Origin: Candidatus Saccharimonadia bacterium
GTDB lineage: Bacteria; Patescibacteriota; Saccharimonadia; Saccharimonadales; 2-12-FULL-41-12
Length of the DNA: 64,000 bases
Assembly: GCA_963717365.1 (NCBI GenBank)
Contig: OY970327.1
Coordinates: forward strand, 523,599 to 587,598
Direction of reading: 5' to 3'
The position numbers were made by a program, and so were the translations under genes. Positions 1 through 64,000 of this stretch are shown piece by piece. Position 1 is the stretch's first letter. Every line of letters begins with the position of its first letter. Below the pieces are notes generated by a model. That model was not told the DNA's origin and ran no database searches. It worked only from the letters and a program-made list of their open reading frames with translations.

Positions 1-46
1 TTCTTATGGCTGCAACTTCAAAAGTAATTTTATGACTAATATCTGG

Positions 47-304
47 TTATATACGGTTTTTGAGCCATAGTTGTTTTACTTTTTGAATAGCTAAGGTTGA
101 GAGCAAAAACCCGACAGAGGGTACAACAGCATGCAGCCATGGTTGTCGTACATCAAGCCAAGTCAGATACAGCCCAATTATCACAAATGTCACCACTGAA
201 ATAAGAAACCGGCGCATAACACTAGTTTCCCAAGCCTTATCGCCATCAACACGTTTATTACGGCTTTCTAGAACAGCTATCCGTTTTTCAAGATTTTTAC
301 TCAT
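47..304 (-). CDS. hypothetical small membrane protein
   Basis: 85-aa ORF with two hydrophobic helices (FLISVVTFVIIGLYLTWL, AVVPSVGFLLSTLAI). A TATAGT box (311-316, minus sense) lies 6 nt upstream of the ATG. Confidence 0.5.
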   Translation of the reverse strand: MSKNLEKRIAVLESRNKRVDGDKAWETSVMRRFLISVVTFVIIGLYLTWLDVRQPWLHAVVPSVGFLLSTLAIQKVKQLWLKNRI

Positions 305-383
305 AAATTCACTATACTCTGATCTGTCAGAATTTACGCACTTATTACAGCATTAGCTTTATATCCGTTGTATACTAACTTAT

Positions 384-827
384 ATGGCAAAAGCAGCACG
401 GGCGATTATTATCGAAGGCAACACCATGCTAGTTATGCACCGGAACAAGCATGGCACGCAGTACTATACGCTGGTGGGTGGACGGATGAATGAGCACGAG
501 ACACCGGAGCAGGCGCTAGTGCGTGAGGTAAAAGAAGAAACTGGCTTGGACGTTACCAAGGCCCAGCTGGTTTTTACTGAAGTACATCCTGAACCGTATA
601 ACGACCAGTTTATATTCTTATGCGAGGTAGCGCCCCATGAGTCAGTTGCGGTATTACAGCCTGCGTCAGAGGAAGCACAGATGAATCACATTGGCATAAA
701 TACCCATAAACCAGCCTGGATATCCATCAAGCATTTTGCAAACTTGCCATTTAGTACCATGCAGCTGCAAAAGGCAATTGTTGAATCATTAAAAAACGGC
801 TTTCCAGATCAGCCAAAAAGTCTTTAG
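384..827 (+). CDS. NUDIX hydrolase
   Basis: Nudix box GGRMNEHETPEQALVREVKEETGL. TATACT (371-376) lies 7 nt upstream of the ATG. Confidence 0.85.
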   Translation: MAKAARAIIIEGNTMLVMHRNKHGTQYYTLVGGRMNEHETPEQALVREVKEETGLDVTKAQLVFTEVHPEPYNDQFIFLCEVAPHESVAVLQPASEEAQMNHIGINTHKPAWISIKHFANLPFSTMQLQKAIVESLKNGFPDQPKSL

Positions 828-850
828 AGCATTATTACCACAACAATAAA

Positions 851-1618
851 CTAGGGCGTGCTAGTTTGAATTAGTGGGTGATGTATCATAACAATCCTTT
901 TTGTTTCATCTGTTAAAGTTTTTCCAGCTGCTTCTGTATGTATACCGAGCACCTCTGCGCCTTTTATATACTTTCGCGCGTAGCTTTTCCGGCTTTCATG
1001 ACTCATCGGGCTTGCAGTTAGAACAACGCTGCCTAGTAAATCTCCGTTAGGCAGCGGTATCAGCGTCACTGCATGCGTCCGTAACTTAGTTTCATCTTCA
1101 TTAATAAACCAGCCGCACTTAATTCCAATTTCATCTTTTTTACAACCCAGATGTTGTGCAAGGGTACTTCGCAAACCAAACGTTTGCTCCTCAGGAACTT
1201 CTTTCATCCACTCTATAATCTGCTTGGCGCAGCTATCTCGGGATATAACCAAGCAGGCGTAGGCCTCTGCCACTGACCGCGCGTTAATGCGTATACCACC
1301 CCACGTATTGCGGCCTTTATCAAAATCCCAGTAGTTTCCTGTAAGTTCATGCATACGCTTAAGAATATTTTTTGGGCCAGCTGTTTCCCATACGATTGTA
1401 GTCGACGTATTTGAAGAGACTACTACCGCTTCTCGGGCTAAGCGTTCCTGGGATAGATAATCGCTCTTATACGGTTCAATGCTTGCGGCTGCCCACATAT
1501 ACAACGGCTTTAACAGGGAAGCGCAGCGTAGAGTCAGGTGGTCGTTATAGTCCGCGAACACTTTTTGGCTGCCAGTTATTTTAAACCAAGTACTATCAAT
1601 TTCGATGGCGGGATTCAT
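851..1618 (-). CDS. hypothetical protein (weak hint of an SxxK serine-hydrolase fold)
   Basis: 255-aa ORF. It has an SLLK motif near the N-terminus followed by SSN. No firm family assignment by eye. Confidence 0.4.
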   Translation of the reverse strand: MNPAIEIDSTWFKITGSQKVFADYNDHLTLRCASLLKPLYMWAAASIEPYKSDYLSQERLAREAVVVSSNTSTTIVWETAGPKNILKRMHELTGNYWDFDKGRNTWGGIRINARSVAEAYACLVISRDSCAKQIIEWMKEVPEEQTFGLRSTLAQHLGCKKDEIGIKCGWFINEDETKLRTHAVTLIPLPNGDLLGSVVLTASPMSHESRKSYARKYIKGAEVLGIHTEAAGKTLTDETKRIVMIHHPLIQTSTP

Positions 1619-1704
1619 ATATGTAACATAGCAGAGTGGGCTAAGTTTAAAAATTGCCTTTTAGCAATTCCGGTGTAATTTCATATAACGGATCTGACGG
1701 GTAA

Positions 1705-2547
1705 CTACGATAAAGGCTTAACGGCGGTATAAATATTATATTTAATGTGTTTGCCGTACCGATAGAATTCGACGGCTGATGTCGCATTAATATAACGTTC
1801 GCGTTTACCAAATAAGGAAATTAGTTGGTAGGGAATAAAAGCGGCGGCATTAAATAAGCGCATCATCGGCGCCACGTTATCCGTAATATCTTCAACAGTA
1901 ATATCCGTGAAACCAGCCTGTTTCATGAGTTTAGCTTGGGTACCGTGAGTAAATTTCTGAAATGCCGGCATTGCGGCGTGCTTATTAATAAATTTGAACA
2001 TTCGAACGGCCCGGCGGGAAAGCTGCGAGTCCAAGTCTCTGGAATATTCAAACATTACCAGTTTACCCCCCGGCTTAAGAATCATATAAAAATTATCGAG
2101 AACTTTTTTTGGACTGCTGGCATGAACAAAAGTCTCCATAGTGTAAACCGCGTCAAAACTAGCAAGCGGAAATTGTAATTCCTCATAGCTCATTAATTGA
2201 AAATCAAGGTACGTTTGTAGTTTTCGTTGTGTTTTCCGATAATTTGCTTCTTCGATGTTGAAATCGAGAATGTCTATACCTGTGACGGAAAGCTTGTGTT
2301 TTTTAGCAAGATACAACGCTACATCGCCAACTCCGCAGCCCGCGTCAAGAACTTTTGCGCCCTCGCGCAGGTTAAGTCGGGCGGCAAGTTGTGCTTCCAT
2401 TTGCCGGAGCGCTTTACTGACTTGCCATCTTGCATCTCCCTTATTGTAGTATCCAAAATGTTTAGTGCCGCCCAGAAATAAGCTATATCCCTTCTTAGAT
2501 TCGGCTGTGTTGTAGTAGGCAATAACAGCATCTTCGTTTTGAGTCAT
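1705..2547 (-). CDS. class I SAM-dependent methyltransferase
   Basis: Motif I VLDAGCGVGD. The ORF is open to 2565, but the ATG at 2547 sits 8 nt after a TATACT box (2556-2561, minus sense). Confidence 0.8.
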   Translation of the reverse strand: MTQNEDAVIAYYNTAESKKGYSLFLGGTKHFGYYNKGDARWQVSKALRQMEAQLAARLNLREGAKVLDAGCGVGDVALYLAKKHKLSVTGIDILDFNIEEANYRKTQRKLQTYLDFQLMSYEELQFPLASFDAVYTMETFVHASSPKKVLDNFYMILKPGGKLVMFEYSRDLDSQLSRRAVRMFKFINKHAAMPAFQKFTHGTQAKLMKQAGFTDITVEDITDNVAPMMRLFNAAAFIPYQLISLFGKRERYINATSAVEFYRYGKHIKYNIYTAVKPLS

Positions 2548-2693
2548 TGCAATAAAGTATATCATCGGAACTATTTTCTCAATTTAAAAAACAAACAGTT
2601 GATTAAAGATGCTAGGTTAAATACCTTTCAGCTCTGTGTGTGAATACTTTATTACAGTGGGTTCGTGTAGTAACCACTAACGGAGGGGATATT

Positions 2694-3380
2694 ATGGAGT
2701 CAATTAAAGCAGAGCAAGAACAGTCACTAAGGCCGCCGAGTGCCTACGAGACGCCAGAGACCGAGCTTGAATCAAATACACGATTTAGCAATACGCTGAG
2801 TAATTTTGGGCGCAACGCCCTATACGCCACAGGGCTGACTGCTGGAATTACAGCGTTGTCATTAGCCATTGCGGATAAGACACCGTCTGGGGATTCAACG
2901 CTATCAGCTGGGGCCGTCCCCGGACATCTAGGAGCTGCTCCGGCCGAAGCCGCTGGCCCCGTAGTGCCCGAAATTACTTTGAAGCAAGTACTCGATGGCG
3001 TTGATAGGGCTGCCAAGACATACTGCAGTATAAAGAAGGAGTTGATTTATGAAGCTGAAAAAGGCGGGGTGGGTGATCATGGAAAGTGCCAAACCTACCT
3101 TGTAAGACAATGTCATACCGGTGGACCCAGAGGTCAAAAAACATATGATCTCCGTAGGAATGAGGGGAAGTGTTGGAGTCGTTTCTTTATAACGTATAGG
3201 AATGGCGAACCTACTGAACGGAACTTATATACCAAATGCACCAGCCCTCGGGTTGGAATTCGTCTCGTAAAACGCTTTAAGCCGAAAGATAAGAACGGAA
3301 ATCGAGCAACATACTGGAGACCCGAGTATGATTTTAACAAATCAGAACCGTGGCGCTGTGATCCGCTTAAGGCAATTTAA
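2694..3380 (+). CDS. hypothetical membrane-anchored protein with a six-cysteine C-terminal domain
   Basis: GGAGGGG Shine-Dalgarno before the ATG at 2694 (the ORF track starts at 2640). One TM helix (ALYATGLTAGITALSLAIA). Basic, Cys-rich C-terminal half. Confidence 0.55.
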   Translation: MESIKAEQEQSLRPPSAYETPETELESNTRFSNTLSNFGRNALYATGLTAGITALSLAIADKTPSGDSTLSAGAVPGHLGAAPAEAAGPVVPEITLKQVLDGVDRAAKTYCSIKKELIYEAEKGGVGDHGKCQTYLVRQCHTGGPRGQKTYDLRRNEGKCWSRFFITYRNGEPTERNLYTKCTSPRVGIRLVKRFKPKDKNGNRATYWRPEYDFNKSEPWRCDPLKAI

Positions 3381-3473
3381 AGTCTTCAAAGCTATTAAAT
3401 ATATAGATTTTTTAAAACGAATATGCTTGCAAAAGGCGGCAGTATCCTGTAAATAAGATACTGTGGTAACCCT

Positions 3474-3917
3474 ATGAGCATACATGAGAAAAAAGAAGAG
3501 CTTAAACCTTCTTGGAGAGACTCCGCAGCATTAATCGGACTTTTCGCGGGTCTTATAGCCATAGCCTTCGCTGGTGCAAGGTCAGCGGACAAAGATCGTT
3601 CGCACATTCCCCGTAACTTTGGTTTAACCGCGCCCGCGGCGATTGCAAGCGATGGCTTTGAGCTAGTGAGCTTGGAAGGGAGAAATTCCGCTATTATTAA
3701 TGTAGAGAAGAAAAATTGTACCGTGCGAGTCGGTACCGATTACAATATGCGGCCGAATGGAATGGTGTTAGACGTCACAAATTACTCGTACCCAGACGTA
3801 GGCGGCGTATCAAGCAATTCCAGCCCTGGCATCATTACAGTTACTTCTGCCCGTGACCTGCATGCAAAACTTGGCAATGATGCCTGCGCGAAAATCCTAA
3901 GCCAAAATAGAGAATAA
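3474..3917 (+). CDS. hypothetical membrane-anchored protein
   Basis: 147-aa ORF with one N-terminal TM helix (AALIGLFAGLIAIAFAGA). Confidence 0.5.
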   Translation: MSIHEKKEELKPSWRDSAALIGLFAGLIAIAFAGARSADKDRSHIPRNFGLTAPAAIASDGFELVSLEGRNSAIINVEKKNCTVRVGTDYNMRPNGMVLDVTNYSYPDVGGVSSNSSPGIITVTSARDLHAKLGNDACAKILSQNRE

Positions 3918-3966
3918 ACGCTTTATTTATGCAGCGGTACACCGTGATATACGAGAAACTGTAGCC

Positions 3967-4239
3967 TTAATCAGATATCTTGAACGCTTCAATTGCGCGA
4001 TTTTGCCTAAACTCTTCTAAGGCTTCAAGCGTTTCAAATTCAGACTCTTCGAAACAGATATTTCCATGTTGAATGCCAGCCATTACGTCGCTCTCCTCTA
4101 CGGGACGAAATTCATCGGGCGATAACGAGTCTTTGGAAAATAGATCGTCATTTGCCGCACGAATTACCAAGCAAACGCCATCTGGCGACATAGCCTGTAG
4201 CGTTACTGGTAAAGAGATTTCTTGCTCATGAGGGCTCAT
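3967..4239 (-). CDS. hypothetical acidic protein
   Basis: The ORF track extends to 4320, which overlaps tRNA-Leu. The internal ATG at 4239 (MSPHEQEISL...) avoids the tRNA. Confidence 0.4.
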   Translation of the reverse strand: MSPHEQEISLPVTLQAMSPDGVCLVIRAANDDLFSKDSLSPDEFRPVEESDVMAGIQHGNICFEESEFETLEALEEFRQNRAIEAFKISD

Positions 4240-4276
4240 AGCATGAAAGTAACATGTATTAATACTTATGTCAATA

Positions 4277-4363
4277 TGGTACCGCGGGCCGGACTTGAAC
4301 CGGCACGTCCCGAAGGACACAAGATTTTGAGTCTGGCGTGTCTACCAATTCCACCACCGCGGC
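4277..4363 (-). tRNA. tRNA-Leu (anticodon CAA), CCA encoded
   Basis: Minus-sense sequence GCCGCGGTGGTGGAATTGGTAGACACGCCAGACTCAAAATCTTGTGTCCTTCGGGACGTGCCGGTTCAAGTCCGGCCCGCGGTACCA. It folds as a cloverleaf with a long variable arm and a CTCAAAA anticodon loop. Confidence 0.9.
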
Positions 4364-4512
4364 ACATCTATGAGCATGGAAAGTCCTAGTCAACTATTTA
4401 AATTTTTGACAATTTATGATATAATATAATTATATCACCTGTCATAGACCGCTCAATTGTACTATAATCAATAGTAGATTACCACTAATAGTAACCGTAA
4501 GGAAAAAGGCAC

Positions 4513-5814
4513 ATGGATTCGGATAAGCAGCAACGTTTAGATGACGAACAACGCCAGCAAGACACAGCGGCCGACCTCATACGCACCAAGTTGCACCGAT
4601 TATACGGAACCGAACCAGATGCCCAGGAAGAAATTACCGAGGTTGCCGCGCTGCCACAGGCAACATTGTCTAAACATCAACAGTATATGAAAAGCCTAAG
4701 CGAGTCTGGTCGCAGTTTGGCCGAAATTCAAACTGCCTGGCACGAATATTACGGGGCTCTGTCAGATACAGGGAAACATGAGGTGTGGCAAGAATTTTAC
4801 AGCGAACATGCCCGAGTCACCCAGAAAGCAAAACATCCGGCCAGCGAAGTTCCTGCTGAGACGGAAGATAATTCTACAGCAAAACAAAAACACACCACAG
4901 AAAGCAGCCCCCTAACAGATAACCCAGAGCCGCTGACTACCATACAACATCCAATAAGCTATAACACTGCTACACTTCGGAAGAAACGGGGCCAAAAGTT
5001 GGTTCCTGCTATAGCTACTCCAGATACCGGTACCGTAAATGACATTCGCAGCCACTTGCTGTCCAAAATTCAAAGCCGAGCAACAATTCGTAAGAATCCA
5101 CATGTACGAGCATTGACCTTCGGGTTAACTATGGGTACATTGACTGTTTTCGTATTACTATTTGGTTTTTTTAACGAGCGTTTTATAACACCGTTTATTC
5201 GTCCCAACACCACGGTTAGTGCTACACCAATCATCGTCGACCCAGATGCTAGCGGTGGCCCGGTAGGTCCAGAAGCAAAGATAATTATTCCCAAAATTAA
5301 CGTGGAGGCGCCTGTAGTATATGATGTTCCATCTATCAGTGAAGCTGATGTACAAAAAGGACTAGAGAATGGTGTCGTCCACTACATTACAACACCAAAT
5401 CCTGGAGAAAAGGGAAATTCAGTTATTTTTGGCCATTCCAGTAGTAACATCCTTAATAAGGGCAAATACAAATTTGCTTTTATCTTGCTTAAAAGCTTAG
5501 AAAAAGAAGATACTTTTATTGTTCAAAAGGATGGCAAGCGCTATGTATATAAAGTCTATAATAAATTTGTAACACCGCCGTCAGACCTGTCCGTACTGGC
5601 CGCAACGGACCGTCCAGCTACCATGACACTTATCACCTGTGATCCTCCCGGCACCTCGACTAACCGGTTAATCATCCAAGCTGAACAGATTTTCCCCGAC
5701 CCATCGGTTAATGCCGAAAGCAGTGTGCAACCTGCAGCCGCTCAAAATACTCAACCAGTCCAGCTGCCAAGTAATTCTACAAGCATGTGGCAACGCATAA
5801 AAAATTGGTTCTAG
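4513..5814 (+). CDS. sortase family transpeptidase with a long N-terminal extension and TM anchor
   Basis: Catalytic TLITCDP motif, the FGHS histidine region, and the TM helix LTFGLTMGTLTVFVLLFGFF. Confidence 0.8.
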   Translation: MDSDKQQRLDDEQRQQDTAADLIRTKLHRLYGTEPDAQEEITEVAALPQATLSKHQQYMKSLSESGRSLAEIQTAWHEYYGALSDTGKHEVWQEFYSEHARVTQKAKHPASEVPAETEDNSTAKQKHTTESSPLTDNPEPLTTIQHPISYNTATLRKKRGQKLVPAIATPDTGTVNDIRSHLLSKIQSRATIRKNPHVRALTFGLTMGTLTVFVLLFGFFNERFITPFIRPNTTVSATPIIVDPDASGGPVGPEAKIIIPKINVEAPVVYDVPSISEADVQKGLENGVVHYITTPNPGEKGNSVIFGHSSSNILNKGKYKFAFILLKSLEKEDTFIVQKDGKRYVYKVYNKFVTPPSDLSVLAATDRPATMTLITCDPPGTSTNRLIIQAEQIFPDPSVNAESSVQPAAAQNTQPVQLPSNSTSMWQRIKNWF

Positions 5815-5826
5815 GCTAAGCAGGGA

Positions 5827-7356
5827 CTAGCGATCGCCGGGTTGACGTAACTGGGTCACGAATAGTCCGGATTTAGCGGCTTGTGCCGACGCGTCAACGT
5901 TATAGACGACTTCATAGTCCTGATTAAATAACAGCGGTGAAGCAACTTGGGCTGTTACTAATTCCTGCTGATTTGAACTATCAAAATCAAAGATGATCAC
6001 TTTGCCACCAGACCGTCCAGAGAGACGGTGGCCATCCATCCAAGTAACCGGACTGGCGGGATCAAAAGCCGCCCCAACATCATAACGGAAGGTCTGATCG
6101 TACTCGGCGTCATAAATTTCAAAATGTTGGGCGCTCTGCGCTGCGATAAAGCGAGTATTCTGAGAGAAGGACACCGCTGTAAGCGGGCTGGTTGCCTTTA
6201 GTATTGCTATGGGGGTTACTAAGCTGCCGTCACGCTTTTGCAGAGTGGCTACGGGGTCTTCGTAAATATATGTTTTTTGTTCTGTTTCCGAACCAACCAC
6301 AACATACCACCGGTTATCGTAGCGGGCAATCTCCAGCATAAGAGGTCCGGTAGCTATTTCTCTAATCGTATAGCTGTCATTGCCTTGCTTCAGCGTTACT
6401 CTCTGGTTAGCGCCGCCATTAGCTGGGGTTGCGTATAGCAACGTATTGTCATCATGAGTCTTATAAGCGGTTACTTCAGCTGCTACTGGCGTAATTGTTT
6501 TGTTTGCTGAAGCGGCCTGCAACACACCGCCTTGTTGCTCATATATATACCATTGATCAAATTTTTTATCACGCAGCGTTATCTTAGTAGGGTTCTGGCC
6601 GAGCAGACGGTTGATATTTATTGAAGTAGCCGGTTGATCCCTCGAAATTACTACAAACTCATAGCTATTGGCAAAACTGTGTTTAACCAATATGTGACGG
6701 TTGTCAGTAGACCATTCAACTGGCTCTATTAAATGTCCGCCTTCAGCAGCCGTAAACAAATCAGCAGGCACGCCAAACTGCCGTAGGCGCGGATCCTTTG
6801 AGGGACCATCTAAACTATTAAGATCATATTCTAAGTAATTGGTAAGGGAACCAGTTTGTCCAACCAATACCCACCGCCGATCAGGACTTTGCGTTACTAC
6901 CGTCGGAGCTACAGCAAAAGCCTGGATTTCCCGCCGTTCCAGCGTTGAAGGCAGTAAAAGCGGATAATTAAATCGCTCCACTTCGCCGCCATTAAGCGTA
7001 AAGCTTCGCTGCCATTGGCGGTAGCCGTCTTTTTCAATTGTTACGTTATAGTCGCCTGACGGAAGTGCAAAACGGTTATTGGTTCGATCTTTTTGTTCCT
7101 GGCCGTTAAATCGCACGGTTGCGCCGTCAGGGGCACTATCAATGAAAACCAGGCCATTTTGAATTACTTCACCGGTCTTGCGGTCTACATCAAAGCCGTA
7201 GGCACTAAATACTAAAATAGCCGATGTGGTCAGAATAACGGCAGCCATCAAGCCGTAGCCGATGAACAAACGAATCTTGTGATGGCGTTTAGCCTTTGGG
7301 TCAAGAAAATCCATAGATCTAGACTCTATCTTATACCATAAATAAGACTTTCGCAT
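5827..7356 (-). CDS. PEGA domain-containing membrane protein
   Basis: TM helix followed by a PEGA-like segment (SAPDGATVRFNGQ...LPSGDYNVTIEKDGYRQW). An alternative start is the ATG at 7314 (MDFLDPK). Confidence 0.55.
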   Translation of the reverse strand: MRKSYLWYKIESRSMDFLDPKAKRHHKIRLFIGYGLMAAVILTTSAILVFSAYGFDVDRKTGEVIQNGLVFIDSAPDGATVRFNGQEQKDRTNNRFALPSGDYNVTIEKDGYRQWQRSFTLNGGEVERFNYPLLLPSTLERREIQAFAVAPTVVTQSPDRRWVLVGQTGSLTNYLEYDLNSLDGPSKDPRLRQFGVPADLFTAAEGGHLIEPVEWSTDNRHILVKHSFANSYEFVVISRDQPATSININRLLGQNPTKITLRDKKFDQWYIYEQQGGVLQAASANKTITPVAAEVTAYKTHDDNTLLYATPANGGANQRVTLKQGNDSYTIREIATGPLMLEIARYDNRWYVVVGSETEQKTYIYEDPVATLQKRDGSLVTPIAILKATSPLTAVSFSQNTRFIAAQSAQHFEIYDAEYDQTFRYDVGAAFDPASPVTWMDGHRLSGRSGGKVIIFDFDSSNQQELVTAQVASPLLFNQDYEVVYNVDASAQAAKSGLFVTQLRQPGDR

Positions 7357-7484
7357 TTTCCAAAACGCTTGCTAGCAAACTTTCATTAAAAGCTTTACGA
7401 TTTTGCGCTTTAGTTTTACACTAATTACTAACCAGGCATAAACGAAAAGCAGCAAACACGTAAAATAGATGTCGCGAGGGTACT

Positions 7485-8585
7485 TTGGCTACAGCAAAAA
7501 CAACAATCGAGCTTAACGGTAAGCTTTATGATGCCCGCACCGGTAAAATTATTGGGGAAGGCAGCAGCATCGCTCCACTAGCTCCAATCAAACATCAGGG
7601 TGGCAATATACTTGATGGCGTGTCTCGACCACAGAAAACAACTCACTCGGCCATTAATCTAACTGCTGTCCCCAAACCAAAACCGTTAGTTTCTCGTGGT
7701 GCGCCCAAGCACTCTACTACCAAGCTACAGAAGTCTAGTACTTTGATGCGGCCGGCTGTTAAAAAACCAAAAGCCATTACCGGGACTGCTACGGTAGTCT
7801 CCCATCAAAACTCTGTTGTTAAAAAAGAAGATCCGGCGCGGCAAGCCCGAGCAGCGAATGTACCACGTAGTGGTCAAATTCAACGCTTCAACCATCAGGA
7901 TGGTCAGCAGCACACCATTATTAAAAAGCAGGCGCCACTTACCGTTGCGGTGCCTACCGGCCATAATCATAATATAGTTGAGAAGGCCGCTCATCTAGCC
8001 GCCCCAGCCGAAGCCCAGGTAGTCCATTCGGTAGAAGTTATAGAAGAAAGCTTGCGCAATGCATCTGCCCACTTGCAAACCTTTGAAAGCCATATAGCCA
8101 GTGCCAGCTTTTGGCAACGTGTCGGTTTTAAAAATAAGATTGCTAACCTTGCAACGTTAAGTTTTGCCGGTTTCTTATTAATTGGATTTTTCGCTTATCA
8201 AAATGCGCCAAATATTGAAATGCGGATCGCTGCTGCCCGTTCCGGTGTATCGGCTAGTCTTCCTGGCTATAGTCCGGCAGGATTTAGCGCCATGCACGGC
8301 ATTGACTCAGATCCGGGTAAAGTCACCGTAACCTTTAAGTCCACCACAAATGACAAACAATTTCGTATTACCCAGCAAGCTAGTAATTGGTCGAGTGATT
8401 CCTTACTAAGTAACCATGTTCTAGCTAGCAATGCTCCTTATCAAACGTATCAAGATGAAGGTAAAACCGTATATATTTATGACAATTCAAACGCTACCTG
8501 GGTTAATGGTGGCGTCTGGTACCAAGTTGACGGCAACGCTAGTCTCACTAGCGATCAACTACTTCGCATCGCCAATAGTCTCTAA
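7485..8585 (+). CDS. membrane protein with a DUF4367-like C-terminal domain
   Basis: TTG start preceded by GAGGG. It has a central TM helix. The C-terminus ...VWYQVDGNASLTSDQLLRIANSL resembles DUF4367 ends. Confidence 0.45.
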   Translation: MATAKTTIELNGKLYDARTGKIIGEGSSIAPLAPIKHQGGNILDGVSRPQKTTHSAINLTAVPKPKPLVSRGAPKHSTTKLQKSSTLMRPAVKKPKAITGTATVVSHQNSVVKKEDPARQARAANVPRSGQIQRFNHQDGQQHTIIKKQAPLTVAVPTGHNHNIVEKAAHLAAPAEAQVVHSVEVIEESLRNASAHLQTFESHIASASFWQRVGFKNKIANLATLSFAGFLLIGFFAYQNAPNIEMRIAAARSGVSASLPGYSPAGFSAMHGIDSDPGKVTVTFKSTTNDKQFRITQQASNWSSDSLLSNHVLASNAPYQTYQDEGKTVYIYDNSNATWVNGGVWYQVDGNASLTSDQLLRIANSL

Positions 8586-8652
8586 GCACTTGTTTACTGA
8601 GCTGAAATAATAACCTTCGGGCAGCACTAGCTTAAAGCTAAACACTACATTG

Positions 8653-8703
8653 AGTACTATATCTGTGTTTCATTACATTTTCATGAAACACAGATATAGT
8701 ACT
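8653..8703 (+). terminator. perfect 21-bp hairpin downstream of 7485..8585 (no U-tract)
   Basis: AGTACTATATCTGTGTTTCAT (8653-8673) is the exact reverse complement of 8683-8703, with a 9-nt loop. Confidence 0.4.
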
Positions 8704-8761
8704 TGTGATAAAGATCATTTGCGCCATGAAAGAGGGGGCATCTCTGTTACAATAGACTCCT

Positions 8762-10186
8762 ATGAACGTTCGCACCCGTTTTGCACCTAGTCCTACCGGA
8801 TATATTCATGTAGGCGGTATTCGGACGGCTATTTTCGCCTGGTTAGTAGCCCGTCAAACAGGTGGCGCTTTTATTTTGAGACTGGAAGACACCGATAAAA
8901 AGCGCGAGGTCGAGGGCGGGGAAGACCATATTATCAAAAGCCTGAAAGCATTGGGTATTAATTACGAAGAAGGGCCGGATATCGGCGGCCCGTATGCGCC
9001 GTATAAACAAAGTGGCCGGCTAGACAGCTATAAGCAGTGGGCACAACAGTTGATAAACAGTGGCCAGGCGTACGCGGACCCATATACGGCAGCTGAAGTC
9101 CACGCCTTCCGTGAACAGGCCCAACAAGAGAAAAAGCCATTTTTATACCGCAACCATCGGCCCGAAAATCCACCAACGTGGGATGGCAGTCAACCACTGC
9201 GTTTTAAAGCCGATCCCAAGTCTTACCAGTGGCATGACGAGGTTATGGGAGATCTTTCTACCGGTCCAGAGGTTATTGATGATTTTGTTCTTATTAAATC
9301 TGATGGGTATCCAACCTATAATTTTGCACATATTATTGACGATTCAGAAATGCATATTACACACGTCATGCGGGGCCAGGAGTTTATAGCAAGCACGCCC
9401 AACTACCTGAACCTCTACGAAGCATTAGGACTTGCTAGGCCAATTCTGGCAACATTACCGCATATTATGGCTGCGGCCGGCAATAAGAAGCTGAGTAAGC
9501 GCGATGGCGCAAAAGATGTGTTGGACTACTTAAAAGATGGTTATTTGCCAGAGGCCTTGTTGAACCAAATTGCCACATTGGGCTGGAATGATGGGACAGA
9601 GCAAGAAATTTTTAGCGTGGCGGAACTGATTGAAAAATTCAGTCTGAGCCGGGTTCAAAAAAGCGGTGCCATGTTTGATGAAAAACGATTGCAGTGGATA
9701 AGTGGCCACCATATCCGCAATCTATCGCTTAAAATACTGTTTGGGAAGGTTGGAAATTTCTGGCCGAAGAGCGCTGAAGAATACGATGATACATATAAAT
9801 TGGAAGTACTACGATTAACCCAGGAACGTCTCAAGTATTTTGCCGAGTTGCCGCTGCTTACTAATTTCTTTTTCGAGGAGTTGCCGGTAAATCCTGAGTT
9901 AATCGCTAGCCATAAACAACTTAAAAAAATTCAGCCGGAAGACATCAAAAACTTATTAATAATTAGTATAGATGTGCTCGATGGTAGTGATTTCAGCCTG
10001 CCAGACCTAACCAGTAAACTAAATCAGTTGCTGGAGCAAACAGATCAGAAACCAGCAGTATTATTTAGTTTGCTCAGAATTGCTACCACCCAAACTCCAG
10101 CCAGCCCTGGTTTGGCCGAAACACTTAACGTGCTAGGTAAGGAACGCAGCTTACAGCGCTTGCACACGCAATATGCAGCACTTTAA
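8762..10186 (+). CDS. gltX: glutamyl-tRNA synthetase
   Basis: N-terminus RFAPSPTGYIHVGGIRTA (HIGH region) and a KLSKR (KMSKS) motif. An extended -10 TGTTACAAT (8745-8753) lies 8 nt before the ATG. Confidence 0.95.
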   Translation: MNVRTRFAPSPTGYIHVGGIRTAIFAWLVARQTGGAFILRLEDTDKKREVEGGEDHIIKSLKALGINYEEGPDIGGPYAPYKQSGRLDSYKQWAQQLINSGQAYADPYTAAEVHAFREQAQQEKKPFLYRNHRPENPPTWDGSQPLRFKADPKSYQWHDEVMGDLSTGPEVIDDFVLIKSDGYPTYNFAHIIDDSEMHITHVMRGQEFIASTPNYLNLYEALGLARPILATLPHIMAAAGNKKLSKRDGAKDVLDYLKDGYLPEALLNQIATLGWNDGTEQEIFSVAELIEKFSLSRVQKSGAMFDEKRLQWISGHHIRNLSLKILFGKVGNFWPKSAEEYDDTYKLEVLRLTQERLKYFAELPLLTNFFFEELPVNPELIASHKQLKKIQPEDIKNLLIISIDVLDGSDFSLPDLTSKLNQLLEQTDQKPAVLFSLLRIATTQTPASPGLAETLNVLGKERSLQRLHTQYAAL

Positions 10187-10244
10187 TTGGTAGTTGCAAC
10201 GTAGCGAGTTGTCAGATAAGCGCGAGCACGTTATATTAATAGTT

Positions 10245-11504
10245 ATGAATGACGACGTGCGTCATCCTCGGGTTGAAGAAAATAGCGAGGATAAAAATAA
10301 AAAATTAACTAGCGATACAGACGCCCAGGAGTCAACCACACCAGCATCTGAGTCGTCAGTTCCACCTCTGCTTAGTCAAGAAGAGGGTTTTGCTGCGGCC
10401 AAAGCTAACGGGTCACGAACGATTAAACAACGACATTTGCGATTTGTGGTCGCATTCCGACATGCTACAAAAAAACAACAGATCATAGGTGGTGCAGTCA
10501 TAGCAGTCCTCTTGATTGCAGGCAGCGGGGGAATCTATGCACTACATAAAAGTTTGAGTAAAGGCCCGCCTAATGTAGCGGCGCCTGTCGTAGAACGCGC
10601 TGCCGAGCCTCCTAAGCCAACCACTGAAGCTTCCCGTCTAACTGGCGAACAAATCGACCCGGCGCTTAATAAGCGGCCTATTACTGGCATTATGATTGAA
10701 AATAGTCCTGATGCTCGGCCGCAGTCCGGCATGAATCAAGCTGGGGTAATTTATGAAGCTATTGCCGAAGGCGGCATTACTCGTTTCCTTTGCTTGTTTC
10801 AGCAAACACAACCTGACTATATTGGTCCGGTCCGGTCGGTCCGCCCCTATTATGTTGATTACTTACTGCCATATGATGCCTCAATCGTACATGCCGGCGG
10901 TAGTGCTGGTGGGCTGGCGAAAGTGCGCGATATGGGAGTCAAAGACCTTGACCATGGCGCCAACGGCGGTGCCTTCCAGCGTGTCAGCGATCGCTTCGCA
11001 CCACATAACCTCTATACCAGCATGGCCAAACTGGATGAAGTTTCCGCAGCTCGCGGCTATGTAACCAGTGACGTTAAAAGCCTTGCCCGCAAAGAAGAGA
11101 AGCCTGGACAGCCAATAACTGCTAAAGCTATTAATATCTCTATGTCTTCGCCGCTTTATGATGTGCATTATGATTATGATCCGGTAACTAATAACTACCT
11201 GCGCACCCTCGGCGGGAGACCGCACACTGACCAACGCAGTGGACAACAGTTATCACCAAAAGTCGTTATTGCCCTCGCTGCGAGTTACTCTCAAAGTGGC
11301 ATATACTCGGTCTATCAAACTAACGGTACCGGACGGGCTTATATCTTCCAAGATGGTACTGCACAGCAAGTAAGCTGGACTAAAGCCAGTGAGCGTGACC
11401 AGATTGTTTTCACTGATGATGCCGGCAAACCGGTAGCACTTAATGCCGGACAGACTTGGTTTACCGTTGTGAAAGATCCAAATGCCGTTACCTTTATACC
11501 GTAG
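10245..11504 (+). CDS. DUF3048 domain-containing membrane-anchored protein
   Basis: ARPQSGMNQAGVIYEAIAEGGITRFLCLF and VRSVRPYY segments typical of DUF3048. The ATG at 10245 is preferred over the ORF-track start at 10194. Confidence 0.6.
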   Translation: MNDDVRHPRVEENSEDKNKKLTSDTDAQESTTPASESSVPPLLSQEEGFAAAKANGSRTIKQRHLRFVVAFRHATKKQQIIGGAVIAVLLIAGSGGIYALHKSLSKGPPNVAAPVVERAAEPPKPTTEASRLTGEQIDPALNKRPITGIMIENSPDARPQSGMNQAGVIYEAIAEGGITRFLCLFQQTQPDYIGPVRSVRPYYVDYLLPYDASIVHAGGSAGGLAKVRDMGVKDLDHGANGGAFQRVSDRFAPHNLYTSMAKLDEVSAARGYVTSDVKSLARKEEKPGQPITAKAINISMSSPLYDVHYDYDPVTNNYLRTLGGRPHTDQRSGQQLSPKVVIALAASYSQSGIYSVYQTNGTGRAYIFQDGTAQQVSWTKASERDQIVFTDDAGKPVALNAGQTWFTVVKDPNAVTFIP

Positions 11505-11531
11505 TAACAGCAAACTGACAGCAGGCCACTA

Positions 11532-13061
11532 ATGGAGCAGGGCTTCATTCAGACGTTTGTACGAGGTGCCCAGACTCGTTTAATAGGGTGGTTTACTCTA
11601 AACGGCTTACTACTTGTAGGGGTTGGATGGATAATACATCAGTATCTTACTGATGACTGGCTTATTATTGCTGGAGGAATGACTGCCGTCGCTCTCATTA
11701 GTGCCATGTTTCTTGGACGCTTAGTTGGCGATATAATAACTAAGCCGACTAGTTATATTTCTCAAGCCATCCTTCATATTTCACCGTCCGAGCAGCTGGT
11801 GGCCGCTCCAAATGTCGATGAACTTAGATTTGGCAAGGAACTAGCCAGTAACTTAACCCGCCACATTTACAGCTACGCGTCGGCGGCACACAGCGACCTC
11901 ACGCAGCCGCAAACGCTACCTCCCGGTTTACTCGATCAGTTGCCGATTGCCGTTATAGGTATCAATGAAGAGGGGGTCATCACGCTTGCCAATAGCAAAG
12001 CACTTAAAACTATCCGGGCAGAGTCGCTGGCTGGACAAAAGCTAGATGATGTACTGATATTTGTCTCCGACGATACTATTTCACTGAAAGATTGGCTGGT
12101 CTCAACTAGCGAAGCGAATTTGAACGATTTGAATTCATGGCCCAAAATGGAAATTAGCGCTGTTAAAGATGCTGCGTCGCTCGGATATTTCGATGTGGCA
12201 GCCAGCTTTAGCAAGCACAGCGCCAGCGGTACAGAAACACTAATCGCGTTGTATGACCACAGTGACGCCTACAGTGATGAAACTGCCTCGATCAGTTTCA
12301 TATCACTGGCCGTGCACGAACTCCGCACCCCTGTAACTATTTTGCGCGGCTACATTGAAGCGTTTGAAGAAGAACTGGGTCCCGGCCTAAATCCGGAAGC
12401 AGCTGATTATCTGAAAAAAATGAACGCTTCAGCCGAAGGCGTAACCAGCTTTATAACCAATATTCTCAATGTTGCCCGCATCAACCAAAACCAGCTGGCT
12501 CTCAATCTGGGCGAAGGCGACTGGAATACCGTTTTGCCAGAAATAGTTGAAGAGCTGCGCAACCGGGCAGCCGTCTATGGCAAACAACTGACACTCACTA
12601 TGCAGCCGGGCTTGCCGGCGGCCGCAATCGATCGACTCACTATTGGTGAAGTTATTACCAACTTGGTCGATAATGCCATTAAATACAGCCCCGGTAACGC
12701 TGAAGACATTGCAATTACCAGTAAATTAAACGCCGAAGGATTGATCGAGACCTCTGTCCAGGATCATGGCGTCGGTATACCCGGTTCTGTTATGCCTAAC
12801 TTGTTCAGTAAATTTTCGCGTAATCATCGTAATAAAGCCCAGATTGGCGGCACTGGTCTGGGCCTATATCTGTGCAAAGCCATTGTAACGGCTCACGACG
12901 GTAATATTTGGGTTAGCTCCAAAGAAAATGAAGGCAGTACCTTTAGTTTTACTCTTGTTCCGTTTGACCAGCTTGCCAAGGAACTACAAACCAACAATAA
13001 TGAAGGTATTGTACGCGGCTCGCACGGCTGGATCAAAAATCATTCAATGCAACGAAGGTAA
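11532..13061 (+). CDS. sensor histidine kinase
   Basis: Two N-terminal TM helices. H-box LAVHELRTPVT. G2 box GGTGLGLYLCKAIV. Confidence 0.9.
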   Translation: MEQGFIQTFVRGAQTRLIGWFTLNGLLLVGVGWIIHQYLTDDWLIIAGGMTAVALISAMFLGRLVGDIITKPTSYISQAILHISPSEQLVAAPNVDELRFGKELASNLTRHIYSYASAAHSDLTQPQTLPPGLLDQLPIAVIGINEEGVITLANSKALKTIRAESLAGQKLDDVLIFVSDDTISLKDWLVSTSEANLNDLNSWPKMEISAVKDAASLGYFDVAASFSKHSASGTETLIALYDHSDAYSDETASISFISLAVHELRTPVTILRGYIEAFEEELGPGLNPEAADYLKKMNASAEGVTSFITNILNVARINQNQLALNLGEGDWNTVLPEIVEELRNRAAVYGKQLTLTMQPGLPAAAIDRLTIGEVITNLVDNAIKYSPGNAEDIAITSKLNAEGLIETSVQDHGVGIPGSVMPNLFSKFSRNHRNKAQIGGTGLGLYLCKAIVTAHDGNIWVSSKENEGSTFSFTLVPFDQLAKELQTNNNEGIVRGSHGWIKNHSMQRR

Positions 13062-13063
13062 TT

Positions 13064-13462
13064 ATGGAATTAACCCAGGAACCAATCCAAACTCCGCCGG
13101 CTGGCAAACGCGTCCTTTGCATAGAAGACGAACGCTTTATTGGAGAACTCTACCGGCGCTCGCTTGAAAAAGCCGGCTACACCGTAGACGTTATCCCGGA
13201 CGGCCAGGCAGGCCTGGACGCGGCCCTCACTAACACCTACGATGTTATCCTGCTTGATATTATGATCCCACAAATGCTGGGGATTGACGTGCTTCACCGC
13301 CTGCGAACTGAAAAACCAGATCTCCGGGCTAAGATTATTATTACGACTAACTTGGAGCAAGGTGATAAATCACGCCATGCCATTGAGCAGGAAGCCGACG
13401 GCTATCTTATTAAAGCCGAGATCACGCCGCGCCAGCTCGTAGAATTCATCGGCCAAATCTAG
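13064..13462 (+). CDS. response regulator, receiver domain only
   Basis: Receiver motifs VLCIEDE, ILLDIMIP (phospho-Asp) and YLIKA. There is no output domain. It starts 2 nt after the kinase stop. Confidence 0.9.
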   Translation: MELTQEPIQTPPAGKRVLCIEDERFIGELYRRSLEKAGYTVDVIPDGQAGLDAALTNTYDVILLDIMIPQMLGIDVLHRLRTEKPDLRAKIIITTNLEQGDKSRHAIEQEADGYLIKAEITPRQLVEFIGQI

Positions 13463-13494
13463 CGCCGAGCAACTATTTAGCAACATCTCAACTT

Positions 13495-13543
13495 GTACTA
13501 TACCTCTGCTTCATTAGAACTTAATGAAGTGCCGGTATAGTAC
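13495..13543 (+). terminator. hairpin downstream of the response regulator, related in sequence to the 8653 hairpin
   Basis: GTACTATACC (13495-13504) pairs with GGTATAGTAC (13534-13543). CTTCATTA (13509-13516) pairs with TAATGAAG (13522-13529). There is no U-tract. Confidence 0.4.
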
Positions 13544-13835
13544 CTTCTAGCTATAGCTCTATTTCTGACGAAGATTAACAAAATTACGTCATAATTTCAG
13601 AAAATTTTAAGACTTGCGCCAACCACATAAGCAGGACTATAGTTATAGCACTAGCAATCACACTACGGTCCCTGTGCGCTTACATATTCAATATTAACTT
13701 CCTGTTACGAGCTCGCGATGGACGGTCGCAACACTTTACCAGGCAGTTCTCTCGGGGCAACCCCTCTAAATCCCGTTCACTAACTACTATTAAACGTATG
13801 TTGGTGCTCTTGATGTGCATCAGAGAAAAGAGAGA

Positions 13836-14084
13836 ATGAATATGTCACTTATCAACGAAACTGTTAATGTAAACGCCTTTTACTTCGCCACTAGCTTTGG
13901 TACGCTGCGGACTTTTCCGCGCCAAGTAGAACACGGCGGCCGCAACTTAACCTTCCAGGACGGCCTGCAATACCTGGTACAGAAAGGGCAGCATGCTGTG
14001 CGTTTCTTCGACATGAGCGATGGCGAACACACCTACCGTCTGCGCTATGAAAACAATATCTGGACGTTAGTGGGGACAAAATAA
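13836..14084 (+). CDS. hypothetical small protein, first gene of the umuDC-like cassette
   Basis: 82-aa ORF. Its TAA stop overlaps the ATG of the next gene (TAATG at 14082-14086). Confidence 0.45.
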   Translation: MNMSLINETVNVNAFYFATSFGTLRTFPRQVEHGGRNLTFQDGLQYLVQKGQHAVRFFDMSDGEHTYRLRYENNIWTLVGTK

Positions 14085-14428
14085 TGGCTCTGGACGAACA
14101 ACAACTCAGTACCTTAGGTGTTTCTATCCACGCCGGCTTTCCCAACGCCGCCATCGGTTCGCATGCCCGGTCGCTTGACCTTACCAAACTACTAATCCGC
14201 CACCCGGCCAGCACCTTCCTGATGCGGCTCGACAGCAACACCTGGGCGCGTTACGGCATGTTTGCCGGTGATATTGTGGTTGTAGACCGTTCCATCAGCC
14301 CGCAGCGCCAAGACATCGTTATATGGTGCCAGGAAGACGAATTTACCATGACTAAGCTCAAAAATGTCCCAGAAGGCACGCCTGTATGGGGCGCCGTCAG
14401 TTCCGTCATCCACCAGTTCAAAAAGTAA
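14084..14428 (+). CDS. UmuD-like S24 peptidase (LexA C-terminal-domain family)
   Basis: It aligns by eye to UmuD: HAGFPNAA (Ala-Gly cleavage-site position), LLIRHPASTFLMRLDS (Ser), GDIVVVD, EFTMTKL (Lys). Confidence 0.65.
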   Translation: MALDEQQLSTLGVSIHAGFPNAAIGSHARSLDLTKLLIRHPASTFLMRLDSNTWARYGMFAGDIVVVDRSISPQRQDIVIWCQEDEFTMTKLKNVPEGTPVWGAVSSVIHQFKK

Positions 14429-14447
14429 CTCCCTAGAGTTAAATCCT

Positions 14448-15728
14448 ATGACACAGCCATTATTTGCCTTGATTGATTGCAATAACTTCTTCGCTTCCTG
14501 CGAACAGGTCTTCCGGCCGGGATTGGCCGGCAAACCGCTTGTCGTGCTCAGCTGTAACGACGGCTGCGTTATCGCCCGGAGCGCGGAAGCCAGGGCACTC
14601 AACATTCCTATGGCAGCACCAGCTTTCAAATATAAAGAGCTGTTTAAACAACATGGTGTTCTCCAGTTTTCGGCTAATTTTGAACTGTATGGTGATATCT
14701 CGCGGCGCATCACCGAAATCCTTACTAGTATTACGCCCCGGCTGGAGGTGTATTCGATTGACGAGTCTTTCCTTGATATCAGCCAGTTGGATATTCCAGA
14801 TTACACCGAGTGGGCAGCCCGGCTGCGGCAAATTATTTTTCAGTGGGTTGGCGTACCGGTCAGCATTGGCATAGCGCCCAGTAAAACGCTGGCTAAGCTG
14901 GCCGGGGAACGGGCCAAGAGAGACCTGTCGTTAGGCGGAATTTTGTCGCTAGAACAACCTATGGATAGGGAACAATACTTGCGCCAAACACCAGTGGAAG
15001 ATATTTGGGGCATCGGACGGAAACTAGGACCGCGTCTGCGGGCAACAAGCATAGCCACCGCGGCCGACGTGGCCCGGTTGAGCCCACTGCAGGGACGTGG
15101 ACTGATTGGCTCAATACATGGCGAAAAACTAGTCCGAGAACTAGGTGGGCAAAGCTGTTATCCACTAGAGCGGCTGCACAAAGACCAGGTCATGATCAGC
15201 GCCAGTCGCACCTTTGGCAATGACACCACCCAGCAGCACGTCGTGGAAAGCGCCCTGGCTAGTTTTGTGGCCCGCGCCAGCCAGCGGCTACGCGTTAGCC
15301 ACCGGGTAGCCACCCGGCTCAGTATTTTTCTGTCAACCGATCGCCACAAACCAGGCTACCGCGGCTGGGGCAAAGAACTTGTCTTAGACCAGCCTACCGC
15401 TGACACCGGAATCCTGATTAGTCTCGCTGCCCAGATATTCGATACAATTTACGAAAAGGGGGCACAGTACCATCGAGGAGGAATAGTATTAAGCGGTTTT
15501 GTGGCTGACAGCGAACTGCAGACCGATCTGCTGGGCCTGAGAAGCCCCACGGTGTTTGACCGCTCCCGGCAGCGTATGCAAGCGGTAGACGCCCTGCAGA
15601 CCCGCTACGGCCGTCAAACCATGTACTATGCCGCCGAAAAGCTAGCTGGTGACTGGCAGCCCCGGGTAAACATCCGCAGCCCGCGCTACACCACATGTTG
15701 GGAGGATCTGCCCAAGGTAATAGCCTAG
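14448..15728 (+). CDS. Y-family DNA polymerase, UmuC-like
   Basis: FALIDCNNFFASCEQVFRP...PLVVLSCNDGCVIARSAEARALNIPM...YSIDESFLD closely parallels the UmuC N-terminus. The true start is the ATG at 14448, not 14364. Confidence 0.85.
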   Translation: MTQPLFALIDCNNFFASCEQVFRPGLAGKPLVVLSCNDGCVIARSAEARALNIPMAAPAFKYKELFKQHGVLQFSANFELYGDISRRITEILTSITPRLEVYSIDESFLDISQLDIPDYTEWAARLRQIIFQWVGVPVSIGIAPSKTLAKLAGERAKRDLSLGGILSLEQPMDREQYLRQTPVEDIWGIGRKLGPRLRATSIATAADVARLSPLQGRGLIGSIHGEKLVRELGGQSCYPLERLHKDQVMISASRTFGNDTTQQHVVESALASFVARASQRLRVSHRVATRLSIFLSTDRHKPGYRGWGKELVLDQPTADTGILISLAAQIFDTIYEKGAQYHRGGIVLSGFVADSELQTDLLGLRSPTVFDRSRQRMQAVDALQTRYGRQTMYYAAEKLAGDWQPRVNIRSPRYTTCWEDLPKVIA

Positions 15729-15781
15729 GAGGTTGTGTATAATAAATCTAAACTAAGCGCAAAGAAAACGGGAGCTTTATT

Positions 15782-16441
15782 ATGGCACAAGTTGATAATC
15801 CGGAATCATTAGTAGTGGATTTGTACGATCGCGGCTTTATAAAGTTTAACAATACTGAGCTTAACTCTGGCATACAATCCCCAATTTATATTGATTTGCA
15901 TGGCTTTGGTTCAGTTGATATCACCTCTGATCTTTCTCCTGCTAAACAGATTGATATCCGCGAGAGAATAACAGACGCCTATGCGTTGCAACTTGAGCAA
16001 TTTAATGGCTGTGATCATATTGTGGGCGTGCCTGAAGGAGGTTTGACTATAGCAGGTTTTGTCGGCTACGATTCCCAACGATCAGTTCTGCAGCCACGAG
16101 TAAAGCCTAAGCAACATGGCCAGCCCGTCAGTCTGCAGGGCAATTTTATTCCAGGACAATCAGTCATATTAATAGACGATGTGATTAGCACCGGTGATTC
16201 AGTCCTGAAGACTAAAGCTCAAGTAGAACAACAGGGTCTACGAATTCCTGGCGTAGCAGTTGTGGTTGATCGAGAACAAGGTGGTCGAGAAACATTGTTT
16301 CAACACGGTCTGCGGGTAGAAGCAGCGATTGGCATGTCGACGCTCATTGCAATCCTTGCCAGCGAACGAAAGATCGAGCAGACACATGCCGAGATGCTCC
16401 AAAGCTATTTTGCTCAATACTCTGCTAAGCCTGCGTCTTAG
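15782..16441 (+). CDS. orotate phosphoribosyltransferase-like PRTase
   Basis: PRPP-binding motif VILIDDVISTGDS. N-terminus FNNTELNSGIQSPIYIDL resembles PyrE. The SD is GGGAG. Confidence 0.7.
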   Translation: MAQVDNPESLVVDLYDRGFIKFNNTELNSGIQSPIYIDLHGFGSVDITSDLSPAKQIDIRERITDAYALQLEQFNGCDHIVGVPEGGLTIAGFVGYDSQRSVLQPRVKPKQHGQPVSLQGNFIPGQSVILIDDVISTGDSVLKTKAQVEQQGLRIPGVAVVVDREQGGRETLFQHGLRVEAAIGMSTLIAILASERKIEQTHAEMLQSYFAQYSAKPAS

Positions 16442-16450
16442 ATACAATTC

Positions 16451-17986
16451 TCATTCCCACTCAATCGTCCCCGGCGGCTTGGAAGTAATATCGTAAACCA
16501 CTCGGTTCACCCCTTTGACTTCGCTAATTATTCGGTCGGCGATTCTACCAAGCGTGGCGTGCGGCAGTCGTGCCCAGTCGGCCGTCATGCCGTCGGTTGA
16601 TTCTACGGCTCGTATAGCAATGACTTGCTCGTAGGTGCGGGCATCACCCATAACGCCGACTGATTTAATAGGGAGCAGCACTGCGAAGTATTGCCAGAGG
16701 TCTTTCTTGATATCCAAGACGTCGATTTCTTGGCGTACAATGGCGTCAGCCGCTTGAAGCAGGGCAACAGCTTCCGGCGTGACCTCACCAATAATCCGGA
16801 TGGCCAAACCAGGCCCAGGGAAAGGCTGGCGCTGGGTGACTTTTTCGGCCAAGCCCAGCTCGCGGCCAATTACCCGGACTTCGTCTTTAAAAAGTTCGCG
16901 CAGCGGCTCAAGCAGTTTTAATTTCATTTTTTTAGGCAAACCGCCGACATTATGATGCGACTTAATAGTGACCGATGAACCGTGTACCGAGACCGATTCG
17001 ATTACATCCGGATAAAGCGTGCCTTGCACTAGATAATCTACTCCTTGGATTTTGTGGGCTTCCTCGTCAAATATTTTTATAAACTCGGCACCGATAATTT
17101 TGCGCTTGGTCTCGGGATCTGTTATGCCTTTTAGTTTGCTTAAAAACCGGTCGGCGGCACGGACCGGGATTACATTCAGGCCGACTTGCTTGTAAATTGA
17201 CAGCACTTCATCATATTCACCTTTGCGTAGCACGCCAGTATCAACAAATACACAGGTCTGCTGGCTCCCCACGGCTTTATTAACTAGCGTAGCAGCCACA
17301 GATGAGTCCACGCCGCCGGAGAGGGCACAGACTACGTTACTTGCGCCCACCAAAGCTTTTATTCGGGCTAACTCGGTTTTTATAAACACGTTTGGCACCC
17401 AGTCTTTTGAAAAGTCGCTGATCTCTGTTAAGAATAGTTCGAGGATTTGCGTGCCTTGCTGGGAGTGGCTGACCTCAGGATGAAATTGTAATCCAAACAG
17501 CTGTTTGGATGAATTTTCAATGGCGCAAATAATACCGTTGCTAGTAGCAGTCACTACAAAATCCTTAGGCGGAACTGTCACGTGATCGCCATGGCTCATC
17601 CAGATCTGGCTTTGTGCGGCGTCTGACGGGAGCAAGTTGCTTTCAGCTGTTGCTTTGAGTTTAGCCAGACCATATTCCCGTTTCTGCGATGACTCTACCG
17701 TGCCACCTAGTGTCTTTGCGATCAGCTGTAGTCCATAGCAGATACCAAGCACGGGGACGCCTAAATCCAGGATTTTTTTATCAAGCTGTGGAGCTGTTGT
17801 GTCATAGACCGAGTTAGGGCCACCTGATAAGATGATAGCTTTAGGTTGATGACGATTTATATCTTCTACGCTCGCTGTGTAGGGAAGAATTACGCTATAG
17901 ACGCGCAGTTCACGGGCCCGGCGGGCAATCAACTGTGTATACTGCGAACCAAAATCAATAATTACAAGAGTTTCGTTTATTTCCAT
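16451..17986 (-). CDS. guaA: GMP synthase (glutamine-hydrolysing)
   Basis: A GATase domain (GICYGLQ), the ATP-PPase loop SGGVDSS, and the C-terminus PPGTIEWE. Confidence 0.95.
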   Translation of the reverse strand: MEINETLVIIDFGSQYTQLIARRARELRVYSVILPYTASVEDINRHQPKAIILSGGPNSVYDTTAPQLDKKILDLGVPVLGICYGLQLIAKTLGGTVESSQKREYGLAKLKATAESNLLPSDAAQSQIWMSHGDHVTVPPKDFVVTATSNGIICAIENSSKQLFGLQFHPEVSHSQQGTQILELFLTEISDFSKDWVPNVFIKTELARIKALVGASNVVCALSGGVDSSVAATLVNKAVGSQQTCVFVDTGVLRKGEYDEVLSIYKQVGLNVIPVRAADRFLSKLKGITDPETKRKIIGAEFIKIFDEEAHKIQGVDYLVQGTLYPDVIESVSVHGSSVTIKSHHNVGGLPKKMKLKLLEPLRELFKDEVRVIGRELGLAEKVTQRQPFPGPGLAIRIIGEVTPEAVALLQAADAIVRQEIDVLDIKKDLWQYFAVLLPIKSVGVMGDARTYEQVIAIRAVESTDGMTADWARLPHATLGRIADRIISEVKGVNRVVYDITSKPPGTIEWE

Positions 17987-18043
17987 ACTTTATTCTACGG
18001 CTAAACGGCAGGGGAAGTAAAACTAGTTAGCTGATTTTTTGCT

Positions 18044-18424
18044 TTAATCACTCTCGACGCTAGAGTGCGTAGTGATATTTTGAAGAAGCCGCAAGGCGTT
18101 GTTTCCTAGCCTGTAGCGGCGGGCGCATTTCTCAATTCGATCCTGATCATCGTGATTGTCCAATAGTGCATCAACACGTTCTTCAGTAGTATCAGCCAGA
18201 TAACGAAGTTTTTTCACGAGTGTATCTGGTCTGGAGGCGCGATATGACTGCGGAACAGTGTGCCACCGGGCTACTGCTTGCTGATATTCGGTTACAACAC
18301 CTTCGTCTGCGAACTCAAGCACAAAATCGTTATGCTCTTGAAAAGCCGCGCTGACTGTTTCTACTTCGTCCATGTTTACGAAATCGATTCTAATTTTACC
18401 ATTTGGTGACTGACTATATTCCAT
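18044..18424 (-). CDS. hypothetical acidic protein
   Basis: The ATG at 18424 lies 7 nt downstream of TATAAT (18432-18437, minus sense). The ORF-track start at 18466 is unlikely. Confidence 0.45.
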   Translation of the reverse strand: MEYSQSPNGKIRIDFVNMDEVETVSAAFQEHNDFVLEFADEGVVTEYQQAVARWHTVPQSYRASRPDTLVKKLRYLADTTEERVDALLDNHDDQDRIEKCARRYRLGNNALRLLQNITTHSSVESD

Positions 18425-18473
18425 GTCTAAAATTATATAGTACGGCGCGCAAATGAACATGAGCACTATACTT

Positions 18474-18492
18474 TGGTGACCTCACCGGGAAT
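18474..18492 (-). repeat. 19-nt duplicate of the tRNA-Glu 3' end (att-like direct repeat)
   Basis: TGGTGACCTCACCGGGAAT occurs at 18474-18492 and again at 18627-18645, inside tRNA-Glu. Confidence 0.8.
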
Positions 18493-18554
18493 ATCCCTGA
18501 GGGATGCGATCGGCAGCAGTGCTCAAAGCAAGCTTTTGCGCGCTGCTTTGATCT

Positions 18555-18570
18555 TCGAACCTAGGTTCGA
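18555..18570. promoter_or_regulatory. perfect 16-bp palindrome TCGAACCTAGGTTCGA (LexA/SOS-box-like)
   Basis: It matches CGAAC-N4-GTTCG exactly. It is followed by GTTCGCTGCGCGAAC (18572-18586). Confidence 0.35.
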
Positions 18571-18590
18571 GGTTCGCTGCGCGAACTAAC

Positions 18591-18626
18591 CACGTAAAAA
18601 GCCCTCCTGAAGGAGAGCCTTTTACG
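18591..18626 (-). terminator. intrinsic terminator after tRNA-Glu
   Basis: Minus-sense AGGCUCUCC-UUCA-GGAGGGCU followed by UUUUU. The stem can be extended by CACGTAAAA pairing with TTTTACGTG. Confidence 0.65.
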
Positions 18627-18701
18627 TGGTGACCTCACCGGGAATCGAACCCGGATTGCCAGGATGAGAACCTGGTGTCCTAACCGTTAGACGATGAGGC
18701 C
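18627..18701 (-). tRNA. tRNA-Glu (anticodon CTC), CCA encoded
   Basis: Minus-sense sequence GGCCTCATCGTCTAACGGTTAGGACACCAGGTTCTCATCCTGGCAATCCGGGTTCGATTCCCGGTGAGGTCACCA. Confidence 0.9.
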
Positions 18702-18831
18702 ACATGATTAATTGTTAACAGTTTATTACCGCCTGTATAGTAACTTATAGCATTTACAACAGTCCGAAAATAAGTATCTAACGGCTCGAAATTATACTAC
18801 ACGGTGGCCCTGTTGTATACTGTTAGGAACA

Positions 18832-20136
18832 ATGCTCATGGTTATTATTGCAGCTGGTATCGTTATGGTGGGATTGGCAATTGCCAGTTACTTTTTCTGG
18901 CGTAAACATTCCAAAAAACATGGCGAGCAGGGCAAGGTAAAGCAATTGACTGGAGCGCTCCTCAGTAAAGAAATTCAGGCCGAAATACTAATCGAGTCTA
19001 TCACCGACGGAATCATTGTGACCGACACACAAAATGTTATTACCTTATTCAACAAAGGCGCCGCTACCATGACAGAGTGGGCAATTGAAGAAGCAATGGG
19101 GATTGACGCCCGACTGGTGTTACAGATATTGGCTGACGAAAAAACTAGCGCTTTGTTTGAACAAGATAATCATCCATTTTCTCAGGTATTACAGAGTCGC
19201 AACCCGTTCAATCAAACCGTTCAGCTGGTAAACCGACAGGGTCAGCGCTTGTTTGTTTCACTGGCAATTTCTCCTGTGGTAATTCCTAAGAATAATGAGC
19301 TGGTGGGTACGGTGGCGGTATTTCGGGATGTCAGCCGCCAAAAGAGCGAGGAACAGCAACGGGCCGATTTTGTCAGTACGGCCAGCCACGAGATGCGGAC
19401 GCCGGTGGCGGCAATCGAGGGTTATCTGGCTTTAGCTATGAATGATAAGGTCAGCCAGGTTGACAGCAAGGCCCGCGATTATCTAGAAAAAGCTCACGCT
19501 AGTACCCAGCATTTAGGAAAGCTGTTCCAGGATCTGCTTACTAGCGCCAAAGCCGAAGATGGCCGTCTGACCAGCCATCCGGTTGTTACCGAAATGGGAG
19601 GATTTATTGAGCAGCTGGCCGATGATTTACGGTTTGGCGCCGAGAAAAAAGGACTGCAAATGGAGTTAGTTACCAGTAGCGTCAATACCGAATCCGGCGC
19701 AATTGATGCCCGTGGTACGGTAATTAAGCCGCTGTACTATGTCCACGTAGATCCTGATCGTCTCCGCGAAGTTATTACCAATGTGTTTGATAATGCCGTT
19801 AAGTACACTCCTGATGGGAAGGTTTCACTTGCCATCACTGGTAATAATGAAGTTGTCCAGGTGCGTGTCCTTGATACCGGACCTGGTATACCTCCTCAGG
19901 ATGTACCTCATCTGTTTCAGAAGTTCTACAGAGTTGATAACTCGGCAACGCGCAGCGTCGGCGGCACTGGGTTAGGATTGTTTATTTGTAAAAAAATTAT
20001 TGAGCTATACAACGGTACTATATGGGCCGAAAGCGAGCTTGGGAAGGGCAGTACTTTTTATATAAACTTACCGCGACTGACATCACAGCGGGCTACGCAG
20101 ATGCAGCAAGCTGAAAAGGCCAATCCTACCACTTAA
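18832..20136 (+). CDS. sensor histidine kinase with a PAS-like domain
   Basis: N-terminal TM helix. H-box TASHEMRTPVA. G2 box GGTGLGLFICKKII. Confidence 0.9.
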   Translation: MLMVIIAAGIVMVGLAIASYFFWRKHSKKHGEQGKVKQLTGALLSKEIQAEILIESITDGIIVTDTQNVITLFNKGAATMTEWAIEEAMGIDARLVLQILADEKTSALFEQDNHPFSQVLQSRNPFNQTVQLVNRQGQRLFVSLAISPVVIPKNNELVGTVAVFRDVSRQKSEEQQRADFVSTASHEMRTPVAAIEGYLALAMNDKVSQVDSKARDYLEKAHASTQHLGKLFQDLLTSAKAEDGRLTSHPVVTEMGGFIEQLADDLRFGAEKKGLQMELVTSSVNTESGAIDARGTVIKPLYYVHVDPDRLREVITNVFDNAVKYTPDGKVSLAITGNNEVVQVRVLDTGPGIPPQDVPHLFQKFYRVDNSATRSVGGTGLGLFICKKIIELYNGTIWAESELGKGSTFYINLPRLTSQRATQMQQAEKANPTT

Positions 20137-20235
20137 TAATACCCTTGCCGCGAAGCTATGGGTGATAAGCATAAACGTGATATAATCACCCCATACGCAC
20201 ACATTCGTTAAATACATAAAGGATACCTAAGAGCA

Positions 20236-21624
20236 ATGGCTAAAATAATGCTCGTCGAAGACGATAACAATCTACGTGAAATTTACGGTGCCCGCCTTCA
20301 GGCGGAAGGACATGAAATTGTTGCCGCCCGTGATGGGGAAGAAGCCCTAGCACTTGCAGTCAAGGAAAAACCTGAACTGATCATATCTGATGTTATGATG
20401 CCCCGAATCAGCGGTTTTGACATGCTGGATATCTTACGAAATGCTCCTGAAACCAAGAACACTAAGGTAATAATGATGACTGCCTTATCCCAAGCAGAAG
20501 ACAAATCCCGCGCTGATAAACTTGGTGCCGACCGTTACCTTGTTAAATCGCAAGTTACGCTTGAAGATGTCGCCAGTGTCGTCAGTGAAGTATTAAATGG
20601 TCCTAACGATGGAACGGCAGTTAATCCAGCCGATACCTCAGAGACATTGCCAACAGTCAGTCAGTCAGTCCCAGCAGCTGTACCTACGCCAGCTCCAGCT
20701 CCGGCTGTAACCGCCGCACCAGCCCCGCAAGCACAACCCGAAGTACAACAACAAACACCAACCCCTCAGCCAGCTCCAGTCGCACCAGTTGACCCCGCTC
20801 TAGCTTTAGCCGAGCCACAGCAATCAACAGAACCAGTTTCTGCACCCCTGCCACCGGCATCCCCTGAGATCATACCTGTTACTGCACCGCCGTCCGATCA
20901 ACCTGCCACTACTACCCCCGTTGCAGATGATGATGCAGCTACCAAAACCGACAATACGCTTCAGGCTATAGCTGCCGAATTAGCACACGCCAATCTTGAC
21001 GATCCTGCTGTGTCTTCCGTCGTCGTTACTGAAACTGCTACTCAAAGCCCTGATGAGACGCCTAAATGTCAACCAACGCCGGCTATAGCTGTAGAAATGC
21101 CCCCGCAAACTGACTCGGCACCGCCGCCAGCCAGCACGGACCAGCCAACACCAACTACTGAAACTGAGCAACCGACTAACGACTTATTTGCTGGCTCTAG
21201 CTTGGCTGAAGTGCTAGCCACCGAGGAAAAAGGTTCAACCGGCTCATTGCCTTCAGCTGCACCAGCTTCTCCGCCAGCCGACCAATCATCCGAACCAACC
21301 GCGACACAGCCAGACACACAACAGCCAGTAGGTGAAGAAACAACTGCGAATAATGTGATACAGGCTAGTCAGTCTGCCATCGCGGCAGCTCCACCTCCTG
21401 AACCAGAGCCAACGGCTGATGAACCTGCCCAAGATGATGATTCATCTTCCACTAACAATAGCGGCATGAAAGTTATTAATCCGATTGGCGACCCATTGGC
21501 TTCACCTGATCTTGATAAACTATTGGCCGATGAAGAACGTAAGCTTGCTGTTGAAAACCCGGTCGCCAGTACCGTTATCACGCCAGAGAAAAAATCTGAC
21601 GAACTCAATAATATTTCTCTGTAG
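20236..21624 (+). CDS. response regulator receiver fused to a roughly 340-aa Pro/Ala/Thr/Gln-rich low-complexity tail
   Basis: Receiver motifs MLVEDD, LIISDVMMP and YLVKS in the first 120 aa or so. The remainder is PAPAP/TPTP-type sequence that ends in a short structured-looking segment (MKVINPIGDPLASPDLDKLL...). Confidence 0.85.
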   Translation: MAKIMLVEDDNNLREIYGARLQAEGHEIVAARDGEEALALAVKEKPELIISDVMMPRISGFDMLDILRNAPETKNTKVIMMTALSQAEDKSRADKLGADRYLVKSQVTLEDVASVVSEVLNGPNDGTAVNPADTSETLPTVSQSVPAAVPTPAPAPAVTAAPAPQAQPEVQQQTPTPQPAPVAPVDPALALAEPQQSTEPVSAPLPPASPEIIPVTAPPSDQPATTTPVADDDAATKTDNTLQAIAAELAHANLDDPAVSSVVVTETATQSPDETPKCQPTPAIAVEMPPQTDSAPPPASTDQPTPTTETEQPTNDLFAGSSLAEVLATEEKGSTGSLPSAAPASPPADQSSEPTATQPDTQQPVGEETTANNVIQASQSAIAAAPPPEPEPTADEPAQDDDSSSTNNSGMKVINPIGDPLASPDLDKLLADEERKLAVENPVASTVITPEKKSDELNNISL

Positions 21625-21645
21625 TTATCTGTTATTATTGACGGC

Positions 21646-22323
21646 ATGCGAACACGCCTAAACAAATATATTGCCCAGCACACCGAACTGTCTCGGCGTG
21701 GTGCAGACGACATTATCGCAGCTGGACAGGTGACGGTTAATAGCCTCCCGGCAAATAATGGTCAATTGGTTACCGAACAGGACATAGTTGAGATAGATGG
21801 TGTTTCACTGAGACCAGGCGAACACTCGCTAACTACGATACTGTTAAACAAACCGGTGGGTTATGTATGCAGCCGGAATGGGCAGGGAAGCAAAACAATT
21901 TATGAACTATTGCCAGCTAATATAGCTCATTTAAATTCGGTTGGACGTTTAGACAAACAGTCTTCAGGACTTTTACTAATGACCAATGATGGACAGCTCG
22001 CCAATGAGTTAACACATCCCCGTTACCAAAAGGTAAAAGTGTATGAAGTTATTCTTGATAAGCCATTGCAACCGTTGCATCAACAAATGATTAGCGATCA
22101 TGGGCTTACACTTGATGACGGTCCCAGTAAATTTCAGATCGAAAAACAGGATAACCCTCAACATTTGATGGTAACTATGCGTGAAGGACGCAACCGTCAA
22201 ATTCGGCGCACCTTTAATGCCCTCGGCTACGAAGTAACAAAACTTCATCGAACAATATTTGGAGACTATCGGCTAGAAGCTGACATAAGTCCCGGACAGT
22301 TTAGTTATATAAAGTCGAAATAA
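21646..22323 (+). CDS. pseudouridine synthase (RsuA/RluB family) with an S4 domain
   Basis: The N-terminal S4-like segment RLNKYIAQHTELSRRGADDII and the catalytic motif GRLDKQSSGLLLMTNDG. Confidence 0.85.
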   Translation: MRTRLNKYIAQHTELSRRGADDIIAAGQVTVNSLPANNGQLVTEQDIVEIDGVSLRPGEHSLTTILLNKPVGYVCSRNGQGSKTIYELLPANIAHLNSVGRLDKQSSGLLLMTNDGQLANELTHPRYQKVKVYEVILDKPLQPLHQQMISDHGLTLDDGPSKFQIEKQDNPQHLMVTMREGRNRQIRRTFNALGYEVTKLHRTIFGDYRLEADISPGQFSYIKSK

Positions 22324-22339
22324 CTTTTGTGATACGCCT

Positions 22340-22651
22340 TTAGTTGAGAGGGGGTTTATTAATGCGACGGGCGCTTTCGGCCATAATCTTACCTATTCTT
22401 CGCGCAGTACTATCTGTTCGTTTGTCTGAAATTTCTGGGTCAGCGGGAAGTTGTTCAACAGGAAACGTTTCACTATCAGCTCCCATCGGAGCAACGGTAT
22501 CAAGATTAATATAAGGGGTTATACTACGCCGCGAGGTACTCATTTGACCGACTAACGCTTGGGCTCCGGCAAGATTTGCGTTTTGTGCTATTCTTTGTGC
22601 GATTATCTGTGATCGTCGTTCCATAGTAATTATCTTTACCTGCCCTTCCAA
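22340..22651 (-). CDS. hypothetical protein
   Basis: 103-aa ORF with a TTG start. An alternative start is the ATG at 22624 (MERRSQ...). Confidence 0.35.
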   Translation of the reverse strand: MEGQVKIITMERRSQIIAQRIAQNANLAGAQALVGQMSTSRRSITPYINLDTVAPMGADSETFPVEQLPADPEISDKRTDSTARRIGKIMAESARRINKPPLN

Positions 22652-22767
22652 AACTTATTTGTTATCAATGAATCATACCCGCTAATACCCAAGGCCAACC
22701 GTGAGAAATCTCATTGCATATTGTTGTTTACCCTTATATATTAATATTATTCATTCATACCTACCAC

Positions 22768-22796
22768 TTGTCAATATAGCGCAACAGGGGTATACT
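22768..22796 (+). promoter_or_regulatory. sigma70-type promoter of der (TTGTCA-17-TATACT)
   Basis: TTGTCA at 22768-22773, a 17-nt spacer, TATACT at 22791-22796. The ATG follows 7 nt later, with no SD. Confidence 0.6.
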
Positions 22797-22803
22797 ATAG
22801 CTA

Positions 22804-24186
22804 ATGAGCAAACACTCCGTACCAATCGTCGCGATCGTGGGCCGTGCTAACGTTGGCAAGTCTAGCTTCTTCAACGCGGTACTAGAACGGCGTGAAGCGA
22901 TTGTAGCCAACGAACCAGGCACGACCCGAGACAGTATAATGGCCAAGGCAAGCATAGACACCAGCAAAGGCCGCCAGGATTTCTGGCTGGTTGACACTGC
23001 CGGTATGAAAAATCCTGAGGATGACTTTGAATTTACCATCCAGGAGCAAATTATGCAGGCTGCTGACAGCGCCGACGTTATCATTGTGATGGTTGAAGCG
23101 CACGTCGGCATATCGGAAGAAGATCGCCGCGTCTCTAAGATGGCGCTTAAAACCCGCAAGCCAGTCATCTTAATAGGCAACAAAGCCGATAAAGCCCGTG
23201 GTCAAAAACTCGACCACCTGCCAAAACTTGGCATCAAACCCATTTTTGCCACTAGTGTCACCCAAGGGGGCGGCATTGATGAAGTCCTGGAACATCTTGC
23301 CGAAATTCTTCCCAAAGCCAGCATTTCCGTCGATGACAACCGCATCCGGGTTGCGCTCTTAGGCCGCCCAAATGTTGGAAAATCAGCGCTGTTTAACGCC
23401 CTCAGCAAAAAACAGCAGGCAATTGTAGCAGACAGAGCCGGTACCACCCGCGATATTAACCGCAACGTCCTTCGTTATAATAACCGCGAAATTGAACTTC
23501 TGGACACTGCCGGTATCCGCCGCAGCGGCAAGATTGAAAGGGGAATTGAAAAATTCAGTGTTATCCGCTCATTATCCGCCATTGAACAAGCCGATATCTG
23601 TCTTTTATTGATGGACGTAAACGAACTAAACGTACAACTTGATCAAAAAATTGCCGGCATGGTAAAGGAAGCCGGCAAGGGACTAATATTGGTTATTAGT
23701 AAGTGGGACAGCCTGGAAGATAAAGATGCCTACACCAGGGACGCGCTGGCCCCGCGAATTGCCCATACGTATGACTTTGTGCCCTGGGCACCGCTCATCC
23801 TTACTAGCAGTGTTACCGGACAAAACGTGACGAAGATTTATGATTTGTTATTTGAGATCATGGAACAGCGTGAAAAACGCATTAAAACTACTGAAATCAA
23901 CCGTTGGCTCCGTAAAGTCACTGATCGGCACCCTCCGGCTGGCCTTAAAAACCGCAACCCGAAGTTGAACTACATGGTGCAAGAAGACGATAACCCTATA
24001 CCCAGCTTTAAAGTCTTTGGCTCTCATACCAAATTCTTGCACTGGAGCTATAAGCGTCATATGGATCGTCAGATCCGCGAAGAGTTCGGTTATGCCGGTA
24101 CGCCGGTCCAATTCTGGTTTATTGAAAAGCATGTTACCCACAAACATGGCCAAAGTCCTACTAAAGATAAAACAGCAGCTTTATAA
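22804..24186 (+). CDS. der: ribosome-associated GTPase Der/EngA
   Basis: Two GTPase domains (GRANVGKSSFFN and GRPNVGKSALFN) plus a KH-like C-terminal domain. Confidence 0.95.
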   Translation: MSKHSVPIVAIVGRANVGKSSFFNAVLERREAIVANEPGTTRDSIMAKASIDTSKGRQDFWLVDTAGMKNPEDDFEFTIQEQIMQAADSADVIIVMVEAHVGISEEDRRVSKMALKTRKPVILIGNKADKARGQKLDHLPKLGIKPIFATSVTQGGGIDEVLEHLAEILPKASISVDDNRIRVALLGRPNVGKSALFNALSKKQQAIVADRAGTTRDINRNVLRYNNREIELLDTAGIRRSGKIERGIEKFSVIRSLSAIEQADICLLLMDVNELNVQLDQKIAGMVKEAGKGLILVISKWDSLEDKDAYTRDALAPRIAHTYDFVPWAPLILTSSVTGQNVTKIYDLLFEIMEQREKRIKTTEINRWLRKVTDRHPPAGLKNRNPKLNYMVQEDDNPIPSFKVFGSHTKFLHWSYKRHMDRQIREEFGYAGTPVQFWFIEKHVTHKHGQSPTKDKTAAL

Positions 24187-24226
24187 TTTGTTATTGGAAG
24201 GCGATTAGCAGATACTAGATATCATT

Positions 24227-24868
24227 ATGGGACTATTCGCTAAACGACCGATTCTGGATTCAAACGCTCCACTCTACTCGCTGGGGCTAAATCGAACTAT
24301 TCTGATCGTAGGTCTGGGTAACCCTGGCAAGGAGTATGATGGCACTCGTCATAATATCGGTTTTGCCGTACTGGATAACTTTGCCATGAAACAGGGATTT
24401 GATAATTGGGTAGCAAAAAAGGATATGCATAGCGCCCAAGTAAGTCACACGATTGGAAATACCCGCGTTATCTTATGTAAGCCTAACACCTTTATGAATG
24501 ACAGCGGAAGAGCAGTAAAAGCCACGCAGCATTTTTATAAAATAGACAACAACGAAACGCTGGTGGTCTATGACGAACTCGATATAGAATTTGGCCACAT
24601 CCGTACTCGCGTCGGTGGCAGTGACGCTGGTCATAATGGCGTAAAGTCAGTTACGAACGCTTGCGGCGAGACCTACGGCAGAGTGCGCATAGGTATTGGC
24701 CCTAAGAAGCCGCAGCAAATCGATACTGCCGATTTTGTGCTTGCTCCTTTTAGTAAGACGCACCAAAAAGACATGCCTGGACTGATGCAGGAAACCAACG
24801 CTATTTTAAGCGAATATGCGCATAGTCGCGATAAACTACTCGCCGAGACGCGAAGCTTCATCATTTAG
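24227..24868 (+). CDS. pth: peptidyl-tRNA hydrolase
   Basis: LIVGLGNPGKEYDGTRHNIGF and GHNGVKS motifs. It has an N-terminal extension of about 24 aa. Confidence 0.9.
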   Translation: MGLFAKRPILDSNAPLYSLGLNRTILIVGLGNPGKEYDGTRHNIGFAVLDNFAMKQGFDNWVAKKDMHSAQVSHTIGNTRVILCKPNTFMNDSGRAVKATQHFYKIDNNETLVVYDELDIEFGHIRTRVGGSDAGHNGVKSVTNACGETYGRVRIGIGPKKPQQIDTADFVLAPFSKTHQKDMPGLMQETNAILSEYAHSRDKLLAETRSFII

Positions 24869-25189
24869 CTGCACTTGCCGGTGCTCTACTGGCAGTTCTG
24901 CCGCTCCATAACCGTGCAGTAACACTCGATTGCCAACCCAATGCATCATTCTTAGCTTAGCTTCGCCCTGAGCTAATTGTTTTTCATAACACAGAATTGT
25001 CTGGCGACTCGGTGGTCGATAACGTTCAAGTAGAGCTGTCTTATATTCTTGGATATCCTTCTCGGCAGCCGTTGTCATATTACAAATTACTTCCAGGTCA
25101 GCTGGAAACTTACGTCTACCTTTCATACCGGTAGCCTTTGCTTCTCGCCGCGAGAGCTTAAATTCGGCTTTTTCTTCGTCAAATTTCAT
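24836..25189 (-). CDS. hypothetical protein
   Basis: The ORF is open to 25201, and the ATG at 25189 (MKFDEEK) is also possible. Its 3' end overlaps the pth 3' end by 33 nt in a convergent arrangement. Confidence 0.4.
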   Translation of the reverse strand: MKFDEEKAEFKLSRREAKATGMKGRRKFPADLEVICNMTTAAEKDIQEYKTALLERYRPPSRQTILCYEKQLAQGEAKLRMMHWVGNRVLLHGYGAAELPVEHRQVQLNDEASRLGE

Positions 25190-25508
25190 TGTCAATCTCA
25201 TTTTGATGCATGTCTAATATTCTAGTATGCGCGTTATCGATCGTCACGTGGACTGCTTCGGTCATAATAGTACATCTCTGATGTAACGTTGCCATGCTCT
25301 CCTGCAAATAAGTGTCATATTCCTCGGTGATCCTAGAGTGATACTCGTTATAAAAACGTTTGGTTGCTTCATATTTATTAAGTGACTTTAGCCAGTTCTC
25401 CACTAGATAGCGGCCATGTAGATATATTTGTGGCTGCAACCCGGACTGCTCTTGTTGTTCTTGGCTTAATACCATGACGTTTTTTCGGGTAGCATCGTAC
25501 TGATTCAT
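25179..25508 (-). CDS. hypothetical helical protein
   Basis: 109-aa ORF. It has a leaderless-type promoter directly upstream. Confidence 0.45.
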   Translation of the reverse strand: MNQYDATRKNVMVLSQEQQEQSGLQPQIYLHGRYLVENWLKSLNKYEATKRFYNEYHSRITEEYDTYLQESMATLHQRCTIMTEAVHVTIDNAHTRILDMHQNEIDNEI

Positions 25509-25516
25509 GACTTAGT

Positions 25517-25545
25517 ATTAAAACTTATATCGTTGGAATTGTCAA
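25517..25545 (-). promoter_or_regulatory. promoter TTGACA-17-TTTAAT, 8 nt upstream of the ATG at 25508
   Basis: In minus sense: TTGACA (25545-25540), a 17-nt spacer, TTTAAT (25522-25517), then ACTAAGTC and ATG. Confidence 0.55.
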
Positions 25546-25956
25546 TTATAAATAAACGAGCCTCCAGAGGGGGTGGGCACCGCTGGAGGCTCGTTTTACA
25601 CCCTTCAACCCACCCTTGCGAAGCGTCATTACCAGCATATAACATGCCACGGTACGCGCCTCCCAGCCCGGTGAAGAGCAGGGAATACCTGAATACTCGC
25701 ATTGAATAGGGTACTGTTTTGCCTGCACGAAGCAGTAAAACAATAGTTAAAGGGATTAGTTTGTTTTAGAGCCCTTAAAAAACAGTGTGGGATTTCATCC
25801 TAAGATTTAATCCCTATTTAATAAAGAAACGCTTTACTAGATGTGGAGGGTAACAACATAAAGTGTGCGCCGGAGACAAGCTCGCTCTCTAAAACAATCT
25901 AACATTGGGGTATGGAAGGTACTAAACCCATATAAATAAATTATATGAGCTTACAA
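25546..25956 (-). ncRNA. candidate structured non-coding RNA of unknown class (about 400 nt)
   Basis: ORF-free region bounded by its own promoter (25963-25991) and terminator (25554-25596). The core is GC-rich and has several long-range complementary segments. Confidence 0.4.
25554..25596 (-). terminator. intrinsic terminator (14-bp perfect stem)
   Basis: AAACGAGCCTCCAG (25554-25567) pairs with CTGGAGGCTCGTTT (25583-25596). The minus-sense tail is UUAUUUAUAAUU. It could also act on the plus strand (UUUUAC tail). Confidence 0.6.
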
Positions 25957-25962
25957 ATTGCT

Positions 25963-25991
25963 ATTCTAGCAAAAATATTCTCTTATGTCAA
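25963..25991 (-). promoter_or_regulatory. near-consensus promoter TTGACA-17-TAGAAT pointing into the ORF-free region
   Basis: In minus sense: TTGACA (25991-25986), a 17-nt spacer, TAGAAT (25968-25963). Confidence 0.55.
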
Positions 25992-26006
25992 TACCTTTTC
26001 ACTAAT

Positions 26007-26885
26007 TTGTCAAAAATGCAAGAATTCAATATTATAAACATTAGCGTCACTGACCCTTTGTTTCCGGAGGATTTTTCTCGGGTTCAACCAATAGTTAAAC
26101 AATTGTACGCAATAGGAAATAAGAAATTATTGTCAGATAATCGTTGCCTTGGAATAGTTGGTTCGCGTAAACCAACATCTTACGGACGACAATCAACAAC
26201 AGACTTTGCCCGAGCTGCAGCTAACGCCGGTATAACCGTCATAAGCGGATTAGCCTTTGGAGTAGACAGTATTGCTCACCAAACAGCACTTAATTACCAT
26301 GGGAAAACGATAGCCATATTACCGGGCGGGCTTAAGAATATATATCCTGCAAGCCATACCTCGCTTGCAGAACGTATCGTGAATAATAAAGGTTTGCTTA
26401 TTAGCGAGTACTACGATGAAATTTCCCCTATGAAATACTATTTTATACGCAGAAATCGATTAATTGCAGCCTTGTCTCATACACTGCTGGTTACTGAGGC
26501 AGGAGTAAAGAGCGGCAGCCGGCATACCGCTGACTTCGCAAGAGATCTGGGTAAAAACATATGCATTATTCCAGGAAATATAACCAGCCCTTTAAGTGTA
26601 GGGACTAATAATCTAATGAAAGAAGGGGCAATGCCAGTGACGGAACCAAGTGATTTGCTTACAATACTTGGTGTTCATGAAAATTTAATGAAGCCGAGGT
26701 ATAGTGCAGAGAACAGCTACGAAGAGGTTCTTATCGAGCTGTTAGCTCGTCAAAATTTGAGTAGCGAGGCATTATTGGAAGCCTCAGAGTTCGAAGTTTC
26801 ACTGTTTAATACCCATCTGACGATGCTGGAAATAAAAGGTGCAATTGAACAAACGGCGGCTAGAAGCTGGAGACTTGCAAAATGA
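26007..26885 (+). CDS. dprA: DNA-processing protein DprA
   Basis: GSRKPTSYGRQSTTDFARAAANAGITVISGLAFGVDSIAHQ Rossmann-like core. The start is TTG at 26007 or ATG at 26016. Confidence 0.85.
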   Translation: MSKMQEFNIINISVTDPLFPEDFSRVQPIVKQLYAIGNKKLLSDNRCLGIVGSRKPTSYGRQSTTDFARAAANAGITVISGLAFGVDSIAHQTALNYHGKTIAILPGGLKNIYPASHTSLAERIVNNKGLLISEYYDEISPMKYYFIRRNRLIAALSHTLLVTEAGVKSGSRHTADFARDLGKNICIIPGNITSPLSVGTNNLMKEGAMPVTEPSDLLTILGVHENLMKPRYSAENSYEEVLIELLARQNLSSEALLEASEFEVSLFNTHLTMLEIKGAIEQTAARSWRLAK

Positions 26886-26963
26886 AATTAAACCAAGTAG
26901 GCTATCAACTCGTACCAACAAGCGGTATACTAAGCGTTATCACAATGGGTCCATTCTTTATAT

Positions 26964-29255
26964 ATGTCTAAAAATCTCGTAATTGTAGAAAGTCCGGCTA
27001 AAGCTAAGACGATTGAGAAATTTCTCGGGAAAGATTTTACCGTTAAAAGCAGCTTTGGCCACATTCGTGATCTCCCAAAAAAGGGCATCGCAATTGATAA
27101 AGAAAACAATTTCGAACCTACCTATGAAATTGCTGCTGATAAAAAAAAGGTAGTCAGTGAACTCAAGAAAGCGGCTAAAGCAGCCGATCAAGTCTGGTTA
27201 GCGAGTGATGAAGACCGTGAAGGGGAAGCTATCGCCTGGCATTTATGTCATGCGCTTGGTCTTAAGCCCGAGACCACAAAGCGTATTGTTTTTCATGAGA
27301 TTACTAAAACCGCTATTGACGCCGCAATAAAATCTCCGCGCACTGTTGATATTAATTTAGTTGACGCCCAGCAGGCCCGTCGTGTGCTTGATCGGCTTGT
27401 GGGCTACGAACTCAGTCCTGTCCTTTGGAAAAAAGTACAGACTGGCCTAAGTGCAGGCCGGGTGCAGTCAGTAGCCGTACGTCTCATAGTCGAACGAGAA
27501 CGCGAGATAACCAGTTTTACACCAAATTCGCATTTTAAAATCAGCGCGCACTTTCTAGTTGATGGTCAAGAACTTAAAGCCGACCTGCCAAAGTCGTTAC
27601 CGGACGAAAAAGCTGCCCTTGAATTTTTAAATGGAGTTATAGGTAGTAAGTACGAAGTAGAATCGTTGAGCACCAAGCCTGGTACACGTAATCCTAGCCC
27701 GCCGTTTATCACCAGTAGTTTGCAACAAGAAGCTGCGTCCAAACTTGGGTATAGTGTCAAACAGACGATGACACTAGCCCAACGTCTCTATGAGAGCGGA
27801 TATATAACTTATATGCGTACTGATAGCTTAAGCTTGTCACAGAGCTCTTTAAATGCCATGCAGGCGTTTATTACTAAGGAGTATGGTAGCAAGTACCATA
27901 CACTGCGAACTTATAAGACCAAAAGCGCCAGTGCGCAGGAAGCACATGAGGCCATCCGACCTACAGATGTCGGTAGAACTAGCCTGGGCAATGACGAACA
28001 GCAAAAAAAATTGTACGGCCTAATTTGGCGCCGGGCAGTGGCCAGCCAGATGGCGAGCGCCCAACTGGAGCGCAGCGAAATTACCGTAGCAATCAGTGGT
28101 CGTAAAGAAAAACTAGTGGCCAAAGGAGAGATCTTATCCTTTGATGGTTTCCTTAAAGTTTATGGCGGCGGTAAAGATGACACTATTCTGCCGAAAGTCA
28201 GCCAAGGTGACAAGCTTGAGTTAGACCATATCCATGCGCTCGAATCGTTTGATCGTCCACCAGCTCGTTACTCTGAAGCGTCTTTGGTACGTAAACTCGA
28301 AGAACTCGGTATCGGCCGCCCAAGTACTTATGCACCAACTATTTCAACAATTCAGACTCGCAACTACGTTGAAAAGCGTGATTCAGACGGCTTAGAGCGC
28401 AAACTACGCAATATCCGTCTTAAAAACGATACTATAGAACAAGAGATCACCACCGAGATAACAGGGGTAGAACGAAACAAACTCATTCCAACTCATCTTG
28501 CCGATATGGCAACTGACTTTCTTACCAAGCACTTCGCTCCAATCGTTGATTACGCATTTACTGCTCGTGCCGAGGAAGATTTTGATAAAATTGCCGAAGG
28601 CAAGTACCAGTGGCAAGACAAAATAAGTGATTTTTATAAGGACTTTCAGCCGCTAATAGAAAAGTCAGCCGATGTCAGCCGTGTGGAGACTTCTCAGGCC
28701 CGCGAACTAGGAATTGATCCCAAGTCCGGTAAAACGGTGGTAGCCCGCTATGGTCGTTTTGGCCCAATGCTTCAAAAAGGTGAGACAGAGGGTGATGATA
28801 AGCCGATTTTCGCGCCGCTTCCAGAAGGAACTACGCTGATGACAGTAACATTTGAACAGGCAATGGAAATGTTTAAGTTGCCGCGCACCGTCGGTACTAC
28901 TAAGGATGGTGAAGAAATAAAAGCCAATCTCGGCCGTTTTGGTCCCTATATACAGATCGGTAAGCTATATGTATCAATTAAGCCCCTTGACCCCCTTGCA
29001 ATCACCGAAGCAGAAGCCCTAGCCCTCTACTCGGAAAAACTAGTCAAAGAAAAAGACAAGTATATAAAGCAGTTCAAGAGCGGTATTAATATCGTCAATG
29101 GCCCCTACGGCCCGTATATCACCGATGGTAAAAAGAACGCTCGTATTCCTAAGTCAACCGACCCAGCTACCATTACCGAAGCTGATGCTAAGGATATGCT
29201 AGAAAAAGCACCGGCACGTAAAAAACGCCCGTTTAAGCGCAAAGCCAAGTCATAA
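26964..29255 (+). CDS. topA: DNA topoisomerase I
   Basis: A Toprim N-terminus (LVIVESPAKAKTIEKFLG), the catalytic-Tyr region GYITYMRTDS, and a basic C-terminal tail. Confidence 0.95.
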   Translation: MSKNLVIVESPAKAKTIEKFLGKDFTVKSSFGHIRDLPKKGIAIDKENNFEPTYEIAADKKKVVSELKKAAKAADQVWLASDEDREGEAIAWHLCHALGLKPETTKRIVFHEITKTAIDAAIKSPRTVDINLVDAQQARRVLDRLVGYELSPVLWKKVQTGLSAGRVQSVAVRLIVEREREITSFTPNSHFKISAHFLVDGQELKADLPKSLPDEKAALEFLNGVIGSKYEVESLSTKPGTRNPSPPFITSSLQQEAASKLGYSVKQTMTLAQRLYESGYITYMRTDSLSLSQSSLNAMQAFITKEYGSKYHTLRTYKTKSASAQEAHEAIRPTDVGRTSLGNDEQQKKLYGLIWRRAVASQMASAQLERSEITVAISGRKEKLVAKGEILSFDGFLKVYGGGKDDTILPKVSQGDKLELDHIHALESFDRPPARYSEASLVRKLEELGIGRPSTYAPTISTIQTRNYVEKRDSDGLERKLRNIRLKNDTIEQEITTEITGVERNKLIPTHLADMATDFLTKHFAPIVDYAFTARAEEDFDKIAEGKYQWQDKISDFYKDFQPLIEKSADVSRVETSQARELGIDPKSGKTVVARYGRFGPMLQKGETEGDDKPIFAPLPEGTTLMTVTFEQAMEMFKLPRTVGTTKDGEEIKANLGRFGPYIQIGKLYVSIKPLDPLAITEAEALALYSEKLVKEKDKYIKQFKSGINIVNGPYGPYITDGKKNARIPKSTDPATITEADAKDMLEKAPARKKRPFKRKAKS

Positions 29256-29404
29256 AATAAATTATGCTAATGCATATATTGGTATTGAATTTTATTTAGT
29301 GGTACAATTAGTTCACAAATAGATGATAATCTGTTGTCGTACTGCATATGTGGAGGGTTTTTATGAAAAACAGCATATATGTAAACATTAATAAAAGCAC
29401 ATAG

Positions 29405-29433
29405 TTGACTTAAAAAAATTAAAGTGATATAAT
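29405..29433 (+). promoter_or_regulatory. consensus-like promoter TTGACT-17-TATAAT (with TG extension)
   Basis: TTGACT at 29405-29410 and TATAAT at 29428-29433, preceded by TGA. The AAGGAG SD at 29475-29480 lies before the ATG at 29492. Confidence 0.6.
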
Positions 29434-29491
29434 TATCGTTAAGCTTACATAATAATCGATATTTAACAGATCACAAGGAGCGTGAAGTATT

Positions 29492-30517
29492 ATGACCCAG
29501 CAACACATCGAAGAACTTGTTAACAATATTCTCGCTACTATAGAACGTGAGCGGGAACGGGAAATTGTTTCACGCCGTTATGGTTTGTTTGATCGAAAAG
29601 AGACTCTAGAACAGATAGGGGAGTTACTTGGCATAACCCGAGAGCGTGTCCGACAGTTAGAAAAATCTGTTATGTCACGTCTTCGCAGCAACGCCGAAGC
29701 AGGGGACTTACCTGGTTTATTTGAATTCGAACAGCAATTAATTACTAAACTAAAAGATTTAGGCAATATTGCTCGAGTGTCTACGCTTAGTAACGATTTA
29801 ACAGGGAATACTAGTACTAAAATTGAACAATCCCGCTTGGCTTTTATTGCCGAAATGTGCCCGCAGCTAGCGGTTGTATCAGATAACGATCACTTTTATC
29901 AGGCGATTGCCATTGCTGACGTCCATGATGAGAAGAAAATTCACAAGCACGTTACCGGTATTATTGATGCGATTAAGAAGATAGGGGAACCTACTACTAT
30001 CGATGAGGTTAGTAAAAAGATCAGCCACGACGATCCTAATCACGTCCACGCCCTTTCTACCACCTCCAAGCACCTCGCTACCCTTAACGGCAAATGGGGC
30101 CTAATTAAGTGGCCAACCGTTAATCCCAAGAATATTCGCGACAAAATTTACGTTATTCTTCAGCAGCACGGCAAGCACATGCACTTTAACGAAATCGCCG
30201 GCGCTATCAAGGAATCTGATTTTAAGCGCAAAGACGTTACTACCCAGGCTATTCACAACGAACTTATTAAAGACAAGCGTTTCGTTCTTATTGGACGAGG
30301 CATCTATGCCCTTAAAGAATGGGGCTACAAAAAAGGTACCGTCGCTGATATCATCACCCAGGTTCTGGCCGAAGCCGATGAACCGTTACACCGCGATGAA
30401 ATTGTCAAACGTGTCCTTAAGAGCCGCTACGTCAAGGAAACGACTATTCTACTCAACTTGCAAGGCAAAGACCAGTTCCAGCGGGTTGCTAAAGCTACTT
30501 ATTCGTTAGCTAAGTAG
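29492..30517 (+). CDS. sigma-70 region-4-like HTH fused to three HARE-HTH-like repeats
   Basis: The N-terminus EIVSRRYGLFDRKETLEQIGELLGITRERVRQLEKSVMSRLR is region 4. The downstream repeats end in GKWGLIKW, RFVLIGRGIYALKEW and QFQRVAKATYSL. No region 2 is present. Confidence 0.6.
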   Translation: MTQQHIEELVNNILATIEREREREIVSRRYGLFDRKETLEQIGELLGITRERVRQLEKSVMSRLRSNAEAGDLPGLFEFEQQLITKLKDLGNIARVSTLSNDLTGNTSTKIEQSRLAFIAEMCPQLAVVSDNDHFYQAIAIADVHDEKKIHKHVTGIIDAIKKIGEPTTIDEVSKKISHDDPNHVHALSTTSKHLATLNGKWGLIKWPTVNPKNIRDKIYVILQQHGKHMHFNEIAGAIKESDFKRKDVTTQAIHNELIKDKRFVLIGRGIYALKEWGYKKGTVADIITQVLAEADEPLHRDEIVKRVLKSRYVKETTILLNLQGKDQFQRVAKATYSLAK

Positions 30518-30525
30518 GGAATCTG

Positions 30526-30867
30526 ATGACTCCTACGCCAGAGCAGAAGCCCTCTATCGACAACGATCAAGAGGAGCATCGCGAGAAACAATCTATTGAA
30601 AACAGTGGTGATTATCAGACACCTGCGCTGGGCGAGCCCGCCGAGCGTATACCCAGACTTGATACAATTAAAAGAAGCAGTGTTGTTCCGCGACTAATAA
30701 ATTTGCTTCAGGCTGGAAATATTAGTTTCCTTACCCATCTTATTACCTCTGGATATCCAGAGGTAGGAACAGCTCCCCGCGTTGCTATAGGAACAGCTGC
30801 TGGAGCTTATGTGTTTCATTTGTTAGAGAAACGCGACCAAAGAAGAAATGCAAACTTCCAATCTTAA
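30526..30867 (+). CDS. hypothetical protein
   Basis: 113-aa ORF starting 8 nt after the previous stop. No recognisable motif. Confidence 0.4.
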   Translation: MTPTPEQKPSIDNDQEEHREKQSIENSGDYQTPALGEPAERIPRLDTIKRSSVVPRLINLLQAGNISFLTHLITSGYPEVGTAPRVAIGTAAGAYVFHLLEKRDQRRNANFQS

Positions 30868-31040
30868 CTTTCACATATAAGATTCGTTAGTGATTGTGAA
30901 CATTTTACGAACAAAGTAATATTGCGTAAAAACTTATAGTTTTAGTAAATAGGTAATATATAATTTATATTTTTTAATTATTATGTAGCTGCGATGGGCG
31001 GGGAATAGAAATTTAAAAATTAATAAACAGCTGGTCATAT

Positions 31041-31079
31041 AAAAAAACAGAACGACTGACGGCAGAGAACCGGCAGTCG
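31041..31079 (-). terminator. intrinsic terminator about 470 nt downstream of ftsQ
   Basis: Minus-sense CGACUGCCGG-UUCUCUG-CCGUCAGUCG (one mismatch), then UUCUGUUUUUUU. Confidence 0.6.
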
Positions 31080-31406
31080 CGTGCATTGAGTGCTATAGAC
31101 TCAATGTCGCACAATGTATATTTTGCGACATTAATATAGTGGTTGTGAATGACTATTGATACCTCTTCTACAGGGGACTGCTCTGGTCAATGTTCAGAAA
31201 TGCGCATAAAAACCCTATTTAACTGTTGTCAGATTCATACATGCTTATGCTTCTAGCTTGGATTGCTGTCCAAATACCTTACAACGTATAGTAATTCGTA
31301 CATTAAATAGTTTTCCACAGCAGCATATTTGCATTTTCACGACTTTTCACGCACAGTAAGTTTTTTACTACATCCCCTGTCCTCTTCCCGTTTAATATAA
31401 TTTTAT

Positions 31407-31435
31407 TTGACTTTTGCCTATTTTGCTATTAAAAT
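31407..31435 (+). promoter_or_regulatory. promoter-like TTGACT-17-TAAAAT pointing antisense into the ftsQ 3' end
   Basis: TTGACT at 31407-31412 and TAAAAT at 31430-31435. The region is AT-rich, so a chance match is possible. Confidence 0.3.
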
Positions 31436-31547
31436 ATGTTTTTTGCATAGATAAGTATACTAATCAATTATGAACAAAATACGAACAACAAGGGGAGAAT
31501 AGTAGCAGGGATCACTTTAATCTTAAGACGTTAGTATTTACTGGTAG

Positions 31548-32462
31548 CTATTTGATATATGCCCGTTCGGCTATCCTGACATCAATATACTCAGCTGGCT
31601 TTGTATTTGTCTTATCAAGATATTCTTTAGTGGCGAAGAATGTTCCAAAACTTTTACGAGCATCCTCGTTCAAACTATATTTAACTGTATATGGAACTGT
31701 GTTGTAACGTACATTCAGCTCCCCTCCCCCCGCAGTCATTGTAGTCGATTCTATTACAAGCTGTTTAGATTCGGACTGTCGCTTAACTTCGGCAATAAAG
31801 CTGACTTGATTTGTCGTGAGGGCAGGCTTGCCAATGCTGATAAGTGTATTGGATCTATCAGATACCGCAATCAATGAATCGACTGCTACATTTGTGCGTT
31901 CATTACGTGCATTAAATAAAACTACACCTCTGTTATCTAAGACGAAAGAATCACTATTATCACCCCGCAACACTAGTTCGGGACGAGCCATAGTAAATGT
32001 AACGACTGCTTTTGGCGAAAATAGTGGCGTTGATACGTCTACTGACACAAGTTCTGGGAATTGTGCCTGTAATTCATTGGTTATTTTCTGACGATTTATT
32101 GTAAGTTTTGAGTGGCTTAACAGATTATCCGTAAGTTGTTTAGTTACCGAAGTATATGTCTCTGTGCTACGTATAGATTTCTGGCTGCCAGAAACACGGA
32201 TCTGGGGCTGTGTAGTTAGCAGCGAGAAGTAGCCTGCTCCTAATACACTAACTGCTAAGCCGGTGATGAATACCGGACGACTCAACCAATGATGAACGAT
32301 TGTCTTTTTACTGCCTGTGGTTTCTGAATCTTTATGGTCATTTCGAGCTCCCGAACGCTCAGTTTGCGAACGATTGGAACTGTAATGAAAGGCTGGTTGT
32401 TTTTGCCGAACAATAAGCGGCGTCCGCTGGGTGGGTGCAGTCTTTTTTCGTTTTCCTATCAT
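31548..32462 (-). CDS. ftsQ: cell division protein FtsQ/DivIB-like
   Basis: Position after murG, a single TM helix (VFITGLAVSVLGAGYFSLL), and a POTRA-like segment. Confidence 0.6.
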   Translation of the reverse strand: MIGKRKKTAPTQRTPLIVRQKQPAFHYSSNRSQTERSGARNDHKDSETTGSKKTIVHHWLSRPVFITGLAVSVLGAGYFSLLTTQPQIRVSGSQKSIRSTETYTSVTKQLTDNLLSHSKLTINRQKITNELQAQFPELVSVDVSTPLFSPKAVVTFTMARPELVLRGDNSDSFVLDNRGVVLFNARNERTNVAVDSLIAVSDRSNTLISIGKPALTTNQVSFIAEVKRQSESKQLVIESTTMTAGGGELNVRYNTVPYTVKYSLNEDARKSFGTFFATKEYLDKTNTKPAEYIDVRIAERAYIK

Positions 32463-33613
32463 TTTGCTATCTCGCTCAGTAGATTAGCCAGAGATGTAGC
32501 TGGTGGTTTTGCTGGTACCATAGCGTGAAGATTTTTCGATAATTGCAGCTGTTTTTCATGATTGTTTAATAAATCATAAGTAATCTTATAGAGGACATCT
32601 TTATTTTTATGTATTAAGTTCTCTTGCACCACAAGCGCTGCTTCAGCGTCAATGTAAACCTGAGCATTTTTAAGCTGATGCCCACCAGTAAGCAATGGGT
32701 TTGGCACAATAATCAACGCCTTAGCTTGGACGGCAAATTCGGCAATAAATGAAGCGCCCGCTCTGGCAATAACAACGTCAGCAATAGCGCTCATGTGGAA
32801 TAGTTCCTGCGAAAAGTCAAAGAAAGTTACCCGAGAGACCAGTGTTTCAGGGAAATTTTTTATCTGGTCCTCATTTCCTGCGCCAATCTGATGTAGAACA
32901 TAAAGATTTGGCTGATCACCCAATAGTCGAGGTAGCATTGCAATAAACGCTTCGTTAAGTCGCCGTGCCCCGTTACTGCCACCGGTGACTAATAGTACCT
33001 TGTCTTTAGTACCGATACCGTACTTTTGCCGTAAAATGGCTTGTTCAGCCTGAGAATAAGCCTTATAGCGATTATCTGTCGGTACCCCCACCACTCGAAT
33101 AGATTCTGGTGGATAATGGTAGTATGATGCCGGCATAGCCGTTGCATGATACGTTGCCCAACGAGCAGCAATCCGATTTGATAATCCGGGTAAAGCATCT
33201 GAGTCATGCGTAATATACGGAATACGGTTCAAATGTGCTGCTAGAGCAAGTGGCGGGCAGACAAAGCCGCCCTTAAGCAGCAAAGCATCTGGTTTGAGTC
33301 GCTTGAGTAGCCAGTAGCTTTGAAACAGGCCAACCGCCAGCCGGAACATGTCTCTGATATTTAAGAGGTTCGTCTTAACGTCAAACAGTTTTGTGATAAT
33401 TGATTCACCGTGGTAACGGCGCAACTTACCGGCGGCAATAAAGTGATGTTCATCAAACAAATTGCTTTCAGTCGCAATAGTAGCAAACTTACCGTTTCGT
33501 TCACCAATATAGATTAGGTGGCAGCGCGGATGCTGTTTACGCAGTTCAAGCGCGACGGCTAGAAGCGGCGTAATATGGCCGCCCGACCCGCCGCCGCATA
33601 GGACGATTGTCAT
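32459..33613 (-). CDS. murG: undecaprenyldiphospho-muramoylpentapeptide beta-N-acetylglucosaminyltransferase
   Basis: CGGGSGGHITPLLAV motif. GAAGGAG lies 7 nt before the ATG at 33613. The ORF is open to 33631. Confidence 0.9.
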   Translation of the reverse strand: MTIVLCGGGSGGHITPLLAVALELRKQHPRCHLIYIGERNGKFATIATESNLFDEHHFIAAGKLRRYHGESIITKLFDVKTNLLNIRDMFRLAVGLFQSYWLLKRLKPDALLLKGGFVCPPLALAAHLNRIPYITHDSDALPGLSNRIAARWATYHATAMPASYYHYPPESIRVVGVPTDNRYKAYSQAEQAILRQKYGIGTKDKVLLVTGGSNGARRLNEAFIAMLPRLLGDQPNLYVLHQIGAGNEDQIKNFPETLVSRVTFFDFSQELFHMSAIADVVIARAGASFIAEFAVQAKALIIVPNPLLTGGHQLKNAQVYIDAEAALVVQENLIHKNKDVLYKITYDLLNNHEKQLQLSKNLHAMVPAKPPATSLANLLSEIAK

Positions 33614-34862
33614 ATGCAGACTCCTTCGCATTCATTTTACTACTTCGAATTGGTTCAAAACTGGTATAGCGCGAAATATGGAATACAATACCCAGACCCG
33701 CCATTACAAACAAAATACTAGTACCACCGTAACTGATGAATGGAAGCGTAATACCTTTCAAGGGCAGTAACCCAATCATGGCACCAATATTAATTATTGC
33801 CTGGGTGCTAATCCAAGCTAGTACCCCCACTACAAATAATCGCGAGAACGGATCTCTGGTACGGTCTATAATCCGTTTAAAACGCGAGAACAATAGAAGA
33901 TAGAGTCCAAGTACCAGAGCAACACCTATAAACCCGAATTTTTCGGCTAGGATTGCAAAAATTGAATCGTTGGCCGCTTCAGGCAAATAACCGTAAGCTT
34001 GAACTCCACTACCCAGCCCAAGACCGAACATCCCGCCGCTGCCCACCGCAATGAGTGCCTGGCAGGCTTGATAGCCACTCGCTTGACAATCGCTCTGTGG
34101 ATTTAAAAAGGTGGCCACGCGATCCCGTCGATACGGCGTCGAAGCGACTGCCATTGTCAGTAGCAAGCCGATAATAAGGGCGATAATACCGATTTTCTTA
34201 AGTGGTAATCCTGAGATGAAGCCAAGAACACCAATGATGGCGATCATTACACCAGTTGAGCCGAGGTCGCTTTGAATACCGGCCACGACAATGCCAATTA
34301 GCGCTATCACTACTAATAGAGGTCGAAGTGTCTTACGGGTACTTGTCACCTCCCCTTTTTGCATCCGTTCAACCAAAAACATTGCCAGCCAGATAATTAA
34401 TGTAAATTTAATCATTTCGGCGACCTGGAAAGATAGACCACCGACCTGTATCCAGCGCGTAGCACCGTTTACCTCTTCACCGGCTACCATAACCATCAGC
34501 ACTGCGGCGGCTGTCAGTCCAATTAAAATATTGCGTGCCTTTCCAAGGAAACTTACTGGGATAAAGCTAGCTAGCGTAAAGGCACCCAAGCCAAGCCCAA
34601 TCGCAATGGTCTGCTTAATAACAAAATAATTATTGTCGACTCCCTTCGTTGCTGCTAAGCCGGGGCTAATGGCGTAGACGATAATTAATCCAACTACTGA
34701 TAAAAGTAAGGCAATAATTAACAAGCTGTAATCAGGACGATGTTTGCGTGACAAATTGCCAGAATCTAAGCCGCTAGAAGATCCGTTGTTGGTTACGGGA
34801 GTAAGTCGTGTTTGTCGACCATTTCGGGTTTGTCTTTGTGTTTTCTTGAAGGGATTAAACAT
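33546..34862 (-). CDS. ftsW: FtsW/RodA/SpoVE-family peptidoglycan polymerase
   Basis: Polytopic membrane protein with a conserved LPLKGITLPFISYGGTS segment. Confidence 0.85.
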   Translation of the reverse strand: MFNPFKKTQRQTRNGRQTRLTPVTNNGSSSGLDSGNLSRKHRPDYSLLIIALLLSVVGLIIVYAISPGLAATKGVDNNYFVIKQTIAIGLGLGAFTLASFIPVSFLGKARNILIGLTAAAVLMVMVAGEEVNGATRWIQVGGLSFQVAEMIKFTLIIWLAMFLVERMQKGEVTSTRKTLRPLLVVIALIGIVVAGIQSDLGSTGVMIAIIGVLGFISGLPLKKIGIIALIIGLLLTMAVASTPYRRDRVATFLNPQSDCQASGYQACQALIAVGSGGMFGLGLGSGVQAYGYLPEAANDSIFAILAEKFGFIGVALVLGLYLLLFSRFKRIIDRTRDPFSRLFVVGVLAWISTQAIINIGAMIGLLPLKGITLPFISYGGTSILFVMAGLGIVFHISRYTSFEPIRSSKMNAKESAYDNRPMRRRVGRPYYAASSRRA

Positions 34863-35904
34863 GATAGTCGCTCAGCAAAAATATCATTATGCCCAGCACA
34901 CCACAAACCTGCCCTAAGATCCAAAAACGCATGGTTACTTTTGTCTCTGGCCATCCAGAAGCTTCAAAATGATGGTGCAAAGGAGCAATTTTAAAGATTT
35001 TCTTGCCACCCCGCAGTTTCTTAGACAGGATTTGCAAAACACTTGAACCTGCTTCTGCAACAAAGACCGCTCCAATAATTGGTAGCAATAGCACCGTATC
35101 GGTAATCATTGCCACGACCCCTAGAGCCATCCCTAGTGCATACGAACCCGAATCTCCCATAAAGAATCGAGCCGGGTAAACATTAAACCAGGTATAGCTG
35201 AGCAGTGCGCCGACCATCGTCATACAAAAGCCAGCTACTCCAAAACGCTCTTGCAAGAAAGCAATAATAGCAAAATTTCCAAAAGCAATGGCGGCTAAAC
35301 CACCAGCCAGTCCATCAAGTCCATCGGTAAAGTTAACCGCGTTTGTGGTGCTTACTACCACTAGTACAAATAACGGTACGATCAGCCAACCAATTTCTAG
35401 CGGCACGCTTAGCCCCGGTACGTAAATGCCGGTGACGTCTAGCTTGAGGTAAAAATAAATGCCAGCGATTACTGCTAGACACACTGTTAATAAAAATTTA
35501 ACTTTGGATGGTAGGCCTGCGACCCCCATACCAGTACCTCTGATATTAATAACGTCGTCAATCAAGCCAATCAAACCGGCACCAAAAAAAGCTGCCAACG
35601 GCAGCCAAGTTTCTTCACGAGCCAGATTAAAAAGCGAGGTAACCAGCAGTACAGCCACTAAAAATATGACGCCAGCCATTGTTGGGATTAGGCGGCGGTG
35701 CTTGTCAGCATGTAACTTAGCGAATACCTTAGCTTTTTCTCCGGTTACGGCGGTACTGCGCGGCTTTTTCCACCATTTTCCCCGATATGCAAGCGTCGTG
35801 TACAGTGGTGTGATCAAAATACTGGTAGCAAAACCAAGAAAAGCAAGTAAAAATAATTCGACTAATTGGCTGGCCTGAAAAGTAAGGGTAAGTGTATCGT
35901 ACAT
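34855..35904 (-). CDS. mraY: phospho-N-acetylmuramoyl-pentapeptide transferase
   Basis: NAVNFTDGLDGLA and FMGDSGSYALG motifs. Confidence 0.9.
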   Translation of the reverse strand: MYDTLTLTFQASQLVELFLLAFLGFATSILITPLYTTLAYRGKWWKKPRSTAVTGEKAKVFAKLHADKHRRLIPTMAGVIFLVAVLLVTSLFNLAREETWLPLAAFFGAGLIGLIDDVINIRGTGMGVAGLPSKVKFLLTVCLAVIAGIYFYLKLDVTGIYVPGLSVPLEIGWLIVPLFVLVVVSTTNAVNFTDGLDGLAGGLAAIAFGNFAIIAFLQERFGVAGFCMTMVGALLSYTWFNVYPARFFMGDSGSYALGMALGVVAMITDTVLLLPIIGAVFVAEAGSSVLQILSKKLRGGKKIFKIAPLHHHFEASGWPETKVTMRFWILGQVCGVLGIMIFLLSDYHV

Positions 35905-36112
35905 GTGGTCTTTGTTTTTATTATATAGCTAGATAATAGTATACCCTATATTGCCCCTGTATACCACTTTAATTCTATTCTATTAACAAGCGCTAGTATG
36001 TTTTAATTTGAAGTATTTGATCCAGGTTTTTTGTTGAGTTTGGAAGATACGATTCAACTGGTCCACTGCCAGGTATATCAATTCTCTCAACAACTGAAAC
36101 CCAGGTAACTAG

Positions 36113-37858
36113 TTATTGCGTTACTTGGCTGACCGCATAGTTTTGTATCAGCATATCCATCGTCTTGGCAAACATCGGTGCTGCAGCTGAAGTACCGGCG
36201 TAACCAGCAACTTTTGGTTCATCAACCCGTACCATAATTACATATTGTGGCTTGTCTCCACCGACATAACCGACGAATGTACCGTTATAACGGTCATTGT
36301 AGTAACCACCGGTTGGTTTTGGAACTTCGGCTGTGCCGGTTTTACCGCCAATACGGTAACCGTCACGCTTTAGAAAGCGGTAGTTATTCTTTACTGAATT
36401 TTCGTGCATCCCGCGGAGTACTTCTGAAATTTCCGGTTTAACCACGCTTGATTTTAATATTTCGTTATTACCTGATTGGTCAGGTTCTACTACATGGGGA
36501 CGATAGTAGGTGCCGCCATTTATTGTTGAAGAAAATGCAGCTGCAAACTGCAGCGGTGTTATATTTATACCCTGGCCAAAAGAGGTGTTAGCATACTGGA
36601 TATCTAGACCATAGCCTTCAGTCGGGCTCGGTACGAAGCCTTCTGCTTCATATCCCTGTTCGATACCGGTTTTCTGGCCAAAATGATAATTTTCAGTTAG
36701 ATAACGGTGCCAGGTTACCCGGCCTTGTTCGTTGAGCGAGCCGCCGCCCAGTTGCATCAAGATATATGTTGCTCCGGTGTTTAATGAGTAACGTAAAATA
36801 TCCGAAACACTCCGTGTAGCTGCTCCGCCGTCTTCTTCTACATTGCGAACGGTTGCATCGCCAATTTTAAAGAAACTAGGGTCATAGTACGTTGTATTAG
36901 CATTAACGACCCCTTCGTTCAGACCTGCAGCCACGGTTAGAGTTTTCATCACCGAACCGACTTCCATCGGTGAACTAACGGCCGCGTTAGTAAAGACTTT
37001 AGCATCTTCAACCTTAGAAAAATCTGCCGGATTATAGGTTGGGTAGTTAGCCATGGCTTTTATTGCGCCAGTCGCTGGATCCATAACAATAACGCTGCCA
37101 GATTTTGAATTTACCTGTTCTAGATGCGTTTTAAGTGTATCTTCTACCCGGCGCTGCATACTTAAATCAATCGTTAAGACCGTACGTTTACCCGCTTCCG
37201 AATCACGACGCACATTATCCCCTGCCCCCACCAATGGTACGCCGCTCGCATCTGTTATTGCCTTTAATTCACCGGGCTTCCCTTTCAGCTGGGCGTCTAA
37301 ATATTGCTCTACACCATACTTCCCTTCCCCTTCGTCATTCACAAATCCAAGGATCTGAGCACCCAAACTACCCTGAGGGTAGGTTCTCTGTGGCGTGGCG
37401 CGTGTGCCGATGCCTTTGATATTTAATTTATCTAGTTCCTCGTGTTTATTTTTGGGCAGTTTTTTGGCCAAAATTGCATATCGGGTGTCTGTGCGCATTT
37501 TTTCTTCATACTCAGCCGCGTTGCCGCCTATAATTCGCGCAATTGCGTCGGCTGTTCCACGTTGGTCAGTTACAAACTTAGGGTCGGCAAATAGCGTATA
37601 GACTTCTTCATTAAGCACTATTGGGACTACATTGGCACCGTCATGAGCTTCAATGATACCTCTGGCAGCTGGAATTTCATACTCCTTATACTGCCCTTGA
37701 TGCGCTGCTAAGCTATAGTGGTCATGTTGGATAATCTGTAAATAAAACAGGCGAATTATAAAAAGGGCGAACACAATCAAAAGAACCCCATACCAAACGT
37801 TGAGGCGGAATGAACTGAAATAGACAGTTGGTTTCGATTGAGAAGCTTTTGGCCGCAT
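36113..37858 (-). CDS. ftsI: penicillin-binding protein (FtsI/PBP2-type transpeptidase)
   Basis: TM anchor plus dimerisation and transpeptidase domains (GSVMKT is the SxxK motif, with KTGTA also present). The ATG at 37858 is preferred over the TTG at 37876. Confidence 0.85.
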   Translation of the reverse strand: MRPKASQSKPTVYFSSFRLNVWYGVLLIVFALFIIRLFYLQIIQHDHYSLAAHQGQYKEYEIPAARGIIEAHDGANVVPIVLNEEVYTLFADPKFVTDQRGTADAIARIIGGNAAEYEEKMRTDTRYAILAKKLPKNKHEELDKLNIKGIGTRATPQRTYPQGSLGAQILGFVNDEGEGKYGVEQYLDAQLKGKPGELKAITDASGVPLVGAGDNVRRDSEAGKRTVLTIDLSMQRRVEDTLKTHLEQVNSKSGSVIVMDPATGAIKAMANYPTYNPADFSKVEDAKVFTNAAVSSPMEVGSVMKTLTVAAGLNEGVVNANTTYYDPSFFKIGDATVRNVEEDGGAATRSVSDILRYSLNTGATYILMQLGGGSLNEQGRVTWHRYLTENYHFGQKTGIEQGYEAEGFVPSPTEGYGLDIQYANTSFGQGINITPLQFAAAFSSTINGGTYYRPHVVEPDQSGNNEILKSSVVKPEISEVLRGMHENSVKNNYRFLKRDGYRIGGKTGTAEVPKPTGGYYNDRYNGTFVGYVGGDKPQYVIMVRVDEPKVAGYAGTSAAAPMFAKTMDMLIQNYAVSQVTQ

Positions 37859-37891
37859 GCGCGTCCCTTCTAACAACGAGGAACTATAAAC

Positions 37892-38236
37892 TTAACGGAT
37901 AGTAGCCGTTGGTGCTACCGTTACCAGTCCTTGAGAGTTCTGGTTTGCGGCAACTCGGTCTATCGACTGCAGACGGGCTGCCGTCAGCTCAAGTTCTTCG
38001 TGTTCTTTTTGAAGCTGTGTGTGTTGTTTAGATAGGCCGTCTATAGTATACCCGTTCGCATTGGTCTTTGTCACCTGTGTCAGATACAGAAGCCCTAGCA
38101 AACAGCTCATAATGACGAGCATAATTGTGTTACTGATCGGTCCAAGTGTTCGGACTTGCTCGTTAAAGCTGACTGCATTCTGATGGCGTACGGCAAAACG
38201 TTTGCGGCTCATGGCGGATGCGCTGGAGTATGTCAT
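37892..38236 (-). CDS. ftsL: FtsL-like cell division protein
   Basis: Its position between rsmH and ftsI, and a single TM helix followed by a coiled-coil (LQKEHEELELTAARL). Confidence 0.6.
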   Translation of the reverse strand: MTYSSASAMSRKRFAVRHQNAVSFNEQVRTLGPISNTIMLVIMSCLLGLLYLTQVTKTNANGYTIDGLSKQHTQLQKEHEELELTAARLQSIDRVAANQNSQGLVTVAPTATIR

Positions 38237-38284
38237 ATGCTTTTCTTTTCTATTTTTGTTTTTATGTTTATTTTTACGATACGG

Positions 38285-38322
38285 GAAGGCATTTCCCTTG
38301 GGAGAAATGCCTTCGCTTTTTT
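38285..38322 (+). terminator. plus-strand intrinsic terminator inside the minus-strand dcw cluster
   Basis: GAAGGCATTTC (38285-38295) pairs with GAAATGCCTTC (38304-38314), then GCTTTTTT. The U-tract exists only in plus sense. Confidence 0.45.
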
Positions 38323-38446
38323 GTATCGTCGAACTTACGAGTTCATGTTATTTCGTAGCTTAAACTACTTTAACGTGAACTTTGTAAGCGCGGGAGCTGC
38401 TTTTTACCTGGATAGGCATAATGCGAACCCCCTTCCTTTTTTATTT

Positions 38447-39322
38447 TTATTTTCGCTGCGAAGCTCGCAGTTTTGCACTGCGGGCCCGCGGATTGGATGA
38501 ACTTTCTGAGGGTGTACTGGTAATCGGCTGTTTTGTCAGCAGATTAAGCTCAGCGTCATAGCGGTTTCCGGCGTGTTCGCTAAAATAGCGTTTCACGATT
38601 CGGTCTTCCAGACTATGAAACGATATTACGGCTAATCGCCCATCTGGTTTCAGTAATTTATGCCATAACGGCAAGCTGTTACTGAGTTGATCCAGTTCGG
38701 CGTTAACTGCGATGCGCAGTGCCTGGAATACCTGTGGTCCGAGCCGTACTTTTGGAAAGCGCGGAGTACTGGCATTGATAATGCCAACAAGTTCGGTAGT
38801 CGATGCTATGGGACGGGCTTCGATAATTGCGTCGACGATCCGATTAGCTCCGCGGACTTCACCATACTTTTGCAAAATTGATACAAGATGTTCTTTGCAA
38901 TACGTATTGACGATTTCTGCGGCCGTTAGGGCGCTTCTAGGATCCATGCGCATATCGAGCGGTCCGTCGTTTTGCAACGAAAATCCTCGCTGTGCGTTGT
39001 CAAGGTGCGGTGACGATAACCCAATGTCGGCTAGTATCAGATCAAACCGTTCGCCTGTTTCATATAACTGCTGGCTGGCTGTGTAAAAATCGTTGTGCTG
39101 AATTTCAACACGAAGGTCTTTTGCAAACAGTCTTGTTAAGTGATCAATGGCGTTCTGGTCACGATCAACCAATACTGCGCTGCCGTTATCGCCGAGCCGT
39201 TCCAACACGCGCCGAGCGTGCCCACCATAGCCTGCTGTCAGGTCCAGGTAACGCTCTCCTGCGTGCGGATTTAAGTACGCGATAACTTCTTCCGCCAGTA
39301 CCGGTATATGCTTGTCTGTCAC
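38447..39322 (-). CDS. rsmH: 16S rRNA (cytosine1402-N4)-methyltransferase
   Basis: HIPVLAEEV, DLTAGYGGH, DIGLSS and SFHSLEDR motifs. GTG start. Confidence 0.9.
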   Translation of the reverse strand: MTDKHIPVLAEEVIAYLNPHAGERYLDLTAGYGGHARRVLERLGDNGSAVLVDRDQNAIDHLTRLFAKDLRVEIQHNDFYTASQQLYETGERFDLILADIGLSSPHLDNAQRGFSLQNDGPLDMRMDPRSALTAAEIVNTYCKEHLVSILQKYGEVRGANRIVDAIIEARPIASTTELVGIINASTPRFPKVRLGPQVFQALRIAVNAELDQLSNSLPLWHKLLKPDGRLAVISFHSLEDRIVKRYFSEHAGNRYDAELNLLTKQPITSTPSESSSNPRARSAKLRASQRK

Positions 39323-39778
39323 GTTGCTTTCTTTTGTTTTACCATGGTGCTTGTTTTTTGTTTTTATTTTTATTTTTACAAAACGTTTTTAACATTTTAT
39401 TCAAGGTCACCTATTCAGCAGCCAATTTTTTGTTTTTCATTTTTTATGATGTGACCATCGTTTTTGTTTTTGTTGTTTTATGTAACAAGTTACATAAAGT
39501 GTCTTTTTTAGTCACCTTATTAGACTTTTTTGTTTTCGCATATTGATTTAAAAAATCGATCGATAACATCTATATAGGTAAAAGACGTGTAAAGTTTTAG
39601 AGACTTATGTGTGAGGTGGAGTTTTGGGAGGTGTTTTTTATAGAAGGTACGAAGGTTTTATCTCGTGGTTTGCCTTAATTCCACATATTGGCTGCCAAAT
39701 AGCTGACCTCGGATGTTTTTCCGGGTTTTTTACTACTATTATTTGTTAAAGAACGTTCAAAACTAAATCAGGTACATA

Positions 39779-40141
39779 TTATGGTTTTGCCATAATACGC
39801 CAGTAACGGCCAACCCCTACGCCAATAATTTCCCGGTCAATGCCGGCAAAATCCAGAAGGTGCTGCTCGAGCGTAATACGCCCTTGCTTATCATCGATGA
39901 GTGCTTCAATTTTACCCATCCGGAACTGTACGTTCAGATCGGCGATGCGCTCATCAAGGATGTCACCCTCAAGCCGTGGCTCTACCATGTTGTCCCAAAC
40001 ATCTTTGGGGTACAGGTGGAGGTACGCGCCAAATCCGCGAGTTACTACTGCCCCGCTCGCAAATTTATGACGAATTTCAGGTGGAATGGTTAGCCTCCTC
40101 TTTTCGTCAAGTTTGCGTTCGAAATAGTCGTTTATCGCCAT
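39779..40141 (-). CDS. mraZ: transcriptional regulator MraZ
   Basis: Two SpoVT/AbrB-like halves, LDEKRRLTIPPEIR and IDDKQGRITLEQHLL. Confidence 0.8.
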   Translation of the reverse strand: MAINDYFERKLDEKRRLTIPPEIRHKFASGAVVTRGFGAYLHLYPKDVWDNMVEPRLEGDILDERIADLNVQFRMGKIEALIDDKQGRITLEQHLLDFAGIDREIIGVGVGRYWRIMAKP

Positions 40142-40234
40142 ACTTGGTGCTTCGTGCCTATTAGTGGTTGTTTGATTAGATTTGTTAATCTAGTGGTTTT
40201 TATTTTTTTTGATCCTAAGGCAACTGTTTTTGGT

Positions 40235-40282
40235 TACCTACGATTACCCACTCCAATGATCATACTACCCACCCTACCCCAC
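40235..40282 (-). promoter_or_regulatory. candidate MraZ operator: four phased GT(A/G)GG(G)TA boxes
   Basis: Plus-strand TACCTAC at 40235-40241, TACCCAC at 40245-40251, TACCCAC at 40266-40272 and TACCCCAC at 40275-40282. The spacings are about 10, 21 and 10 nt. The boxes lie 95-140 nt upstream of mraZ. Confidence 0.45.
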
Positions 40283-40533
40283 TATCAATAGTTTTTTTAC
40301 AATATGCGGGATAATCTCTATATACTTATCCACAGTTTTTTTATTGCGCTATATGTAGCGTGTGGAATAAAATATACACGCTATTACTAGCGTGGGGACA
40401 ATTAATTTATCAATATCGTCAACATATACCTCGTATGAGTTATGTAAGCATTGTATCTAGATGGATACTGGTATTGGTTGCACTTATGTCTTAAATACAG
40501 CTATAGTCACTAGATTCACGGAAGGAGACAGCT

Positions 40534-41523
40534 ATTACGCACCACGAGTTACCTAGCATTACTGTTATCGGGGGCGGTACCGGTACCGCCACGATACTAA
40601 AAGAGTTAAAACACTTTACCCCACACATTACCGCGATAGTAAATATGAGCGACGATGGCGGTTCAAGCGGCGAACTGGTAAGAGCTCGCGGTGTTATGCC
40701 CCCCGGCGATATTAGGCAGTGTGCGACTGCGCTAAGTAATAACACCGAATTAGTCCGGTACTTTAATACACGCGGTGAAGATGGCCATCCACCCGGCAAC
40801 ACCTGGCTGGCTGACAAAGAGGAAAAATTAGGCAATATTGGTGAAGCAACTGAACTGTTTTGCGACTTACTTCAAACAACCGGACGGGTTGTACCGGTCA
40901 CCGTCGGGTCACACACACTCAAAATGAGCGATAACGGAATAGTCATTACGGGCGAACAAGAGATAGGCCACCGCCGCTTCACTGAGACTGACCCTACACT
41001 CTGGCTCGAGCCGGAGACAGGGTTGTATGGCGCGGCTGAGGTAGCTCTTCGTAGCACGGATCTGGTGGTGATTGCTCCAGGCAATTTGTATGGTTCTTTG
41101 CTACCTGCCTTAGCGGTATCGGGCATGCGAGAGACACTTCAGAGAATAAAGACACAAAAAGTAATGGTGGCCAATTTGCTTACTAAGCCAGGTCAGACTG
41201 ATGATTGGCACGTAGTTCAATATGTTAAAACCATGGAACAATACATCGGCTACGGTTGCATTGATACTGCCCTTTACAATACTGATCTACCGTCTGCAAA
41301 AATGCTCGAAGAATACTCAAGCCCGGGCGAACAGCCAGTGAAGATAGAAGCACAACGCTTCAGGGAAATAGCTGCTCGTTCAATTGGAGCGTTACTGCTT
41401 TCTAGAACAACTGCCAGTGTTTCAGAGAACGACCATCTTATGAAACACAAGCGAACGCAAATTAAACATGATGCGCGGGCAGTCGCCAGACAACTGATGA
41501 GTCTAGCTGCGACTAGTTACTAA
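40534..41523 (+). CDS. YvcK/GlmR (UPF0052, CofD-like) family protein, apparent ATT start
   Basis: ITVIGGGTGTATILKELK...VNMSDDGGSSG...PPGDIRQC matches the family N-terminus. The first ATG (40645) would remove the GGGTG motif. AAGGAG (40522-40527) lies 6 nt before the ATT at 40534. Confidence 0.7.
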   Translation: MTHHELPSITVIGGGTGTATILKELKHFTPHITAIVNMSDDGGSSGELVRARGVMPPGDIRQCATALSNNTELVRYFNTRGEDGHPPGNTWLADKEEKLGNIGEATELFCDLLQTTGRVVPVTVGSHTLKMSDNGIVITGEQEIGHRRFTETDPTLWLEPETGLYGAAEVALRSTDLVVIAPGNLYGSLLPALAVSGMRETLQRIKTQKVMVANLLTKPGQTDDWHVVQYVKTMEQYIGYGCIDTALYNTDLPSAKMLEEYSSPGEQPVKIEAQRFREIAARSIGALLLSRTTASVSENDHLMKHKRTQIKHDARAVARQLMSLAATSY

Positions 41524-41545
41524 ATTTTCCTGATTTATAGGTGAC

Positions 41546-42829
41546 TTAGTCGTTTTCACTAATTGCTTTAATACGTTCGCCGTACCACTGAGCACTTGGT
41601 CTGATTGTCCGTTTCATCGTTTTTCGATCAACTTCAACTAAGCCAAACTTGGGCCACCAGCCTTCGGCCCATTCAAAGTTATCCACTAAACTCCAATGTA
41701 GATAACCCCGGACATCTGCCCCGTCGGCCAGTGCTCGGTCCATAGCCGTAATTGTTTCCTCAATCCACCATTGTCGGAACTGGTCCTGGGCATCGGCTAC
41801 GCCGTTTTCTGTAACAATGACCGGTTTATTGAACTTCCTAGATAGTCGCATAATAACGTCGTAAACTCGCCCCGGCTCCATGTACCAGCCATAGTCATTC
41901 GTAGTTTCTGGGTCTTTGGGGTTGTCGATAGCTACCCCTTTCCAGTAGTTTACAAAGTAAAAATTCATGCCTACGAAATCTTGACACTTATTAATGCGTT
42001 TATAAAACCAGACGTCCCAGTAATAATCGCTGGCTTTAACAGCTAATCTTTCCAGCGGATTATTTTTACTGTGTGGAAAATTGGCGGTGGCATTTTGGGC
42101 CACGCCAACCTGCAGTTGAGACTTTACGCCTTTAAGGATTTTATATGACCTGCGGTGTGCCAACATTAAGTTGTAATACACTTTTAATGAAGTAATCGCT
42201 CTGTTACGTCCTTGCGGTGGCATTATACCCAGCACATAGCTGAACGAGGAGTATGTATTGGCTTCGTTAATAGTAAGCACGTAGGTCACGTCGTCCAACA
42301 ACTCTTCGGCTACCTTTTGAACAAACCGATCAAAATAAATCAGATTTTTCCGTTTCTCAAACGCCCCTTTTTCCTCGAACCAGACCGGATTGGTCCAATG
42401 CCATAAGTTAATAAACGGTTCCATGCCCTGCGCCCGTATATCTTTAATATACTGCTTATAGTGGTCAATTGCTGCCTGGTTCCACTCACCTTCTTCGGGC
42501 TCAATCCGCGACCACTCGATGCCAAAGCGAAAGGCGTTTAGATTTAGGCTTTTGGCAATTGCAAAGTCTTCTTTGTAGCGTTTATAGTGATCAACGCCCT
42601 TACCCGAGATATAATTTTCAGGGTTTTCAGCCTGGTCCTTAATTGCTGTCCAGCTATGCATCCAGTCCAGTCTTTTTCCGGCACCTTTGGCGTGTTCGGC
42701 TGCAACAGACAGTTCCCAGACTGACCACTGATTATGAGTGCCTCCCTCGACTTGATGGCTGGCTGTGCTGGCTCCCCAGAAAAAGTCTTTTGGAAAATGG
42801 TTTGTTTTCGACCCGGTTTTTGATTTCAT
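41546..42829 (-). CDS. glycoside hydrolase family 1 (beta-glucosidase-like)
   Basis: FPKDFFWGASTASHQVEG, LTINEAN (acid/base residue) and VTENGVAD (nucleophile) motifs. Confidence 0.9.
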   Translation of the reverse strand: MKSKTGSKTNHFPKDFFWGASTASHQVEGGTHNQWSVWELSVAAEHAKGAGKRLDWMHSWTAIKDQAENPENYISGKGVDHYKRYKEDFAIAKSLNLNAFRFGIEWSRIEPEEGEWNQAAIDHYKQYIKDIRAQGMEPFINLWHWTNPVWFEEKGAFEKRKNLIYFDRFVQKVAEELLDDVTYVLTINEANTYSSFSYVLGIMPPQGRNRAITSLKVYYNLMLAHRRSYKILKGVKSQLQVGVAQNATANFPHSKNNPLERLAVKASDYYWDVWFYKRINKCQDFVGMNFYFVNYWKGVAIDNPKDPETTNDYGWYMEPGRVYDVIMRLSRKFNKPVIVTENGVADAQDQFRQWWIEETITAMDRALADGADVRGYLHWSLVDNFEWAEGWWPKFGLVEVDRKTMKRTIRPSAQWYGERIKAISEND

Positions 42830-42847
42830 AATTATGAGTATAACAGT

Positions 42848-44425
42848 TTAATAGGAGTTAGTGATTTCTAGAATATCTGGACCGTATTTGGCAAGTTTGG
42901 CAGCACCAAAGCCGTTAATAGCCAGCAGTTGCGACTTTGATTTAGGATGGCGCCGTGATACTTCTTCAAGTGTTTTATCATGCGCAATTATATAGGCCGG
43001 CACTTTATCCACCGAAGCGCGCCCGGCGCGCCAACCGCGCAGCGCTTCAAATAATTCCTTGTTTTCAGCCGACTGACTGACTTTTATCTCTTTAGGGGCT
43101 GGCACATCCCCAATCTCGAGTGCCAAAGCCGCCGAAATCTCACGGAGCTGATTATCAAATATATAAATGTCGGGGTGCAGACGCAGCGCCATATCGTTGA
43201 TACCGCTGAGATATAACCCGTCAATGGAACGAACACGTGACAAAGCCACATATCCCATTCCGTACGTAAACGCCCGACTGAGATCGATGAGAGCACTGTC
43301 TAGGCTCATGCCCTGACTTTTGTGGATGGTGATAGCCCAAGCTAGGCGCAGCGGCAGCTGCGCCACGGTCGCTCGTTCGCGGCCGTCTTCTTCATAACGC
43401 CAGATGTGCGGCTCCACTTTTATAACTTTTCCGTTTGACTGGAGACGCACCCGCGGATAGCTGTCTTCAAAATCGACTACTTGACCCCGAGTACCGTTGG
43501 CAAAACCAGCCACAAAGTTATTAGCCACAAACATAACTTCAGCTCCAATCTTAAGCTCTAAGTCTATTGGTGCCAAAACGCTTTTCTGCAGTTGCTCAAT
43601 TGAGGGCTTGCGACCACTAGTTTCCATTTCGTAAAATTCACTGTCACCTGGCAGCAGCGCCAGCTGCTGGTCATTGATGGTATCGACATTGATATTGTGA
43701 GTATAGAGCCGGGTGACTACGGTGTCTTCATCGGGGATCAAGCCTACCCGCTCCTGCAAGGTTTCGCCGTGATATTCGTCAAAACTATCGGTGCGCAGCG
43801 CATCTAAAAGGCTAAGTAATGCTCCTTCATTTTGACGGTGCTGACTGGTTAAGTAACAGATCGAGGGGTTTAACTCTGCCCAGGCCTTAGACTGATGAAC
43901 GAAATCGTCCGGTGCCCTGCCACGATTAATCGGCGGTAACTGAAACAAATCGCCAGTCATAATAACTTGCATGCCACCGAATGGCTCATCGTTGCCACGC
44001 ATTAATTTTGCGACTTCGTTTATCATATCCAGTCTGGCGCCATGCAACATCGATATTTCATCAATAATTAATACATCTGTCATGTTATAGCGCTTATTAA
44101 GCCTGGCATTATCCGCCAGCCAAGCTTTATCTTGATTTGTAATTTCATCGCGGATACCAAGTCCTGACCAGGAGTGGATAGTGGTACCGCCAAGGTGGGT
44201 TGCCGCAATTCCGGTACTAGCTGTTACCGCCACCTCTTTTCGTTGACGTTTAAGATGACGAATGAGTTGATTCAATACATATGTTTTACCGCTGCCGGCT
44301 GGTCCGGTTAAAAAAACCGGCTTGCCGCTCATCATAATATGAAGTGCCTGCTCCTGGCGCATACGTAACTGTTCCCCTTTAGTGTCGCAAAGCAAATTCT
44401 GCCTGGCAATTAGTCTAACCATCAT
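42848..44425 (-). CDS. SF1B Pif1/RecD-type helicase with a C-terminal HRDC domain
   Basis: Walker A GPAGSGKTY, the IIDEISML and TIHKSQGMS motifs, and an HRDC-like segment LFEALRGWR...VPAYIIAHDKTLEEVSRRHPKSKSQLLAINGFGAAKLAKYG. Confidence 0.8.
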   Translation of the reverse strand: MMVRLIARQNLLCDTKGEQLRMRQEQALHIMMSGKPVFLTGPAGSGKTYVLNQLIRHLKRQRKEVAVTASTGIAATHLGGTTIHSWSGLGIRDEITNQDKAWLADNARLNKRYNMTDVLIIDEISMLHGARLDMINEVAKLMRGNDEPFGGMQVIMTGDLFQLPPINRGRAPDDFVHQSKAWAELNPSICYLTSQHRQNEGALLSLLDALRTDSFDEYHGETLQERVGLIPDEDTVVTRLYTHNINVDTINDQQLALLPGDSEFYEMETSGRKPSIEQLQKSVLAPIDLELKIGAEVMFVANNFVAGFANGTRGQVVDFEDSYPRVRLQSNGKVIKVEPHIWRYEEDGRERATVAQLPLRLAWAITIHKSQGMSLDSALIDLSRAFTYGMGYVALSRVRSIDGLYLSGINDMALRLHPDIYIFDNQLREISAALALEIGDVPAPKEIKVSQSAENKELFEALRGWRAGRASVDKVPAYIIAHDKTLEEVSRRHPKSKSQLLAINGFGAAKLAKYGPDILEITNSY

Positions 44426-44460
44426 ACCATGCCCGTGTTACGAAAAACTTTGTGTGATAT

Positions 44461-44988
44461 TTATTTTTGGTTCTGAGCAGGCAACTTAAACTGATGCTTT
44501 ACTGCTTTGATAAGTTGTGAACAGTCAGCTCTACTTACTGTTGCCATCTGGTGCACAGCATTTAACCATAGTGAGCCAAATGACTTTTCTTGAGTTGGTA
44601 GTATGTCGTATTCATCCTCTTCCTCATAAGAGACTATGACTTTTCTGCATGCGTGTGTAACCGAACTGGTGTCCCAGCTGAAATGATAGGTTGTCTGAGC
44701 GATATCTACAGTATCGTCTTCTTCATTTAAGCCTTGTTCCACCAACCACATCTCCCAGTGACGCCGCCTGGTGTATTTAGGGGTGACCAATCGTCCCATA
44801 AATTGAGCGGCGGCAAATTCCCTGCTTTCTTCAGGTTTAATTAATTCTTTTGGAAGGCATGCAGCAACAGCTGCCAACTCAAATAGTTGACTGGGCGCAG
44901 GATGGGTAGCTATTCCGGGACGATTCATCACATTATTCACAATATTTCGAGCAATTATACCACATATTGAACTAATAGCTGTTACCAC
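44461..44988 (-). CDS. hypothetical protein
   Basis: 175-aa ORF with an alternative ATG at 44928 (MNRPGI...). No recognisable motif. Confidence 0.4.
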   Translation of the reverse strand: MVTAISSICGIIARNIVNNVMNRPGIATHPAPSQLFELAAVAACLPKELIKPEESREFAAAQFMGRLVTPKYTRRRHWEMWLVEQGLNEEDDTVDIAQTTYHFSWDTSSVTHACRKVIVSYEEEDEYDILPTQEKSFGSLWLNAVHQMATVSRADCSQLIKAVKHQFKLPAQNQK

Positions 44989-45030
44989 CCCACTTCGGTG
45001 ATTTTCAAAACATTGCAGGGTAGCTTTTGT

Positions 45031-45492
45031 CTAATACTTTGAGAAGTCTATTTCCCGACTGCCGTCTTCAGGAAAATTAACTTCATCGAAGATCACATAT
45101 TTTTTTGGCTTGAATTGATACATTTGGTGCTGATTCTTGCCGGCAATAAAATTATCATAAAAAAGTTTGCCACTACCGTATTTTTCTGTGTATTTTTTCA
45201 TTACCGTCTTGATGATCGAGTGATTATCTACCGTCTCCGCAGTACCTTCGGCTTGAACGCCGATAACTGGCAGATCAAATTTTATTGGTACAGTAACTGC
45301 AACTTGCGGTTGCTCTGCGATATCACGACTATGCCGTCGGCTTGGTAGGCTCAGCCAATAAATATTCATTTTATCGTCGGTGACGTAAAACACCGTACAT
45401 ATCCAAGGCTTTCCTTTTGATACTGTTGCCAGCTGCATTACGTTGCCATCAAGTAAATACTTATTTAGGAGTGTTCTGGATTCAATTTTCAT
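45031..45492 (-). CDS. pyridoxamine 5'-phosphate oxidase-like FMN-binding protein
   Basis: The split-barrel pattern NVMQLATVSKGKPWICTVFY...YWLSLPSRRHSRDIAEQPQVAVTV. Its start overlaps the stop of the upstream NUDIX gene (ATGA). Confidence 0.6.
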   Translation of the reverse strand: MKIESRTLLNKYLLDGNVMQLATVSKGKPWICTVFYVTDDKMNIYWLSLPSRRHSRDIAEQPQVAVTVPIKFDLPVIGVQAEGTAETVDNHSIIKTVMKKYTEKYGSGKLFYDNFIAGKNQHQMYQFKPKKYVIFDEVNFPEDGSREIDFSKY

Positions 45493-46046
45493 AGCTCAAT
45501 TGTATCCAATGCCAGTAATTCAACAAGCGTAGTTACTTGATCCATAACCGATAACGACATGAACTTATTCCCTGCTGACAATTCTTTGGCTCGTTCAAAA
45601 CTTACTAATTCGGTAGTTATTATTTCACCAGGGTCTTGTTTTGGTTCAATTTGCTCTATTAAGTCAGTCGCCACAAACCGGTAAATCCACCAGTCCAATT
45701 TAGTATCTCCCAAATCATCAATAGCGACTAGTTTGAAGGTTTTAAAACGCATGCCGGTTTCTTCCAGCAATTCCCGCCGCGCGGTTTGCAGCGGCGTTTC
45801 GCCGGGATCCATCACTCCTCCGGGAAAGGCTATTCGCTCCTCGCCGCGCGGCTGTTTTTCATCGATAATAACTAGTTGGTCGTTAATAATTGGAATCACA
45901 CTAACCGCATCAGTGTGTTTTGCCATTTCAAATGTGGTCATGCTACCGTCGAACAGCTCTTGCTGCCACTGATATATATCATATGCAACACCGCTAAAAA
46001 CTTTAGTGGCGTCACTTGGCAAACGAGTTGGAAGCTTCATATTCAA
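45489..46046 (-). CDS. NUDIX hydrolase (ADP-ribose pyrophosphatase-like)
   Basis: Nudix box GGVMDPGETPLQTARRELLEETGM. Confidence 0.8.
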   Translation of the reverse strand: MNMKLPTRLPSDATKVFSGVAYDIYQWQQELFDGSMTTFEMAKHTDAVSVIPIINDQLVIIDEKQPRGEERIAFPGGVMDPGETPLQTARRELLEETGMRFKTFKLVAIDDLGDTKLDWWIYRFVATDLIEQIEPKQDPGEIITTELVSFERAKELSAGNKFMSLSVMDQVTTLVELLALDTIEL

Positions 46047-46049
46047 GAT

Positions 46050-46631
46050 TTAAGCCGGTTTTTGGGTCGGCCGACCACCTTTTTTAGTGTGCCGATATTC
46101 TAATTGTCTACGCTGAAGATCAAGCCGTTCAATATAGTCATTATATTCGCGCAGCAAGCTAGAGTATTGCCGGTTGGGAGCTAAGATTTTGAGTAATTTT
46201 CCTTGTTTTTCTAAATATTCAATTAAACAATAGAAGTCGCCGTCGCCGGAAACGATAACCGCTTTATCATAGTCGTTATAAGTAATCATGGCGTGCAGCA
46301 CCAGTTCAGCGTCAATATTGCCTTTGACGGGCTTCTTTTCCTCGGGTTTTTCGTCAGGAGCGGACTCTTCCGATTGTTCCGGACGCGGTCTGGTCATATC
46401 AAAGGTGGGCTTCAGTACAATCGAATAACCGTTTTCGTGCAGCTTCTCATACATGTCCTCAAACTCAGGCACATAGCCAATAAACATGAAAGCCCGATCC
46501 ACGCCGTACTTTTCCGTTAAGAATTTATGAAATTTTACCCAGTTCATCTTCCAGCCCAGTTTTTGAATGCTAATATTCAGGTTCTGGCTGTCAATAAATG
46601 CGTAGACCCTTGGCTTCTTCCCATCTTCCAT
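46050..46631 (-). CDS. NYN (LabA/DUF88-like) domain protein, putative RNase
   Basis: VYAFIDSQNL...AVIVSGDGDFYCLIEYLEKQGK pattern, with an acidic insert. Confidence 0.65.
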   Translation of the reverse strand: MEDGKKPRVYAFIDSQNLNISIQKLGWKMNWVKFHKFLTEKYGVDRAFMFIGYVPEFEDMYEKLHENGYSIVLKPTFDMTRPRPEQSEESAPDEKPEEKKPVKGNIDAELVLHAMITYNDYDKAVIVSGDGDFYCLIEYLEKQGKLLKILAPNRQYSSLLREYNDYIERLDLQRRQLEYRHTKKGGRPTQKPA

Positions 46632-46706
46632 GCCTTAATCATACCATTCTAGGCTATAGATAGCTCTGTTGTTTAAATATTAGCCGGATAGACAAGAGCC
46701 GGAGCG

Positions 46707-48215
46707 CTATTTCCCTGTTAATCTAGGGTTGTTAAAGCCATTAATAAGCCGAGTAAATTCAGCAGCATCTTCTCCAGACGGCAGCTGGTTGCCAAGCTTT
46801 CCGGCGGGGTCATACACAAAACTTATGATTTCACTTAGCGGCATGCCAGCAAGAGCATCGGGTACGGCAGATATCTTTGCCTGGTAGTTATCACCTACCT
46901 GTTCTACTACCATTTCACCTCGCACGCTGCCCCGAGTAGTGACCATGGCTACGTCATGGACCGTTCCGGTATATACATAATTCAGGACTCTTTCTCCAAG
47001 AAGCTGGACCAGACGCTCTTGTTTTGAGCATTCCGGAGATAAACGTTCTTGAATTTTTTCTGGTATTTTGTGGGTTCTCAATAGAAAAACTGCCGGTCCA
47101 ATTTTTGACCCAATAAGCTGCTTGAACTCTTCTTCAATACTAGTGTCAGTCAGGGTGATTATCGCCATCAAAGATTTATATTTATCCGCGTAGCTCATAT
47201 CGTTCGCGTCTACAAAACAAACCTCTTTCGTTTTAGGAAAAAATTCAATAATTGGAAACGCGACATTATTTCGGGTCACTGCGCTCAGCGTAATTGGTAC
47301 ATTTTCTCCATGTTCAGTAACCGGCTGAGAAATTTTTAAGGCTACCGAGTATGTATTGTCGTCGTAATTTACTACGCTTCTACCAGGTAATCCCTTCGTT
47401 TTTATATTGTTGACGTGTTGTGGATCGCCATCAGGCACTACGTCTATCTGATGGAAAACAGAATTCGTGTCACTGAGACTAGAACCAAAGTAAATCGCCA
47501 GCCAAGCCCCTAACGCCGTAGTTAGTTGTTCGCTATTGCGCAGCCGTTCGCTATGCACAAATTCACTAATAGCAGCACTTACTTCCGGCTTACCGTTATC
47601 TTTACGTATTAGCTTTCGCAAGCTCTCTATTAATTCTAAGCGCTGAGTCTGCTCGTCATCCTGTACGGCAAAGACTGAATCATCGGTAATCTCCTGGCCA
47701 ACTTGGACATATGAGCATGAGCCGTCAATCCGCGGTTCAAACGCGGCAACTGGCATTAAAACTCGGCCGCCAGCTACCATATCTGCCAGCCAGATGTCAC
47801 CAGGTACTTTTTTTGTGAAGATAGCTGGTTCCTTTGTTTTTCTTTTGAGACGACCTTTTTTGACTTCTACAATCCGAACTTCTGGTTCTTCATTCTTAAA
47901 GTTCTGTACCAGCATAAACGGCATGTTAGTCGTTTCCACTTGTTGCCGGCTGTAGCGGTCAATATAGCCACGTCGATATGCTATTTGAGTTGCCGCGCAG
48001 AGCTGTGATATGGGCACCGTCATACCACTTACTACTACTCGTTCTTCCAGTGCACCTATCGCCAAGATATTATCCGCTGCGTGTTTCATTGAATTTACAG
48101 CGACACGCGACAATTCAGCGGCCGCCACGCTGCATGGCCCGTATTCCAAGTTTAGCGCGGCACCAAGCAACGAACGATGCGCTTCCGGCGTTTCAGGAGC
48201 TCTCTCAATTGACAT
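46707..48215 (-). CDS. hypothetical protein (502 aa, cytoplasmic, no motif recognised)
   Basis: Long uninterrupted ORF. TAAAGT (48223-48228, minus sense) lies 7 nt upstream of the ATG. Confidence 0.5.
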   Translation of the reverse strand: MSIERAPETPEAHRSLLGAALNLEYGPCSVAAAELSRVAVNSMKHAADNILAIGALEERVVVSGMTVPISQLCAATQIAYRRGYIDRYSRQQVETTNMPFMLVQNFKNEEPEVRIVEVKKGRLKRKTKEPAIFTKKVPGDIWLADMVAGGRVLMPVAAFEPRIDGSCSYVQVGQEITDDSVFAVQDDEQTQRLELIESLRKLIRKDNGKPEVSAAISEFVHSERLRNSEQLTTALGAWLAIYFGSSLSDTNSVFHQIDVVPDGDPQHVNNIKTKGLPGRSVVNYDDNTYSVALKISQPVTEHGENVPITLSAVTRNNVAFPIIEFFPKTKEVCFVDANDMSYADKYKSLMAIITLTDTSIEEEFKQLIGSKIGPAVFLLRTHKIPEKIQERLSPECSKQERLVQLLGERVLNYVYTGTVHDVAMVTTRGSVRGEMVVEQVGDNYQAKISAVPDALAGMPLSEIISFVYDPAGKLGNQLPSGEDAAEFTRLINGFNNPRLTGK

Positions 48216-48366
48216 AAATCATACTTTACTACATAAGTGATATGTTGTAAATAATATTTGTTAGGATAATAGACTTTGAGATGAAAGCGTATTTCTCAAG
48301 TGTTACGTATTAGTGGCCGCCCGTGCCTACCATGGTCTTTACTAACAGTGTTTACGCTGTGCTTAA

Positions 48367-49736
48367 CTATAAACTCAGCTGGGAACTTAGGCTATCAATT
48401 GAGACGCGCTGCTGCTTGGTAGTGTCGCGATTGCGAACGGTTACCGTATTATCTTCTAGGGTATCGAAGTCAACTACCACGCAGTACGGCGTGCCAATCT
48501 CATCCTGGCGTCGGTAGCGCTTACCGATATTGCCATTGTCGTCCCATATGACATTGCCGAATTCTTTTTTTAGACCTACATAAACTTCGCGAGCTTTTTC
48601 AACCAGTTCTGGCTTATTTTTAAGCAATGGTGAGACTGTCACACGGGTTGGTGCCAAATGTGTTGGTAACTTTAGATAAATACGTTTTTCGCCGTTTACC
48701 TCATCTTCGGTATAGGCACTTGTGAGCACTGCCATTACAGCCCGCTCTACGCCAAAGCTTGGTTCGATTACATGAGGTACAAATTTTTCTGTTGAGCCCT
48801 TAATTGTATATTCCATATTCTTACCAGACACTCGTTGGATGTTTCCTAGATCAAAATCTGTGCGGTATGCCAGTCCAAGCAGTTCATCACGGCCAATTGG
48901 AAAATCAAATTCAAAATCAATCGTACGCTTGCTGTAATGGGCACGATCTTCTTCTGGAACCTCTAGTTCGTGGATTGCTTCTTTTGGTAAACCAATAGCT
49001 TCGCACCATTTCCAGACGGCGGTTCGCCAAGCTTCAAAGGCTTCTTCCCATTTATCTGGATGGACAAAATATTCTATTTCCATTTGCTCAAATTCGCGTG
49101 AGCGAAAGATAAAATCGCGTGGACTAATTTCATTACGAAATGCTTTCCCTTGCTGGGCGATACCAAATGGAAGATCCGGATAAAAACAATCTACTACGTT
49201 TTTATAATTGGTGAATATACCTTGTGCAGTTTCTGGACGAAGGTATGAGGTTGCACTGGATGCGTACTCTATTGCCGTGTCATATTCGTGTCTGTTCGAT
49301 CAGTCAAGGATAGTTTGTGGTCTACTCTAAAGTTAGGACCAACCACCGTCTGAAACATCATATTGAACTGCCGCGCTTCTCCAAAAGTATTTAATTTTCC
49401 GCAAGCCGGACATTTACTTGTATCGATTTTGTCTTCCCTGAAACGGGCTTTGCAGTTTAAGCATTCCACCAGCGGATCAGTAAATGTATCAACGTGACCG
49501 CTTGCTTGCCAAACTTTCTGATTCATTAGAATTGCCGCATCAACGCCAAACATATCTTCACGGTCATCTACAAACATTTCCCACCACAAGCTCATAATAT
49601 TGCGCTTTAAGGTAACACCGAGCGGACCATAGTCCCAAGTTCCCGAAAGCCCGCCGTATATTTCCGAGCCTTGATAAATAAAGCCGCGACGCTTACATAG
49701 ACTAACAATATCTTCCATTCGCACTTCTTTGCTCAT
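48367..49736 (-). pseudogene. glyQS: glycyl-tRNA synthetase (dimeric class II GlyRS) interrupted by a frameshift
   Basis: The N-terminal 155 codons (49736-49269) end in ...FNMMFQTVVGP plus 21 off-family residues and TAG. The -1 frame is open from 49299 and reads ...ASSATSYLRPETAQGIFTNYKNV...FRNEISPR..., joining the 48367..49083 ORF. Confidence 0.8.
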
Positions 49737-49792
49737 AATGAGTTCATTATAACAGTTCGCCCCTGTTTGTCATTATGAGATTCAATTAATCA

Positions 49793-50467
49793 TTACAGTT
49801 CGGTGGCGTTTGTGCGCAACAAGGTTTGTGTGAGCGACTGCAAGCGATCTTCCGAACCAAGTTCATTTTGGATACGCGGCGGCTTGGGATGAACCATACA
49901 TAAACGAAGGATTTTTAAATCATCTTTGGTAAACGCGCCGTCGCTAACTGATATGAATTGTTGCCGGTCGTGATCAAATTCAAAGGCTTCGGCTACCTCA
50001 GCCGTCTCCAGCCGTAAGTTGGGCTGACTGCCCGACAAATGCAAAATATGCAGATTAAACCAAATATCAACAATTCTTGGATCATAGTCTGGATTATTTA
50101 ATGAAGTTAATGAAGTTGCTAGTAAAGGGTAATATTCCTGGCCGCTGCGGCCGTCGGCGATGCTGTTAATTGCTTTGATATGGGCAAAAGCTCGTTGCAT
50201 CCGGGTCATGTCTTTAACTAATTCTCCAAAATGAGTGTGCAGTCGAGCAGACGTCAGTGTCATCATGTTTGACCTACCTTCTACTAGGCTTACATCTGAC
50301 TCGCTCAGCAGTTCAATACCTCCAGCTAGCCGACTTTTCTGACTCCGTACCCCTTTTGCCAATACAGACACTTTACCCAGACGCAAACACAGCAATGTCA
50401 GGATACGATCACGTTCACCATAATCAATTCTGGATAATATAATGGCGCGGTCTTTATGTTGTTTCAT
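49793..50467 (-). CDS. recO: DNA repair protein RecO
   Basis: OB-fold N-terminus AIILSRIDYGERDRILTLL...AKGVRSQKSRLAG. Confidence 0.75.
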   Translation of the reverse strand: MKQHKDRAIILSRIDYGERDRILTLLCLRLGKVSVLAKGVRSQKSRLAGGIELLSESDVSLVEGRSNMMTLTSARLHTHFGELVKDMTRMQRAFAHIKAINSIADGRSGQEYYPLLATSLTSLNNPDYDPRIVDIWFNLHILHLSGSQPNLRLETAEVAEAFEFDHDRQQFISVSDGAFTKDDLKILRLCMVHPKPPRIQNELGSEDRLQSLTQTLLRTNATEL

Positions 50468-50486
50468 GAACGAATTAACAATTTCA

Positions 50487-50867
50487 TCAAGTACGATCTT
50501 CGATTTGCTGCAAAACTGCCTTCAGCTGGTGGAGTCTGGCTGTCGGTTTATATAAATAGTCAATTACGCCAGACTTGTGCCACTCGGCTCGGGATAGGCC
50601 AGTATCTTCGGGTGCGATCTGACTGTAAATAACAACCGGCACGCTCATCCAATCTGGGTACGAACGGAATTCTTGCAAAAACTCAACACCGTTGTGACGG
50701 GACATTGCGAGTTCCAGAACTACTGCGTCCGGCCGCTGGCTATCAGCCTGAGAAATAGCTTGCTGTGCATCGGAAGCGTAATTCACCGTTGTTTCATCGC
50801 TTTCAATAAAATGACCGATCGTACTTGCCAGTGCTTCATCAGGTTCTACAAGTAATATATGTTTCAT
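50487..50867 (-). CDS. receiver-domain protein with Glu at the phospho-acceptor position (pseudo-receiver)
   Basis: Receiver fold (ILLVEPDE...VVIYSQ...YLYKP), but the DxxMP position reads VVLELAMS. Confidence 0.7.
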   Translation of the reverse strand: MKHILLVEPDEALASTIGHFIESDETTVNYASDAQQAISQADSQRPDAVVLELAMSRHNGVEFLQEFRSYPDWMSVPVVIYSQIAPEDTGLSRAEWHKSGVIDYLYKPTARLHQLKAVLQQIEDRT

Positions 50868-50876
50868 GGGTAAAAT

Positions 50877-51641
50877 TTATATCAGTGAAAGCTGCTCGCT
50901 GCGTGGCAGCTCTGTGACTAAGCCGTTCAATTTACCCATATGCTTAACGTGGAGGGCGCCACCAATTGCCCGACATAAACCGTCAGCAATCGCCAAAGAA
51001 ACATGCGCGCTACTGCCGGCGCGGCCCAGCGGCAAATGCGCTCTGCCCTGCAGCTCAAGTGCTTGACTGATATCGGACTGCGACAGGGGCGCGGCACTGA
51101 ACATACCAATACCAATGGCGCCACGGCGGGTTTTATAGCTCCGCAGTATTACTTCCGGATGAGCAGCAGAAGACTGACGATTTGTTTTCTGCAAATCAAG
51201 CAGGGTCTTTCCGAATACTTGTAAAATTGCAGCTAAAGCTGGCTTGTGTGACATGACTGGTTCTTGGGTGCGATTATCTATAACAAAAGAAATATTCTGG
51301 CCGACAGTCTGACCTTCCATTGAATGGAGCGTATCGTACATAACCGCCCCTGTATTTACTGGTGATAGGTTCAGCGACAGTTGGCCATACTCGGTCTGGG
51401 CGGTTAGTAGATAACTGTCTATCAGTTGTAGTGTTTGCTCGGCGGTTTGCTGGATGGTAGCAAATTCAGATACGTTCCCTGCTTCGGCTTGCCGGGCAAT
51501 ACGGATCAGCGGCTGCTTAAGCTCATACGTCAATGCCTGCAGCAAACGGTCCTGGCCGGCGGCTGGCTGTAAATCCTCAAATTGCTGACTGGTATCATTA
51601 CCCAAAATGCAGACTCCGTTACCCTCGTCACTTCTTAACAA
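50877..51641 (-). CDS. cytoplasmic histidine-kinase-like protein lacking the phospho-acceptor His (H-box LTYELKQPL)
   Basis: DHp-like and HATPase-like regions are present. The G2 box is degenerate (GSSAHVSLAIADGL). The start is uncertain: TTG at 51641, or TTG at 51605 preceded by GGAG. Confidence 0.6.
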   Translation of the reverse strand: MLRSDEGNGVCILGNDTSQQFEDLQPAAGQDRLLQALTYELKQPLIRIARQAEAGNVSEFATIQQTAEQTLQLIDSYLLTAQTEYGQLSLNLSPVNTGAVMYDTLHSMEGQTVGQNISFVIDNRTQEPVMSHKPALAAILQVFGKTLLDLQKTNRQSSAAHPEVILRSYKTRRGAIGIGMFSAAPLSQSDISQALELQGRAHLPLGRAGSSAHVSLAIADGLCRAIGGALHVKHMGKLNGLVTELPRSEQLSLI

Positions 51642-51705
51642 GATTATAGCACGGCCGATGGCTGTAATAACGATGTGTAATCTACTGAATTACTAAACTT
51701 TGTAC

Positions 51706-52368
51706 TTATGGACTAAAGCTAAAGCTGGGAATAATAATTGCATTAAAATCATTGATGCGATCCTTAGACTCGGCAGATATTTTGATAGTTTTATCACGAA
51801 GTGGTAAGAAAATAGTGGAGCCTACTTTACTCTGGTCAATTTGACCGTCAGCTCGTAATCCTACTACCGAAGGAACCTTAGCCAAGGCAAATGCGGCTAC
51901 CGTTACTTTTCCGCTCCTTATAACCGGATCTAGTTGTTGTAGTGATGTGTCATAGGGTGTATTTAGGACTTCTATTTTTAACGAATATGCCGTAGCCGGA
52001 TTAGCTGAGACAAGTTCCGGTTGCATAAGTACAATCAAGGAGTTATTCTGCTCATTTTCATAAACACTCCATGTTTTAGGGTATTGAAACGAATAACTGC
52101 CATATTGTGCCGGACTGCTGTAGGTTTTATAGGGATTTTTCTCTCGTTCAAGGAATTCATTGTCTTTTTCGGTTTTAGCCCGGTCTACCGCTACCTCGAC
52201 TGCGCCGGCAACTTTTTCATCAAAATTGGTCTTATAGTCTTGCGCTTGTACGTATGCCCAGGCGCCAAAGCCAAGTGCACCAACCAGTAATGTACCGCTA
52301 ATAATAAGCGGAATAACCAATACATTCATTATGCCAGCTTCAGATTTTCTGAGGTTCATAATGCTCAT
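51706..52368 (-). CDS. hypothetical membrane-anchored protein
   Basis: TM helix VLVIPLIISGTLLVGALGFGAWAY. The ORF-track start at 52461 lies inside the inverted repeat, so the ATG at 52368 is preferred. Confidence 0.5.
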   Translation of the reverse strand: MSIMNLRKSEAGIMNVLVIPLIISGTLLVGALGFGAWAYVQAQDYKTNFDEKVAGAVEVAVDRAKTEKDNEFLEREKNPYKTYSSPAQYGSYSFQYPKTWSVYENEQNNSLIVLMQPELVSANPATAYSLKIEVLNTPYDTSLQQLDPVIRSGKVTVAAFALAKVPSVVGLRADGQIDQSKVGSTIFLPLRDKTIKISAESKDRINDFNAIIIPSFSFSP

Positions 52369-52375
52369 GGTAACG

Positions 52376-52541
52376 TAAAGCCGTCCCAAAACAAAATCTG
52401 CTTTTATAAATTGATGGATCGGTGAGTTAAAAATGCTTATTTCTAATTGAAGTATATCCATAGATATGCTGAGTGAAGAATAAGCATTTTTAGCCGCCGG
52501 GACGCAATTTAGAATGTAGATTTTGTTTTGGGACGGCTTTA
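52376..52541. repeat. 166-bp nested perfect inverted repeat
   Basis: The outer 24-bp arms are 52376-52399 and 52518-52541. The inner 14-bp arms are 52428-52441 and 52479-52492. Confidence 0.85.
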
Positions 52542-52544
52542 ACT

Positions 52545-53024
52545 TTAATATTGATACAAGTAGATGCCCGCTTTAGAGCGAACTGTTTTCTTACCGGGAA
52601 TTTTGAAGGCGAAACTTGCCAGTTTTGTGCCGGAACGTAGCTCTTTTTGCATTTTTTTATCAAGCTGGCTCATAAATCTATCCAATAAAAACACGAATAC
52701 GCCGTCAGCTTGCTGTAGGTTTGCTGACCAAAAATTACCGCATACCACACGTACTTGTTTGCGATATTTCCAGGTATACAGCCGAGCAGTAACAGCTAAC
52801 AATGGATTCAGTTCGTAGCCAACGGCTAGCCAGCCACGCTCAGCGGCTTGCTTCAGTACCCGCCCATCGCCGCAGCCCAGTTCATACATTGTTTGTCCCG
52901 GTTTCAAATTCAATAAATCAAGCGCTGCTTGAGTTTGCATGCGTTTGGTAGGTAAATACGGAGCGCCAAATAATAGTACGAATCCGAACAGACCGACCAC
53001 ACTAATTGCCAGCAGCATCAACAT
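52545..53024 (-). CDS. membrane-anchored class I SAM-dependent methyltransferase
   Basis: N-terminal TM helix. Motif I MYELGCGDGRVL. Confidence 0.7.
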   Translation of the reverse strand: MLMLLAISVVGLFGFVLLFGAPYLPTKRMQTQAALDLLNLKPGQTMYELGCGDGRVLKQAAERGWLAVGYELNPLLAVTARLYTWKYRKQVRVVCGNFWSANLQQADGVFVFLLDRFMSQLDKKMQKELRSGTKLASFAFKIPGKKTVRSKAGIYLYQY

Positions 53025-53029
53025 GGTGC

Positions 53030-53236
53030 TTAGCCGACTTTTTTAATATCAATGTTAGTTTGTTTTGAAATATTCTTTAAATACGCACCGAGTTGGATTA
53101 ATATTTTCTGCCCTTCAGCATGTAGTTTCACGGCTTCGTCAACATCCGTATCTTCATGCTGTAACTGCGTCAGAACGTTATCTAAAGCTTGTTTAAGTTC
53201 TTGGTATGACTGTGTGGATGCATTCATTTTCTTCAT
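53030..53236 (-). CDS. xseB: exodeoxyribonuclease VII small subunit
   Basis: 68-aa helical protein (SYQELKQALDNVLTQLQHEDTDVDEAVKLHAEG), immediately downstream of xseA. Confidence 0.8.
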   Translation of the reverse strand: MKKMNASTQSYQELKQALDNVLTQLQHEDTDVDEAVKLHAEGQKILIQLGAYLKNISKQTNIDIKKVG

Positions 53237-53260
53237 AGTAGTTCCCTCTGGTTCATTTTA

Positions 53261-54394
53261 TTACTCATTATTAATTAGACGAATCGACTGTGTCTCATCT
53301 GTAAATTGCAGGTTGAACACATCTGATCCGGTAGCTTTAAGCTGGCGGACTGTTTTAATATGTCGGCCTTCGGACGAACGTACCAGCGCGTAGCCCTGCT
53401 GCAACGGCAACAACGGATCCAACGCTTTTAGTAAAATTTCTGAGTTTGCTAACTGCTGCTGGCAATTACCCATAATTACCTGAAGTGAATCAACCAGACG
53501 AAGTCGACAATCAACCAGGTAATCACCTTCTCTTTGAATAATTTGTGCAAGTTGGCTGTGTAGCTGTTCTTGTAATCGGCTAGTAACCGCCAGTTCATGT
53601 GTCGCATCGGGGACGAGCAGTTCTGCAGCGTTACTGGGCGTGCTAGCCCGTAGGTCTGCTGCCAGTTCAGCTAGGCTGACGTCATTTTCGTGACCGATTG
53701 CCACTAATGTTGGAATGCGGCTGGCGGCGACAGCGCGCACCACCGACTCTTCGCTAAACGCACCAAGGTCATCCGCGCTGCCGCCGCCCCGGATCAGCAC
53801 TAACACTTCCGGTGGATGGCTCATCATATTAAACTTCTGAATTGCCGTTACAATTGCGGCTGGTGCCTGTGTTCCTTGCACCAAGCTATCTATCAGCTCA
53901 ATCTGCAAGCTAGGCCAACGGGCTGTCATAATCTTTTTAAAGTCGGCGATAGCGGCTGATTCAGCCGATGTTACTAGTCCAATCCGCTGTGGTGGGTATG
54001 GTAAGGAGCGCTTGCGCTCCGGTGCGAATAATCCTTCTGTTTCGAGCTTTTTTAACAGCAAATCTTGAGCCTTGCGAATTGAACCTTCACCGACAGCCCG
54101 CAGACTATCAATGTTGATACTAAAACCAAATTGGTTGTGCAGCTTAGGCCGGCCAACAACTTCGCAGGTAATACCGTCTTCCAGTGGTCCGGGCAGATTA
54201 AAAACCGTCCCAAAAAACTTAACGCTAGAAGATTCGTCTTTCAGGTCAAAGTACACCCACTTACCTTTGCTTACCCGAAAATTAGATAACTCACCTACCA
54301 CCGCTATTTGCGGATACATCATATCCAGCGACTGGTTAAATACCGCCACAAATTCACTGACGGTAAAAGTTGGGCTCTGTCCGATCATTGACAT
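53261..54394 (-). CDS. xseA: exodeoxyribonuclease VII large subunit
   Basis: OB-fold N-terminus FTVSEFVAVFNQSL...VVGELSNFRVSKGKWVYFDLKDE, the catalytic core LIRGGGSADDL, and a coiled-coil tail. Confidence 0.85.
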   Translation of the reverse strand: MSMIGQSPTFTVSEFVAVFNQSLDMMYPQIAVVGELSNFRVSKGKWVYFDLKDESSSVKFFGTVFNLPGPLEDGITCEVVGRPKLHNQFGFSINIDSLRAVGEGSIRKAQDLLLKKLETEGLFAPERKRSLPYPPQRIGLVTSAESAAIADFKKIMTARWPSLQIELIDSLVQGTQAPAAIVTAIQKFNMMSHPPEVLVLIRGGGSADDLGAFSEESVVRAVAASRIPTLVAIGHENDVSLAELAADLRASTPSNAAELLVPDATHELAVTSRLQEQLHSQLAQIIQREGDYLVDCRLRLVDSLQVIMGNCQQQLANSEILLKALDPLLPLQQGYALVRSSEGRHIKTVRQLKATGSDVFNLQFTDETQSIRLINNE

Positions 54395-54398
54395 CGTC

Positions 54399-55469
54399 TC
54401 ATACTAACGGTTTATCCTTTCGGTTCAGGGCTTTATGGTAGAAATAATAGCCGGGCGGCAATTGGATGGCGCTGCTGAGCACACGGTACATAACCGTAAT
54501 CGGCAGACTGGTAGATGGTGGTACTCCAACTGTCGCTAGTACAGCAGTCATTAAGCCCTCATACACCCCTACACCGCCTGGAAGTACCGAAATTAAGCCG
54601 GCAAAATTAGCAATCGCATATGCCAGAATAACGGCGCCAAAATTAATATATTCTGAAAATGCCGCGTAAACGGTATAAATAGTTAGAATTTCAGTCAAAC
54701 TGGCAAAAAAAGCGTAGATTAATGGCATCTTTAGTTGTAAGTAATTTTTCTGAAGGGTTTTGTAATTTTCGTGGAATTCCAAAAATAATTGGCGCACCGA
54801 CGCGATATTAATCGTTTCAGGGTGGTGTGGTCGTACCAGCTGGATGAGCTTATTAAGCACTTTGGTCATTGAAGTAAAGAAGGTGTCGATACGCGTTCGA
54901 CTGCTAACGATGTATATGACTGCTAGCGTGCCGACTATTAGCAATGTACCGAGCGAACTGGCCACTAGAATAGTTAGGTTGCTGGCTTTGCCGGTAATAG
55001 CCAGCATGAGCAAGCCCATAAGCAGCAACGCCTGGAACGATATAAATACTGTTATGAAGCGCATCGTCTGCACTAATGTTGCCTGGGCGGCAGTCGCCCC
55101 TAATTGTTTCATTCGTAAGCTAAAATAGGAAAAACCGGAAACGCCTGCGCTCGGAAAGACATGATTAACAAAGTTTAACTCCACTGATGCTTTGTACATC
55201 GATGAATACTTCATTTTTTTGCCTAAAATACCAAACAACCCCTGGTAAAGCTTGGCGTAAGTATGGTAGTTAATTATCTGCCACACAATGATAAATAACA
55301 GGATATATATATTGACCTGATCAAGATTAGAAAAGGTTTCTAAAATCTGATCACGCAACAAAAAAATCAGCAATAGTAACGCTGTCAGCGTAAACCAGGT
55401 TAGAATTCGGCGCCACTTATTACCCTGCTTTACTTCCCGGATTTTTTTGCCGCGCACTTTTTCAGTCAT
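54399..55469 (-). CDS. UPF0104 / lysylphosphatidylglycerol-synthase-TM-region-like (flippase-like) membrane protein
   Basis: Polytopic membrane protein with an LPGGVGVYEG motif near the C-terminus. Confidence 0.55.
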   Translation of the reverse strand: MTEKVRGKKIREVKQGNKWRRILTWFTLTALLLLIFLLRDQILETFSNLDQVNIYILLFIIVWQIINYHTYAKLYQGLFGILGKKMKYSSMYKASVELNFVNHVFPSAGVSGFSYFSLRMKQLGATAAQATLVQTMRFITVFISFQALLLMGLLMLAITGKASNLTILVASSLGTLLIVGTLAVIYIVSSRTRIDTFFTSMTKVLNKLIQLVRPHHPETINIASVRQLFLEFHENYKTLQKNYLQLKMPLIYAFFASLTEILTIYTVYAAFSEYINFGAVILAYAIANFAGLISVLPGGVGVYEGLMTAVLATVGVPPSTSLPITVMYRVLSSAIQLPPGYYFYHKALNRKDKPLV

Positions 55470-55570
55470 ACCTCAACAGTATACGCTACTTCGGTCACCG
55501 ACGTAATAACCCTTGTATGAATTCAGCGTGAATACTCGCAAATTAACTGCTTCCTATATACTTAAATCAT

Positions 55571-56809
55571 ATGACCTTACTTTGTATTCTGGGCCGCCAA
55601 CCAGCATTGGGCTCGGCCGAACTTGAAAATCGCTTTGGTGCTGACGCGCTCCAATCAATCCTGCCTGAAATTATGCAGCTCGAAACTGATCAAGATGTTT
55701 CTGTGTTCGAACAGTTTGGCGGCATCCAGAAAGTAACTAAATTACTCACTTACCTAGAAACTACTGATTGGAATAAAGCTATTCGCCAAGTTCAGAAATT
55801 ATTGCCCCATCACCTGCAGTACATTCCGGAAGGTAAAATTACGATTGGTCTCAGTATTCATGGCCTATCTGCTTCACCCCAGCAAATAAATGCCGCTGCG
55901 CTGTCACTCAAAAAAACAATTAAGGCTAGCGGTCGCAGCGCCCGGGTTGTACCCAATAATGAGCCGACCCTAAATACCGCGCAAGTCATACACAACAAAT
56001 TGACCGGCTCGAATGGTATGGAATTATTACTAATTAATGACCGCGGCCGACTCATTCTTGCTCAAACCGTTTGGGTTCAGGACATCGAAGCGTACCGACT
56101 GCGCGACCAGGAACGTCCGATGCGCGACGCCCGCATCGGCATGCTTCCCCCTAAACTAGCCCAAATCATCCTAAACCTCGCCATTACCGAAGAACAAGCT
56201 GATGACCCAGCTTCTATAACCGTTCTTGATCCGTTCTGTGGCACCGGTGTCCTACTCCAAGAAGCAACCCTAAACGGCTTCAATGTAGCTGGCACGGATC
56301 TAGATCCCCGCATGGTCGACTACACAACCAAAAATCTGACATGGCTGGCTAGCAAACTCACTCTTGACATGCGTCCTCGGCTCGCTGGGGCGAGCCTGCG
56401 GAATGTCTCGATTGAGTTTACTCAGCAGCCGCCAGCGAAAGTTGGTGATGCCACCAGCATACGCTGGTCAGAACCGTTTGACGTAATAGCAGCCGAAACC
56501 TTTCTTGGCAGGCCATTATCGAGTCAGCCGGATCAGGAAACACTGCAGAAGATTATCAATGATTGTAATACGATCCATAGGAAGTTTTTGCAGAATGTGG
56601 CGCGTCAAACAAATCCTGGTTTTAGAATGTGTCTGGCCGTGCCGGCTTGGGCTGGTAAAAATGGTTTTAAACACCTGCCGGTGCTTGACCACCTCGAGGA
56701 ATTAGGCTATAATCGAATCAGTTTCGTTCACGCAAATGCTAATGAGCTGGTTTATCACAGAAAAGACCAAATTGTTGCCCGTGAACTAGTAGTATTAACC
56801 AGAAGATAA
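55571..56809 (+). CDS. SAM-dependent methyltransferase (UPF0020/Trm11-like)
   Basis: Motif I VLDPFCGTGVLLQEA. TATACT (55557-55562) lies 8 nt before the ATG. Confidence 0.55.
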   Translation: MTLLCILGRQPALGSAELENRFGADALQSILPEIMQLETDQDVSVFEQFGGIQKVTKLLTYLETTDWNKAIRQVQKLLPHHLQYIPEGKITIGLSIHGLSASPQQINAAALSLKKTIKASGRSARVVPNNEPTLNTAQVIHNKLTGSNGMELLLINDRGRLILAQTVWVQDIEAYRLRDQERPMRDARIGMLPPKLAQIILNLAITEEQADDPASITVLDPFCGTGVLLQEATLNGFNVAGTDLDPRMVDYTTKNLTWLASKLTLDMRPRLAGASLRNVSIEFTQQPPAKVGDATSIRWSEPFDVIAAETFLGRPLSSQPDQETLQKIINDCNTIHRKFLQNVARQTNPGFRMCLAVPAWAGKNGFKHLPVLDHLEELGYNRISFVHANANELVYHRKDQIVARELVVLTRR

Positions 56810-56823
56810 GTTAAGGATTTACG

Positions 56824-57096
56824 ATGTCAAAAGTAAAAGCAGGCGGTTCCAGTAAGAATAACCGCGACAGTCCGGGTCAACGGCTTGGCGTCAAATTATT
56901 TGGCGGCGAGAAAGTTACAGTCGGCCAGGTTATCATCCGCCAAATCGGCCAAACTAAGCGCGCCGGTCCCGGCACTAAACTTAGCCGCAACTTTACCATC
57001 CATGCCGACCGCGATGGCGTCGTCAAGTACACTACCCGCAAAGTCCGCACCTTCACCGGCCGCACCGTTCCCCGCGTTGAAGTCAGCGTTATTTAA
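56824..57096 (+). CDS. rpmA: 50S ribosomal protein L27
   Basis: KAGGSSKNNRDSPGQRLGVKLFGG...IIRQ.G...AG pattern. An AAGGA SD is present. Confidence 0.9.
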   Translation: MSKVKAGGSSKNNRDSPGQRLGVKLFGGEKVTVGQVIIRQIGQTKRAGPGTKLSRNFTIHADRDGVVKYTTRKVRTFTGRTVPRVEVSVI

Positions 57097-58184
57097 GTTT
57101 TAGGCATTAAGTCTTTATATATAGCGCTACGGAGACTATGATCCTTGGTCGCGGCAAAAGCGCTCGACAACATCGCCATTCGTAATTTTGACGTATCTTC
57201 GCCGGAATTTTCTTCACGAGACTTTAAATAACGCATTGCTGAACTAAGCGCACTGCTAATATGGCCGACATTCGGTTGTTCTGCCATATGCTGCTGAAAT
57301 TTATAAAAGTGCGACGCATCTTCTCTCTCCATACCCATATCTTTAACAAGCCGCTCAGTAAGTGGACCGCCGCTAGACATAAGCTGATTGCGATTACGTG
57401 TTAGCGAACCAATTGTCGCCGCGGTAATCATAATGTCGCCCAAGACCGGGTCTATCTCCTGTGCTTGAGCGAGAGACTGATTTTGTCTCATTGCGCTTCC
57501 ATAGGACTGTAATGCCTGGCCATGGTCTGCTGCCCCGTCAACATAGCGCGTCATAAGCAGTACCTGTTCACGGTGTAATTGTAGCGGCGTTTCCGCTTCC
57601 AAGGTTTCTTGGGATTTCTTAAATAATTCCTCGCTCATGTGGAATTTTTCCGTTTCAGCGTCAAAGAAGTACCCCATTTCTGCGAAGTCACCCGGAGAAA
57701 CTACTTCGTGCTCTTCATAGCCATAGTGTTGCTTAATCTCTGACATCGTGTAAGTCGGTGTCCAGGTTAGTTTTTGTTTGTTAAATTGCCCGGCGACCGA
57801 CGCTAGCTGGGTGGCAACCGCTGCTTCATCCTCGGCTTCCTCGGCTGGAATTGTTATTCTAATTGTCTTAAGCGAGCCGTCTTCGGCCACATCTTCTGGA
57901 GTACCAAGTTCCTCGGCAATCTGCTTATTCTCATCAGATAGCGTGGTGTAATCAATATTGATATATAAGCCGTTCGCAGCATTAGCCGAAGAGGAAGTGG
58001 TTCTAATATTTTTATCAAACAAATCTTGGCAAGCAGGCAGTGCTGGTCCTTCGACGTACTGCTCCAGTTCATCAATACCTCGCATTAGATGGTGCGAAGA
58101 CGCCCCAATTCGCTCTACATTAGCTAATGCAGGTATAGTGTGGGCTGGATCTATATTGGTTTTTGGAAGATGTTCGTCGGTCAT
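57093..58184 (-). CDS. hypothetical acidic protein (363 aa)
   Basis: Long ORF. Its stop codon overlaps the rpmA stop (TTAA). Confidence 0.45.
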   Translation of the reverse strand: MTDEHLPKTNIDPAHTIPALANVERIGASSHHLMRGIDELEQYVEGPALPACQDLFDKNIRTTSSSANAANGLYINIDYTTLSDENKQIAEELGTPEDVAEDGSLKTIRITIPAEEAEDEAAVATQLASVAGQFNKQKLTWTPTYTMSEIKQHYGYEEHEVVSPGDFAEMGYFFDAETEKFHMSEELFKKSQETLEAETPLQLHREQVLLMTRYVDGAADHGQALQSYGSAMRQNQSLAQAQEIDPVLGDIMITAATIGSLTRNRNQLMSSGGPLTERLVKDMGMEREDASHFYKFQQHMAEQPNVGHISSALSSAMRYLKSREENSGEDTSKLRMAMLSSAFAATKDHSLRSAIYKDLMPKT

Positions 58185-58249
58185 GTTTTTAGTAATACCT
58201 ATTATTAATTATAGCAAATAATAGCCTAAAAGTCAAGTAAGCGTAACTG

Positions 58250-58882
58250 TTATTTTAGTTTTAGGACTCGTCTCAGAAAACCAGGAGGCAGCGACCATGT
58301 ACCAACTTCGTCGAGTGGCATATTATCACTCTCTTCGCGGTGCGATAAAGGGCTTATAGCGGTTATCAGTTGAAATGGTAAGCGCCCAATTCGGTCAGCC
58401 TTAATACGTACTTCCCCTTTAACATCGGTACTAATCATAAATTCCTGCCCTTCGGCGGTTACTTCCGGAACCAGTTTACTGTTTCCGCCGAGCGAGATGC
58501 TAACTTCTGGCTCAAGTGGCGCCACCAGCTTAGTAGGCTTACCATACGGCTCTTCATTTAATTGCGTTATAAAACAGCTGGCTCTTTTTGTATTATCTGC
58601 CCCATAGGCATTCACCAGCGCAAATCCGTGACTGCCTGATCGCAAAATACCATACAATGCCTGCGTGACATTAAACCTGACGTCACAGCGCAGGGCTAAG
58701 GGTTTACCCAGATCAGGAATAACTGTTAAGTACGGCACCAGGTCTGTTACTCCAACGTACTTAGCGGCGACAATACGACTAAATAAATCTTCTCGCCGTT
58801 CCCGGCCAGGCTGCTCTAACTCCCAACGATCTAAGTCGTCGGCCCACGCCAGAGTTGAGGAAATTTCGCTGCTTCTGTTCAT
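58250..58882 (-). CDS. hypothetical protein (210 aa)
   Basis: ORF downstream of the receiver gene. No recognisable motif. Confidence 0.45.
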   Translation of the reverse strand: MNRSSEISSTLAWADDLDRWELEQPGRERREDLFSRIVAAKYVGVTDLVPYLTVIPDLGKPLALRCDVRFNVTQALYGILRSGSHGFALVNAYGADNTKRASCFITQLNEEPYGKPTKLVAPLEPEVSISLGGNSKLVPEVTAEGQEFMISTDVKGEVRIKADRIGRLPFQLITAISPLSHREESDNMPLDEVGTWSLPPGFLRRVLKLK

Positions 58883-58975
58883 TTTTGTTCTACATTAGTC
58901 ACGCTACCAATACAATAGCAAATATAACCGCAAACAATAAGAATACTGATAAATTCTACAACTATTGGAGACAGG

Positions 58976-59374
58976 TTATACGTTGAGCTGTTTTTTAATG
59001 CGATCTACAATATCGGCAATAACAACTTGTGATTTAACTAGGTAGTCATCAACGCCAAGTGATTCGGCTCGTTCTCTGTCTGCGTCCTGATTGAGAGCAG
59101 TCAGCATGATAATTTTAACATCGGCTGCTTCAGGTGTATTTCTAATGATATCCAGGACATCGAAACCACTGACTTTAGGCATCATTACGTCTAAAAGTAC
59201 TAGGTCTGGCTTTACCTCGAGAATAGTCTGTAAGGCGTCTTCGCCGTTTGCGACTCGAACGGCATTAAAGCCCTCAGCTTCCAAGCGCATGGTGTAAACA
59301 TTTGCCAGATTGTCGTCATCTTCGACGATAACTATTATTTTTTGAGATGAGTCTGTAGTGTTTGTATTTTCCAT
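58976..59374 (-). CDS. response regulator, receiver domain only
   Basis: IVIVEDDD, LVLLDVMMP and YLVKS motifs. No output domain. Confidence 0.85.
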   Translation of the reverse strand: MENTNTTDSSQKIIVIVEDDDNLANVYTMRLEAEGFNAVRVANGEDALQTILEVKPDLVLLDVMMPKVSGFDVLDIIRNTPEAADVKIIMLTALNQDADRERAESLGVDDYLVKSQVVIADIVDRIKKQLNV

Positions 59375-59405
59375 AATAGTGCTTATGCTAACACGAAATT
59401 ATGAT

Positions 59406-61007
59406 TTACGCAATAGCCTTAAGCAGGCCGTTAAACATTGGGTGCGGGTGGTTGGGCCGCGACTTGAATTCCGGATGGAACTGTGACGCCATGAAGAAAG
59501 GATGATCTATGCCCTCAATCACTTCTACTAGGTCATTTTCTGGGTTAATTCCACAGGCGCGAATTCCCCAAGACTCATATTTGTCACGAAAAGCGTTATT
59601 GCATTCGTAACGGTGGCGGTGGCGCTCTACAATTTTATCTGTGCCGTACGTACGGGCTGCTAGGCTACCGCTGGCGAGCGTGCAGTCATAATTGCCCAGA
59701 CGCATGGTTCCGCCGGTGTTTTCTTTGCCAAGCTGATCTTCCATGGTGTGAATAACTTTATTTTTGGCAGTTGGATCAAGTTCTGCCGTGGTAGCGTCCA
59801 TTATACCGCTATTGCGAGCGGCTGCTATAACAGCCATCTGCAAACCAAGACACAAACCAAGGTACGGAAGTTTGTTGGTAAGCGCGTACTGAGCAGCTTT
59901 GATCTTCCCTTCTAGGCCACGGATACCGAAGCCGCCTGGCACAACGATGCCATCGCAGCCCTTTAGCGCGGCGCCGACGTCTGCATTTGGCTTCTCAAGT
60001 TTTTCAGCATCGACCCACTTTATATTAATCATTACGTCGTTCCACATAGCAGCGCTACGCAGCGCTTCAAAAACAGACATATATGTGTCAGTGTTGTCCA
60101 TGTATTTTGCCACTATACCAACGGTGACTGTCTTTTCAAATTTAGTTCGGGCGCGTGTTACTACGTCACGCCAGTCAGTCAAATCTGGCTTGCTGGCTGG
60201 AAGATTTAAACGCTGGACAATCACATTGGCTAGACCGGAATCTTCCAGAGTAAGCGGTACTTCGTAAATAGTTTCAGCATTCGGCAACTGGGCAACTGCT
60301 TCCGGAGCTACACCGCTAAACAAGCTGAGTTTGTTGATGGCTGCTTCTGAGGCAGCCTGCTCACTGCGAGCTACCAATACGTCCGGCACGATACCAAAAC
60401 CGCGCAGTTCGCGCACCGCGTTCTGAGCCGGCTTGGTCTTTACCTCTTGGCTGGCACCCAAAAACGGCATATAGACGACATGAACAAATAAGCAGTGTTC
60501 CCTGCCGGCGGTGTAAGCGAATTCACGGATGGCTTCGATGAAACTTAGGCCTTCATAATCACCTACAGTGCCGCCTACTTCTACAATATGGACGTCAAAG
60601 CCAGCGCCGGCTTCTTTGATCGCATCCTGCATAGCTTGTGTTACATGAGGAATATACTGCACCGTTTTACCAAGATATTTGCCAGCCCGTTCGTCGGCGA
60701 TTACTTTTTGCAATATGCGACCGCTCATCAGTGAGCTAGCCTGAGTTAATTCTTCATCGAGAAAACGTTCATAATGGCCCAGATCGAGGTCAGTTTCGGC
60801 GCCATCTTTAGTAACAAAACACTCGCCATGTTCTGCTGGATTTAATGTTCCAGCATCGGTGTTGAGGTATGGATCGCATTTTTGTACATTTACCGAAAGA
60901 CCGCGAGCTTTAAGCAAGCGTCCTATCGAAGCAGCGGTAATACCCTTACCGACACCCGACAGCACACCACCCGTTACAAAAATATACTTTGTCTGCTTGT
61001 TTCCCAC
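59406..61007 (-). CDS. pyrG: CTP synthase
   Basis: KYIFVTGGVLSGVGKGI N-terminus and the GATase motif GLCLGLQ. GTG start after AGAGAGGGA. Confidence 0.95.
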   Translation of the reverse strand: MGNKQTKYIFVTGGVLSGVGKGITAASIGRLLKARGLSVNVQKCDPYLNTDAGTLNPAEHGECFVTKDGAETDLDLGHYERFLDEELTQASSLMSGRILQKVIADERAGKYLGKTVQYIPHVTQAMQDAIKEAGAGFDVHIVEVGGTVGDYEGLSFIEAIREFAYTAGREHCLFVHVVYMPFLGASQEVKTKPAQNAVRELRGFGIVPDVLVARSEQAASEAAINKLSLFSGVAPEAVAQLPNAETIYEVPLTLEDSGLANVIVQRLNLPASKPDLTDWRDVVTRARTKFEKTVTVGIVAKYMDNTDTYMSVFEALRSAAMWNDVMINIKWVDAEKLEKPNADVGAALKGCDGIVVPGGFGIRGLEGKIKAAQYALTNKLPYLGLCLGLQMAVIAAARNSGIMDATTAELDPTAKNKVIHTMEDQLGKENTGGTMRLGNYDCTLASGSLAARTYGTDKIVERHRHRYECNNAFRDKYESWGIRACGINPENDLVEVIEGIDHPFFMASQFHPEFKSRPNHPHPMFNGLLKAIA

Positions 61008-61042
61008 GCAGAATATCCCTCTCTTAGTTCACCTATGATACT

Positions 61043-61203
61043 GAAGACATCACGCTTTAACTTGTCATTAGCGCTGCTGGTGATCGCTGAGCAAGGATTA
61101 GCTTTTAGGACTGAGACATATCCGTAGATATGGCGATGGAGTAAAAACTAATCCTTGCCAGTGAGGACGGTCAGAGCGTGGCAAGTTAGAGTGTGGTGTC
61201 TTC
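61043..61203 (-). promoter_or_regulatory. rod-like structured element in the pyrG 5' leader
   Basis: Nested pairings: 61043-61053 with 61193-61203, 61058-61064 with 61182-61188, and 61091-61101 with 61148-61158 (11 bp perfect). The apical hairpin is CAUAUC-UACG-GAUAUG at 61117-61132. Confidence 0.45.
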
Positions 61204-61226
61204 AACTGTACTAAAGTTTACCGCAA

Positions 61227-62297
61227 CTAGGCCGTTTCAGGCAAATCGTCATCGTCGTCAGCTTTGTTATGCTCATATTCTTCAATGATCCGGCGAGCAT
61301 TTTGAAGCATTTCATATTGGCGGCGCAGATACTCCTCGTACTTTTTGTCTTTGATGATGCGCAGTGGCTCAGGCTGTATGGCCCAAGCTTGGTTGGAAGC
61401 AACTACTTGTTGATTCCAACGATTTGTCGCAATAGTTATCGTTTCATCGGCGTAAAAATTATTTTTGAGTTGGCCAACATGATGTATTAAACCCTTGTAG
61501 TCATCTATATCGCGGAGTAGTGTAATTAATTGCTTATCGATACCGTCAACCGAGATATTACCATTGTAATCAACCTGCGAAACTAGGTTAACTTTAGTCA
61601 GACCATCAATCTGACCATATGGCCGCATCCGGTCGAGAACACGGTGCTGGGACTGCTCAACTTGTTCAAGTTTTGCCCGATTAGTCATACCCAGTTGGAC
61701 AGCAATCGCATGGGTCTCTTCTGCGAATAAATCGAGTGATATTTCACCATTATATAATTCGGCTGCTAAACGGCTGTGGTAGCCATCCATAAACTTGCCA
61801 GTGACAAGGCTCTGGGCAGCTAGGTTACGAGCGTATTGTTCAGCTTCGACTCGCTTTGTTTCACCGCCGTAAAGGTAGGCATTTTGTTTACGAAGCGGCG
61901 TGTTGGCGTGGGCGCTTTCGTGAACAATGGTACCTAAACGGGATTCGGGTGTTTGCAGTTCATTGTTTTCGTAAATTGAAAATTGTCCATAGTTTGCATC
62001 GCCTGCTCCCCAACTTCCAAGGTGATATAGGGCTTTGCCCTCGTTTTTGCGGTAATGTAGGCTTTGAAAGTTATCTACCGGTAGTCCGATGGCAACAATT
62101 TCACCAATTAACTGTTCTCTGTGAGTATCTGATCTGAATCCTTCATGCGGGACTTCCTGCAACTGAGTTGCCGGGCTTCCGTAGCGGATTTGGTTATCAA
62201 CTTCAGCGTAGTCAAATACATTAACAGCCGGTCTTTCCGCAATACGTGGAGCCACTTCAAATGCTTCGGGATGTGTCTGATATGTACTTGTGGACAT
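61227..62297 (-). CDS. hypothetical protein with an HExxH zinc-metallopeptidase-like motif
   Basis: The only recognisable motif is GTIVHESAHANTP. The C-terminal tail is acidic (ADDDDDLPETA). Confidence 0.45.
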   Translation of the reverse strand: MSTSTYQTHPEAFEVAPRIAERPAVNVFDYAEVDNQIRYGSPATQLQEVPHEGFRSDTHREQLIGEIVAIGLPVDNFQSLHYRKNEGKALYHLGSWGAGDANYGQFSIYENNELQTPESRLGTIVHESAHANTPLRKQNAYLYGGETKRVEAEQYARNLAAQSLVTGKFMDGYHSRLAAELYNGEISLDLFAEETHAIAVQLGMTNRAKLEQVEQSQHRVLDRMRPYGQIDGLTKVNLVSQVDYNGNISVDGIDKQLITLLRDIDDYKGLIHHVGQLKNNFYADETITIATNRWNQQVVASNQAWAIQPEPLRIIKDKKYEEYLRRQYEMLQNARRIIEEYEHNKADDDDDLPETA

Positions 62298-62330
62298 AGT
62301 AACTCATTATTATACAGTAAAAGTCCAGAT

Positions 62331-63596
62331 TTATTTCCTCAGTTTTGTTAAGGCGGCGTCCATCTGAGGATCATGCTTTGCAGCCGCGTCTTCTTCTTTG
62401 AGTTCCACTTTTTGATCAGGTTCAATGCCTTCTTTGTCGATATTGCGGCCATTGGGTGTATACCACCGGGCAATCGTAACTTTGAGCACGCCGCCACCGG
62501 TTAATTTGCGCAACTCCTGTACACTTCCTTTGCCATAACTCTTTTCACCGATAATAGTTGCTGCTTCATTATCTTTTAAGGCTCCGGCGGTGATTTCGCT
62601 GGCACTGGCGCTGCCGCCGTTGGTTAGTACGACCGTAGGAATACCAAGTAACGGGGCATTACCGCTGGCGCGGTAGGTTTTCACCACTTTTTCGTTGCGC
62701 TTTTCTTGCAGCACCGTTTTGCCATTTGGCAACCACAGACTTGAAACCTTAACCGAAGCATCCAACAGGCCGCCCGGATCGCCACGGACATCCAGTATTA
62801 CGCCAACCACGTTTTTGGCCTTAAACTCATTAGCGGCTTGTTGAGCCAGCTGCGTAGTATCTTCACCAAAACGACTAATAGTCATGATCCCGATATTACC
62901 TTCGGCGATCTCCCACTTTACACTGGGAATATTGATTTGATCCCGAGTAATTTCAAATGTTAGCGGCCGGCCGTCACGTATCACTTCCAGCTTAACGTTA
63001 GTGCCCTTGGGACCCCGAATTTTTTTTACGGCATCGCTTATGCTGGTATCAAACGTGCTTTCATCGTTAATTTTACTAAGTATATCGCCTGATTTCAGAC
63101 CAGCCTTTTCTGCCGGAAAACCAGCAATTGGTGAGACAATTACAATAACTTGCTCTTCTTTATTCAGCTCGGCGCCAATACCTTCAAATGACCCGCTTAA
63201 TTGTTCGTTAAACTCTTTGCTTTCTTGTTCCGTCATATATTCGGTATACGGGTCTCCGGCCGCTTTAACCAAGCCTTCCTTTAGGCCGTCCTCAAGCTTT
63301 GTGGTGTCGAGCTGTCCGTCAAAACTTTCCTTCAAGTCATCATGTATCTCTTCGATACCATCGTAACTGAGTTCGCCGCTGCCTTGCTGGAGTGAACTAC
63401 GGTATTTTGCATCGCCACCAAAAGCTACCCGGCCATTGCCAATTCCGATGCCTAAAAATAATACCCCGGCCAACAATATAATAGCTCCGCCAGTTCGTAG
63501 AAAGCTCTGCTTCAGTTTTGTTCGCTTTAATTGATCTTGTGATGTGCTTCCGTCATGCACGCGTACGTCATCGTGTTTTTGTTCACCGTGATTCAA
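62331..63596 (-). CDS. ctp: S41 carboxy-terminal processing peptidase with a PDZ domain
   Basis: A TM anchor, a PDZ segment (GFPAEKAGLKSGDIL), and the catalytic region NGGSASASEITAGAL...GEKSYGKG. TTG start after GAGGGAG. Confidence 0.85.
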   Translation of the reverse strand: MNHGEQKHDDVRVHDGSTSQDQLKRTKLKQSFLRTGGAIILLAGVLFLGIGIGNGRVAFGGDAKYRSSLQQGSGELSYDGIEEIHDDLKESFDGQLDTTKLEDGLKEGLVKAAGDPYTEYMTEQESKEFNEQLSGSFEGIGAELNKEEQVIVIVSPIAGFPAEKAGLKSGDILSKINDESTFDTSISDAVKKIRGPKGTNVKLEVIRDGRPLTFEITRDQINIPSVKWEIAEGNIGIMTISRFGEDTTQLAQQAANEFKAKNVVGVILDVRGDPGGLLDASVKVSSLWLPNGKTVLQEKRNEKVVKTYRASGNAPLLGIPTVVLTNGGSASASEITAGALKDNEAATIIGEKSYGKGSVQELRKLTGGGVLKVTIARWYTPNGRNIDKEGIEPDQKVELKEEDAAAKHDPQMDAALTKLRK

Positions 63597-63684
63597 AGAA
63601 ACTCCCTCAATATATTCGTTTGATTGCTGGTAACTATTATAGCCTATGTAGCGCTTATAGTTTGGTTTTTTCAGTATATAGGAC

Positions 63685-64000
63685 TTAAGGGCCAGCTAAT
63701 GCAAAATCATTACGAGCTGCTTTATTAGCCCGCCGTCTTACCATATCATCAAGTACGAATGCCAAGTCATCTAGGTATTGATTCTCATCTCCGTTATACG
63801 AAGGGTCAAGTCCTAGTGTTTCAATACGTTGTTTGAGTGAAAATTTATCTCCAAGTAAATAGTCTTCAAGTATTGTATCGATGGTCGTAAATACTTCTGC
63901 TTTTTCCTCTACTGTGCCACTACAGTATATCTGAATTAAACCATCTAACGTCAGCGGACAATCAGGTGAGTTAAGAATCGATGCAAGTAATTTTCGTTCT
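63685..64000 (-). CDS. hypothetical protein, C-terminal fragment (continues beyond the window)
   Basis: The open minus-strand frame reads ...ERKLLASILNSPDCPLTLDG...DDMVRRRANKAARNDFALAGP with stop TAA at 63685-63687. It is absent from the ORF track because no start lies in the window. Confidence 0.4.
   Translation of the reverse strand, partial: ERKLLASILNSPDCPLTLDGLIQIYCSGTVEEKAEVFTTIDTILEDYLLGDKFSLKQRIETLGLDPSYNGDENQYLDDLAFVLDDMVRRRANKAARNDFALAGP

Follow-up and report, generated by a model that had tools for sequence, protein, structure and literature searches.

The region upstream of dprA in the window (the whole stretch of 64 kb that was analysed) holds, on sequence evidence, a real gene for a structured, multi-domain RNA that is predicted to be an independently transcribed unit. 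The family to which this RNA belongs has no entry in Rfam 15 and extends across Candidatus Saccharibacteria (Saccharimonadales). The observations as a whole are best explained, with a probability that we put slightly above one half (about 0.55), by a structured RNA of a new family that acts in trans, the apex of its 3' hairpin being engaged by a partner and mimicked by phages. The original prediction, namely a structured RNA of about 400 nt with its own transcription and of a class without a name, is supported by the sequence analysis.

The transcription unit and its distribution

The minus-strand promoter had been predicted with a TTGACA box, a 17-nt spacer and a TAGAAT box, all of which are present (Table 1). 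It is the top promoter-like site within 24500-27000, with 11 of 12 matches plus the TG extension (an extended -10, near consensus), and it is kept across the family, as 88 loci have TTGAC.-N15-19-TGCTAnAAT at a distance of 283-560 nt ahead of the loop motif. The alignment to the family profile HMM covers 25962-25550 (E = 4e-62). At the 3' end, the predicted terminator was found with arms (25554-25570 and 25580-25596) that are complementary at 94% over 17 nt and are followed by a U-rich tail. This hairpin is not a terminator alone: the 17 nt at its apex are the most conserved part of the RNA and form a module that phages share. The description of the interior as GC-rich applies to the 3' third (GC of 0.50-0.56) but not to the 5' two thirds (0.34-0.39), which lie under the window mean of 0.455. 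Similarly, the -35-like TTGACA assigned to the next gene does exist at 25545-25540, but the ORF behind it is not conserved in relatives.

A small ORF does not explain the conservation among the 86 homologs. In agreement with the claim that the region has no credible ORF, its mechanical ORFs (58-65 aa) are without conservation in relatives, the longest ATG-ORF has a median of 38 aa over the 86 homologs, and indels of arbitrary length separate the conserved blocks. A cis-regulatory leader or attenuator, or a small protein gene, might be argued from the terminator-like hairpin ahead of a same-strand ORF in the window (25508-25179) and from the 65-aa ORFs that overlap the region, but we regard this explanation as hardly credible. 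That ORF and its neighbour, the two window ORFs that adjoin the RNA on the same strand, are missing in relatives, where the convergent pth directly follows the RNA; the ORFs are unconserved, and conservation tracks helices and loops rather than codons. No co-oriented conserved downstream gene, as expected of a cis-regulatory element or riboswitch, was found, and because pth is convergent and the adjoining ORFs of the window are unconserved, the RNA is not taken to be cis-regulatory.

The sequence at hand comprised 64 kb of the source genome and about 12 kb around the locus of each relative. When the dprA-upstream spacers of related genomes were compared, a homologous element with conserved promoter and terminator was found. 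Homologs occupy the same site in 14 Saccharibacteria genomes, where they were located through TopA without using the loop motif. The metagenome set gave at least 120 matches, and the homologous RNA locus is present in at least about 110 metagenome contigs. Both the metagenome and the viral sets were searched with the exact loop motif and exact matches were required, so part of the loop invariance in these sets follows from the search itself; unbiased evidence on this point comes only from the 14 TopA-located homologs and a scan with a three-position wildcard. The gene order der-pth, RNA, divergent dprA-topA is preserved in about 85 loci. The RNA has a length of about 405 nt in the window and of about 280-560 nt in relatives, and is composed of six nearly invariant sequence blocks in a fixed order, with about 100 invariant nucleotides; the expansion segments between the blocks measure from 58 to over 200 nt. 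Four loci (L007, L010, L105 and L121) form a short-form subfamily in which GGUGG is missing and the loop is retained.

Architecture of the RNA

The folding z-score is -5.98 for the minus strand and -3.81 for the plus strand. The alifold consensus recovers Pa, P2, P4 and the terminal hairpin, and compensatory changes were found in P2, P4, Px and the terminal hairpin, the observed pairing being reached by none of 500 shuffles. The locus therefore has the general properties of an independent ncRNA gene, namely its own promoter and terminator, cross-species conservation, covariation-supported helices and a consensus fold.

Table 1. Features of the RNA gene (positions in the window)
Feature	Positions	Strand	Description
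Promoter	25963..25991	-	-35 TTGACA 25991-25986, 17-nt spacer, TG-extended -10 TGcTAGAAT 25971-25963 (TAGAAT 25968-25963)
Predicted transcript, ~405 nt	25550..25956	-	5' end inferred from -10 box, 3' end from U tract
Pa, 5' hairpin	25923..25953	-	GUAAG...CUUAC-type base, variable top; in MFE and alifold structures
ss1, conserved C-rich single strand	25904..25922	-	GyACCUU..A..CCCC
GUUAG and P2 5' strand	25887..25903	-	GUUAGAU UGUUUUAGAG
Px hairpin	25841..25859	-	Displays invariant 11-nt loop UGUUACCCUCC at 25855-25845
P2 3' strand and CUAAU	25755..25771	-	CUCUAAAACAA; CUAAU pairs with GUUAG in source lineage
P4 5' strand	25746..25754	-	CCCUUUAAC
Variable domain inside P4	25615..25745	-	Relatives have 58-145 nt here, commonly as a 4-way junction with AGCGA/UCGCU as its closing pairing
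GGUGGG and P4 3' strand	25599..25614	-	GGUGGG 25614-25609, complementary to terminal-loop CCCACC; GUUGAAGGG 25609-25601
Terminal hairpin	25554..25596	-	12-bp variable stem (25596-25585 with 25565-25554), U-rich tail to 25546
Hairpin top, 19 nt	25584-25566	-	AGCGGUGCCCACCCCCUCU; invariant 17-nt core GCGGUGCCCACCCCCUC

The stem of Pa varies in sequence and is paired in all members (covarying pair s0:13-s0:38), and G[UC]ACCUU, in ss1, occurs at about +32 in nearly all of them. The main long-range helix had been listed in the original prediction as a pairing of TTGTTTTAGAG with CTCTAAAACAA (25761-25771 with 25887-25897). This is the conserved helix P2, which covaries in relatives: it is paired at 92.3%, with compensatory changes at eight or more positions, and its extension is paired at 97.7%. 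P2 is the long helix closing a three-way junction that shows the invariant loop UGUUACCCUCC. The Px block that contains this loop (GUUGUUACCCUCCAC) is nearly invariant, and its closing stem covaries (AAGU/ACUU, AUGU/ACAU, CACGU/ACGUG). The second long-range helix, P4, is paired at 100% across 62 distinct sequences, with changes from C-G to G-C at both ends, from U.G to C-G or U-A, and from C-G to U-A; the domain that it encloses contains the covarying pairs s7:180-225, 182-223 and 184-220. The string GGGGYUGA, which the tmRNA motif tests found with at most one mismatch in 84 of the 86 members, most probably corresponds to GGGUUGA in the 3' strand of P4.

A further pairing that had been proposed, between AGGGATTA (25751-25758) and TAATCCCT (25808-25815), did not stand the comparison. 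The letters are present but the pairing is not conserved, as one arm lies in an insertion confined to the window and missing even in its closest relatives (L013 and L001), and the other arm is part of the conserved P4 and CUAAU elements. Because this member of the two interleaving pairings is unconserved, the pseudoknot or mutually exclusive folds that had been read from them are not family architecture. When partners for the invariant single strands were sought by mutual information, nothing emerged beyond the known helices; pairing by the invariant blocks is beyond the reach of covariation.

Comparison with known RNA families

Searches were run against the 4227 families of Rfam 15, with matches listed at E<=10, a limit at which a very weak RF00010 score could go unlisted. 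No family was matched in the window at gathering thresholds, and at E<=10 the region 25400-26100 gave only terminator-like noise. None of the matches at E<=10 in 20 homologs overlapped the element, and the same was true of 13 phage or other hairpin loci. The hallmarks of tmRNA, RNase P RNA and SRP RNA, which could not be found by eye, are also absent over the 86 members. The RNase P motifs CR-I (GAGGAAAGUCC) and CR-V (ACAGAA..CGGCUUA) were found in none of the 86 at up to two mismatches, and none of the six invariant blocks bears a likeness to either motif. No end-to-end helix of the P1 type appeared in the alifold or MFE structures, in which the 3' end is a self-contained hairpin. SRP domain IV/helix 8 (GGAAGCAGCCA) was likewise absent from all 86 members at up to two mismatches, and there was no Rfam SRP match. 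tmRNA was considered because of the size of the RNA and its pth neighbour and was rejected, as ARAGORN called none in the window or any of 60 related loci, the T-loop of the T-arm GGUUCGAAUCC was seen exactly in 0/86 members and with one mismatch in 1/86, and an exact 3' UCCACCA occurred in 0/86. For 6S RNA, no RF00013 match was obtained in region 25400-26100 or the 20 homologs; compared with the 6S rod (about 180-200 nt with a central bubble), the RNA described here is multi-domain and 280-560 nt long, with two independent long-range helices and a three-way junction.

Some likenesses to known RNAs, noted by eye, were also rejected. For RNase P RNA, GGGUUGAAGGGUG looks like J12/13 and GCGGU..CCCCUC like CR-III, but neither their order nor their context is right, and the CR-I/CR-V test was negative. 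The SRP Alu domain (5' UGUAAG motif), 5S rRNA helix II-III (likeness of the loop), the T-box (reverse complement of the loop, similar to GGGUGGUACCGCG), group II domain V (AGC triad and tetraloop), a telomerase-like template (CUAACCC) and a Cas9 repeat (GUUUUAGAG) are all short likenesses that involve the wrong strand, context or partners and have no Rfam support.

It is improbable, in our judgement, that the element is an extremely diverged housekeeping RNA, for which RNase P RNA would be the most plausible identity and 6S RNA, SRP RNA and tmRNA less plausible ones. The element shares with RNase P RNA (RF00010/RF00011) a similar size range, a single gene with a strong promoter, clade-wide conservation, a long-range helix (P4 of the element) around a variable domain, expansion segments and lineage-specific gain and loss of helices; moreover, standard models reportedly miss RNase P RNAs in CPR bacteria. 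Lui et al. 2021 (PMC8172020) dropped the RF00010 thresholds to 5 bits for CPR genomes. However, the same authors report RNase P RNA of the RF00010 type from all their circular CPR genomes, including two of Saccharimonadia. Unlike RNase P RNA, the dprA-upstream RNA has no CR-I/CR-V P4, no end-joining P1, no CR-II/III module and no Rfam match. For the housekeeping RNAs in general, no RF00010, RF00011, tmRNA, SRP or 6S match was found in the window or in 20 homologs, the motif tests for CR-I, CR-V, SRP domain IV and tmRNA and ARAGORN were all negative, no helix links the ends, the structure is not a single rod with a central bubble, and the terminal hairpin shared with phages is without a counterpart in those RNAs. 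Literature searches on RNase P, tmRNA, ncRNA and structured RNA of Saccharibacteria and the CPR, and on the motif sequence, returned no description.

In its general character, the RNA resembles OLE, GOLLD, ROOL, raiA and HEARO/omega RNA, large and ornate bacterial ncRNAs whose functions are obscure or have only lately begun to emerge. These are likewise long, multi-domain, lineage-restricted and strongly conserved; their helices covary, expansion segments occur, and numerous nucleotides in junctions and loops are invariant. Phage links are known for GOLLD and ROOL. Nevertheless, Rfam 15 gives no match between the dprA-upstream RNA and any of these families, and it has no associated partner gene (no IscB, TnpB or Oap) and sits in a fixed housekeeping neighbourhood. 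We know of no description of independent phage reuse of the terminal hairpin for OLE, GOLLD, ROOL, raiA or HEARO. We rate the RNA as a new class.

The terminal hairpin, its phage copies and the proposed role

The stem of the terminal hairpin is paired at 95.5%, compared with 65.2% in shuffles, and the core GCGGUGCCCACCCCCUC is invariant in 14/14 genome homologs that were found independently of it. In the scan with the three-position wildcard, variants were tolerated only at core positions 8-10 (tetraloops GCUC, GCCA, GCCU and GCAA), which fits a tetraloop on a GGU/ACC helix. In its likely fold, the apex has a GCCC tetraloop on a 3-bp GGU/ACC helix, followed by a C-rich 1x4 internal loop and a closing G-C pair. 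The loop GGGTGGG and CCCACCC (25609-25615) are indeed complementary, as had been pointed out, and most members retain GGUGGG, but since the loop never varies the pair itself is unproven. Nor can the GGUGGG partner explain the invariance of the loop, as no such partner accompanies the loop in phages. Similarly, GUACC of ss1 is complementary to GGUGC of the terminal loop and might pair with it.

The 17-mer GCGGUGCCCACCCCCUC occurs in 53 stretches of viral contig DNA and the 19-mer in 25. Stems of at least 6 bp flank 47 of the 54 viral copies; the phage stems are paired at 88.3% (46.7% in shuffles) and have a covariation score of 1.02, compared with 0.21 in shuffles and 0.14-0.22 in slid controls. 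The base pair that adjoins the core covaries (A-U, G-C, C-G, U-A). The phage stems are unrelated to those of the host, from which they differ at a median of 10 of the 22 flank positions, and the phage hairpins are thus not copies of the host gene. The apex, as judged from the same 17 nt on unrelated, compensating stems, is an autonomous portable module. Settings of the viral copies include head and lysis modules, the position behind a tRNA gene, 5' UTRs, intergenic DNA and small phage RNAs; two copies are in-frame within ORFs, and the flanking genes include those for the major head protein and endolysin. Some copies are sRNAs of about 70-100 nt with their own promoter, a variable 5' part, the hairpin and a U tract, several of which contain CACCUU- or CUCCUU-like motifs; many phage copies are without a U tract. 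No excess of complementarity to the loop was found in the phage flanks, so a local pseudoknot was rejected as the cause of loop invariance and the loop would act in trans or fold on itself.

The phages themselves have no host assignment, because the module was not found among 50,697 GenBank phages and the nearest capsid homologs of the module-bearing phages are only about 30% identical. A putative link to Saccharibacteria comes from three observations: of the 120 metagenome matches listed, only 8 have the motif outside the Saccharibacteria RNA, the phage stretches are similar in GC content to the host loci, and one viral contig (L162) holds the whole RNA gene at its end, beside methyltransferase, RecT-like and FtsK-like genes.

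Could the shared hairpin reflect events at the DNA level, such as attP sites or host fragments derived from the 3' end of a stable-RNA gene, or a small mobile palindrome? The 3' ends of stable-RNA genes (tRNA, tmRNA) are classic integration sites, the entire RNA gene is carried at the contig end in L162, and the two copies in-frame within ORFs would suit such an origin. We consider it very improbable. The phage stems are unlike every host stem yet self-complementary, a property that is unneeded in an att copy, and an attP or captured host fragment was rejected on the ground that the phage and host stems are unrelated; integrases do not neighbour the hairpins, whose sites are 5' UTRs, the head and lysis modules and the position behind a tRNA gene, and no direct repeats of the core surround inserts in the host loci.

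Portable hairpins that phages copy from their hosts are known, including tRNA T-arms, pseudo-ToxI and RNA anti-CRISPRs that mimic CRISPR repeats. These likewise have freely varying compensated stems and a fixed apex in an element shared by host and phage, an analogy that suggests mimicry of a binding site. Unlike them, however, the 17 nt match none of these elements, and the host RNA is not a tRNA, CRISPR array or toxin-antitoxin RNA. Intrinsic terminators with an embedded function (the HMP-PP/thiS aptamer) also have conserved nucleotides inside a hairpin with a U tract, as is the case in the host RNA and several phage sRNAs. In contrast to a terminator-embedded aptamer or riboswitch, many phage copies here are without the U tract and show no coherent gene association; the apex element has one copy in the 64-kb window and is therefore not a general terminator type.

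These data point to a recognition signal that host and phages have in common. We propose that the RNA is neither a leader nor an mRNA but a stable, folded molecule, alone or as an RNP, that works in trans, and that the apex of its terminal hairpin would be the recognition surface for a conserved trans-acting partner. This partner would most likely be a protein; alternatively, it may be the GGUGG and GyACC of the RNA itself, which jointly complement 10 contiguous loop bases. Phages would equip their transcripts with this hairpin as a means of engaging or titrating the partner of the apex.

A base-pairing regulatory RNA or sponge has also to be considered. Its exposed C-rich elements CACCUU, ACCCUCC and CCCCCUCU, which resemble the anti-Shine-Dalgarno (SD) end of 16S rRNA, would bind purine-rich mRNA sites, for example on SD-led phage mRNAs, and the 3' hairpin would be a chaperone handle common to phage sRNAs. 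This is consistent with three invariant unpaired C-rich elements that have no conserved G-rich partners, with the short phage sRNAs, several carrying CACCUU- or CUCCUU-like motifs, and with the strong AAGGAG sites on phage genes that adjoin the hairpin. However, GGAG precedes only 3 of 47 host genes in the window, SD sequences thus being hardly used; this leaves few host targets and weakens the case for an anti-SD sponge. In addition, a seed-type sRNA would not usually keep about 100 invariant nt and an elaborate fold throughout a clade of class level. We therefore consider a sponge unlikely.

Slightly less likely still is a host-phage RNA interface in which GGUGG (by P4) and GyACC (ss1) form a receptor for the loop GGUGCCCACC, the hairpin of the RNA docking in cis and phage transcripts in trans, as hijack or as sensing and defence. 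The two receptor elements are among the most conserved blocks, they jointly complement 10 contiguous loop bases, the phage hairpins have no local loop partner, and the module is present in many phage lineages. Yet the argument is one from complementarity of invariant sequences alone, the short-form subfamily without GGUGG still has the loop, the loop may fold on itself, as judged from its variant positions, and a vertical, syntenic, single-copy gene is atypical of defence systems.

The preferred reading, a trans-acting RNA whose 3' apex is engaged by a partner, can be extended to a new RNA-recognition system, in which a clade-wide RNP or ribozyme would read the apex in cis, through GGUGG/GyACC or a dedicated protein, and phages would exploit or evade it by planting the apex in mRNAs, tRNA trailers and sRNAs. 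We regard this extension as tentative and on balance doubtful. If true, it would represent a new kind of host-phage RNA mimicry and provide a sequence tag that ties uncultivated phages to CPR hosts.

The RNA is unannotated and matches no known family, and it accounts for the recurrent "empty" gap of 0.4 kb upstream of dprA in Saccharibacteria genomes. These genomes are about 1 Mb in size with little spare DNA, so a clade-wide RNA of 300-550 nt at one locus with about 100 invariant nt probably has a central role. To our knowledge, almost no RNA biology is known for the Candidate Phyla Radiation, to which a large structured RNA class is now added. The 17-nt apex could be used as bait for the partner and is thus a tractable handle on what is probably a case of phage-host RNA mimicry, and it is a practical marker with which to locate Saccharibacteria loci and propose hosts for orphan phage contigs.

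Locus and architecture of the RNA

The gap upstream of dprA carries, on the minus strand, a non-coding RNA gene with the promoter and the terminator stem and U tail that the original prediction had placed there. The promoter is the top promoter-like site of 24500-27000. The ORFs between it and the terminator are mechanical calls of 58-65 aa, and the longest ATG-initiated ORF has a median of 38 aa over 86 family members, which agrees with the earlier view that the interval lacks a credible ORF. The minus-strand RNA folds at −139.6 kcal/mol (z = −5.98 vs shuffles), and the plus strand of the same region gives z = −3.81. The interior had also been described as GC rich, a property confined to the 3' third (0.50-0.56).

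Features of the RNA and of its 3' flank (window positions)
Feature	Position	Strand	Details
Promoter	TTGACA 25991-25986; TAGAAT 25968-25963	minus	17-nt spacer, TG-extended −10 box; called from the sequence
Pa	25953-25923	minus	5' hairpin
Single strand	25922-25904	minus	conserved GyACCUU..A..CCCC
Pb			small hairpin CUAAC/GUUAG; in most relatives, absent from the window lineage
P2	25897-25887 with 25771-25761	minus	UUGUUUUAGAG with CUCUAAAACAA; closes a three-way junction
Px	loop 25855-25845	minus	hairpin in the P2 junction; invariant 11-nt loop UGUUACCCUCC
Py			variable hairpin in the P2 junction
P4	25754-25746 with 25609-25601	minus	CCCUUUAAC with GUUGAAGGG; encloses the variable domain
Variable domain	25745-25615	minus	58-145 nt in relatives, often a four-way junction
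GGUGGG	25614-25609	minus	
Extra hairpin			GGAGA...UCUCC, between GGUGGG and the terminal hairpin in many relatives
Terminal hairpin	25596-25554	minus	carries AGCGGUGCCCACCCCCUCU (25584-25566), then a U tract
Terminator	arms 25596-25580 and 25570-25554	minus	same hairpin with U-rich tail, ~405 nt downstream of the promoter
109-aa ORF	25179-25508	minus	between RNA terminator and pth
121-aa ORF	24836-25201	minus	between RNA terminator and pth

Pa, P2 with its extension, P4 and the terminal hairpin are already present in the unconstrained minimum free energy (MFE) structure of the window RNA, and RNAalifold recovered them from an anchored 74-sequence alignment. In the window lineage, which has no Pb, P2 is extended by pairing of GUUAG (25903-25899) with a CUAAU further downstream. 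The D-arm of tRNA-Glu (18627-18701), UCUAACGGUUAGGA, resembles the family Pb (UCUAAC-loop-GUUAGA), probably by coincidence. The proposed pairing of TTGTTTTAGAG with CTCTAAAACAA corresponds to P2. A second proposed pairing, AGGGATTA with TAATCCCT, exists in the window sequence but is not a family feature: one arm lies in a Py insertion that is found only in the window and is missing from its nearest relatives, and the other is the conserved CUAAU-P4 segment. The interleaved pseudoknot is therefore not part of the family architecture. GGGUGGG and CCCACCC, also suggested to pair, are both kept as sequence in most members and are a candidate pair.

The RNA is flanked in the window by der and pth (plus strand, upstream), by two small minus-strand ORFs and by the divergent dprA-topA. 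Only some 15-25 nt separate its −35 box from the annotated dprA start (TTG 26007 or ATG 26016; span 25986-26016), so that the divergent pair requires overlapping or back-to-back promoters; the spacing is equally tight in relatives. The two small ORFs have a TTGACA of their own (25545-25540), show no PHROG match and are essentially unique to the window, the one counterpart among relatives being a weak match to the 121-aa ORF in the homologous contig L001. They appear to be an insertion specific to this lineage, located at the RNA gene's 3' end. Elsewhere in the window, 20236-21624 (plus) encodes a response-regulator receiver domain with a ~330-aa low-complexity tail rich in Pro, Thr, Ala and Gln, a fusion that, as read from the sequence, appears to be an unusual architecture.

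Conservation and covariation of the family

The TopA relatives of the window (59-87% identity) are all from Candidatus Saccharibacteria/Saccharimonadales metagenome-assembled genomes. In the dprA-upstream spacers, which the original prediction had proposed to align, 14 of these genomes carry a homolog of the RNA region in the same orientation. These homologs were found without using the apex of the terminal hairpin, yet the 17-nt core is exact in all 14 and the 19-nt loop, which is the core plus its adjoining base pair, in 13. A metagenome scan with the 19-mer returned at least 120 loci; since such scans take exact matches, the invariance of the loop is partly built in for all members other than the 14 TopA-derived homologs. 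Among the matches listed, 88 have a TTGAC.-N15-19-TGCTAnAAT promoter 283-560 nt upstream of the loop, most of the remainder being truncated contigs or having a slightly different −10 box. Synteny in the same set is strict (Pth in 87 loci, DprA in 83): der-pth is transcribed towards the RNA and dprA-topA away from it. The family profile HMM aligns to the window over 25962-25550 (E = 4e-62).

Some members carry large insertions at fixed sites, namely ~190 nt within Pb (L004, L009), ~200 nt just before the 5' strand of P4 (L050, L134) and 150-226 nt before the terminal hairpin (L029, L131). Structured RNAs that have expansion segments behave in this way; coding sequences do not. Some of these segments are common to pairs of loci, and they may represent either additional structured parts or inserted elements.

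Over distinct family sequences, the helices were paired more often than in shuffled controls: 100% vs 96.9% for P4, 92.3% vs 82.2% for P2, 72.0% vs 61.6% for the Px stem and 95.5% vs 65.2% for the heavily covarying terminal hairpin, values matched by none of 500 shuffles in any of the four. P4 changes from C-G to G-C at both ends, from U.G to C-G or U-A, and twice from C-G to U-A; P2 shows alternative pair types at most positions, and Px occurs as AAGU/ACUU, AUGU/ACAU and CACGU/ACGUG. A mutual-information scan of the family returned the same four helices and one in the variable domain; the invariant single strands came out without partners. The RNA is thus conserved, multi-domain, independently promoted and terminated, and supported by covariation.

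Comparison with known RNA classes

Rfam 15 at gathering thresholds gave two tRNAs elsewhere in the window and no family for the RNA. At E ≤ 10, a search of 25400-26100, 20 homologs and 13 hairpin-only loci gave noise only, although such an E-value listing would miss RF00010 scores of about 5-15 bits. This bears on the possibility that the RNA is an extremely diverged housekeeping RNA, as RF00010 thresholds sometimes have to be set very low to detect the RNase P RNAs of CPR bacteria (Lui et al. 2021, PMC8172020). RF00010-type RNase P RNA was, however, reported in all circular CPR genomes of that study, including a Saccharimonadia bin (Lui et al. 2021, PMC8172020). The RNase P motifs CR-I and CR-V and SRP domain IV were each found in 0 of 86 members at ≤2 mismatches. 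ARAGORN runs on the window and on 60 loci were negative for tmRNA; a T-loop at ≤1 mismatch occurs in at most 1 of 86 members, an exact UCCACCA end in none, and neither the MFE nor the RNAalifold fold joins the 5' and 3' ends by a helix. Neither fold is a 6S-type rod. We therefore consider a diverged known RNA unlikely. A leader function was rejected because the downstream gene in relatives is the convergent pth. Literature searches, including one with the motif string, yielded no description of the RNA or the motif. Together with the conserved promoter and terminator and the covariation, the Rfam and ARAGORN results support the original prediction of an independently transcribed structured RNA outside known families.

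The hairpin module in phages and the proposed role

Eight of the metagenome matches listed contain the loop without the remainder of the RNA. In IMG/VR, 25 viral stretches have the exact 19-mer and 53 have the core, GCGGUGCCCACCCCCUC; the whole RNA gene is present in only one of these (L162). Elsewhere the core sits on unrelated stems, with at least six flanking base pairs in 47 of 54 copies. In 48 viral hairpins, 88.3% of cells are paired (46.7% in shuffles), the covariation score is 1.02 (0.21 shuffled; 0.14-0.22 in slid controls), and 10 of 11 stem pairs show changes on both sides. The pair adjoining the core varies among A-U, G-C, C-G and U-A; because it covaries, only 17 nt are strictly invariant. 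When three positions were left as wildcards in a scan, stem-flanked variants were returned at core positions 8-10 only (tetraloops GCUC, GCCA, GCCU and GCAA). This confinement fits a tetraloop-on-helix apex, which may comprise a G-C closing pair, a 1x4 C-rich internal loop, a 3-bp GGU/ACC helix and the tetraloop.

Major head protein and endolysin genes nearby indicate that the module-bearing viral contigs are genuine phages; the module is absent from 50,697 GenBank phages, and the 64-kb window has one core copy. Phage copies of the hairpin occur in several settings: with a portal-side small gene on one side and the scaffold/capsid genes on the other, closing a lysis cassette, ~10 nt downstream of a tRNA gene, at an mRNA 5' end directly after the −10 box, in predicted sRNAs of ~70-100 nt that have a promoter and U tract of their own, or, in two cases, in-frame within proline-rich ORFs. 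Phage and host stems are unrelated (median of 10 differences over 22 flank positions), so the phage copies are not att-site copies of the host gene. Complementarity to the loop is not enriched in the phage flanks, which implies that the loop acts in trans or folds on itself.

Several loci have further peculiarities. In the head modules of one phage group (L146, L153, L155, L175, L179, L188, L189, L191), the hairpin begins 1-3 nt past a UGA stop codon; 3' of it come a second small hairpin that is also conserved, ACCAGCUUUGCUGGCC, and the strong AAGGAG site of the scaffold gene, an arrangement that may be a larger composite RNA element. In the viral contigs L149 and L171, the core and its flanking inverted repeat lie in-frame within proline-rich coding regions and are read in the same frame in both, as G-A-V-P-T-P-S-P. 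L162 (37,957 nt) carries the RNA gene at its end (7972-8370) and an inverted second core with a U-A closing pair (6863-6879); upstream of the gene, dprA is replaced by Dam-/Dcm-like methyltransferases, an FtsK-like ATPase and a RecT-like protein, names read from translations. The contig may represent a prophage, or a mobile element, that adjoins or carries the RNA gene. The ~90 nt ending at the hairpin of metagenome contig L036 appear to be a miniature of the host RNA, as though its entire middle were deleted: a TTGCAA-N17-TATAAT promoter, a 5' hairpin, GCACCUUGAUCC (resembling the host GCACCUUAUA..CCC strand), the module and a U tract. A GGGCACC in it complements 7 bases of the loop.

The partner of the apex could be a putative RNA-binding protein or, judging from complementarity, the RNA's own GGUGG (adjoining P4) and GyACC (5' strand), which jointly complement ten contiguous loop bases, GGUGCCCACC (y is C or U, either of which pairs with G). 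A short-form subfamily lacks GGUGG and keeps the loop, which argues against this contact being the sole constraint on it. The exposed C-rich elements resemble an anti-Shine-Dalgarno sequence, a weak alternative: the Shine-Dalgarno motif is almost absent from the host, with GGAG upstream of 3 of 47 long-ORF genes in the window, which makes a general anti-SD role there unlikely. Many window genes have a −10-like box (TATAAT, TATACT or TAnAAT) only ~6-12 nt before the start (e.g., starts 26964, 29492 and 25508), suggesting widespread leaderless or very short-leader mRNAs.

The RNA represents a new family of large structured RNAs in Saccharibacteria, and the apex of its 3' hairpin is an autonomous, sequence-invariant module that is shared with phages and reused by them. 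We suggest that the RNA would act as a stable trans-acting RNA or RNP, with the apex as its recognition surface for a conserved partner, and that phages may use their copies of the apex to engage or titrate the partner.

Follow-up and report, generated by a model that had tools for sequence, protein, structure and literature searches.

Among the described systems that resemble the locus analyzed here, DivL-DivK of Caulobacter crescentus is one in which a kinase fold that has Tyr where the His would be binds a single-domain receiver without phosphorylating it, and the signaling of DivL has been described as reversed or non-catalytic (PMC4211667; PMC5361649). In DivL the Tyr is conserved, PAS domains serve as sensors and the CA domain binds ATP; the signal is the phosphorylation of DivK, which is a true receiver. 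PsmA, a polarisome pseudokinase of Streptomyces, has an H-box that varies (Glu, Asp, Gln, Val, Tyr) and degenerate ATP motifs, and it functions independently of a phosphorelay, through protein-protein interaction (PMC12963549); it is a large hybrid whose receiver domain keeps the Asp, and it is confined to Streptomycetaceae. Such proteins are called pseudo-histidine kinases, that is, kinase folds without at least one of the kinase functions (Collins and Childers, cited in PMC12632262), and the His is missing from about 0.9% of HisKA domains and the Asp from 2-4% of receivers (PMC12632262; PMC12548384). Kinase folds are also used for binding, and not for autophosphorylation, in RetS of Pseudomonas aeruginosa and in proteins of the Spo0B/ChpT type. 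RetS, a large hybrid kinase of the membrane, has another kinase as its target, whereas Spo0B and ChpT retain the His and transfer phosphate.

On the receiver side, the definition and frequencies of aspartate-less receivers have been laid out in two recent papers, in which the phospho-Asp is most often replaced by Glu, often a phosphomimic (PMC12632262; PMC12548384); a Glu at the phospho-site is not always activating for a receiver (PMC12632262). CmrT of C. difficile, AtvR of P. aeruginosa, the plant PRRs and the engineered PhoB D10A/D53E all have Glu at the site, have lost one metal-binding acid and keep the Ser/Thr, Tyr and Lys, and they are constitutively active, as inferred or shown (PMC12548384; PMC12632262; 2jb9). 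Each of them also has an output domain, DNA-binding or other. FrzS of Myxococcus xanthus is a pseudo-receiver that works by protein contact; its phospho-site is not acidic, it is joined to a coiled coil, and no gene for a kinase-like partner accompanies it. The characterized bacterial pseudo-receivers are mostly orphans, CmrT and FrzS being the only exceptions among 20 (PMC12632262), and the field's own review calls the switching of pseudo-receivers a mystery.

Organization of the locus

The window, by which we mean the whole stretch of 64,000 nucleotides analyzed, contains a kinase-like gene followed by a single-domain receiver gene, and recO lies 19 nt beyond the latter and glyS beyond recO (Table 1). 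This is the arrangement, including the short gap between the two genes, that the original prediction had described. Its bounds for the kinase-like gene correspond to an existing open reading frame, the longest one, but not to the likely start: the true start is probably TTG 51605, since a GGAG motif precedes it and the TGnTATAAT element would leave the longer start outside the transcript. The resulting 242-aa form is also the version found in the protein database (P0001). Residue numbering of the kinase-like protein follows the 254-aa form throughout. The TGnTATAAT element may be the promoter of the operon. It is missing from the output of our consensus scan because no qualifying −35 element accompanies it, and the scan for promoters and terminators gave 11 sites against 9.3 in shuffled sequence, that is, no excess, so we kept only the −10-like element, read directly from the sequence, as a putative signal.

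Table 1. Features of the kinase-like/receiver locus, in window coordinates.
Feature	Position	Strand	Details
Kinase-like (pseudo-histidine-kinase) gene	50877..51605	−	242 aa from TTG 51605 (probable start)
Longest ORF of the kinase-like gene	50877..51641	−	TTG 51641, 254 aa
Extended −10-like element, TGnTATAAT	51643..51651	−	Upstream of the kinase-like gene; read from sequence
Shine-Dalgarno-like motif, GGAG	51614..51617	−	8 nt before TTG 51605; read from sequence
DHp-like helical hairpin, residues 26-84	51390..51566	−	AlphaFold helices 26-54 and 57-84
TAT codon, Tyr39, at the phospho-acceptor His position	51525..51527	−	Alignments to 7z8n and to the window's own kinase
CA-like alpha/beta domain (residues 93-248), lacking the ATP-binding N, G1 and G2 boxes	50898..51365	−	Model, fold search, motif alignment
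Degenerate G2/lid segment, GSSAHVSLAIADGL	50976..51017	−	Sequence and motif alignments
Spacer between kinase-like and receiver genes	50868..50876	−	9 nt; gap of −4 to +9 nt in relatives
Single-domain pseudo-receiver gene	50487..50867	−	126 aa
Glu8-Pro9 codons, acidic metal-binding pair with the second acid lost	50841..50846	−	phmmer against KdpE E8-D9
GAA codon, Glu52, at the phospho-Asp position	50712..50714	−	phmmer: E52 = KdpE D52
Kept switch residues Ser82 (50622..50624), Tyr106 (50550..50552), Lys107 (50547..50549)	50547..50624	−	
recO	49793..50467	−	Pfam RecO_N; third member of the conserved unit, given as context

Fold and catalytic residues of the two proteins

The AlphaFold model of the kinase-like protein (pLDDT 82.9) consists of some 25 disordered N-terminal residues, a DHp hairpin and an alpha/beta CA domain, in agreement with the prediction that it has neither a transmembrane segment nor a sensor domain. 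A Foldseek search with this model matched WalK, HK853, RetS and DivL at E values of about 1e-11. When the profile of the family was run against the PDB, the column that holds Tyr39 fell on the His of SHEIRTPL in the kinase 7z8n (E = 1.5e-6), RetS was the second-best sequence match (E of about 1e-3), and DivL (4q20) was matched as well. The predicted replacement of the acceptor His was read from the segment ALTYELKQPLI, which we located at 51504..51536(−), and from two reference motifs of ordinary kinases, both present in the window: LAVHELRTPVT at 12306..12338(+) and TASHEMRTPVA at 19378..19410(+). The hhalign alignment to the window's own kinase sets Y39 opposite the His of TASHEMRTPVA, as does the comparison with 7z8n, and no other His falls at the acceptor position. 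The same alignment places SSAHVSLAI opposite GGTGLGLFI, which bears out the reading of the G2/lid box (GSSAHVSLAIADGL) as degenerate, and the N, G1 (DxGxG) and G2 (GxGxG) positions all hold other residues. Profile searches agree: Pfam gave only HisKA at E = 0.13 and no HATPase_c match to the kinase-like protein, while the two true kinases of the window score 8e-27 and 8e-33 with HATPase_c, and NCBIfam has no family model for it, its best matches being unrelated kinase equivalogs at E values of about 1e-3. The protein, probably cytoplasmic, thus has the DHp and CA folds of a HisKA-type kinase but neither its acceptor His nor any of its ATP-binding boxes, and because of these losses we expect it to be unable to autophosphorylate or to donate a phosphoryl group. 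With the fold kept, the His and the ATP-binding boxes lost and the gene under selection (see below), it belongs among the pseudo-histidine kinases.

The receiver is recognized without difficulty by Pfam Response_reg (PF00072; E = 7.4e-15, 55.5 bits against a gathering cut-off of 30.2 bits), and its model (pLDDT 94.9) shows a (beta-alpha)5 fold that matches PhoP, KdpE, PhoB, RR468 and FrzS with TM scores of 0.81-0.86. DivK and the structure of PhoB D10A/D53E (2jb9) are also among the fold matches, and FrzS, which appeared in the sequence search too, has the highest identity among them (about 30%). The motif VVLELAMS lies at 50700..50723(−), and the motifs with which it had been compared, LLDIMIP, IISDVMMP and LLDVMMP, are present in three other receivers of the window. 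In the phmmer alignment with KdpE, Glu52 stands at the phospho-Asp position, where the profile alignment likewise leaves no Asp, and S82 and K107 stand at the Ser/Thr and Lys positions, so the predicted pattern of one lost and two kept sites holds. What the prediction had missed is that the second metal-binding Asp is also gone (Pro9). With E52 and E8-P9, the protein lacks the combination of a phospho-Asp and two metal-binding acids that defines a catalytic receiver, and, being a recognized receiver with Glu for phospho-Asp, it falls in the Glu subclass of the aspartate-less receivers. The two sites changed in the constitutively active PhoB D10A/D53E are the same two that are changed here. By analogy with this protein and with D-to-E mutants, the receiver may be constitutively active in its conformation.

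Conservation of the pair in Saccharibacteria

The kinase-like and receiver genes are adjacent, and mostly overlap, in 98 of 98 related loci with enough flanking DNA, the kinase-like gene being directly upstream at each of them. The pair sits just upstream of recO in related loci; at 17 of 17 of them, recO and the receiver gene overlap or directly adjoin. One database entry (P0042) reads both genes as a single fused ORF. Within the pair, a C-terminal SxQLxL tail is also conserved.

The state of the receiver is nearly constant. Glu occupies the phospho-site in 89 of 93 distinct receivers and Asp in the remaining 4 (one of our two metagenome search patterns included Glu; a count restricted to loci in which the other pattern occurs gave Glu 77 times and Asp 4 times), the acidic pair reads EP in 89, and none of the 93 has an intact active site. 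The switch residues are kept, with Ser/Thr in 92 of these 93 sequences, Tyr in 87 and Lys in all of them. In a smaller set of homologues, E8 and P9 were present in 48/48 and the site Glu in 47/48. The four receivers with Asp at the site carry either Pro or Thr in place of the second acid, and their kinase-like partners have Asp in place of the His. On the kinase-like side, by contrast, the His position drifts: it holds Glu in 50, Arg in 8, Asp in 7, Tyr in 4 and His in 1 of 75 paired proteins, and E95, Y23, R23, F11, H8 and others in 193 family sequences, so that across the whole family Glu, Arg, Tyr, Phe, Asp, Gln, Leu, Lys and, rarely, His are found there. No complete pair (0/75) combines His with Asp. 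At least two of the H, N, G1 and G2 motifs were found in none of 310 family members, and 285 of the 310 have none at all. The best-conserved stretch of the family is the DHp hairpin (ELKxPLxxIARxAE ... LIDSYLL). The original prediction had asked whether related genomes carry the same Tyr/Glu combination, and the answer is divided, the Glu being general and the Tyr a minority state. Since the His position varies across the family, we regard Tyr39 as incidental and the receiver Glu as the conserved feature, and we rejected a DivL-like 'tyrosine' reading on account of the small share of Tyr. Judged from these sequences, the conserved state is a dispensable His together with a receiver Glu and a Glu-Pro acidic pair, and not a DivL-like Tyr.

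The kinase-like family comprises 415 clusters at 50% identity (E ≤ 1e-10), all of 210-250 aa, and one subclade alone has 1452 homologues, of which all those with a name are Saccharimonadales or Saccharibacteria. Many positions are invariant between sequences that are just about 30% identical. In a comparison with a relative (85% and 71% amino-acid identity), dN/dS was 0.057 for the kinase-like gene and 0.042 for the receiver gene, against 0.045 for recO and 0.034 for xseA. The pair is under purifying selection on par with its housekeeping neighbors.

The one Saccharibacterium with transposon data is Southlakia epibionticum, in which the corresponding slot has the order xseAB, a methyltransferase, a PsbP-like protein, a 708-nt kinase, a 366-nt receiver, recO and glyS (PMC10633639 Table S1). 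The Tn-seq calls are GD/GD/ES for the kinase and NE/GD/ES for the receiver, these genes being matched to our family by genomic slot alone (PMC10633639). The slot genes score as essential, while the canonical kinase/receiver pair of the same organism is dispensable and the downstream recO tolerates insertions (PMC10633639). The slot kinase is recognized by HATPase_c at 1.1e-9 and by HisKA at 5.3e-8 (PMC10633639), better scores than those of every family member that we examined. It may be, then, that this branch has degenerated less, or is even catalytic, and that its essentiality does not carry over to the degenerate family.

Discussion

The likely product of the locus is a pseudokinase/pseudo-receiver complex of ancient origin, derived from a two-component system, dead for phosphorylation and conserved throughout Saccharibacteria. 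As the residues of phosphate transfer are lost and the pair is nonetheless strictly conserved, it most likely signals by protein contact. In such a scheme, both proteins would be made in a fixed ratio from coupled genes, the DHp would bind the receiver at the canonical docking surface, and the receiver would be fixed in a conformation like the active one; any information would lie in binding and release or in abundance, and the output would reach its target by protein contact. The original prediction of a co-degenerated pair that works independently of phosphorylation is thus supported, except for the weight it gave to the Tyr, and its label of a 'protein-protein switch' may fit if the two proteins bind as we suppose.

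How the pair stands among the described systems can be stated in a few comparisons. The present pair has no sensor domain, lost ATP boxes, a Glu-site receiver and Tyr in 23/193 family members, and so differs from DivL in lacking a conserved Tyr, PAS domains and a phosphorylatable partner. It shares a degenerate CA domain with the Spo0B/ChpT type but does not retain the His. PsmA has a comparable variety at the H-box, but here we are dealing with a minimal 242-aa kinase-like protein and a separate Glu-receiver in another phylum. Unlike CmrT, AtvR, the PRRs and PhoB D10A/D53E, the receiver is a single domain that is always coupled to a kinase-dead partner.

There is some small chance that the kinase-like protein acts on other, canonical receivers, as a His-independent phosphatase or as a decoy, with the pseudo-receiver as a competitive regulator. 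The conserved His is not needed for HisKA phosphatase activity (PMC12632262), Glu40 beside the His position is kept in the clade, the docking helices of the DHp are highly conserved, and the window has other single-domain receivers at 13064..13462 and 58976..59374. However, the E/DxxT/N motif of such phosphatases is not conserved: in 193 sequences, the +1 position holds E100, Q56 and D19, and the +4 position L69, Q24, N23, H17 and T13, and on account of this variability we rejected a conserved phosphatase motif. Moreover, the kinase-like gene stands at each locus strictly one-to-one beside the gene of its own receiver, which argues that this receiver is the primary partner. We give a similarly low probability to the idea that the two proteins do not interact and are mere neighbors in a compact housekeeping operon, the receiver working, for example, with RecO. 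Genomes of Saccharibacteria are compact, gene overlaps are common in them, and at most loci one such overlap joins the receiver gene to recO; yet the two proteins descend from families that act as cognate pairs, their order and spacing are constant in the 98 loci, the P0042 entry fuses them in one reading frame, and in S. epibionticum the syntenic genes both lose insertions while recO tolerates them.

A non-canonical phosphorelay, in which Tyr39 or another residue is phosphorylated and the Glu or another Asp accepts, or in which a true kinase acts in trans, is quite improbable. It has in its favor that DivL, which has Tyr at the same position and is among the structural matches, was first described as a tyrosine kinase, that the receiver keeps its Ser/Thr, Tyr and Lys, and that two true kinases and three true receivers are encoded in the genome. 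But Tyr is found in just 23/193 family members and 4/75 pairs, the DHp has no His or other candidate residue conserved across the family, the ATP-binding boxes are absent, and the second metal-binding acid, whose role is known (PMC12632262), is Pro in 89/93 receivers, for which reason phosphotransfer catalysis is not expected. Lastly, the chance that a once-working pair is decaying into pseudogenes in the source genome alone is negligible, for although both phospho-sites are substituted together, the kinase-like protein scores below the Pfam thresholds and the kinase-like gene is broken into two ORFs in one related MAG (L013), the same degenerate state recurs at the 98 loci and in over 1,400 database homologues, neither reading frame is interrupted, dN/dS is about 0.05, equal to that of recO and xseA, and many positions stay invariant at only about 30% identity.

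Pseudo-kinases and pseudo-receivers are each known. In the pseudokinase/pseudo-receiver complex that we favor, neither member of a cognate, translationally coupled pair is predicted to be capable of phosphotransfer. A literature search of limited scope found no described pseudokinase/pseudo-receiver cognate pair. Strong selection holds this pair across a phylum of ultrasmall, genome-reduced episymbionts that have shed most of their regulation. It offers a small, genetically tractable system for asking what a two-component pair does without phosphate. A bolder version, which we put forward tentatively and consider rather doubtful, is that of a 'two-component system without phosphate' next to recO, a kinase-dead DHp/CA dimer with a naturally phosphomimetic single-domain receiver, universally conserved and fitness-critical, whose binding alone would steer some essential process; growth, division, the cell envelope and the host-dependent lifestyle would then be candidates. 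If this bolder version is true, the pair would be the first doubly degenerate cognate pair, conserved phylum-wide and required for growth, and a minimal natural model of receiver/kinase-fold signaling without phosphoryl transfer. The analysis also flags an unannotated core gene of Patescibacteria. Members of the kinase-like family are mostly annotated as 'hypothetical protein'.

Both halves of the pair lack the residues for phosphoryl transfer

The kinase-like protein and the receiver encoded upstream of recO are both without the amino acids needed for phosphoryl transfer, and both folds are intact. The peptides quoted in the original prediction, including the comparison motifs of two kinases and three receivers, were found in the sequence where it had placed them. 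Searched alone against Pfam, the kinase-like protein gave only HisKA at E=0.13 and no HATPase_c match, against 8e-27 and 8e-33 (HATPase_c) and 1e-11 and 2e-15 (HisKA) for the two true kinases of the window. We then compared a profile of 29 family members with solved kinases (7z8n, E=1.5e-6; RetS, ~1e-3; DivL, 0.02), which set the Tyr column on the His of SHEIRTPL and "shvsLaiA" on "GtGLGLvI". An hhalign alignment to the PAS kinase of the window likewise set Y39 (254-aa numbering, used throughout) on the His of TASHEMRTPVA and SSAHVSLAI on GGTGLGLFI, so that the proposed replacement of the phospho-acceptor His by Tyr holds. The structure model (pLDDT 82.9, pTM 0.79) has about 25 disordered N-terminal residues, helices 26-54 and 57-84, and an alpha/beta domain; as anticipated, it contains neither a TM nor a sensor domain. 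Its top solved-structure matches are WalK, HK853, RetS, and DivL (E ~1e-11).

The receiver is above the Pfam threshold (Response_reg, 55.5 bits, E=7.4e-15) and is predicted to adopt the standard (beta-alpha)5 fold (pLDDT 94.9), matching PhoP, KdpE, PhoB, RR468, FrzS, and DivK (TM 0.81-0.86). Because Glu52 aligns with the phospho-acceptor Asp52 of KdpE, as had been claimed, and Glu8-Pro9 with its Glu8-Asp9, the phospho-acceptor and the second metal-binding acid are, as judged from the alignment, both lost; Ser82 and Lys107 occupy the Ser/Thr and Lys positions. Among 48 close homologues, Glu8, Pro9, Ser/Thr82, and Lys107 are present in all 48, and Glu52 and Tyr106 in 47 each.

Features of the window (coordinates in nt)
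Feature	Position	Strand	Remarks
Kinase-like ORF, longest form	50877..51641	minus	254 aa, TTG start
SEQLSLI tail of kinase-like protein	50877..50909	minus	last residues
GGAG motif	51614..51617	minus	precedes TTG 51605
TGnTATAAT	51643..51651	minus	longer start (51641) would fall at/before transcript start
Receiver ORF	50487..50867	minus	126 aa; 9 nt from kinase-like ORF
recO	49793..50467	minus	19 nt past receiver ORF; then glyS
Promoter-like site	49746..49773	minus	between recO and glyS; ATGACA, 16-nt spacer, TG-TATAAT; 11/12 matches
glyS ORF, upstream part	49269..49736	minus
glyS interruption	49263..49335	minus
glyS ORF, downstream part	48367..49083	minus	first own start codon at 49083
Membrane protein	51706..52461	minus	orthologues match ~51706..52359
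ORF between glyS and NYN-domain gene	46707..48215	minus	502 aa, no Pfam match
PAS kinase	18832..20136
Response regulator	20236..21624	plus	462 aa; canonical receiver at residues 4-105

The database form of the kinase-like product (P0001) has 242 aa and begins at TTG 51605. Given this form, the GGAG motif, and the position of the TGnTATAAT element, we take TTG 51605 as the likely start of the gene. Promoter-like sites are overall no more numerous than in shuffled sequence; the best of the region, between recO and glyS, suggests that glyS is transcribed from a promoter of its own, with the kinase-like gene, the receiver gene, and recO as a separate unit.

The kinase-like family and its co-inherited receiver

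Close homologues of the kinase-like protein number 44 (34-100% identity), and those with a name come from Saccharimonadales. An exhaustive profile search returned 415 clusters (50% identity) at E<=1e-10, 130 of them at E<=1e-30; every one is 210-250 aa long and hence lacks a sensor. One divergent subclade comprises 1452 database homologues, all named ones being Saccharimonadales or Saccharibacteria. At the His position, 193 aligned members carry Glu (95), Tyr (23), Arg (23), Phe (11), His (8), Gln (7), Asp (7), Leu (5), or Lys (5). Of the H, N, G1, and G2 motifs, 285 of 310 members possess none, and no member has more than one. What is conserved are structural positions in the H-box and DHp helix 1 (L41, K42, P44, L45, I48, and E53), residues of helix 2 (I63, L71, L73, D75, and L79), a few CA-core glycines, and the C-terminal tail SEQLSLI (SxQLxL; Q250 in 193/193, S248 in 182/193). 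This tail is family-specific, has no counterpart in canonical kinases, and is among the most invariant features of the family; it may be a docking motif. In a 936-bp contig (P0042), a single called ORF of 219 aa runs from within the kinase-like protein, of which it holds the C-terminal part, through the entire receiver with no intervening stop; either a natural fusion or an error in sequencing could explain it.

We assembled 98 receiver-bearing loci (13 species-representative genomes, 5 exact look-ups, and 80 JGI metagenomes). A kinase-like family member lies directly upstream of the receiver in every locus with enough upstream DNA, the seven without a match having <130 nt there. In the 17 loci measured, the spacing of the two genes ranges from -4 to +9 nt, and recO either overlaps the receiver gene or adjoins it. 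Conservation extends to a wider block: an LPG-synthase-like gene, xseA, xseB, a methyltransferase, a membrane protein, the kinase-like gene, the receiver, recO, glyS, and an NYN-domain gene. The pair is co-inherited and tightly coupled. Of 93 distinct receivers, 89 carry Glu at the phospho-site and 4 carry Asp; 89 have Glu-Pro as the acidic pair, and Lys is invariant. Receivers holding a search pattern that excludes the phospho-site divide into 77 Glu and 4 Asp. Of the 75 pairs whose sequence covers the H-box, 50 have Glu at the His position, 8 have Arg, 7 Asp, 4 Tyr, 2 Leu, and one each Lys, Ala, His, and Ile; none combines His with Asp. The claim of a phosphorylation-independent pair is supported, with one correction: the Tyr itself is incidental, and what the family conserves is "no His needed" together with "Glu plus Glu-Pro".

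The four distinct Asp-receivers all fall in one subclade (loci L017, L032, L033, L051, and L098), in which the second acid is replaced by Pro or Thr and, in one receiver, Cys occupies the Ser/Thr position; the kinase-like partner there reads LSDDLALPLL, with Asp at the His position. By these residues their active site is not restored, and the subclade reflects either drift from Glu to Asp or a remnant of the ancestral state. The sole paired locus with His at the acceptor position is that of a groundwater MAG (L013:3968-4532), where the kinase-like gene is split in two overlapping ORFs of 132 and 71 aa; this could be an assembly error or a genuine loss in that lineage.

Strain-specific decay, the alternative considered for the original prediction, is not borne out by the orthologues, as the family is large and conserved, the pair is kept, and its dN/dS is like that of its neighbours. 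Against L018, the closest of the relatives whose DNA was compared (85% and 71% amino-acid identity), the ratios, which are rough because synonymous sites are near saturation, are 0.057 (kinase-like gene) and 0.042 (receiver), compared with 0.045 for recO, 0.034 for xseA, and 0.013-0.09 for other neighbours. The pair still evolves like its housekeeping neighbours.

By definition, the two proteins are a pseudo-histidine kinase and a Glu-type aspartate-less receiver. Each kind is already known: the His is missing from 0.9% of HisKA domains and the Asp from 2-4% of receivers, with Glu in roughly one in four of these Asp-less receivers (PMC12632262, PMC12548384). What is unusual is degeneracy in both halves of one cognate, operonic pair, conserved phylum-wide; we found no description of such a doubly degenerate cognate pair in the literature searched. 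The two closest systems in working are DivL-DivK, a pseudokinase reading a single-domain receiver, and PsmA, which has a variable H-box residue and degenerate ATP motifs and is phosphorelay-independent (PMC12963549). Unlike these, the kinase-like family lacks sensor domains, a conserved Tyr, ATP boxes, and a phosphorylatable partner, and it belongs to neither.

The corresponding slot in Southlakia epibionticum

Gene order is the same in Southlakia epibionticum, for which Tn-seq data are available (Wang et al. 2023, PMC10633639 Table S1).

Tn-seq calls at three time points in S. epibionticum (PMC10633639)
Gene	Product	Length	Call
SEML1_0242/0243	xseA, xseB		NE
SEML1_0244	methyltransferase		NE
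SEML1_0245	PsbP-like hypothetical protein		ES/ES/ES
SEML1_0246	kinase	708 nt	GD/GD/ES
SEML1_0247	response regulator	366 nt	NE/GD/ES
SEML1_0248	RecO		NE/NE/GD
SEML1_0249	GlyRS

Normalised reads fall from 91.9 to 3.8 and 0.9 in SEML1_0246 and from 46.6 to 0.75 and 0 in SEML1_0247, which overlaps each neighbour by 4 nt; both are marked as core families (PMC10633639). Polarity on glyS is an unlikely cause, because the downstream recO tolerates insertions (25-36 sites retained). The canonical kinase/receiver pair of this species, SEML1_0318/0317, is NE (PMC10633639). The pair upstream of recO is probably important for growth, the essentiality being that of a slot matched by gene order. The Pfam scores of SEML1_0246 (HATPase_c 1.1e-9, HisKA 5.3e-8; 1.5e-29 and 5.2e-15 for a true kinase; PMC10633639) are weak for a real kinase, yet better than those of every kinase-like member examined, for which no Pfam hit is recorded. 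The S. epibionticum branch, whose pair is known here by gene order, annotation, and Pfam scores, may be less degenerate.

Proposed mechanism

We propose that the two proteins bind each other by the canonical DHp/receiver surface, where conservation of the kinase-like protein is highest. The receiver would be locked in an active-like state, by analogy with the engineered, constitutively active PhoB D10A/D53E (2jb9), which shows the same combination: phospho-site Asp to Glu, second acid lost, and Ser/Thr/Tyr/Lys kept. CmrT and AtvR share these residues (PMC12548384), and Glu, the commonest natural replacement of the phospho-Asp, is often, not always, a phosphomimic (PMC12632262). Since the receiver has no output domain, output would pass through protein contact. 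The tight link to recO may be merely positional, as recO is dispensable where the pair is not.

Neighbouring observations

The glycyl-tRNA synthetase gene, glyS, is interrupted: its homology to intact orthologues switches frame between reference residues 133 and 136, and a stop and some 70 nt without a match separate the two frames. An indel in the assembly, an insertion in a variable loop that carries an error, or a true frameshift in this essential gene could account for it. In every locus examined, the gene of the membrane protein (~217 aa, one N-terminal TM, no Pfam match) immediately precedes the pair; its counterpart SEML1_0245 is annotated as PsbP/Mog1p-like by structure and flagged as Patescibacteria-enriched (PMC10633639). 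The 502-aa ORF looks like a lineage-specific insertion into the conserved block, because three related loci (L014, L016, and L018) carry a short 142-175-aa gene in its place. Finally, the 462-aa response regulator adjoins the PAS kinase, and its remaining ~350 residues have no Pfam match, so they are a putative output domain of no known family.
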